From the NCBI RefSeq assembly GCF_004296515.1, contig NZ_AP018160.1, positions 1 through 32,000 of the forward strand: a stretch of 32,000 bases of DNA, read 5' to 3'. Both the position numbers and the translations under genes were made by a program. Positions 1 to 32,000 of this stretch are shown here, in pieces. Below the pieces are notes generated by a model. The model made no database searches, was not told the DNA's origin, and worked only from the letters and a program-made list of their open reading frames with translations. Origin of the DNA: Candidatus Saccharimonadota bacterium (GTDB lineage: Bacteria > Pseudomonadota > Gammaproteobacteria > Enterobacterales > Enterobacteriaceae). The number at the start of each line of letters is the position of its first letter. Position 1 is the stretch's first letter.

Positions 1-49
1 ATTATAATCAAATTATTTAACCAATAAAATTAATAAAATATAAAATATT

Positions 50-1168
50 ATGAAATTTTCTATATTATGTAATACATTTATAAAAATGTTAAAAAAAACA
101 AATATAGTATTTAATAATAATTCATTACAAATTTTTAAGAATATTTTAATATTAATAAATAATAAAGAAATAAAAATAATAAGTATGAATTCATTAACAA
201 AAATAATAACAAAAGATAATTTAATAGAATCTAATATAAATAAAATTATTAAAATAAATATATCTGCAAAAAAAATATTTGATATATGTAAAAAAATAGA
301 TAAGAATTCAATATTATATTTTAATAAAGAAAACAATTTTTTAATATTAAAATCTAATAAGTCAATATTTTCTATATCAACAATTATAAATTGTAATATT
401 TTAAATGAATTTAATAAACATTATGATAATGATTATAAAATATGCATATCATGTTTATCATTAAAAAACTTAATAAAAAAAACTTATTATTCAATAGGTA
501 TAGAAGATACAAGAAAATATTTAAATGGAATGTTATTTGAAATTTATGATAATAAAATAAAAACAATATCTACTGATGGTCATAGATTATCAATATCAGA
601 ATTGAAAATTAATTTTGAAATAAAAAATAAAAATAAATATATCTTAACAAAACAAGGAGTTAATGAATTAATTAAATATTTAGATAATATTAATAATAAT
701 ATATATATAAAATTTGATAATAAAAATATATATATAAAATCAGAAAATTCATTATTTATATCTAGATTATTAAATGAAAATTTTCCAGAATATAATGATA
801 TAATATCTAAAGAATTAAAATATTCTATAAAATTAAATAAAAATGTATTAATAGAAGTTATATTAAGAATATCATCTATTTCAAATGATAAATTTTGTTT
901 GATTAGATTAAATTTTAATAATAATAAATTAAATATAAGTTCATTTAATTCAGATCAAGAAAAATCTGAAGAATATATAGATATAGATTATTTATTTGAT
1001 GATGATATTTTAATTTTATTAAATAGTACTTATTTAATAGAATCTTTATCATCAATAGATGAAGAATTTATATTATTTAAATTTATTAATAATAAATCTT
1101 GTATTTGTATAGAAGAATTTAGTAATATAAATAATAAACATATTATTATGCCAATATATTCTTTATAA
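50..1168 (+). CDS. dnaN: DNA polymerase III beta sliding clamp
   Basis: The 372-aa ORF is collinear with E. coli DnaN. It starts MKF and has AKKIFDICKK (E. coli ARKFFDICRG). The blocks YLNGMLFE and TDGHRL are identical. gyrB follows 4 nt downstream. TAA stop. Confidence 0.9.
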   Translation: MKFSILCNTFIKMLKKTNIVFNNNSLQIFKNILILINNKEIKIISMNSLTKIITKDNLIESNINKIIKINISAKKIFDICKKIDKNSILYFNKENNFLILKSNKSIFSISTIINCNILNEFNKHYDNDYKICISCLSLKNLIKKTYYSIGIEDTRKYLNGMLFEIYDNKIKTISTDGHRLSISELKINFEIKNKNKYILTKQGVNELIKYLDNINNNIYIKFDNKNIYIKSENSLFISRLLNENFPEYNDIISKELKYSIKLNKNVLIEVILRISSISNDKFCLIRLNFNNNKLNISSFNSDQEKSEEYIDIDYLFDDDILILLNSTYLIESLSSIDEEFILFKFINNKSCICIEEFSNINNKHIIMPIYSL

Positions 1169-1172
1169 AATT

Positions 1173-3572
1173 ATGTCAAAATATGATTCTTCAAGTATAA
1201 AAGTATTAAAAGGATTAGATGCTGTAAAAAAACGTCCTGGAATGTATATAGGAAATACTGATGATGGTACTGGATTTCATCATATGTTATTTGAAGTTAT
1301 AGATAACTCTATAGATGAATATTTAGCTGGATACTGTAATAAAATAAGTGTATGTATATATAAAGATAATTCTATATCAGTAGAAGATAATGGTAGAGGA
1401 ATACCTATTGATATCCATAAAGAAGAAAATATATCAGCAGCAGAACTAATAATGACTACATTACATGCCGGAGGTAAATTTGATAATTTATCATATGAAA
1501 TATCTGGAGGACTTCATGGTGTAGGAATTTCAGTTGTTAATGCATTATCAGAAAAATTACAATTAATTATATATAGAAATGGATATATATATGAACAAAT
1601 TTATAGTTATGGATTACCTAAAGATAAAATAAAAATAATAGGTAAATCAAATAATAATGGAACTTTTATAAGATTTTGGCCTGATTTAAATATATTTACA
1701 AATAATACTAATTTTCAATTTAATTTAATATTAAGCAGATTAAAAGAAATATCATATTTAAATTCTAATATATCTATCCAATTAGAAGACTTAAGAAAGG
1801 ATAATTCTAAAAAAATAATAGAAAATAATGATGGTATTAAATCTTTTATAAAAGATTTAATAAAAGATAAAGATGTTATACATAATAATATTTTTTATAT
1901 GAATTCAAATAAAAATAATATTAATGTAGAAATAGCTTTACAATGGATTAATTCATTTCAAGATATAGTTTATTGTTTTACAAATAATATAAAACAAAAG
2001 GATGGAGGTACTCATTTATCTGGATTTAGATCATCTATAACAAAAACTATAAATAATTATATAGAAAAAGAAGAAATATATAAGAGAAGTAAATTAAACA
2101 TAATAGGAGAAGATACAAGAGAAGGATTAGTATCAGTAATATCTATAAAATATTCTAGTCCTAAATTTTCATCTCAAACAAAAGACAAATTAATTTCTCC
2201 AGAAATTAAAAATGTAGTAGAATCTTTGCTAAGTGATTATTTAATGGATTTTTTATTAGAAAATCAAAATGATTCTAAATTAATAATTAATAAAATCATA
2301 CAATCATCAAAATCTAGAGAAGCTGCTAAAAAAGCAAAAGAAACAATAAGAAAGAAAAATAATGATATATTTAATTTATTAGGTAAATTGTCTGATTGTC
2401 AAGAAAATAATCCTGATTTATCAGAATTATATCTTGTAGAAGGTGATTCAGCTGGTGGATCTGCAAAACAAGGAAGAAATAGAAAAAATCAAGCTATTTT
2501 ACCATTAAAAGGAAAAATAATTAATGTAGAAAAATCAAAAATAGATAAAATATTATCTTCACAAGAAATTGTTTCGTTAATAACTGCTTTAGGATGTGGA
2601 ATAGAAAATCATAATTTTAATATAGATAAAATAAGATATAAAAAAATAATAATAATGACAGATGCAGATATAGATGGTTCTCATATAAGAACATTATTAT
2701 TAACATTCTTTTATAGATATATACCTGAAATAATTAATAATGGATATTTATTTATTGCTCAACCGCCATTATATAAAATAAAATTTAATAAAAATGAAAT
2801 ATTTATCAAAACACACAATGAATTAATAGATTTCAAAATTAAATTATTTACTAAAAATATAACCTTATTCTATGATAATAAATCCATTTCTTCTATAGAA
2901 TTAGAAGAAATATTGAGATTATATATAGATGTAAATAATTTAATAATTAAATTAAAAAACATATATCCTTATATATTACTAAATGAAATTTTAAATAGTG
3001 AATATACTATAAATAAAAATGATTTATATAATTTTAATAAAATAAATAAATGGTCTGAAGATATTTGTTTAAATATAAATAAACAATTCAAGTTTGAAAA
3101 ATGTACTTTTAATATATTCAATAATAATAATATTTTTGAACCAATATTTATTATTAATGATTATTTATGTAATGAATATAAAATAGACAATTGTTTTTTA
3201 GAAAGTAATGAATATAAAAAAATATTAAATTTTATTAAAATTAAAAATAAAATAATATTTGATAATAAATCATATATTAAATATAATAATTTAGTAAAAG
3301 AAGTTAATTCTTTTAAAGATTTTATAAATTATATAATAAATGATTCAAGAATTAATATAGATATACAAAGATATAAAGGATTAGGAGAAATGAATCCTGA
3401 TCAATTATGGTACTCAACAATGGATCCTAATAATAGAACTTTATTGAAAGTATTAGTAGAAAATAATAATAAATCAGATAATTTATTTTCTATATTAATG
3501 GGTGATAATGTTGAATCTAGAAAAAAATTTATAGAAGAAAATTCATTAAATGTTAATAATCTTGATATATAG
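1173..3572 (+). CDS. gyrB: DNA gyrase subunit B
   Basis: 799 aa. N-terminus is SSIKVLKGLDAVKKRPGMYIG. GHKL ATPase blocks are EVIDNSIDE and GGLHGVG. Toprim blocks are EGDSAGGSAKQGR and MTDADIDGSHI. The C-terminal block is QRYKGLGEMNP. It is the only gene in the window ending in TAG (3570-3572). Confidence 0.97.
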   Translation: MSKYDSSSIKVLKGLDAVKKRPGMYIGNTDDGTGFHHMLFEVIDNSIDEYLAGYCNKISVCIYKDNSISVEDNGRGIPIDIHKEENISAAELIMTTLHAGGKFDNLSYEISGGLHGVGISVVNALSEKLQLIIYRNGYIYEQIYSYGLPKDKIKIIGKSNNNGTFIRFWPDLNIFTNNTNFQFNLILSRLKEISYLNSNISIQLEDLRKDNSKKIIENNDGIKSFIKDLIKDKDVIHNNIFYMNSNKNNINVEIALQWINSFQDIVYCFTNNIKQKDGGTHLSGFRSSITKTINNYIEKEEIYKRSKLNIIGEDTREGLVSVISIKYSSPKFSSQTKDKLISPEIKNVVESLLSDYLMDFLLENQNDSKLIINKIIQSSKSREAAKKAKETIRKKNNDIFNLLGKLSDCQENNPDLSELYLVEGDSAGGSAKQGRNRKNQAILPLKGKIINVEKSKIDKILSSQEIVSLITALGCGIENHNFNIDKIRYKKIIIMTDADIDGSHIRTLLLTFFYRYIPEIINNGYLFIAQPPLYKIKFNKNEIFIKTHNELIDFKIKLFTKNITLFYDNKSISSIELEEILRLYIDVNNLIIKLKNIYPYILLNEILNSEYTINKNDLYNFNKINKWSEDICLNINKQFKFEKCTFNIFNNNNIFEPIFIINDYLCNEYKIDNCFLESNEYKKILNFIKIKNKIIFDNKSYIKYNNLVKEVNSFKDFINYIINDSRINIDIQRYKGLGEMNPDQLWYSTMDPNNRTLLKVLVENNNKSDNLFSILMGDNVESRKKFIEENSLNVNNLDI

Positions 3573-3654
3573 AGAGAAGGGGATTCGAACCCCTGAAGAA
3601 AAAATTCTTTTCAATTTTCGAAATTGATCCGTTAATCCTCTCCGGCATCTCTCT
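3570..3654 (-). tRNA. tRNA-Ser, anticodon CGA, class II with long variable arm
   Basis: The reverse complement folds as a cloverleaf. Acceptor is AGAGAGA/TCTCTCT. Anticodon stem is TCAAT/ATTGA with loop TTCGAAA. Variable arm is AAGAA-TTTT-TTCTT. T arm is AGGGG-TTCGAAT-CCCCT. No CCA is encoded. The 3' end overlaps the gyrB stop codon. Confidence 0.85.
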
Positions 3655-3661
3655 TATATTA

Positions 3662-5128
3662 TTAATTATCTTTATATCTTATATTTGGAAAAAGTATAAT
3701 ATCTTTTATATTATTACTATTTGTTAAAATCATTATTAATCTATCTATTCCTATTCCTACTCCAGAACTTATTGGTAAACCATATTTCATTGAATCTATA
3801 TACTCTTTATCAATAATAGAATTATTATTTTCTAATTTTTGATTAGTAAATCTATTTTTTTGATCTTCTGGATCATTTAATTCTGAAAATCCATTTCCTA
3901 TTTCTAATCCGCAAATAAATAATTCAAATCTATCAGCTATATTGCTATTAATAACATTTCTTTTTGATAAAGGAGAAACATCTATAGGATATTCTGTTAT
4001 AAAAGTTGGATATTTAATATTTTTTTCTACAGTTTTTTTAAAAATTTCAAATTGAATTCTGCCTAAACTCCATTCTTTTTCTATTAAAATATTATTTATT
4101 TTAGATATTAAAATACAATCATTTATATTATTTATATTTATATTTTTTTCTATATTATTAAAATAGTAAATAGAATCTTTCATACTAATAATATTAAATT
4201 TTTTATTAAAATCTATATTACAATTTTTAAAATTTATACTAGTTTTATTAAGAACTTTAATACATATATATTTAATCATTTTTTCTACTAATTTAATTAA
4301 ATATTTAAAATCTACATAAGTAACATATATTTCCATTGTTGTAAATTCTGGATTATGATAAATAGATAATCCTTCATTACGAAAATTTTTTCCTATTTCA
4401 AATATTTTATTAAAACCACCAATTAATAATTGTTTTAAATATAATTCTGGAGCAATTCTTAAATATAACTTTTTATTTTTTAAATAATTATATTTTGTTA
4501 TAAATGGATTAGCATCAGCACCTCCAGGAATATTTTGTATTATTGGAGTTTCTACTTCTATAAAATTTCTTTTATGTAAAAAATTTCTTATTTCTTTTAT
4601 AAATTTAGATCTAAGTATAAAATTATTACAGGATTTTCTATTAGAAATTAAATCTAAATATCTTTTTTTTGACTTTATTTTATCATCTAATAATCCTAAA
4701 TACTTATTAGCTAATGGATATAAACATTTAACTAGTAAATATATATATTTACAATTTATAGATAATTCATTAGTTTTTGTTATAAATATAAATCCTTCTA
4801 CTCCAATTATATCTCCTATATCAATAAATTTATTTTGATATAAATATATTTTTTTAGAAATAAAATTCATATCTAAATATATTTGAATATAATTATCTAC
4901 ATCTTGTATTTTTAAAAATGTTAATTTACCAAATACTCTTTTATTTATAACTCTTCCAGCTATTTTTATATTTTTATTTAATAATTTATGATTTAATTTA
5001 TTATTATTAAATATATAACGTATATTTTTTATACTATAATTTATATTAAATTTTTCTCTAAATATTAAATTATCGTTTTTAATAGTTTCTAATTTTTTAA
5101 CTCTTACTATATATTCTTTATTATTCAT
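3662..5128 (-). CDS. lysS: lysyl-tRNA synthetase (class II)
   Basis: 488 aa. Class II motifs are FRNEG, ELFICGLEIGNGFSELNDP and GVGIGIDRL. It lies directly downstream of prfB, as in the E. coli prfB-lysS operon. Confidence 0.93.
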   Translation of the reverse strand: MNNKEYIVRVKKLETIKNDNLIFREKFNINYSIKNIRYIFNNNKLNHKLLNKNIKIAGRVINKRVFGKLTFLKIQDVDNYIQIYLDMNFISKKIYLYQNKFIDIGDIIGVEGFIFITKTNELSINCKYIYLLVKCLYPLANKYLGLLDDKIKSKKRYLDLISNRKSCNNFILRSKFIKEIRNFLHKRNFIEVETPIIQNIPGGADANPFITKYNYLKNKKLYLRIAPELYLKQLLIGGFNKIFEIGKNFRNEGLSIYHNPEFTTMEIYVTYVDFKYLIKLVEKMIKYICIKVLNKTSINFKNCNIDFNKKFNIISMKDSIYYFNNIEKNININNINDCILISKINNILIEKEWSLGRIQFEIFKKTVEKNIKYPTFITEYPIDVSPLSKRNVINSNIADRFELFICGLEIGNGFSELNDPEDQKNRFTNQKLENNNSIIDKEYIDSMKYGLPISSGVGIGIDRLIMILTNSNNIKDIILFPNIRYKDN

Positions 5129-5145
5129 AATAATTAATATATTAA

Positions 5146-5910
5146 TTATTTATATAATTTATTTTTTAAACATTTTTCTATAAAAATACTTAAATTTCCA
5201 TTTAATACTTCTTTTATATTATTTGTTTCTAATCCTGTTAAATTATCTTTTATTATTGAATCATCTAATATATATGATCTTATTTGTCTACCCCAACTTA
5301 TATCTGATTTTAAATCTTCTATTTTTTTATTATTTTTAATTTTATTATTTAATTTTATATTATATATTTTATTTTTTAATCTTTTTAAAGCATTTTTTTT
5401 ATTTATGTTCTGATATTTACTATCATTAGATTTTACATTTATACCAGTAGGAATATGAAAAACTCTAACAGCTGAATTTGTTTTATTTATATGTTGACCT
5501 CCATTTCCAGAAGATTTACAAAAACTAAATTTTATATCATTATTATTTAAATTAACATCTAAATTTTCATCTATATTTTTTTTAATATAAACTGAACTAA
5601 AAGATGTATGTCTCTTACCAGAATCAAAAGGACTTTTTCTAACTAACCTATGTATTCCATTTTCTGTTTTAAGCCAACCGTATGCATATTTTCCTTCTAC
5701 ATAAATTAATACAGATTTTTTTCTTTTTATAAAAAACTTATCTTCAGATAATATTTTATATTTTAAATTTTTTATTTTTATCCATTTTATATACATTCTA
5801 AATAAAATATTTACCCAATCTTGAGATTCTATACCACCAGATCCAGAAATTATACTAATAAAACATGAAATATCATCAGAATTTGTAAAGAAATCATTAT
5901 ATTTATTCAT
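5146..5910 (-). CDS. prfB: peptide chain release factor 2, N-terminally truncated (domain 1 absent)
   Basis: 254 aa. It has GSGGIESQDW (E. coli GSGGTEAQDW), YAYGWLKTENGIHRLVRKSPFD with the RF2-specific SPF tripeptide, and the GGQ motif in SGNGGQHINKTNSAVR. Alignment begins at about residue 112-118 of the 365-aa E. coli RF2. An in-frame TAA lies 4 codons upstream of the ATG, and recJ ends 27 nt upstream. Confidence 0.9.
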   Translation of the reverse strand: MNKYNDFFTNSDDISCFISIISGSGGIESQDWVNILFRMYIKWIKIKNLKYKILSEDKFFIKRKKSVLIYVEGKYAYGWLKTENGIHRLVRKSPFDSGKRHTSFSSVYIKKNIDENLDVNLNNNDIKFSFCKSSGNGGQHINKTNSAVRVFHIPTGINVKSNDSKYQNINKKNALKRLKNKIYNIKLNNKIKNNKKIEDLKSDISWGRQIRSYILDDSIIKDNLTGLETNNIKEVLNGNLSIFIEKCLKNKLYK

Positions 5911-5937
5911 AAAAAATTTAAATTAAATTTTATTAAA

Positions 5938-7680
5938 TTAAAATAATTCATATGCGTATTCAACTAAAATTTGTATTTTATTATCATTAAAGTATTTAGA
6001 ATAATATAATTTATATGCTAAAACTAATTTATTAGATTTTAAATTATTCCAAAAATCAATATCTACATTAAATAATATTCCATTTATTATTAATCCATTA
6101 AAAGTTTTAACAATAATTTTTAAAATATTTTTATTAAAAAATTCTTTATGTATTAAATAAAATTTACCATCAAATATAGGATATGGAAAACCATTACCCC
6201 ATGGACCATTATTATTTATATGTTTAACATTACTTAATGTAAATTCACTATCTAATAACTCTCCATCAGACCATATTATTTTATAATTATTATTATCTAA
6301 ATTATTTTTATTAATATAATTACTTATTTGAATATTAAAAATATTTTTAAAATATTCAAAATTTTTTATATTTAAAGATAAACCTATAGCAAAATTATGT
6401 CCTCCAAACTTTAAAATTAAATCAGGATATAAATTATTAATAGAATTTATAATTTCATAAATATTAATATTTTCTATAGATCTACCGGAACCTATTAATA
6501 TATCATTATTTAATTTAGAAAAAACTATTGTAGGTTTATTAAATTTATCTTTTAATCTAGAAGAAACTATACCTAATATTCCATTATGAAAATCTAAATT
6601 ATATATTATCAATGAATATTTTTTATCAGATTCATACAAATTATCTAAAATATTTAAACATTTCAACTCCATATCTTTAGATATTTTTTTTCTTATAGAA
6701 TTTAATATATTTAATTCTTTAGATATATATAATGCTTCATGTTTATCTTCAGTTAATAATAACTTTATACTTATAGACATATCTTTTAATCTACCAGCAG
6801 AATTTATACGTGGTACTATATAAAAATTTATATCTAATGTAGATAAATTTTCTATATCTATATTTAAATATTCAATTAAAGTAATTATTCCTAATCTACA
6901 ATTTTTAGATTTTATTATATTAATACCTTCTTTAATTAAAATTCTATTATTTGTATCAAGATATGACATATCTGCTATTGTACCTATTGCAACTAAATCT
7001 AATAAATTATTTATATTTGGTATAGAAATACTATTATTTTTAAACCAATTTAAATTAATTAATTTATTATTTAATGCTTTCATTAAATAATATGAAATTC
7101 CAACACCAGATATATATTTAGATGGAAATTTACAATCATTTAAATTAGGATTTATTATAACATTAGCTTTAGGTAATATTTTTTTAGGAATATGATGATC
7201 AGTTATTATAGTTAATATATTATTTTTTTTAGCTAAATTAATTTCATCAAAAGATGAAATACCATTATCTACTGTTAAGATAAGTTTACCATTAATAGAA
7301 ATTATTTTTTCTATTATATTTATACTTAACCCATGTCCATCTTTAAATCTGTTTGGTATTATAAAATCTACATTATTAAATCCCATTTTTTTTAAAGCTA
7401 TAAAACATAAAGCAGTACTAGTAACACCATCTGTATCAAAATCTCCAACTATAACAATTTTTTCATTATTGAATAAAAAATTTATTAATATATTTATAGC
7501 TTTATTTATATTTTTAAATAATTTATAATTAAAAATATTATCTATATTTAAATTTATATCATTAATAGATGTAATTCCTCTATTAGAATAAATTTTTTTT
7601 ATTATTTCAGGTATATTAAAATTATTTAAATTATTATTTATTTCTTTAGATCTTCTGTTTAATTTAATAAAATCTTTCAT
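5938..7680 (-). CDS. recJ: single-stranded-DNA-specific exonuclease RecJ (DHH family)
   Basis: 580 aa. DHH-family motifs are VGDFDTDGVTS, ITDHHIP and FGGHNFAIG. recJ-prfB-lysS adjacency matches E. coli. Confidence 0.88.
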   Translation of the reverse strand: MKDFIKLNRRSKEINNNLNNFNIPEIIKKIYSNRGITSINDINLNIDNIFNYKLFKNINKAINILINFLFNNEKIVIVGDFDTDGVTSTALCFIALKKMGFNNVDFIIPNRFKDGHGLSINIIEKIISINGKLILTVDNGISSFDEINLAKKNNILTIITDHHIPKKILPKANVIINPNLNDCKFPSKYISGVGISYYLMKALNNKLINLNWFKNNSISIPNINNLLDLVAIGTIADMSYLDTNNRILIKEGINIIKSKNCRLGIITLIEYLNIDIENLSTLDINFYIVPRINSAGRLKDMSISIKLLLTEDKHEALYISKELNILNSIRKKISKDMELKCLNILDNLYESDKKYSLIIYNLDFHNGILGIVSSRLKDKFNKPTIVFSKLNNDILIGSGRSIENINIYEIINSINNLYPDLILKFGGHNFAIGLSLNIKNFEYFKNIFNIQISNYINKNNLDNNNYKIIWSDGELLDSEFTLSNVKHINNNGPWGNGFPYPIFDGKFYLIHKEFFNKNILKIIVKTFNGLIINGILFNVDIDFWNNLKSNKLVLAYKLYYSKYFNDNKIQILVEYAYELF

Positions 7681-7702
7681 TAATTATTAATTTTATAATA
7701 TT

Positions 7703-9250
7703 TTATATAATACAAATTATTATTCTATTTTTTATATCAAAATCATGTATTTTAAAATTTAATATATTACCTATATATATATCATCTTTATTTTTAATAG
7801 TATTTAAATCTAAATTATAATTTCCTAAAACATAATCATTTATATATATTATTAAATTATTATTATTTATATCAATAATTTTCCCAGGTATTATATCTCC
7901 TATTGATTTTATATTTATAAAATCTTCAAATGGATCTTTGAATAATTGTTTTATCCCTAATGAAATTCTATTTTTATCTGTATCTATATTTAAAATAATA
8001 GATTTTATTTCATCTCCTTTAGAATATTTATTAATATCATTATTTTTATCTATAAGCCATGAAATATCTGTGATATGTACTAATCCATCTACATTTTCAT
8101 TATTTAATTCAATAAAAATCCCAAAATTAGTAATAGATTTAATATTGCCTATTACTATATCACCAATTTTATATTTTTTATAAAAATCATTCCAAGGATT
8201 TTTCTTACATTGTTTTATTCCTAAAGAAATTCTTCTTTTAGATATATCTATATTTAATATCATAACTTTTATAACTTCATTTAAGTTAACAATTTCATAT
8301 GGATTTATATTTTTATTTCTCCAATCCATTTCAGATATATGAACTAATCCTTCTATTCCATTTTCTATTTCAACAAAACAACCATAATCTGTTAAATTTG
8401 TAACTTTACCTGATATAATTAATCCTTTTGGATACTTTTTAATAATACAATACCATGGATCATCAACTAATTGTTTTAATCCTAAATAAACTCTAAATTT
8501 ATCATAATCAAATTTTATTATTTTAACATTTATTTCATCTCCAATTTTAACAATTTCAGATGGATGTTTTATTCTTTTCCATGTTATATCAGTTATATGT
8601 AATAATCCATCTATACCTCCTAAATCTAAAAATACACCGTAATTTGTTATATTTTTAACAATTCCTTTAACAATATCATCTTTTTTTAAATTATTTATTA
8701 AATTTTTTTTTTCATAATTATCTTCAGATTCTATTACAGCTTTTCTAGAAACAACTATATTATTAGTTTTTTTATCTATTTTAACTACCTTAAATTCTAA
8801 TTTTTTACCTTCCAAATTATATGAATCACTTATAGATTTAAAATCAACAAGTGATCCTGGTAAAAATGCTCTTACATTATTTATTTCTACAGAAAAACCA
8901 CCTTTTATTCTTTCTATAACATATCCATATATAGATTTATCACATTTATAATATTCTTCTAATTCATTCCAATATTCATATTGTTTAGCTTTATCTCTAG
9001 ATATTATTGTCTCTCCATAATTATTATCAATTGATTCTAATATAAAATCAATTTCATCTCCTATTTTTATATTTAATTTATCATTATCAATAAATTCATT
9101 TATAGGAACATATGATTCAGATTTTAAATTTACATCTACTAAAATAAAATCCTTAAATATATTTATTACTTTTCCTTTTAATATTTCTCCAGGTTGTACA
9201 TTTATGTTCTCTACTGATTTTTTAAAAAAATTAGAAAAATTTTTTATCAT
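7703..9250 (-). CDS. rpsA: 30S ribosomal protein S1
   Basis: 515 aa. The N-terminus FKKSVENINVQPGEILKGKVI parallels E. coli S1. Repeated S1-domain signatures are present (GLLHITDITW, GLVHISEMDW, GLVHITDISW). Confidence 0.93.
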   Translation of the reverse strand: MIKNFSNFFKKSVENINVQPGEILKGKVINIFKDFILVDVNLKSESYVPINEFIDNDKLNIKIGDEIDFILESIDNNYGETIISRDKAKQYEYWNELEEYYKCDKSIYGYVIERIKGGFSVEINNVRAFLPGSLVDFKSISDSYNLEGKKLEFKVVKIDKKTNNIVVSRKAVIESEDNYEKKNLINNLKKDDIVKGIVKNITNYGVFLDLGGIDGLLHITDITWKRIKHPSEIVKIGDEINVKIIKFDYDKFRVYLGLKQLVDDPWYCIIKKYPKGLIISGKVTNLTDYGCFVEIENGIEGLVHISEMDWRNKNINPYEIVNLNEVIKVMILNIDISKRRISLGIKQCKKNPWNDFYKKYKIGDIVIGNIKSITNFGIFIELNNENVDGLVHITDISWLIDKNNDINKYSKGDEIKSIILNIDTDKNRISLGIKQLFKDPFEDFINIKSIGDIIPGKIIDINNNNLIIYINDYVLGNYNLDLNTIKNKDDIYIGNILNFKIHDFDIKNRIIICII

Positions 9251-9288
9251 ATTTATTAAATGTAATTTATTAAAATTATTTATTTATT

Positions 9289-10578
9289 TTAAATAATTAT
9301 TTTTTTAAATGTATCAAAATAATCAGGAAAAGTTTTATTGACACATTTATAATTATTTATTGTTATATTAACTCCTGACAAAGGAATTAAAGAAAAACAC
9401 ATTGCTATTCTATGATCATTATATGTATTTATATATGCACTTTTAAATTTAATAGGAGGAATTATTGATATATAATCTTTACCTTCTATAATTTCAGCAC
9501 CTATTTTTTTCAATTCATTTGACATTGCATTTAATCTATCAGATTCTTTTACTCTCCAATTATATATATTTCTTATTATAGATTTATTTTTATTATTTAC
9601 AAATAGAGATACTATTGCTATAGTCATTGCTACATCTGGTATATCATTTGCATCTATATCTATTGAAAATAGTTTATTACTACTACTTTCTATAAAATTA
9701 TCTCCCCATATTATGTTTGCTCCCATATTTTCTAAAATGTTAGCAAATTTTATATCTCCTTGAATACTATTTTTATTTATACCTATTACTTTTACTGGAC
9801 CATTTTTTATAGCACCTGCTGCTAAAAAATATGATGCAGATGATGCATCTCCTTCTATATAAATTTCTTTAGGTGATATATATTTTCTATTACCTTCTAT
9901 GTAGAAAAATTTATAATTGTTGTTATATATTTTTATACCAAATTTTTTCATAATATTTAAAGTAATATCAATATATGGTTTAGATACTAAATTATCTTCT
10001 ATAATAATAGAAGTATTTTTTTTAGCTAAAGGAGCCATCATTAATATAGAACTTAAAAACTGACTAGATATATTTCCATTTAATGTTATATTTCCACCTA
10101 TATATCCTCCAAATAATTCTACTGGAGGATATTTATCTTTAATTATATATTTTATTTTTGCTCCTCCACTTCTTAATGCATCAACTAAATGATTTATGGG
10201 TCTTTCTTTCATTCTATCATCACCTATTAATTTTATGTTACTTTTAACTAAAGATAACATAGATAATAAAGGTCTTATTACTGTACCAGCATTTCCTATG
10301 AATAATTCTATTTTTTTATTATTTAATAAATTTATATTAAATCCTTCTATTTCATAAGAATTTAATTTATTTTTAATTTTATTTATTTTTATTCCTAATG
10401 ATTTTAAAGAAATTATCATATAATTAACATCATCACATTTTGGTATATTATGTAATATAATCTTACCCATAGAAAAAGAAGATAATAATAAAACTCTATT
10501 TGATATACTTTTAGATCCAGGAATGACAACTTCACCTTTAACACTATTTATTGAATTTATATTGATATTATCTTTCAT
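9289..10578 (-). CDS. aroA: 3-phosphoshikimate 1-carboxyvinyltransferase (EPSP synthase)
   Basis: 429 aa. Matching blocks are PGSKSISNRVLLL, LFIGNAGTVIRPL, VKESDRL and DHRIAMCF. An AAGGA Shine-Dalgarno lies 5 nt upstream of the ATG. Confidence 0.93.
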   Translation of the reverse strand: MKDNININSINSVKGEVVIPGSKSISNRVLLLSSFSMGKIILHNIPKCDDVNYMIISLKSLGIKINKIKNKLNSYEIEGFNINLLNNKKIELFIGNAGTVIRPLLSMLSLVKSNIKLIGDDRMKERPINHLVDALRSGGAKIKYIIKDKYPPVELFGGYIGGNITLNGNISSQFLSSILMMAPLAKKNTSIIIEDNLVSKPYIDITLNIMKKFGIKIYNNNYKFFYIEGNRKYISPKEIYIEGDASSASYFLAAGAIKNGPVKVIGINKNSIQGDIKFANILENMGANIIWGDNFIESSSNKLFSIDIDANDIPDVAMTIAIVSLFVNNKNKSIIRNIYNWRVKESDRLNAMSNELKKIGAEIIEGKDYISIIPPIKFKSAYINTYNDHRIAMCFSLIPLSGVNITINNYKCVNKTFPDYFDTFKKIII

Positions 10579-10583
10579 AAAGT

Positions 10584-10588
10584 TCCTT
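10584..10588 (-). promoter_or_regulatory. Shine-Dalgarno (AAGGA) for aroA
   Basis: Plus-strand TCCTT is AAGGA on the minus strand, 5 nt upstream of the aroA ATG (10576-10578). G-containing purine runs are rare in these spacers. Confidence 0.5.
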
Positions 10589-10701
10589 AAATTAATTTAT
10601 TTAATACTTAAATTTATAAATTTTAATATATTATATATTTAATATTATCATTAAATTAATTAATTTAATATAAAAATATTTTAATGTAAATTAATTTATT
10701 A

Positions 10702-11970
10702 TTATAATCTATCTTTCATATATGGAAGTAATATTTTTGGTATTTTTATATTCATATCTTTTTCTTGATAATTTTCTATTAATGCAGCCATTGTTCTTCC
10801 AATAGCTAAACCTGATCCATTTAATATATGAATTAAATTAATTTTATTATCTAATGTTTTATATCTAGCTAATATTCTTCTTGATTGAAAATCACTTGTA
10901 TTAGAACATGATGATACTTCTATATATTTATTTTCATATGGAAACCAAACTTCTAAATCATATGTTTTACATGAACTAAATGATGTATTATTAGCAGATA
11001 ATAATACTTTTCTATAGTGTAAATTTAATAATTGTAATATATATTCAGCATTATTAGTTAAAGATTCTAAACTATTAAATGAATCATTTGGTTTTACAAA
11101 TTGAACCATTTCTACTTTATCAAATTGGTGTAATCTTATTAATCCTTTAGAATTACTTCCATATGAACCAACTTCTGATCTAAAACAAGAACTATTAGAA
11201 ACAAATTTTATAGGTAATTTATTTTCATTTAAAATAGTATTTCTCATAATATTAACTAATGGAACTTCAGATGTTGGAATAAGAGCATGTGTTAATTTAT
11301 TATTATTAAAATTATTTAAATAAAATAAATCTTTTTTAAATTTAGGTAATTGTCCTGATCCATATAATGATTCATTATTTACTATTAAAGGAACATATAT
11401 TTCTTCATAACCATGATTTTTAATATGTATATCTAACATAAATTGAGATAATGCTCTATATATTCTTGAAAAATTATTTTTCATAATTATAAATTTTTTT
11501 CCAGATATTTTAGATGAAGAATTAAAATCTATATAATTATTTAATTTTCCTATAGTTATATAACTTTTTATGTTAAAATTAAATTTTCTTTTTTCTCCCC
11601 AATAATATACATCTATATTTTTAGAATTTTTACCAGATGGAACATCATTAGATAATATGTTAGGTATTTCATATAAAATATTATTTATTTCGTAATTTAA
11701 ATTTTTTATTTTTTCTTTTAATAAATTAATTTTAATATTTATATTATTTATATTTTTATATAAATTATTTATATTACTATTATTTTTATATAAATATAAT
11801 AATTTTGATAATTTATTTTTATTAAAAATAGAATTATTTAATTTAAATTTTAATTTTTTTCTTTCATCATCTATTTTACTTAAATATTTTATATTTATAT
11901 TACATCCTCTATTTTTAAATTTATTTATATATAAATAAATATTTTTTTTTATTAGTTTTAAATCTATCAT
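10702..11970 (-). CDS. serS: seryl-tRNA synthetase
   Basis: 422 aa. It has an N-terminal coiled-coil-like arm, then class II core blocks TSEVPL, CFRSEVGSYG, HQFDKVE and GSGLAIGRT. Confidence 0.9.
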   Translation of the reverse strand: MIDLKLIKKNIYLYINKFKNRGCNINIKYLSKIDDERKKLKFKLNNSIFNKNKLSKLLYLYKNNSNINNLYKNINNINIKINLLKEKIKNLNYEINNILYEIPNILSNDVPSGKNSKNIDVYYWGEKRKFNFNIKSYITIGKLNNYIDFNSSSKISGKKFIIMKNNFSRIYRALSQFMLDIHIKNHGYEEIYVPLIVNNESLYGSGQLPKFKKDLFYLNNFNNNKLTHALIPTSEVPLVNIMRNTILNENKLPIKFVSNSSCFRSEVGSYGSNSKGLIRLHQFDKVEMVQFVKPNDSFNSLESLTNNAEYILQLLNLHYRKVLLSANNTSFSSCKTYDLEVWFPYENKYIEVSSCSNTSDFQSRRILARYKTLDNKINLIHILNGSGLAIGRTMAALIENYQEKDMNIKIPKILLPYMKDRL

Positions 11971-12109
11971 ATTTATAAATTAGATTTAATATATTTATTA
12001 ATGTATTATATATTATAAATAATATTTATTATTATAAATATATTAATTTAATATATTTATTATTATTATATTATTTTGTATTAATTTAATAAAATACTAA
12101 AATTAAATT

Positions 12110-12328
12110 ATGAATAAAAAAAATATTTCAGAATTTTATGGTGTAGTTATAAATACATTACCTAATACAATGTTTAAAGTAAAATTAAATAACGGAAATA
12201 TAATTATTGCTTATATATCTGGAAAAATAAGAAAAAATTATATAAAAATATTAAATGGAGATAAAGTTATTGTAGAATTAACTCCATATGATTTAAAAAA
12301 AGGTAGAATAATTTTTAGAAGTAAATAA
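12110..12328 (+). CDS. infA: translation initiation factor IF-1
   Basis: 72 aa. Blocks [47 protein letters not shown] are nearly collinear and near-identical to E. coli IF1. Confidence 0.95.
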
Positions 12329-12338
12329 ATTATATAAA

Positions 12339-13268
12339 ATGATAAATCATATTCCTGTAATGTTAGATGAAGTAATAGAAAATTTAAATATAATAAAAGA
12401 TGGAATATATATAGATTGTACATTTGGTTGTGGTGGTCATTCTATGGGTATACTTAAAAAATTAGGTAAAAATGGTAAATTAATATCTATAGATAAAGAT
12501 ATAGAATCTAAAACGTTTTCAAATAAAATAACTGATAATAGATTTATATTTATAAATGATAATTTTTCAAATATTAATAAATATTTATTAAATTTTAATC
12601 TTGTTGGAAAAATAAATGGAATTTTATTAGATTTAGGTTTATCCAGAAATCAAATATCTGATTCTACTAGAGGATTTTCATTTTTAAATAATGGACCACT
12701 AGACATGAGAATGAATAAAACTAAAGGATTAAAAGCGTATGATTTTATAAATAATGAATCTGAACAAGTAATATATAATGTTTTAAAAAAATTTGGAGAA
12801 GATAAAAATAGTAAAAAAATAGCTAGAAATATAATTATAAATAGAAATAAAAAAAAAATATTAAAAACATTTGATTTAAAAAAAATAATTTTAAATTCAT
12901 CTAATAATATAAAATCATTAGCTAGATGTTTTCAAGCAATAAGAATTTATATAAATAATGAAATTAAAGAGCTTAATTGTATATTAAATTTAGTACCAAA
13001 TATTTTATGTTTTAATGGAATATTATCTATAATAACATTTCATTCTATAGAAGATAAAATTGTTAAAAATTTCTTTAAAATATCTAATGAAGAACATATT
13101 TTTTTAAATAAAATTCCTATTACAAATATAGAATATATAAATATTAAAAATAAATTAATAAAAATGATAGAAATTAATAAGATTAAACCTTCTTTAAATG
13201 AAATTAAAAATAATAATTCTTCTAGAAGTGCAATATTAAGAGTATTCAAAAAAATAAATAAATTTTAA
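12339..13268 (+). CDS. rsmH: 16S rRNA (cytosine1402-N4)-methyltransferase RsmH/MraW
   Basis: 309 aa. The N-terminus HIPVMLDEV...YIDCTFGCGGHS matches RsmH, as do LLDLGLS, FSFLNNGPLDMRM and ITFHSIEDKIVK. It occupies the first position of the dcw cluster. Confidence 0.92.
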   Translation: MINHIPVMLDEVIENLNIIKDGIYIDCTFGCGGHSMGILKKLGKNGKLISIDKDIESKTFSNKITDNRFIFINDNFSNINKYLLNFNLVGKINGILLDLGLSRNQISDSTRGFSFLNNGPLDMRMNKTKGLKAYDFINNESEQVIYNVLKKFGEDKNSKKIARNIIINRNKKKILKTFDLKKIILNSSNNIKSLARCFQAIRIYINNEIKELNCILNLVPNILCFNGILSIITFHSIEDKIVKNFFKISNEEHIFLNKIPITNIEYINIKNKLIKMIEINKIKPSLNEIKNNNSSRSAILRVFKKINKF

Positions 13269-13271
13269 AAT

Positions 13272-14747
13272 ATGATTTTAAATTATTTATTAAAGCCTTG
13301 GATAACTAAAAATGTACCTAATATAAATATATTAAATTTAACATTAAATAGCAAAAATATTAAAAATAATAGTTTATTTTTTTCTATAAATGGATATTTA
13401 GAAAAAGGAAGTAAATATATACAAGAATCAATAAATAATGGATCTATAGCTATAATAATTGAAACAGAAAATATATATGAACATGGAAAAATAATTAATA
13501 ATAAAATTCCTATAATATTTTTTTATAAATTAAAAATATTTATTTCAGAAATATCAGGAAGATTTTATAATAATCCATCTAATAAATTAAATCTTATTGG
13601 AATAACAGGAACTAATGGTAAAACTACAGTATCATATATTTCTTCTCAATTAATTAATTTAATAAATAAATACAATAAAAGTGCTATTATTGGAACTTTA
13701 GGTAATGGTATAATACCAAATTTAATAGAAACTAAAAATACTACAGATTCTCCTATTGATTTACAAGAAACTTTGTATAAATTTTATAAAAATAATATTG
13801 ATACAGTATTTTTAGAAGTATCTTCTCATAGTATATTACAAAATAGAATAAAAAATTTAAAATTTAAATATACAGTATTTACAAATATATCACATGAACA
13901 TCTAGATTTTCATAAAAATATGTTTTCTTATAAAAAATCTAAATATAAACTATTTAATGAATATAAAGTTATTAATTCCATAATAAATGTAGATAATAAA
14001 TTTGGAAAGAAAATATCTAATAAAATAAAATGTACATCAGTGTCTTTATTTAAGAAAATATATATTAAATGTAGATCTATATATGTAAATATAAAAAAAA
14101 TAAAATTCATTAAATATAAAAGTTACTTAGAAATTATAATAAATAATATAAAATATAATATATTATTAAATTTTATAGGATATTTTAATGTAAATAATTT
14201 TATTATATCTTTAGTAACACTTATTGAATTAGGATATAAAGTTAATGATATAATTAAAGTTAGTTCATTAATAAATTTACCGCCAGGAAGAATGGAAATA
14301 ATAAAATTTAATAAAATAGATATAATTATAGATTATGCTCATACTCCTGATGCAATAATTAATATATTATTAACAATAAGAAAAATATGTATTGGAAAAA
14401 TATGGTGTATATTTGGATGTGGTGGTAATAAAGATAAACTTAAAAGACCAATAATGGGTAAATTGGCTTATAAATATTCAGATTATGTAATATTAACAAG
14501 TGATAATACAAAAAACGAAAATATAAATGATATTATAAATGATATTATTAAGTATATTAATTATAAAAATAATATAAATATTATTATTGATAGAGAAAAA
14601 GCTATAAAATTTTCAATATGTAATTCTAATAAATATGATATAATATTAATTTTAGGAAAAGGTCATGAAAAATTTCAAATTATAGGTAATGATTTATTTA
14701 ATTTTTCTGATAAGGAAATAGTTTTAAAATTAATAAATAAATTATAA
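13272..14747 (+). CDS. murE: UDP-N-acetylmuramoyl-L-alanyl-D-glutamate--2,6-diaminopimelate ligase
   Basis: 491 aa. The N-terminus LLKPWI parallels E. coli LLAPWV. The Mur ligase P-loop is GITGTNGKTT. DYAHTPDA and TSDNTKNE (E. coli TDDNPRTE) are present. The dcw position also fits. Confidence 0.9.
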   Translation: MILNYLLKPWITKNVPNINILNLTLNSKNIKNNSLFFSINGYLEKGSKYIQESINNGSIAIIIETENIYEHGKIINNKIPIIFFYKLKIFISEISGRFYNNPSNKLNLIGITGTNGKTTVSYISSQLINLINKYNKSAIIGTLGNGIIPNLIETKNTTDSPIDLQETLYKFYKNNIDTVFLEVSSHSILQNRIKNLKFKYTVFTNISHEHLDFHKNMFSYKKSKYKLFNEYKVINSIINVDNKFGKKISNKIKCTSVSLFKKIYIKCRSIYVNIKKIKFIKYKSYLEIIINNIKYNILLNFIGYFNVNNFIISLVTLIELGYKVNDIIKVSSLINLPPGRMEIIKFNKIDIIIDYAHTPDAIINILLTIRKICIGKIWCIFGCGGNKDKLKRPIMGKLAYKYSDYVILTSDNTKNENINDIINDIIKYINYKNNINIIIDREKAIKFSICNSNKYDIILILGKGHEKFQIIGNDLFNFSDKEIVLKLINKL

Positions 14748-16121
14748 ATGATTAATTGTACATTAAAAGAAATAAGTAATATTGTAAATGGTAAATTAAT
14801 AGGAAAAAATAAAATAATAAATTTTATATCTATAAATTCAAAAAATATAAAAAATAAATGTTTATTTATAGCATTTAAAGGTATCAATTTTGATTCTCAT
14901 ATTTTTGTTGAAGATTCTATAAAAAATGGAGCTATAGCAATATTAGTGTCAAAATATTTTGTTAATATATCTATTCCTCAAATAATAGTAAATAACGTTA
15001 ATAATTCTTTTTTTTCTATAGCAAAATTTATAAGAAAAAAATCTAATTCTTATATTATAGCTATAACTGGTTCATGTGGTAAAACTTCTATTAAAGAAAT
15101 GACATTTTGTATATTAAAAAATATAAGAAAAAGTTATTTAACTAATAAAAATGAAAATAATATAATTGGTATAAGTTTAACATTATGTAATATAGAATAT
15201 TATAATATGTTTGTTATATTAGAAGTAGGAACAGATGGATTAAATCAAATAAATAATTTAATTGACATAATAGAACCAAATATAGTTTTAATAAGTAATT
15301 TATTTATATCTCATTTTTCAAAATTAAATAATTATTATAATTTAATACGTGCAAAAGGAGAAATATTAGAAAAATTATCTTTATGTAATAGAGTTATTTT
15401 AAATTTCGATAGTAATAATTGGAATTATTGGAAATTTATATCTTTTAATAAAATACCTTTATTTTTTTCTTTAAATAAATTAAATAATGTTGATTTTTAT
15501 TCAGAAAATATAATTACATATAATTTTAAATCTAGTTTTATATTAAATAGTCCAATAGGTAAAATAAAAATAAATTTAAATGTACCTGGAATTAATAATA
15601 TATATAATTCAATTGCGGCTTCTGCTATATCTATATTATTAGGTTCAAATCTTAATAATATACAAAAATCTTTATTTAAATTTAAATCAATAAATAATAG
15701 ATTAAAACCTATATTTATAAGTAAAAATAAAATAATATTAGATGATACATATAATGCAAATTTAGGATCATTTATATCTTCATCTAATTTATTATCTAAT
15801 ATTAATGGATATAAAGTTATTATTATAGCTGATATCCTAGAATTAGGAAATGCAGAAGTTTTTTTACATAAAAGAATGGGTAAAATTATAAATAATTTAA
15901 ATATAGATAAAGTATTAAGTATTGGTAAATTATCATATTATATTACTTTAAATTGTAAAGGTGAACATTTTTATAATATAAATAATTTAATTGAAAGAAT
16001 AGTTTTTCTAATAAAAAAATATAATAATATTGTAATTTTAATTAAAGGATCTAGAAAAAATAGACTTGATGAATTAATAAAAATATTAATAAATAAAAAA
16101 AATGATAACATTATTAATTAA
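14748..16121 (+). CDS. murF: UDP-N-acetylmuramoyl-tripeptide--D-alanyl-D-alanine ligase
   Basis: 457 aa. The N-terminus MI.CTLKEISNIVNGKL parallels E. coli MISVTLSQLTDILNGEL. The P-loop is ITGSCGKTS, followed by DDTYNAN and IKGSR. The ATG directly abuts the murE stop. Confidence 0.9.
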   Translation: MINCTLKEISNIVNGKLIGKNKIINFISINSKNIKNKCLFIAFKGINFDSHIFVEDSIKNGAIAILVSKYFVNISIPQIIVNNVNNSFFSIAKFIRKKSNSYIIAITGSCGKTSIKEMTFCILKNIRKSYLTNKNENNIIGISLTLCNIEYYNMFVILEVGTDGLNQINNLIDIIEPNIVLISNLFISHFSKLNNYYNLIRAKGEILEKLSLCNRVILNFDSNNWNYWKFISFNKIPLFFSLNKLNNVDFYSENIITYNFKSSFILNSPIGKIKINLNVPGINNIYNSIAASAISILLGSNLNNIQKSLFKFKSINNRLKPIFISKNKIILDDTYNANLGSFISSSNLLSNINGYKVIIIADILELGNAEVFLHKRMGKIINNLNIDKVLSIGKLSYYITLNCKGEHFYNINNLIERIVFLIKKYNNIVILIKGSRKNRLDELIKILINKKNDNIIN

Positions 16122-17167
16122 AGAATTTAATTTTAAATTTTTTAATATTTTATTAAAATCTATATTTAGTTTTTTTACATCTTTTCTTTTTTTTTTTTAT
16201 TATTTATTATAAATGTATATACTTATTTAAAAAATTTAATTTAAAACAAAAGAATAGATTAAATTCATTTCATGTTGAAAAATGTAATACATTTACAATG
16301 GGTGGATTAATTATATTATTATCTAGTTTATTATCAATAATACTTTGGTCAGATATATATAATATATATACATTATATTTTATAATATTTTTAATTTCTT
16401 ATGGAATTATAGGATTTATTGATGATTATATAAAAATATATAATAAATATTATTGTGGTTTTAAAATACTAGAAAAATATTTTATACAATCAATATTAAC
16501 ATTAATATTAATACTTTTTTTATATAAAACAGAAAACATTTTATTTATAGATAGAATATTTATTCCTTTTTTAAAAAAAAAAAATATTTATATAAATAAA
16601 TTTATTTATTTTTTATTAAGATATTTTACATTAATGGGTGCTATAAATTCTGTTAATATAACTGATGGATTAGATGGATTAGCTATTATATCTATTATTT
16701 TATCTTTATCAACATCAATAATTATTTCCATTATTTATAGTAATGAAATTTTATCTAATATTTTTAATACACTTTATATTAAAAATGCATATGAAATTAT
16801 TAATTTATCTTCGGCAATTATAGGATCTTCATTAGGATTTTTATGGTTTAATTCATATCCATCTTATATATTTATGGGAGATACAGGATCATTATCATTA
16901 GGTGGAATATTAGGATTAATTTTTATATTATTAAATAGTGAATTATTATTAATATTATCAGGTGGAATATTTGTTATAGAATTATTATCAATAATATTAC
17001 AAATAATTAGTTATAAAATTTTTAAAAAAAGAATATATTTAATGGCTCCTATACACCATCATTATGAAATAAAAGGAGTTCATGAATCAAAAATTGTTTT
17101 TAGATTTTCTATAATATCATTTATATTTAACTTATTATGTTTATTAATTATTTTTATTAGAAAGTAA
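16102..17167 (+). CDS. mraY: phospho-N-acetylmuramoyl-pentapeptide transferase, interrupted by a frameshift in a T12 tract
   Basis: The ORF-track entry 16298-17167 starts at the MGG that corresponds to about residue 74 of E. coli MraY. It carries VNITDGLDGLA, MGDTGSLSLGG and APIHHHYE. Its frame stays open back to 16157 and encodes ...KFNLKQKNRLNSFHVEKCNTFTMGG (E. coli [27 protein letters not shown]). The missing N-terminus (MITLLIKEFNFKFF...SIFSFFTSFLFFF) is in the adjacent frame, from the ATG at 16102 to the TAA at 16210-16212. The two frames overlap at T12 (16187-16198). Confidence 0.85.
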
Positions 17168-17170
17168 ATT

Positions 17171-18496
17171 ATGTTTAAAAATAAAAATATATTTATAATA
17201 GGATCTGGAATAACAGGAATTTCTTGTATTAATTATTTATTAAAAAAGGAATGTAATTTAACATTAATAGATACTAGATTAAATCCTCCTAATTTAAATT
17301 TAATTCCTGATAATATAAACACATTTTTTGGTAAAAATGTAAATTTTAATATGTTATTAAAATCAGATTTAGTTGTAATAAGTCCTGGATTTGATTATAA
17401 ATTAATAAATAATAATATATTAAATAAAATCAATATAACTAGTGATATAGAATTATTTTGTAAAGAAAAACCTAAATCTAAAATAATTGCTATAACCGGA
17501 ACTAATGGCAAAAGTACTGTATCTACTTTAATATTTAAAATTTTAAAAAATAATAATTATTTAGTTTACTTGGGTGGTAATATAGGTAATCCTGTACTAA
17601 ATTCTTTAAATATAGATTATGATTTTTATGTATTTGAATTATCTAGTTTTCAACTTGAAATTTTAAATAACTTAAAATCTTTCTCATCATCTATATTAAA
17701 TATAGGTTTTGATCATTTAGATAGACATATAAATATTAAAAATTATATAAATAGTAAATTAAAAATATTTAATAATTCTTATTATTGTGTAATTAATATT
17801 GATGATAATTTATCATATCCTAATAAAATTAATTTGAATTCTAAATATGAATTTTTTGGAATAAATAGTGGAAATTATCATTTAAAATTTATTAAAGATA
17901 AAATATATTTGATGTATAAAAATGATTTAATTATTGATAGTTCTAAATTAAAAATATTTGGAATACATAATTATATTAATGTATTATCTTCATTATCTTG
18001 TATAAAATATATAAATTTAAATTTTAATAAAGTAATAAATACTATAAAAAAGTTTAAACCATTAAATCATAGATTAAATTTAATATTAAATATAAATAAT
18101 ATAACTTGGATAAATGATTCAAAATCTACAAATATATCAAGTACTATTTCTGCTATAAATAGTATAAAATTTTATAGTACTATACATTTAATAATTGGTG
18201 GATATAGAAAAAATATAGATTTTAATTTATTAAAATCTTTTTTAAAAAATAAAAATATAAAAATTTATTGTTTTGGAATAGATGGTAAATATATAAGTAA
18301 TTTATTTAATAAAAAATCTATTTATTATTATGATTTAGAATCTATTGTATATGAAATATATAATAAAGTAAAAATTAATGATGTAGTTCTTTTTTCTCCA
18401 GCTTGTTCTAGTATTGATAATTATAATAATTATATTGATAGAGGAAATCATTTTATTAAAATTGTAAATAAATTATATAAAATAAATGATAACTAA
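17171..18496 (+). CDS. murD: UDP-N-acetylmuramoylalanine--D-glutamate ligase
   Basis: 441 aa. It has an N-terminal Rossmann-like IIGSGITG, the P-loop ITGTNGKST, and NDSKSTN (E. coli DSKATN). It overlaps the murG start by 11 nt. Confidence 0.9.
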   Translation: MFKNKNIFIIGSGITGISCINYLLKKECNLTLIDTRLNPPNLNLIPDNINTFFGKNVNFNMLLKSDLVVISPGFDYKLINNNILNKINITSDIELFCKEKPKSKIIAITGTNGKSTVSTLIFKILKNNNYLVYLGGNIGNPVLNSLNIDYDFYVFELSSFQLEILNNLKSFSSSILNIGFDHLDRHINIKNYINSKLKIFNNSYYCVINIDDNLSYPNKINLNSKYEFFGINSGNYHLKFIKDKIYLMYKNDLIIDSSKLKIFGIHNYINVLSSLSCIKYINLNFNKVINTIKKFKPLNHRLNLILNINNITWINDSKSTNISSTISAINSIKFYSTIHLIIGGYRKNIDFNLLKSFLKNKNIKIYCFGIDGKYISNLFNKKSIYYYDLESIVYEIYNKVKINDVVLFSPACSSIDNYNNYIDRGNHFIKIVNKLYKINDN

Positions 18497-19550
18497 AAAA
18501 AATATAATTATTGCTACTGGTGGAACAGGGGGGCATGTAATATCTGGAATATGTATATCAAATTATTTAATTTATTTAAAAAATAATGTAACTTGGGTTG
18601 GTTCTAAAAATAGAATGGAATCATATTTAATTTCAGATAATAATATAAATATAGATTATATAAGCATATTAAATATTAATACTAAATCTTTTTTTGATAA
18701 AATTAAATTTTATTATTCTTTATTAAAATCTATTTATGAATCTTGTAAAATAATATCTTATAGAAAACCAGATATTATTATAGGAATGGGTGGGTATATA
18801 TCTATACCTGTATGTATAGCAGGATGGATAAAAAACATACCTATAATAATACATGAACAAAATTGTAAAATTGGATTATCAAATAAAATTTTATACTTTA
18901 TATCAAAAAAATTTTTATCTGGATTTAATTTAAAAAATAAAAATTATATATATGTCGGAAATCCTGTAAGAAAAAATATTATTAATATATCTAAACCAGA
19001 AATAAGATTAAAAAATAGAAAAGGTCCTATAAGAATATTGATACTGGGTGGAAGTCAAGGATCATATTTTATAAATAAAAATATTCCATTAGTAATTAAA
19101 AAATTAAATAATGTTTTAATTTGGCACATATGTGGAAAAAATAATTATAATTTTGTGTTTGATATATACAATAAATTATTATGTTATAATAAAGTTTATT
19201 TAATTAATGATTTTATTTTAGATATATATAAAGCATATTATTGGTCTGATTTAATAATTTGTAGGTCAGGTGCTTTAACTATTAGTGAAATATTATGTGT
19301 AGGTTTACCATCTATAATTATTCCATTTATTGGAAAAGATAAACATCAGTATTATAATTCTTTATTTTTAGATAAAATTGGTGTTACTAAAATTTTTAAT
19401 GAAAATGAATTTGATATAGATTTAATTTATAATTATATTTCTAATTTAGATAGAAATAAATTATTAGAATTATCTATAAGATGTAGAAAATATTATAATT
19501 TTAATTCTATAGAAAATATAATAAAAGAAATTTATAATTTATTTATTTAA
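18486..19550 (+). CDS. murG: UDP-GlcNAc:undecaprenyl-PP-MurNAc-pentapeptide GlcNAc transferase
   Basis: 354 aa. Matching blocks are TGGTGGHV, IIHEQN and CRSGALTISE. The dcw position fits. Confidence 0.9.
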   Translation: MITKKNIIIATGGTGGHVISGICISNYLIYLKNNVTWVGSKNRMESYLISDNNINIDYISILNINTKSFFDKIKFYYSLLKSIYESCKIISYRKPDIIIGMGGYISIPVCIAGWIKNIPIIIHEQNCKIGLSNKILYFISKKFLSGFNLKNKNYIYVGNPVRKNIINISKPEIRLKNRKGPIRILILGGSQGSYFINKNIPLVIKKLNNVLIWHICGKNNYNFVFDIYNKLLCYNKVYLINDFILDIYKAYYWSDLIICRSGALTISEILCVGLPSIIIPFIGKDKHQYYNSLFLDKIGVTKIFNENEFDIDLIYNYISNLDRNKLLELSIRCRKYYNFNSIENIIKEIYNLFI

Positions 19551-19555
19551 TAAAA

Positions 19556-20983
19556 ATGAATAATAAAAATATTTTGGATTTAAATAATATAAAAAAAATA
19601 CATTTTATAGGAATTGGTGGAATATGTATTAGTGGTATAGCAAAAATATTTTTAAAAAAAGGATATATTATAACTGGATCTGATATTATTAAAAATAATA
19701 TTATAAAAGATTTAGATAATATTGGTATTAAAATATATATTGGACATAATAAAAATAATATTTATAATTCTGATATTATTATATTTTCTAGTGCAATAAA
19801 ACCTGATAATGTAGAAATTTTAGAGGCTATTAATTTAAATATACCTATATTAAGTAGAGGTGAAATTTTAAATAAATTAACTAAAAATTATTATTCTATA
19901 TGTATAGCAGGTAGTCATGGAAAAACTACTATTACATCTATAATATCTTTTATATTTATTAATTCTGGATATAATATAACTTTTTTATCTGGAGGGATAT
20001 TAAAAAATTTTAATAGTAATTATAATTTAGGAAATAGTAAATATTTTGTAATAGAATCTGATGAAAGTGATTCCACTTTTTTAAAACTAAATCCTTCTGT
20101 ATCAATAATATCTAATATAGATAATGATCATTTAATTTTTTATAATAATGATTTTAATAATTTAAAAAACTCTTTTATTAAATTTATAAATAATGTTCCT
20201 AAAAATGGATTATCGATTATATGTATAGATAATAAAATTTTAAAAGATATATTATATAATAATAATTTTGTTTGTAAAATAATAACATATGGATTTGATG
20301 ATAGTGCTGATGTAGTTATTACTGAGTATTTTCAATATAATTTTTTTAGTAAATTTCTATTAAAAAGTAATAAATATAAAGATTTTAATTTTTCTATTAA
20401 AATTAATTATTTACCAGGAAAATATAATGCTTTAAATATAACAGCGTCTGTAATATTAACAATATTAGAAGGAATAGATCATAAATTAGTTATTAAATCC
20501 TTGTTAGATTTTAAAGGTATAAATAGAAGGTTTGAAATTTTAAAATATAAATTTATTAATAAAAATTTATATAATAAAAAAATATTTTTAATAAGTGATT
20601 ATGGACATCATCCATCAGAAATAAATTCTGTAATACAAAATATAAGATTAGGATGGAGTGATTATAAAATTATTATGATATTTCAACCTCATAGATATAC
20701 TAGAACAAATAGTTTACTATTTGATTTTATAAAAATTTTAATAAAAGTTGATTATTTAATATTATTAGATATATTCTCAGCAGGAGAAGATAATTTATAT
20801 AATATAAGTAGTAAAAATATATTTTTAAAGATTAAACTATATAAAAAAAATAATATTTTTTACCTTAAAAATATAAATAATATTTCAAATATATTAAATA
20901 AATTAATTACATATAAAAATATTATTTTAATACAAGGAGCTGGAAATATAAATGATATAATATTAAATAATTTAAATCTTTAA
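19556..20983 (+). CDS. murC: UDP-N-acetylmuramate--L-alanine ligase
   Basis: 475 aa. Matching blocks are IHFIGIGGICISGIA, the P-loop IAGSHGKTTIT, ESDESDS, YGHHPSEI and FQPHRYTRT. Confidence 0.9.
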   Translation: MNNKNILDLNNIKKIHFIGIGGICISGIAKIFLKKGYIITGSDIIKNNIIKDLDNIGIKIYIGHNKNNIYNSDIIIFSSAIKPDNVEILEAINLNIPILSRGEILNKLTKNYYSICIAGSHGKTTITSIISFIFINSGYNITFLSGGILKNFNSNYNLGNSKYFVIESDESDSTFLKLNPSVSIISNIDNDHLIFYNNDFNNLKNSFIKFINNVPKNGLSIICIDNKILKDILYNNNFVCKIITYGFDDSADVVITEYFQYNFFSKFLLKSNKYKDFNFSIKINYLPGKYNALNITASVILTILEGIDHKLVIKSLLDFKGINRRFEILKYKFINKNLYNKKIFLISDYGHHPSEINSVIQNIRLGWSDYKIIMIFQPHRYTRTNSLLFDFIKILIKVDYLILLDIFSAGEDNLYNISSKNIFLKIKLYKKNNIFYLKNINNISNILNKLITYKNIILIQGAGNINDIILNNLNL

Positions 20984-21000
20984 TTATATAAATTAATTTC

Positions 21001-23514
21001 ATGTTTAATTATTTTTCTAAATATATAAATAAATATAAAAATCAGCATATATTAAATTCAATAAAAAAAAAAGTAGAAATTATTAATTTTATTAGTAAAG
21101 ATATAGAAAAATTAAGTGATAAAGAGTTATCAAATAAAACTAATGAATTTATATTTAGATTAAATAAAGGAAAGGATATAGATTCTATATTATTTGAATC
21201 TTTTGCTGTTGTAAAAGAATCTATAAATAGAATATTTGGAATTAAATTATTTGATGTTCAAATAATAGGTGGAATTGTATTACATAATAAATGTATAGCT
21301 GAAATGTCTACTGGTGAAGGTAAAACTTTAACTTCTACATTGCCAGCTTATTTTAATTCATTATATAAAAAAGGAGTTCATATAGTTACTATGAATGATT
21401 ATTTAGCTAAAAGAGATGCAGAAAATAATATTCCTTTATTTAAATTTTTAGGAATTACTGTTGGTATTAATTTGAGTAATTCATCTTTTGAAGAAAAAAA
21501 AAAATCTTATTTATGTGATATAACATATGGAACAAATAATGAATATTGTTTTGATTATTTAAGAGATAATTTAGTCATGAATTATAATGATAAGATTCAA
21601 AGATCTTTAAATTATGCAATAATAGATGAAATAGATTCTATATTAATAGATGAAGCAAGAACTCCATTAATAATATCAGATCAAAATAAAAATAATTCTT
21701 CTTTATATTTAAAAATTAATTCATTAATAAAATATTTAATAAATAATGATATATATTTTGAAAAAGATAAATATTTTATTTTAGATTTAAAATTTAAACA
21801 AATAACTTTAACAGAAAATGGTTTTAAATTAATAGAAAAATTAATGATTAATTTAAATTATATTAAAAATGAAAATTTATTATATCTTCCAGAAAATATT
21901 ATATTAGTACATCATTTTATAATATCATTAAAAGCTCATTTATTATTTAAAATTAATATAGATTATATTATAAAAGATAATAAAGTTATTATTGTTGATG
22001 AGAATACTGGTAGGGCAATAGAAAAAAGAAGATGGTCTGATGGATTACATCAAGCAATAGAGGCTAAAGAGAATTTAGAAATACAAAATGAAAGTTATAA
22101 TTTAACATCAATAACATTTCAAAGTTATTTTAAATTATATAATAAATTATCTGGAATGACTGGAACCGCTTATTCTGAAAAAGAAGAATTTAAATATATA
22201 TATAATCTTGATACTATAGTAATACCAACTAATAAATTAATTATAAGAAAAGATTTTCCAGATTTAATATTCTTAACAGAAAAAGATAAAATAAAAGCAA
22301 TTATAAATGATATAATAAAATGTCATAATAAAAATCAACCTGTATTAGTTGGTACAATATCTATAGAAAAATCTGAATTTATATCTAATGAATTAAAGAA
22401 AATAGGTATAAAACATAATATATTAAATGCAAAATATAATGAAGCAGAAGCAGAAATAATATCTCAAGCTGGAAAACCTGGTTCTATTACAATAGCAACA
22501 AATATGGCTGGTAGAGGTACAGATATTATTTTAGGTGGAAATTTTAATAATGAAATAAAAAATTTAAAAAATAAAGATATTTCTATAATTAATAAAATTA
22601 AAAATAATTGGAAATTAAATAATAATATTGTAATAAAATCTGGAGGATTACATATAATAGGAACCGAAAGACATGAATCTAGAAGAATAGATAATCAACT
22701 TATAGGAAGATCTGGAAGACAAGGTGATCCTGGTTCTTCTAAATTTTATTTATCTATGGAAGATCAACTTATTAAAATGTTTATTTCAGATAAAATGTTG
22801 GATTTAATAAGTAAGTTAGATTTTTCTAAATTAGAACATCCTTGGATAGATATTTTAATAAGAAATTCTCAAAAAAAAATAGAAAATAGAAATTTTAATA
22901 TTAGAAAACAATTAATAATGTATGATGATATATATAATAATCAAAGAAATATTATATATAAAATAAGAGATTATTTTTTAAGTATTGATGATATTTATAA
23001 TATTGTGAAATTATTTATAGATGAAATTATAAATAATATTTTATTAAAATTTATTCCAATAAATTCTAATAAAAAAAAGTGGGATATTGAAAAATTAAAT
23101 AATTTTTTAATTAAAGATTTTAATTTTTTAGATTTATTATTAAATAATATAGATATTTATAAAATTAATAATGATTGTTTAATTAGAGATTTAATATATA
23201 AAAAAATAATAGAAAATTATAATAATTTTTTAAAATATAAAAATATATTAAGTACTATAAAAAGTAGTATTTTTATAAAAAAATTAGATTTATTATGGAG
23301 AGAACATTTAAATAATTTAGATAATTTACATAAAGGTATATATTTAAGAAGTTATGCTCAGAAAAATCCTAGACAAGAATTTAAATTAGAATCTTTTAAT
23401 TTATTTAATAATATGTTATTTTCATGGAAATTTGAAAGTTTAGTTGTATTAAATAAATTTATTTTTAATAATAAATCTTCTTTGGATGAAAATTTGATAA
23501 ATAATATTTATTAA
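21001..23514 (+). CDS. secA: preprotein translocase ATPase SecA (no C-terminal zinc-finger tail)
   Basis: 837 aa. Matching blocks are FDVQIIGGIVLH, AEMSTGEGKTL, DEIDSILIDEARTPLIIS, ATNMAGRGTDI and RIDNQLIGRSGRQGDPGSSKFYLS. The C-terminus has no Cys-rich CPCGSGKKYKQCHG-type motif. Confidence 0.95.
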   Translation: MFNYFSKYINKYKNQHILNSIKKKVEIINFISKDIEKLSDKELSNKTNEFIFRLNKGKDIDSILFESFAVVKESINRIFGIKLFDVQIIGGIVLHNKCIAEMSTGEGKTLTSTLPAYFNSLYKKGVHIVTMNDYLAKRDAENNIPLFKFLGITVGINLSNSSFEEKKKSYLCDITYGTNNEYCFDYLRDNLVMNYNDKIQRSLNYAIIDEIDSILIDEARTPLIISDQNKNNSSLYLKINSLIKYLINNDIYFEKDKYFILDLKFKQITLTENGFKLIEKLMINLNYIKNENLLYLPENIILVHHFIISLKAHLLFKINIDYIIKDNKVIIVDENTGRAIEKRRWSDGLHQAIEAKENLEIQNESYNLTSITFQSYFKLYNKLSGMTGTAYSEKEEFKYIYNLDTIVIPTNKLIIRKDFPDLIFLTEKDKIKAIINDIIKCHNKNQPVLVGTISIEKSEFISNELKKIGIKHNILNAKYNEAEAEIISQAGKPGSITIATNMAGRGTDIILGGNFNNEIKNLKNKDISIINKIKNNWKLNNNIVIKSGGLHIIGTERHESRRIDNQLIGRSGRQGDPGSSKFYLSMEDQLIKMFISDKMLDLISKLDFSKLEHPWIDILIRNSQKKIENRNFNIRKQLIMYDDIYNNQRNIIYKIRDYFLSIDDIYNIVKLFIDEIINNILLKFIPINSNKKKWDIEKLNNFLIKDFNFLDLLLNNIDIYKINNDCLIRDLIYKKIIENYNNFLKYKNILSTIKSSIFIKKLDLLWREHLNNLDNLHKGIYLRSYAQKNPRQEFKLESFNLFNNMLFSWKFESLVVLNKFIFNNKSSLDENLINNIY

Positions 23515-23517
23515 TTT

Positions 23518-25005
23518 ATGAAGATAAATATTTTAAATAAATTAAGATTATCTTATAAAAAAATAATAAATAATAATTCAGAATATATATTTAATACAAA
23601 TAAAAAAAAAAATAATTTTTCTATTACATTTAACAAAAATATACTAATAGATTTTTCTAAAAATATTATTAATAACAATATAATAAATTTATTAGTTAAA
23701 TTATTTAATAAATTTAATTTTTTAAATTTAAAAAATAATAATTATTTAAGTTATAAAGAAATATTTTATTTAGATACTATTTTAATAAATAAAATAAATT
23801 TTTTATATAATAAACTTATTTATAACTCTTTTAATATTATAGAAAATATAGTAAATATAGGTCATTTAAAATATAAATATGAATTTGATTTTATATCTAA
23901 TGTATTAAAAGAATATAAAGTAAATAATTATAAATTTTATTATTTATCTTATTTAAATTCAGATATTATAAATATAATAAAAAATTTTAATTTAAAAAAA
24001 ACTATTTTTATAATTTCATATGATACATATGAAGATTATAAATTAATAGAAATTATTAATTTTATAATAAATAGAATTAATCTAGAAATAGATAATATTA
24101 ATAATTATATAAATACTAATATTATTATATTAACATCTTTAAATTTAAAAAATAGAATATTTAATATAAATACTAATAATATTATATATATAAATACTAA
24201 TATAAATATTAATACTAATTCTATATATTATATAAGTATGATTTTGTTAATATATTTAGGTAATTTAAATTTTAATAATTTTATTAAAGGTATTAAAAAT
24301 ATAAATAATAATTTTTTATATGAAAAAAAAATATATAATAATATATCAGTTTTATTATCTTTAATAGATATTTGGTATTTAATATTTTTTAAATTTAGAA
24401 TTAATTTAATGTTTTTAGATTATTATTTAAACAATTTTATAAATTATTATATAAATTTACATTTATTTTATAAAAATATTAGTTTTTATAAAAATATAAT
24501 ATTAGGATCTTCAGATATATATATTCAAAATTTTTTATATAAAACATTACTTAATAATAAAAATTTAAATTGTGAATTTATTTTTTTTTGTAAAAATAAT
24601 AATTTTTTATTTGAATATAATCATAATAATTTTATTTCTGAATCATTTTATAGATCTAGATCTATGTTTTTTATAAATAATAATATAAATAATATAAAAA
24701 ATTTTTTATTTAATAAAAAAAGAAAAAATTATGAATTTAATAATAATATAAATATTATTCCAAATAATTTTATTCTTTTAAATAAGTTAAATCCTAATAA
24801 TTTAGGTATTTTAATTTATATTTATAAATATAGAATTTTTTTAAAAAATATTTTAATAAGCAATATTAAAAATGAAAAATTAAATTTTAATTATTTAGAT
24901 AATATAATAGATATTTTAGATATAAAATTAGAAAATCAAGAAACTAATTACGATACTTCAACTAATGAATTAATAAATTTTTATAAAAAAAATAGGTATA
25001 TATAA
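23518..25005 (+). CDS. pgi: glucose-6-phosphate isomerase homologue, highly eroded (catalytic motifs not recognisable)
   Basis: 495 aa. Five collinear blocks match E. coli Pgi. FSITFNKNILIDFSKN matches FSATFDDQMLVDYSKN. VNIG is identical. ISVLLSLIDIWYLIFF matches LPVLLALIGIWYNNFF. LGILIYIYKYRIF matches LGALIALYEHKIF. YDTSTNELINFYKKNR matches HDSSTNGLINRYKAWR. Confidence 0.7.
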   Translation: MKINILNKLRLSYKKIINNNSEYIFNTNKKKNNFSITFNKNILIDFSKNIINNNIINLLVKLFNKFNFLNLKNNNYLSYKEIFYLDTILINKINFLYNKLIYNSFNIIENIVNIGHLKYKYEFDFISNVLKEYKVNNYKFYYLSYLNSDIINIIKNFNLKKTIFIISYDTYEDYKLIEIINFIINRINLEIDNINNYINTNIIILTSLNLKNRIFNINTNNIIYINTNININTNSIYYISMILLIYLGNLNFNNFIKGIKNINNNFLYEKKIYNNISVLLSLIDIWYLIFFKFRINLMFLDYYLNNFINYYINLHLFYKNISFYKNIILGSSDIYIQNFLYKTLLNNKNLNCEFIFFCKNNNFLFEYNHNNFISESFYRSRSMFFINNNINNIKNFLFNKKRKNYEFNNNINIIPNNFILLNKLNPNNLGILIYIYKYRIFLKNILISNIKNEKLNFNYLDNIIDILDIKLENQETNYDTSTNELINFYKKNRYI

Positions 25006-26268
25006 TTATATTTTTTTCATCATTTCAAAAAATTCATTATTTGTTTTAGTGATTGATAATTTATTTATTAAAAACTCTATTACTTCTACTTCATTCATTG
25101 AGTTAAGTATTTTTCTTAATATCCACATTTTTTTTAATTCATTAGAGTCTATAAGCAATTCTTCTTTTCTAGTTCCAGATCTATTATAATCTATTGCTGG
25201 AAATATTCTTTTTTCTGATATTTTTCTAGATAAATGTAATTCCATATTTCCAGTTCCTTTAAATTCTTCATATATTACTTCATCCATTTTAGAACCTGTA
25301 TCTATTAATGCAGTAGCTATTATAGTTAAACTTCCGCCTTCATACATATTTCTAGCAGCTCCAAAAAATTTTTTTGGTCTATTTAATGCATTTACATCTA
25401 TACCACCTGTTAATACTCTTCCAGAAGATGGGATTATAGAATTGTATGCTCTTGTTAATCTTGTTATAGAATCTAACAAAATTATAACATCTTTTTTATG
25501 TTCTACTAATCTTTTAGCTCTTTCTATAACCATTTCAGATACTTGTACATGTCTTGAATATGGTTCATCAAATGTTGATGAAATAACATTATTATTACCT
25601 ATTATTTTTTGCATTTCTGTTACTTCTTCTGGTCTTTCGTCTATTAATAATACTATTAATATACAATCATTATGATTTAATAATATACTATTAGCTATAT
25701 TTTGTAATAAAATTGTTTTTCCAGCTTTAGGTGGTGCAACTATTAATCCTCTTTGTCCTTTACCTATAGGAGCTGATAAATCTAATATTCTTGTTGTTAT
25801 ATCTTCTATGGAATTATTACCTTTTTCCATTTTTAATCTTGAATTTGCATGTAATGGAGTTAAATTTTCAAATAGTATTTTATTATAATAATTTTCTGGT
25901 TTATCAAAATTTATTTCATCTATTTTTAATAATGCAAAATATTTTTCTCCATCTTTTGGAGGTCTTATTTTTCCAGATATAGTATCTCCTGTTTTTAGAT
26001 TAAATTTTTTTATTTGACTAGGAGAAATATATATATCATCAGGACCAGCTAAATATGAACTATTTACTGAACGTAAAAATCCAAATCCATCTTGCATAAT
26101 TTCTAAAATTCCATCTCCAAATATATCTTCTCCATTTTTAGAATGTTGTTTTAATATATTAAATATAATATCTTGTTTATGCATTTTAGATAAATTTTCT
26201 AATTCTATTTTTTCTCCAATATTTATTAATTCAGATATTGATTTATTTTTTAGTTTAGTTAAATTCAT
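25006..26268 (-). CDS. rho: transcription termination factor Rho
   Basis: 420 aa and very close to E. coli Rho. Matching blocks are [51 protein letters not shown] and the Walker A PPKAGKT. Its stop codon abuts the pgi-like stop with 0 nt spacer. Confidence 0.97.
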
Positions 26269-26286
26269 AATAATAATTTTAATATT

Positions 26287-26523
26287 TTGTTAAATAATAT
26301 AAATGAAATTAAATTTCTAATTTCTAAAAGACATATAGATATTTTAAAAAAATCATTTAATATTTTAAATATTGATGAAAATAAATTTGATATATCAATA
26401 TTATCGGATAATATTTCACTTTCTCAAAAAGAATTATTAAGTTTAATAAATATAAATAAAAATACACATAATTCAGAAAAAATATTATCAGAAATATTTT
26501 CAAAATTTTGTATAGGTAAATAA
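26287..26523 (+). CDS. hypothetical 78-codon ORF with no in-frame ATG; TTG is the only conventional start
   Basis: An open frame fills 237 of the 259 nt between rho and tRNA-Trp. It has no internal Met codon and no Shine-Dalgarno. I recognise no confident homologue. It may be spurious. Confidence 0.3.
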
Positions 26524-26527
26524 TAAA

Positions 26528-26599
26528 CAGGGATGGAGAGATTTGAACTCCCATCATCCAGTTTTGGAGACTGGCGATCTTCCATTGATCTACATCCCT
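26528..26599 (-). tRNA. tRNA-Trp, anticodon CCA
   Basis: The reverse complement is AGGGATGTAGATCAATGGAAGATCGCCAGTCTCCAAAACTGGATGATGGGAGTTCAAATCTCTCCATCCCTG. It is collinear with E. coli tRNA-Trp, with anticodon loop CTCCAAA. No CCA is encoded. Confidence 0.92.
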
Positions 26600-26610
26600 A
26601 TTTATTTATA

Positions 26611-26727
26611 TAAATGATATTTTCCTACTCTAACATAGAATAATCTATACTACCATCGGCACTATGATATTTCACTTCTGAATTCGGAATGGGATCAGGT
26701 GTTTCCATCACGTTATGAATATCAAAT
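26611..26727 (-). rRNA. rrf: 5S ribosomal RNA
   Basis: The reverse complement contains CACCTGATCCCATTCCGAATTCAGAAGTGAAAT and GCCGATGGTAGT...GAGAGTAGG-like blocks collinear with E. coli 5S. The ends, placed by alignment and helix I pairing (TGATATT/AATATCA), are accurate to a few nt. Confidence 0.92.
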
Positions 26728-26776
26728 ATATATATTTATAAATTTTATATTATAAAATTATACTTTTCAATACTTA

Positions 26777-29681
<2,905 letters not shown>

Positions 29682-29696
29682 ATAAGTATAAAATAT

Positions 29697-29768
29697 TGTC
29701 TCTTAGGGGATTCGAACCCCTATTATTGCCTTGAAAGGGCAATGTCCTAACCTTTAGACGAAAGAGAC
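29697..29768 (-). tRNA. tRNA-Glu, anticodon UUC
   Basis: The reverse complement is GTCTCTTTCGTCTAAAGGTTAGGACATTGCCCTTTCAAGGCAATAATAGGGGTTCGAATCCCCTAAGAGACA. It is collinear with E. coli tRNA-Glu, with anticodon loop CTTTCAA. No CCA is encoded. It sits in the usual spacer-tRNA position 5' of the 23S gene. Confidence 0.93.
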
Positions 29769-29778
29769 GATAAATTTA

Positions 29779-31747
<1,969 letters not shown>

Positions 31748-31752
31748 ATTTA

Positions 31753-31757
31753 TCCTC
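31753..31757 (-). promoter_or_regulatory. Shine-Dalgarno (GAGGA) for groES
   Basis: Plus-strand TCCTC is GAGGA on the minus strand, 5 nt upstream of the ATG at 31745-31747. Confidence 0.6.
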
Positions 31758-31947
31758 AAATATTATTAAATAAATTTATTAATAAAATTATTTTAATATA
31801 AATATTATCATATTATTAAATAAATAATAATTAATAAAAATTTATATGAAATATATATAAAATACAAGTATAATATTAAATATTAGATTTTAATATATAT
31901 AATATATATTATATTATATTTTATAAAAAGTTATTTTAAAAATAGTT

Positions 31948-32000
31948 GCCCAAATAGCTCAGTTGGTAGAGCAATGGACTGAAGATCCATGTGTCGATGG
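31948..32000 (+). tRNA. tRNA-Phe, anticodon GAA, truncated by the window end
   Basis: GCCCAAATAGCTCAGTTGGTAGAGCAATGGACTGAAGATCCATGTGTCGATGG is collinear with E. coli tRNA-Phe (GCCCGGATAGCTCAGTCGGTAGAGCAGGGGATTGAAAATCCCCGTGTCCTTGG...). The anticodon loop is CTGAAGA. Confidence 0.9.

Follow-up and report, generated by a model that had tools for sequence, protein, structure and literature searches.

Genomic context of mraY

The stretch of DNA analysed here, referred to below as the window, comprises 32,000 nt with a G+C content of 19.4%, and all positions are given relative to its first nucleotide. We infer that it represents the first 32 kb of the 226,299-bp genome of 'Candidatus Nardonella' hosted by the weevil Pachyrhynchus infernalis (AP018160). 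Between positions 12339 and 25005, the division and cell-wall cluster has shrunk to rsmH-murE-murF-mraY-murD-murG-murC, directly followed by secA and pgi. The genes surrounding mraY, namely rsmH, murE, murF, murD, murG, and murC, and then secA and pgi, are intact, and the start codon of mraY sits inside the end of murF, giving an overlap of 20 nt (Table 1). Within this cluster, ftsL and ftsI are missing between rsmH and murE, ftsW is missing between murD and murG, and ddl, ftsQ, ftsA, ftsZ, and lpxC are missing 3' of murC. In the nearest foreign relatives (L040 and L043), ftsL, ftsI, ftsW, and ddl are still in place. The lipid II pathway adjoining mraY had been described in the first-pass annotation as otherwise intact, a statement that holds only for the cytoplasmic mur steps encoded in the window.

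Several further features lie outside the cluster. A tRNA-Ser(CGA) gene (3570-3654, minus strand) overlaps the stop codon of gyrB, located on the opposite strand, by 3 nt. An ORF of 78 aa at 26287-26523 (plus strand) matches the helical domain of MnmE (PF12631) over the last 69 positions only, with a score of 25.5 bits, below the cutoff of 40.1. Judged from this partial match, it is probably the remnant of a truncated mnmE, and it carries a CDS annotation in the genome of the sister isolate AP036057. The genes for tRNA-Glu, 23S rRNA, 5S rRNA, and tRNA-Trp follow one another at 26527-29768 (minus strand), directly downstream of groES-groEL (29779-31747, minus strand). No 16S rRNA gene is present anywhere in the window; consequently, this 23S-5S unit has no 16S gene next to it. 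The paper describing the sister genome AP036057 states that it has two 16S/23S/5S operons (PMC11984157). A tRNA gene at 31948-32000 (plus strand) is truncated by the end of the window.

Table 1. Features of the mraY region and the long in-frame A runs of the window
Feature	Position	Strand	Description
murF	14748..16121	+	intact upstream neighbour; Mur_ligase_M, 457 aa
mraY	16102..17167	+	phospho-N-acetylmuramoyl-pentapeptide-transferase; PF00953, TIGR00445; broken by a +1-nt frameshift in the AP018160 record
Upstream frame of mraY	16102..16212	+	32 authentic N-terminal codons (first transmembrane helix), 4 out-of-frame codons, TAA
Downstream (+1) frame of mraY	16157..17167	+	MraY residues 33-354; first canonical start ATG 16298
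T12 homopolymer	16187..16198	+	frameshift site; T11 in AP036057
A12 run in mraY	16573..16584	+	in-frame KKKK; internal control tract, same in both records
murD	17171..18496	+	intact downstream neighbour; MurD-like_N, Mur_ligase_M
A11 run in secA	21494..21504		in-frame Lys run
A11 run in pgi	23602..23612		in-frame Lys run

Reading frames of the split gene

The reading-frame arrangement proposed in the first-pass annotation was confirmed on the sequence in all its parts. The frame opened by the ATG of mraY comprises 36 codons (MITLLIKEFNFKFFNILLKSIFSFFTSFLFFFYYLL) and is closed by TAA at 16210-16212, shortly after the T12 tract. At the composition of the window, the probability of a stop is approximately 0.095 per codon, which gives p ~0.03 for 36 open codons. 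Consequently, the upstream frame is unlikely to be open by chance. The rest of MraY lies in the next (+1) frame, which is open from 16157 to its stop codon at 17165-17167, and the third frame is full of stops. The two open frames overlap only at 16157-16209, with the T12 tract inside this interval, and this is the sole region in which both can be read. Removal of one T from the tract restores a colinear MraY of 354 aa, and addition of two restores one of 355 aa. In the downstream frame there is no ATG before 16298, as had been claimed, and GTG and TTG are likewise absent from this part.

Identity of the repaired product

The 354-aa product obtained with a T11 tract scores 281 bits against the NCBIfam equivalog TIGR00445 (mraY; cutoff 192), and the products of the downstream frame alone score 266-282 bits. 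The match to PF00953 (glycosyltransferase family 4) has E=3e-27. Residues 11-350 align to residues 16-357 of E. coli MraY (PDB 8G01/8TLU) in a single stretch that is gap-free at the junction, and the alignment of the repaired product with Aquifex MraY (4J72) begins at residue 2-3. The frameshift junction coincides with the end of the first transmembrane helix, and as the alignment runs through it without a gap, an in-frame mraY is the ancestral state. The MraY motifs DDY, NxxNxTDGLDGL, FMGD, and HHH are kept, as is the Lys before TxTMGG, and the corresponding segments of the repaired protein (GFIDDY, NSVNITDGLDGLA, IFMGDTGS, APIHHHYE, and EKCNTFTMGG) align to the motifs of E. coli MraY.

In a protein search, the nearest foreign MraY sequences showed 50-53% identity. 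When genome contigs were scanned with the repaired MraY, neither the organism itself nor a close relative was recovered, the best matches being Buchnera (48%) and Stammera (41%), and a scan of metagenome contigs with the 36-nt sequence leading into the tract gave no match.

The 90% cluster that contains the MraY of the window has three members, of 289, 316, and 354 aa. The 354-aa member (BFR92608.1/WP_408063749.1, 'endosymbiont of Pachyrhynchus') is encoded on the 226,287-bp contig AP036057.1. Its CDS is annotated from the same ATG as that at 16102 in the window, and the protein is identical to the product of deleting one T from the window mraY. The 289-aa form starts at the ATG at 16298, and the 316-aa form starts at ATA 16217, read as Met; an exact look-up of the latter product led to no contig. 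These two entries are annotation workarounds for the frameshift. A split-gene design with an internal start was also considered and rejected: the product initiated at ATG 16298 (M66) is devoid of the first transmembrane helix and of the conserved Lys before TFTMGG, and the 316-aa form as a functional design would need an ATA start codon. For annotation purposes, the 354-aa form is to be taken as the product of the mraY gene.

Comparison with the sister isolate

The genome AP036057 belongs to isolate Pin-AIST and was sequenced independently, at 6,811x, from long-PCR products on DNBSEQ (PMC11984157). The weevils of the reference were field-collected in 2012 and the line that yielded AP036057 was collected in 2018, both from the same host species and the same island; genome-wide, 30 substitutions and 5 indels separate AP036057 from the reference AP018160 (PMC11984157). 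Positions 1-36,267 of AP036057 were aligned to the full 32,000-nt window as three overlapping loci. Only two differences were found over the 32,000 nt, at 2510 and at 16187-16198. The former, A in the window vs G in AP036057, is the sole substitution; it affects the third codon position of gyrB and is synonymous (AAA/AAG, Lys). The latter is the sole indel and corresponds to the tract itself, a hypermutable run, which is T12 in the window and T11 in AP036057. The other A/T runs of at least 8 nt (n=35) have equal lengths in both records, including the A12 run of mraY, located 385 nt downstream of the tract, and the A11 runs of secA and pgi. The gyrB substitution shows that the two records represent distinct isolates and not one dataset that has been re-polished.

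The continuous frame that includes the first transmembrane helix is thus broken at T12 in the window and unbroken in AP036057. The comparison of tract length in sister strains, which the first-pass annotation had suggested, speaks against a maintained frameshift, as AP036057 has T11 and its mraY is simply intact. That annotation had also held that a genomic T11 would make the gene simply intact. This largely applies, although the T11 comes from a different DNA sample and consequently is no proof of a sequencing error behind T12. On the sequences compared, the frameshift is not fixed or conserved in the lineage. Because an in-frame T11 allele exists, the retention of an apparently undegraded mraY needs no rescue mechanism.

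Tract length and base composition

The length of the tract was compared with first-order Markov simulations. The window contains four A/T runs of at least 11 nt, vs 1.8 +/- 1.2 in the simulations, and two of at least 12 nt, vs 0.76. Phe is encoded by TTT in 434 of 451 cases (96%). The T12 tract is not special, and its length is within the compositional expectation. Mutational bias alone gives rise to T11 where a Phe-rich first transmembrane helix contains Leu-Phe-Phe-Phe encoded as CTT-TTT-TTT-TTT. The closest foreign MraY genes, those of L040 and L043 (SRR258676xx assemblies, less reduced symbionts), encode the same helix with interrupted runs, T7+T8 or T7+T10, and are in frame. The A12 and A11 runs of mraY, secA, and pgi listed in Table 1 are long enough to allow appreciable transcriptional slippage even in 'intact' genes.

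Origin of the T12 tract

Under the reading favoured here, the native mraY would be an ordinary, functional gene with a T11 tract encoding Leu-Phe-Phe-Phe in the first transmembrane helix. T12 would be an overcall by one base, introduced by a sequencing or assembly error where the window has its longest run of Ts. Alternatively, it may be the consensus of a population of mixed tract lengths, in which genomes with an in-frame T11 would supply MraY. No selected recoding mechanism would be involved, and the tract would be a by-product of the extreme AT bias (19% GC). We consider the chances of a homopolymer miscall or a mixed-population consensus to be about even, and the choice of such an error or mixture over an allele predominant in 2012 is, in our inference, just as finely balanced. 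This reading is favoured because the 354-aa protein of AP036057 is identical to the delete-one-T repair and because AP036057, which is otherwise near-identical over 32,000 nt and was covered at 6,811x, has T11. It is further favoured by the lack of any other degeneration of mraY, whose motifs are kept and whose junction is colinear, by the intact neighbouring mur genes in a pathway kept in a 0.23-Mb genome, and by a tract length that composition explains, the runs of relatives being interrupted. However, the agreement at all other long runs implies that neither assembly is generally noisy at homopolymers, which counts against an overcall. The same is true of the verified homopolymer frameshifts of Blochmannia, which affect ~1% of genes, or 4-8 per genome (PMC3017870). 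The use of long PCR for AP036057 could contract runs, and this too would count against an overcall in the window, but the unchanged A12 run argues otherwise: it lies 385 nt away, most likely on the same 10-25-kb amplicon, and PCR contraction is therefore an unlikely source of the T11. Finally, since the isolates of 2012 and 2018 are distinct and carry real substitutions, a true T11/T12 polymorphism is quite plausible. Taken together, all readings in which T12 is a real, recent, unfixed allele have a probability somewhat short of one half.

Among these readings, the T12 tract may be a real, recent, and unfixed product of replication slippage that was predominant in the 2012 sample and is rescued by transcriptional slippage, an explanation that we regard as possible but tentative. 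RNA polymerase would slip on the 12-nt A template, and transcripts with U11 (-1) or U14 (+2) would be translated into MraY of 354 or 355 aa. T12 would then be a leaky rather than a null allele, and the bottlenecks of the symbiont could let it drift until it is frequent. The A/T run that holds the frameshift exceeds the RNA:DNA hybrid (~9 nt) in length, the gene is otherwise perfect, and such rescue has precedents: the account in PMC5009743, after Tamas et al. 2008, gives 12-50% corrected transcripts for frameshifted cell-wall genes of Buchnera and one gene of Blochmannia, and Blochmannia genomes carry the homopolymer-frameshifted genes counted above (PMC3017870). The agreement of the assemblies at the other long runs, together with the substitutions that also separate the isolates, is consistent with T12 being a true difference. 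Against this stands the T11 of the sister isolate, with which the frameshift is not conserved within the species, contrary to what maintenance by selection would entail. In addition, the tract needs a correction of -1 or +2, whereas +1 insertions dominate in the homopolymers of Buchnera, where homopolymers accounted for 151 of 157 insertions as against only 16 of 57 deletions (PMC5574713). The corrected fraction would consequently be probably at the low end. If T12 is real, some rescue by RNA polymerase slippage would in principle be very likely. The proposal of slippage rescue in the first-pass annotation stands as far as the mechanism is documented for such tracts, but the gene does not need it, and it would be an option solely for T12, provided that this allele is real.

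A real T12 could also mark mraY as an incipient pseudogene, with the loss of lipid I tolerated in the bacteriome and erosion of the peptidoglycan pathway beginning. The inactivation of endosymbiont genes usually begins with homopolymer indels (PMC3017870), and ftsL, ftsI, ftsW, ddl, and ftsQAZ have already gone from their usual places in the cluster. We nevertheless consider this quite unlikely, as mraY is free of a second lesion, the six flanking pathway genes are all intact, and the sister isolate has an intact gene and is identical elsewhere in the 32-kb window except at gyrB 2510. Multiple lesions or relaxed constraint, which would be the signs of a pseudogene, were not found: the gene shows a single 1-nt indel, and the rest is identical to the intact allele. 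Moreover, the retention of seven cluster genes in a 0.23-Mb genome implies strong selection on the pathway. Decoding of a real T12 by ribosomal frameshifting, in which peptidyl-tRNA-Phe would re-pair +1 or -2 on the U12 run, is extremely improbable. Such a run would permit perfect re-pairing of tRNA-Phe in any frame, but a stimulator is absent, the run is followed in the 0 frame by UAU (Tyr), which is neither a stop nor an obviously hungry codon, and the 0-frame stop lies 4 codons downstream of the run. No Shine-Dalgarno-like element is visible upstream, and the T12 site is not conserved in AP036057.

Comparison with known systems

The frameshifts of Buchnera and Blochmannia that are rescued by slippage share with mraY a one-base indel in an A/T run of at least 10 nt, an otherwise intact gene, and an AT-rich insect endosymbiont as the carrier. 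The Buchnera cases also share the functional class, which is cell-wall synthesis. As in the class described by Tamas et al. in 2008, and by Wernegreen and colleagues with regard to conservation, mraY is intact apart from a frameshift within an A/T homopolymer of at least ~9-10 nt. However, the sole independent genome, AP036057, has T11 and does not confirm the frameshift in DNA. Nor is the frameshift conserved without decay, as the sister from the same island is in frame, and so are the more distant L040 and L043. The known cases are DNA-verified, recur across populations or species, and show a corrected frame in 12-50% of transcripts (PMC5009743, PMC3017870), whereas the T12 of mraY is a putative allele and the only sister genome is in frame. 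The correction at T12 would also be -1 or +2, in contrast to the commoner +1 in Buchnera homopolymers.

Homopolymer miscalls and mixed-length consensus sequences in assemblies share with the mraY case a difference of +/-1 at the longest T run, an essential gene apparently broken with no other defect, and a high-coverage resequencing that is in frame. The mraY case differs in that all other long runs, including the A12 run of mraY itself, agree between the assemblies.

Phase-variable contingency loci contain homopolymer tracts in the 5' coding regions of genes, as in Neisseria, Haemophilus, and Campylobacter. They share with mraY a long 5' coding tract, a length difference of one unit between isolates, and a toggled frame; T11 vs T12 toggles the frame of mraY between the two records, one of which may be in error. 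In contrast to such loci, mraY has a housekeeping enzyme as its product, the symbiont is inherited vertically, and the tract is no longer than composition predicts (first-order Markov run counts). Nothing suggests adaptive or reversible switching at this tract, or an advantage of the OFF state.

Programmed ribosomal frameshifts, such as those of prfB (+1) and dnaX (-1), likewise consist of two overlapping frames joined at a slippery run. The mraY arrangement differs in that it is not conserved, being absent from AP036057, and has neither a conserved stimulator nor a stop or hungry codon where the shift would occur: UAU follows the run, and TAA comes 4 codons later.

Biological significance

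The split of mraY in AP018160 is most likely an ordinary difference in homopolymer length, or a miscall, and not a built-in recoding device. In AT-rich endosymbiont genomes, no type of difference or error is more common than a one-base change in the length of a long A/T run. Descriptions of transcriptional slippage at such runs, cell-wall genes included, date back to 2008, and this kind of feature is already known. As it stands, the mraY frameshift is of little importance.

It is very unlikely, though conceivable, that Nardonella populations switch genuinely, repeatedly, and reversibly between T11 (ON) and T12 (leaky OFF) in a manner resembling phase variation, and that this acts on the committed membrane step in the synthesis of peptidoglycan precursors. 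If this were the case, slippage would set the residual MraY of the OFF allele, and the switch could tune the exposure of immunogenic peptidoglycan to the weevil host. Should T12 truly prove to be the majority allele of wild weevils, a known class would gain one further example. If T12 is real, the T11 and T12 lines within one host species would form a small, convenient system for studying the output of MraY by slippage.

Follow-up and report, generated by a model that had tools for sequence, protein, structure and literature searches.

The final gene of the co-oriented rsmH-mur-secA block of Nardonella, a symbiont living in the hard weevil Pachyrhynchus infernalis, is by homology a direct full-length descendant of the symbiont's own pgi gene, retained as an uninterrupted open reading frame (ORF) of 495 codons, and its product, judged by the residues now occupying the active-site positions of glucose-6-phosphate isomerase (PGI), is unable to interconvert glucose-6-phosphate and fructose-6-phosphate. 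The intact frame is beyond what neutral decay can explain, and what the ORF encodes is probably a 'dead enzyme' that is still translated, which would set it apart from an ordinary pseudogene. Within the window, the whole stretch of 32,000 nucleotides analysed, the ORF lies between secA and the convergent rho gene (Table 1). The database entry for the product (P0001) reads 'hypothetical protein [endosymbiont of Pachyrhynchus infernalis]'; the identical protein occurs on two contigs, and P. infernalis symbiont genomes from two independent sequencing efforts carry it (PMC11984157).

The assignment to the PGI family relies on several lines of comparison, including (i) a match to PF00342 (E=3e-19, 69.4 bits, gathering score 22) that aligns residues 104-486 with profile positions 92-486; (ii) phmmer matches to PGIs of the PDB, with E values down to 7.6e-20; and (iii) a score of 148.5 bits on a hidden Markov model (HMM) of 91 PGIs, the best of 1000 residue shuffles reaching 6.7 bits. 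The sequence-only reading had recognized a PGI homologue from five collinear blocks, an identification borne out by the PF00342 match, phmmer and the shuffle control. The ORF is collinear with PGI over residues 4 to 492 and its length falls within ~10% of that of canonical PGI (PF00342, NF001211; E. coli Pgi 3NBU, human 1IAT, C. albicans 9FZT), with which it shares full-length collinearity, including the N-terminal DFSKN block, where D45 and S47 occupy columns conserved at 95% and 90%, respectively. The N-terminal region, from which about 30 residues had been read as missing, is ~32 residues short of canonical PGI in the profile alignment, profile positions 75-140 corresponding only to ORF residues 71-104. 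On the NCBIfam PGI equivalog model NF001211, the ORF scores 82.5 bits, below the 492-bit cut-off. An Rfam scan inside the ORF returned no RNA family, and the sole ORF on the opposite strand across the same span encodes 41 amino acids. No Shine-Dalgarno sequence precedes the ORF; this was dropped as an argument on selection, since most genes of the window likewise lack one.

In PGI, which in its canonical form is an obligate dimer, the His of the GQH motif and the Lys of ELGK serve in ring opening, whereas the Arg of GGRYS stabilizes the ene-diol intermediate; the catalytic base is the Glu of QQxxMESNGK (Glu357 in rabbit numbering). In the ORF, Phe, Asn, Asp and Asn stand in for the catalytic Glu, His, Lys and Arg, respectively, and of the four phosphate-binding Ser/Thr residues T170 alone is kept, the other three having given way to Tyr, Tyr and Asp. 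The former phosphate pocket now holds two acidic residues. These correspondences concur among the HMMER pairwise alignment, one built by MAFFT on 92 sequences and a profile alignment in which posterior probabilities are high across all motifs, and all of them reproduce every motif reading made earlier by eye; the gaps around K319-I321 differ between the MAFFT and profile alignments, with the Glu opposite F317 in both. In the profile and multiple alignments, made independently, none of the positions at which PGI requires a catalytic or phosphate-binding residue is filled by one, with the single exception of T170. None of six PGI motif patterns tested matched the ORF, and among 87 columns conserved at ≥85%, 26 are kept, none of them catalytic.

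Table 1. Coordinates of the PGI-derived ORF, its neighbours and its active-site motifs in the window.
Feature	Residues	Positions	Strand	Remarks
secA, upstream neighbour		21001..23514	+	stop 3 nt before the ORF ATG (TAA TTT ATG), same frame
PGI-derived ORF, 495 codons, ATG to TAA		23518..25005	+	ORF list, exact database match, PF00342 match
A(11) homopolymer in ORF		23602..23612	+	one of 8 slippage-prone A/T runs of ≥7 bases; frame intact
LIDFSKN, kept N-terminal block, canonical (L)DYSKN		23644..23664	+	within HMMER domain 1 (residues 4-70, profile positions 8-74)
Sugar-phosphate loop IGIGGSDLGP to IGHLKYKYEF	114-123	23857..23886	+	phosphate-binding Ser to Y119
IASKTFTTQET to ISYDTYEDYKL	166-176	24013..24045	+	Ser to Y168, Lys to D169, T170 kept, Thr to D173
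GGRYS to NINTN	230-234	24205..24219	+	intermediate-stabilizing Arg to N232
YLQQxxMESNGK to YYINLHLFYKNI	310-321		+	catalytic Glu to F317
YLQQxxMESNGKS to YYINLHLFYKNIS		24445..24483	+	catalytic Glu to F317
GxxGTNGQHAF to GSSDIYIQNFL		24505..24537	+	G330 and Q337 kept; catalytic His to N338
GQHAF to IQNFL	336-340		+	His to N338
FDQWGVELGK to NEKLNFNYLD	452-461	24871..24900	+	ring-opening Lys to D461
rho, convergent downstream neighbour		25006..26268	-	stop codon abuts the ORF stop, no spacer

The comparison with PGIs of other insect symbionts with extremely reduced genomes highlights how far the ORF has departed from a working enzyme. The proteins of Candidatus Makana argininalis (P0002), reed-beetle symbionts (P0003/P0312), the 263-kb genome CP043978.1 (P0004), Westeberhardia (P0314) and Buchnera are of the gammaproteobacterial PGI type, as is the ORF, and share with it a tiny AT-rich genome and a similar amino-acid bias; nevertheless, they preserve 81-85 of the 87 conserved columns together with all active-site motifs, and the PGI equivalog model gives them 579-815 bits. 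Full-length PGI homologues in which few or none of the six active-site motifs are unaltered do occur elsewhere, including those of Aethina tumida ('glucose-6-phosphate isomerase-like', XP_019876383.2, P0190 cluster), Geotalea sp. (WP_243372567.1, P0108) and a Leucothrix MAG (MGB1310376.1, P0006), as well as P0008 and P0055. These belong to unrelated lineages, display a normal composition and are presumably paralogues beside a working PGI, whereas the ORF is compositionally decayed and apparently has no second PGI homologue beside it in the genome.

Genes that are heavily degraded yet open are present in minimal symbiont genomes, that of Carsonella among them, and pseudoenzymes are generally comparable; in both, as here, an ORF homologous to an enzyme is kept past the loss of residues considered essential, under strong drift and AT pressure. 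In contrast to degradation of the Carsonella type, a single gene of the 19 examined is affected here and every catalytic position is gone, so that catalysis is lost in a clear-cut way and not by degrees. All 18 other genes of the window score well for their own families, 17 of them above the curated NCBIfam cut-off, and the extreme decay is therefore specific to the ORF among the 19 genes examined and not genome-wide. At 8.4%, the GC content of the ORF is the lowest of the genes in the window, where an earlier description had placed it only among the most A+T-rich coding sequences, and compares with 8.8% for intergenic DNA. Asn, Ile, Lys, Phe, Tyr and Leu account for 79% of the protein, from which alanine is absent.

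Against this composition, the persistence of the frame is difficult to attribute to chance. Random sequence of the same composition carries 0.12 stops per codon, giving a probability of ~3e-28 for an open frame of this length, more extreme than the rough 1e-20 first proposed for an unselected frame. When neutral decay was simulated from a functional pgi at 14% GC until the loss of conserved columns equalled that of the ORF, the replicates accumulated a mean of 19-34 in-frame stops, with a minimum of 9, and 0/400 remained open. Although 36% of the codons of the ORF could become a stop in one step and eight A/T runs of ≥7 bases lie within it, the frame is free of frameshifts. The original proposal that something keeps the ORF translatable while the enzyme chemistry is lost is thus substantiated on both counts, by the outcome of this simulation and by the replaced catalytic residues.

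The retained residues are unevenly distributed between scaffold and active site. Only 5 of 43 conserved motif columns are kept, compared with 21 of 44 outside the motifs, and a second simulation, of drift with purging of nonsense mutations, yielded 0/400 replicates with ≤5 motif columns kept. The five Gly residues of the ORF all stand in columns where 98-100% of PGIs have Gly (Mann-Whitney p ~4e-4), both Pro residues in columns conserved at 96-97%, and the sole Trp in a 91% column; the structural residues that persist are thus preferentially those that vary least among PGIs. The sequence otherwise bears few marks of constraint, the motif/scaffold split and this Gly/Pro/Trp pattern being the exceptions. 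Drift in which only nonsense is removed keeps 96-103 of 114 hydrophobic columns (100 observed) and leaves residual HMM scores with means of 61-126 bits and a maximum of 179 (148 observed); GC by codon position (GC1 and GC2 0.11, GC3 0.03) follows a pattern that also arises from incomplete neutral decay. The excess of GC1 and GC2 over GC3 and the hydrophobic pattern were accordingly dropped as evidence of selection, given that drift with nonsense purging reproduces both, and, because the same process also accounts for the HMM score, constraint on the protein sequence is weak at best. The AlphaFold2 model of the ORF shows a mean pLDDT of 86.8 and a pTM of 0.89, a confidence driven by the alignment of real PGIs. 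Its superposition onto PGI crystal structures, the comparison suggested at the outset, gives TM-scores of 0.79-0.84, in agreement with the two-domain fold of PGI, although the prediction leans on that same alignment.

The search for relatives disclosed no orthologue of the ORF. A word-indexed protein search recovered the ORF protein itself and three canonical symbiont PGIs, whereas an exhaustive phmmer search of 1.84 billion representative proteins returned, after the self match, PGIs at ~25% identity, none with a Nardonella-like composition. An AT-rich PGI profile gave no weevil-symbiont PGI among the 120 matches listed, below which a divergent one could rank, and no Nardonella PGI was found in the protein searches. 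In the Nardonella of Rhynchophorus, Euscepes and Sipalinus (three genomes, compared at secA or rho only), pgi is absent from the syntenic position: a secA search found a single genome, that of strain NardRF, in which groEL directly follows secA, and a Rho search led to the Sipalinus and Euscepes loci, both without pgi. The further strong Rho matches P0193, P0196, P0200 and P0238 were rejected as Nardonella, being from unrelated bacteria or symbionts, and tblastn without low-complexity masking or composition correction, which produced dozens of spurious matches to Nardonella genes unrelated to the ORF with E values to 1e-20, was replaced by default settings. Since three other Nardonella lack pgi at the syntenic loci, the PGI-derived protein is apparently not needed genus-wide. 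In the literature on Nardonella sugar metabolism, no statement about the ORF was found.

Several explanations compete for an erased active site within an open frame. That the ORF encodes an isomerase still working through a rebuilt active site of non-canonical type is very improbable: a full-length PGI fold is predicted, the searches gave no canonical PGI from the same genome, and the window contains mur genes and aroA, whose pathways use precursors derived from fructose-6-phosphate; nevertheless, none of the four catalytic replacements is chemically equivalent to the original residue, the phosphate site now presents Tyr, Asp and Asp, and no substitute Glu, His or Lys lies within 1-2 residues, the only ones near, H315 and K319, standing in non-catalytic columns. 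Functional PGIs of equally AT-rich symbionts retain all motifs, and the idea of a very unusual PGI active site, raised initially, is disfavoured by the acidic or bulky hydrophobic residues at the phosphate and catalytic positions. A late-stage relic is a serious rival, if an unlikely one, according to which function was lost and the gene is drifting to deletion, its protein roleless and its frame just not yet broken. This would suit the most degraded gene of the window, with a GC content like that of intergenic DNA, and it draws on the capacity of drift with nonsense purging to reproduce the composition, hydrophobic pattern and HMM score, on the three Nardonella genomes without pgi at the syntenic sites, and on a protein deposited merely as hypothetical in a genus whose PGI is missing from protein searches. 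On the other hand, the ORF does not show the disrupted frame of an ordinary pseudogene, and strict neutrality leads to the many in-frame stops and the absence of open replicates described above, with frameshifts at the eight A/T runs additional. Moreover, tiny genomes with 0-3 nt spacers shed useless DNA, yet 1.5 kb stays here with tight junctions; the motif/scaffold asymmetry and the Gly/Pro/Trp pattern are unexpected under uniform drift; and no mechanism is known to purge nonsense from an operon's final gene when its product is useless.

Selection could instead act on translation or operon architecture and not on the protein, for instance by keeping secA-coupled ribosomes on the 3' end of the mur-secA transcript up to rho. 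This quite unlikely explanation accommodates the in-frame secA stop only 3 nt ahead of the ATG, the abutting stop codons of the ORF and rho, and an amino-acid sequence that is mostly near-neutral; however, there is no co-oriented downstream gene to suffer polarity, the Nardonella of Euscepes and Rhynchophorus have secA with no such ORF behind it, and it gives no reason why the surviving Gly, Pro and Trp are those at the most invariant positions. The chances stand about even that the ORF yields a translated, catalytically dead PGI-fold protein with a non-catalytic role, selection acting on the full-length polypeptide. The combination of clear homology to an enzyme family and missing catalytic residues is that of a pseudoenzyme, and the repurposed pseudoenzyme scaffold proposed from the first reading is favoured by the kept scaffold columns, the Gly/Pro/Trp pattern and the predicted fold, tempered by the weakness of the constraint.

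Under this preferred reading of a dead PGI-fold protein, translation would probably proceed by termination-reinitiation coupled to secA, and the selected property of the full-length polypeptide would be non-catalytic, for instance structural or concerned with binding, and tolerant of heavy drift. The isomerase step may be dispensable to a tyrosine-provisioning symbiont or be covered by the host; the entry of host enzymes into Nardonella cells has been reported (PMC10816905). A more specific version, entertained only tentatively, is that the PGI fold was recruited to a new non-catalytic role, for example structural or partner-binding, in the Pachyrhynchus-Nardonella lineage only, the active site having been erased millions of years ago. 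If true, such lineage-specific recruitment would represent a rare new function within a 226-kb genome otherwise evolving by loss alone.

The genomes of minimal symbionts are commonly taken as plain inventories of genes, and an ORF with a PGI domain would count as 'pgi present' in the metabolic reconstruction of such a genome. If, as its residues indicate, the product cannot be an isomerase, the entry of sugar phosphates into the metabolism of the symbiont needs rethinking, by way of fructose-6-phosphate or a host-supplied step. The ORF also offers a natural example for asking what holds the frame of a dead enzyme open when drift and AT pressure are strong: either real neofunctionalization or an unexplained selection on the frame alone. 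If the protein is expressed, it would provide an accessible test case for the origin of a pseudoenzyme in a genome otherwise evolving by loss.

The PGI-like ORF runs from ATG to TAA as a single frame of 495 codons without interruption; the complementary strand of this span carries a single ORF, of 41 aa, and an Rfam scan of the span found no RNA family inside it. Its product exactly matches a database entry deposited as 'hypothetical protein [endosymbiont of Pachyrhynchus infernalis]' and present on two contigs of about 226 kb. This match assigns the window to Nardonella, the symbiont that supplies the black hard weevil with tyrosine; the Nardonella genome of this host has been sequenced twice, from 2012 and 2018 collections (PMC11984157). 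Outside the rRNA genes the window averages about 16% GC, and its genes include dnaN, gyrB, lysS, prfB, recJ, rpsA, aroA and serS. A stripped cell-wall cluster, rsmH-murE-murF-mraY-murD-murG-murC-secA, directly precedes the ORF, beyond which lie convergent rho and then tRNA-Trp, 5S, 23S, tRNA-Glu and groEL. The secA stop codon is located 3 nt upstream of the ORF ATG in the same frame (TAA TTT ATG), whereas the stop codons of the ORF and rho adjoin with zero spacer.

Coordinates of the features discussed, in window numbering unless a locus is named
Feature	Position	Strand	Observation
PGI-like ORF	23518..25005	+	
secA/PGI-like ORF junction	23512-23520		Termination-reinitiation, or readthrough to a fusion, conceivable
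dnaN	50-1168	+	Second most degraded window gene (12.4% GC; 67% Asn/Ile/Lys/Phe/Tyr/Leu); passes its equivalog cut-off (188.5 vs 137.65 bits), the PGI-like ORF lying far beyond the genome's normal range by comparison
prfB (RF2)	5146-5910	-	RF2 profile matched from position 111 on only, recJ ending 27 nt upstream; hence apparently an RF2 without N-terminal domain, or an unconventional start
Cell-wall/division cluster	12339-23514	+	Without ftsL, ftsI, ftsW, ddl, ftsQ/A/Z and lpxC
mraY	16122-17167	+	Matches its profile from position 38 of 321 onward and follows a 176-nt spacer (10% GC) unusually long for the genome; N-terminus may be truncated or start mis-set
23S-5S	26527-29768	-	Without adjacent 16S; flanked by tRNA-Glu and tRNA-Trp, between groEL and rho
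groEL	29779-31482	-	Listed start a GTG ~20 codons upstream of the GroEL profile start; true start probably an internal ATG
Rhynchophorus Nardonella (NardRF)	L001 6732-7874		Extra 380-aa ORF immediately before secA
Euscepes Nardonella	L005 11419-16345		Complete 16S-tRNA-23S-5S operon after rho
Sipalinus Nardonella	L006 11411-16295		Complete 16S-tRNA-23S-5S operon after rho
CP043978.1 pgi	L003 6001-7689		Seven in-frame TGA, Trp in the deposited protein; the organism thus uses genetic code 4, with TGA for Trp

The homology to glucose-6-phosphate isomerase (PGI) proposed in the sequence-only reading is substantiated by (i) the PF00342 profile, positions 92-486 of which match residues 104-486 (E=3e-19, 69.4 bits, gathering score 22); (ii) a phmmer search of PDB sequences, in which all matches are PGIs (best E 7.6e-20), with a second, short N-terminal match near the DFSKN block; and (iii) an HMM built from 91 PGIs, which scores the product at 148.5 bits vs 6.7 bits for the best of 1000 residue shuffles. 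This shuffle control addresses a composition artefact, checked because Asn, Ile, Lys, Phe, Tyr and Leu make up 79% of the residues, and the homology exceeds chance. A tblastn search without masking or composition correction returned many matches to unrelated Nardonella genes (E down to 1e-20), all of which are spurious and vanish at default settings.

The motifs read alike in three alignments: pairwise to a crystallised PGI with HMMER, jointly with 91 PGIs in MAFFT, and against a profile, the last with posterior probabilities close to the maximum throughout the motifs. In PGIs, Glu is the proton-transfer base, His and Lys act in ring opening, Arg stabilises the intermediate, and Ser/Thr bind phosphate; with these roles taken from established enzymology, the corresponding positions of the ORF are altered as follows: (i) IGIGGSDLGP reads IGHLKYKYEF (Ser to Y119); (ii) IASKTFTTQET reads ISYDTYEDYKL (Ser to Y168, Lys to D169, Thr to D173), T170 alone being kept; (iii) GGRYS reads NINTN (Arg to N232); (iv) YLQQxxMESNGK reads YYINLHLFYKNI (catalytic Glu to F317); (v) GQHAF reads IQNFL (His to N338); (vi) YEH reads YKY; and (vii) FDQWGVELGK reads NEKLNFNYLD (Lys to D461). 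The ORF keeps 26/87 conserved columns (≥85% among the 91 PGIs), none of them catalytic, and its N-terminal region is about 32 residues short, profile positions 75-140 corresponding to residues 71-104 only. Every element of the earlier observation, replaced functional motifs and some 30 missing N-terminal residues, is thereby borne out, the single phosphate-loop Thr at T170 aside.

This degradation is atypical for the genome. The GC content of the ORF is 8.4% (GC1 0.107, GC2 0.115, GC3 0.030) vs 12-29% in the other 18 window genes, agreeing with its earlier description as among the most A+T-rich coding sequence present. At least one curated NCBIfam family cut-off is passed by 17 of those 18, the exception being prfB, whose N-terminal part is absent (299 vs 370 bits), whereas the ORF reaches 82.5 bits against a PGI equivalog cut-off of 492. 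In contrast, the PGIs of other AT-rich symbionts (the 263-kb genome CP043978.1, with a gene GC of 14%, Makana, reed-beetle symbionts and Westeberhardia) attain 579-815 bits with 81-85 of the 87 conserved columns retained, so AT pressure alone does not explain the decay.

The open frame itself is not expected by chance. Random sequence of this composition carries 0.12 stops per codon, giving a probability of ~3e-28 for 493 open codons, even smaller than the ~1e-20 first estimated. A decay null was judged fairer than random sequence, starting from the 14%-GC CP043978.1 pgi with TGA-Trp codons recoded and applying AT-biased mutation (equilibrium GC 5% and 8.8%; A-T transversions at 0 to 0.3 times the rate of GC-to-AT transitions) until 26/87 conserved columns were left; substitutions only were modelled, which is conservative for frame loss. 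The simulated genes acquired on average 19-34 in-frame stops (minimum 9), and 0/400 replicates stayed open. The real ORF contains eight A/T runs of at least 7 bases, among them an A(11) tract, and for 36% of codons a single substitution suffices to create a stop. Some process must therefore have eliminated nonsense and frameshift mutations, in line with the sequence-only reading that something keeps the frame translatable.

Evidence for constraint on the protein beyond the open frame is mixed. A second null, neutral drift with nonsense mutations alone purged, reproduces the GC by codon position, the retention of hydrophobic columns (100/114 vs simulated means of 96-103) and, roughly, the residual PGI-HMM score (148 bits vs simulated means of 61-126, maximum 179), so these provide no evidence of selection. 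On the other hand, conserved columns are kept at 5/43 in the active-site motifs vs 21/44 elsewhere, where the simulations give ~11-12 vs 14, and five or fewer motif columns were kept in 0/400 replicates. Residues whose codons need a G or C split likewise, with 3/35 motif vs 9/26 other columns kept (Fisher p=0.02); when the conservation threshold is set to 70%, the counts are 3/40 vs 14/44 (p=0.007). The product holds only five Gly, two Pro and one Trp, of which all five Gly fall in columns that are 98-100% Gly in PGIs, while both Pro and the Trp likewise occupy columns dominated by the same residue (96-97% and 91%, respectively); the Gly columns kept are more conserved than those lost (Mann-Whitney p about 4e-4). 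Such a pattern is expected if fold-critical residues were retained and the active site released from constraint. An AlphaFold2 model on the PGI alignment (mean pLDDT 86.8, pTM 0.89) superposes on PGI crystal structures with TM 0.79-0.84, which denotes compatibility with the fold and not foldability, since the input alignment consists of real PGIs. The suggested pseudoenzyme scaffold is hence favoured by the motif/scaffold split and the Gly/Pro/Trp pattern, while base composition, hydrophobic pattern and HMM score look drift-like.

Searched exhaustively, a set of 1.84 billion representative proteins yielded no orthologue, only the protein itself followed by PGIs at ~25% identity, none Nardonella-like in composition or provenance. 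In Rhynchophorus Nardonella groEL directly follows secA; Euscepes Nardonella displays the order groES-groEL-tRNAs-rho-16S-23S-5S-ibpA-mscS-secA with all intervals accounted for; and Sipalinus Nardonella shows rho, then the rRNA operon, then tilS. No PGI was found by tblastn at these three loci, which, together with the differing rRNA arrangement of the Euscepes and Sipalinus symbionts, places the ORF at a rearranged junction; judged at the secA/rho loci, it appears confined to the Pachyrhynchus lineage, two strains of which encode an identical product. Dead PGIs as such are not unique, since catalytically degenerate full-length homologues also occur in unrelated organisms. These proteins, of normal composition with most or all active-site motifs altered (P0006, Leucothrix MAG; P0072/P0190, the 'G6PI-like' paralogue XP_019876383.2 of the beetle Aethina tumida; P0108, Geotalea WP_243372567.1; and the metagenomic P0008 and P0055), may, from their sequences, be PGI pseudoenzymes.

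Entry of host aminotransferases into Nardonella cells has been reported (PMC10816905), and given such entry the loss of symbiont PGI activity is unremarkable; the oddity is the persistence of the ORF. The most likely explanation, in which we place about even confidence, is that the ORF is translated, probably in coupling with secA, into a PGI-fold protein devoid of catalysis, which some non-catalytic property tolerant of heavy drift would have preserved. A functionless late-stage relic is a serious but less likely rival: the composition of the ORF and the loss of the gene from sister genomes support it well, whereas the intact frame speaks against it. Selection on translation or operon architecture instead of the product, compatible with the drift-like properties, seems less probable still, and a rebuilt active site is very improbable.

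The PGI-like ORF would belong with the pseudoenzymes or degraded genes of minimal symbionts, and it would gain in interest were it shown to be expressed and to be conserved among sister strains.
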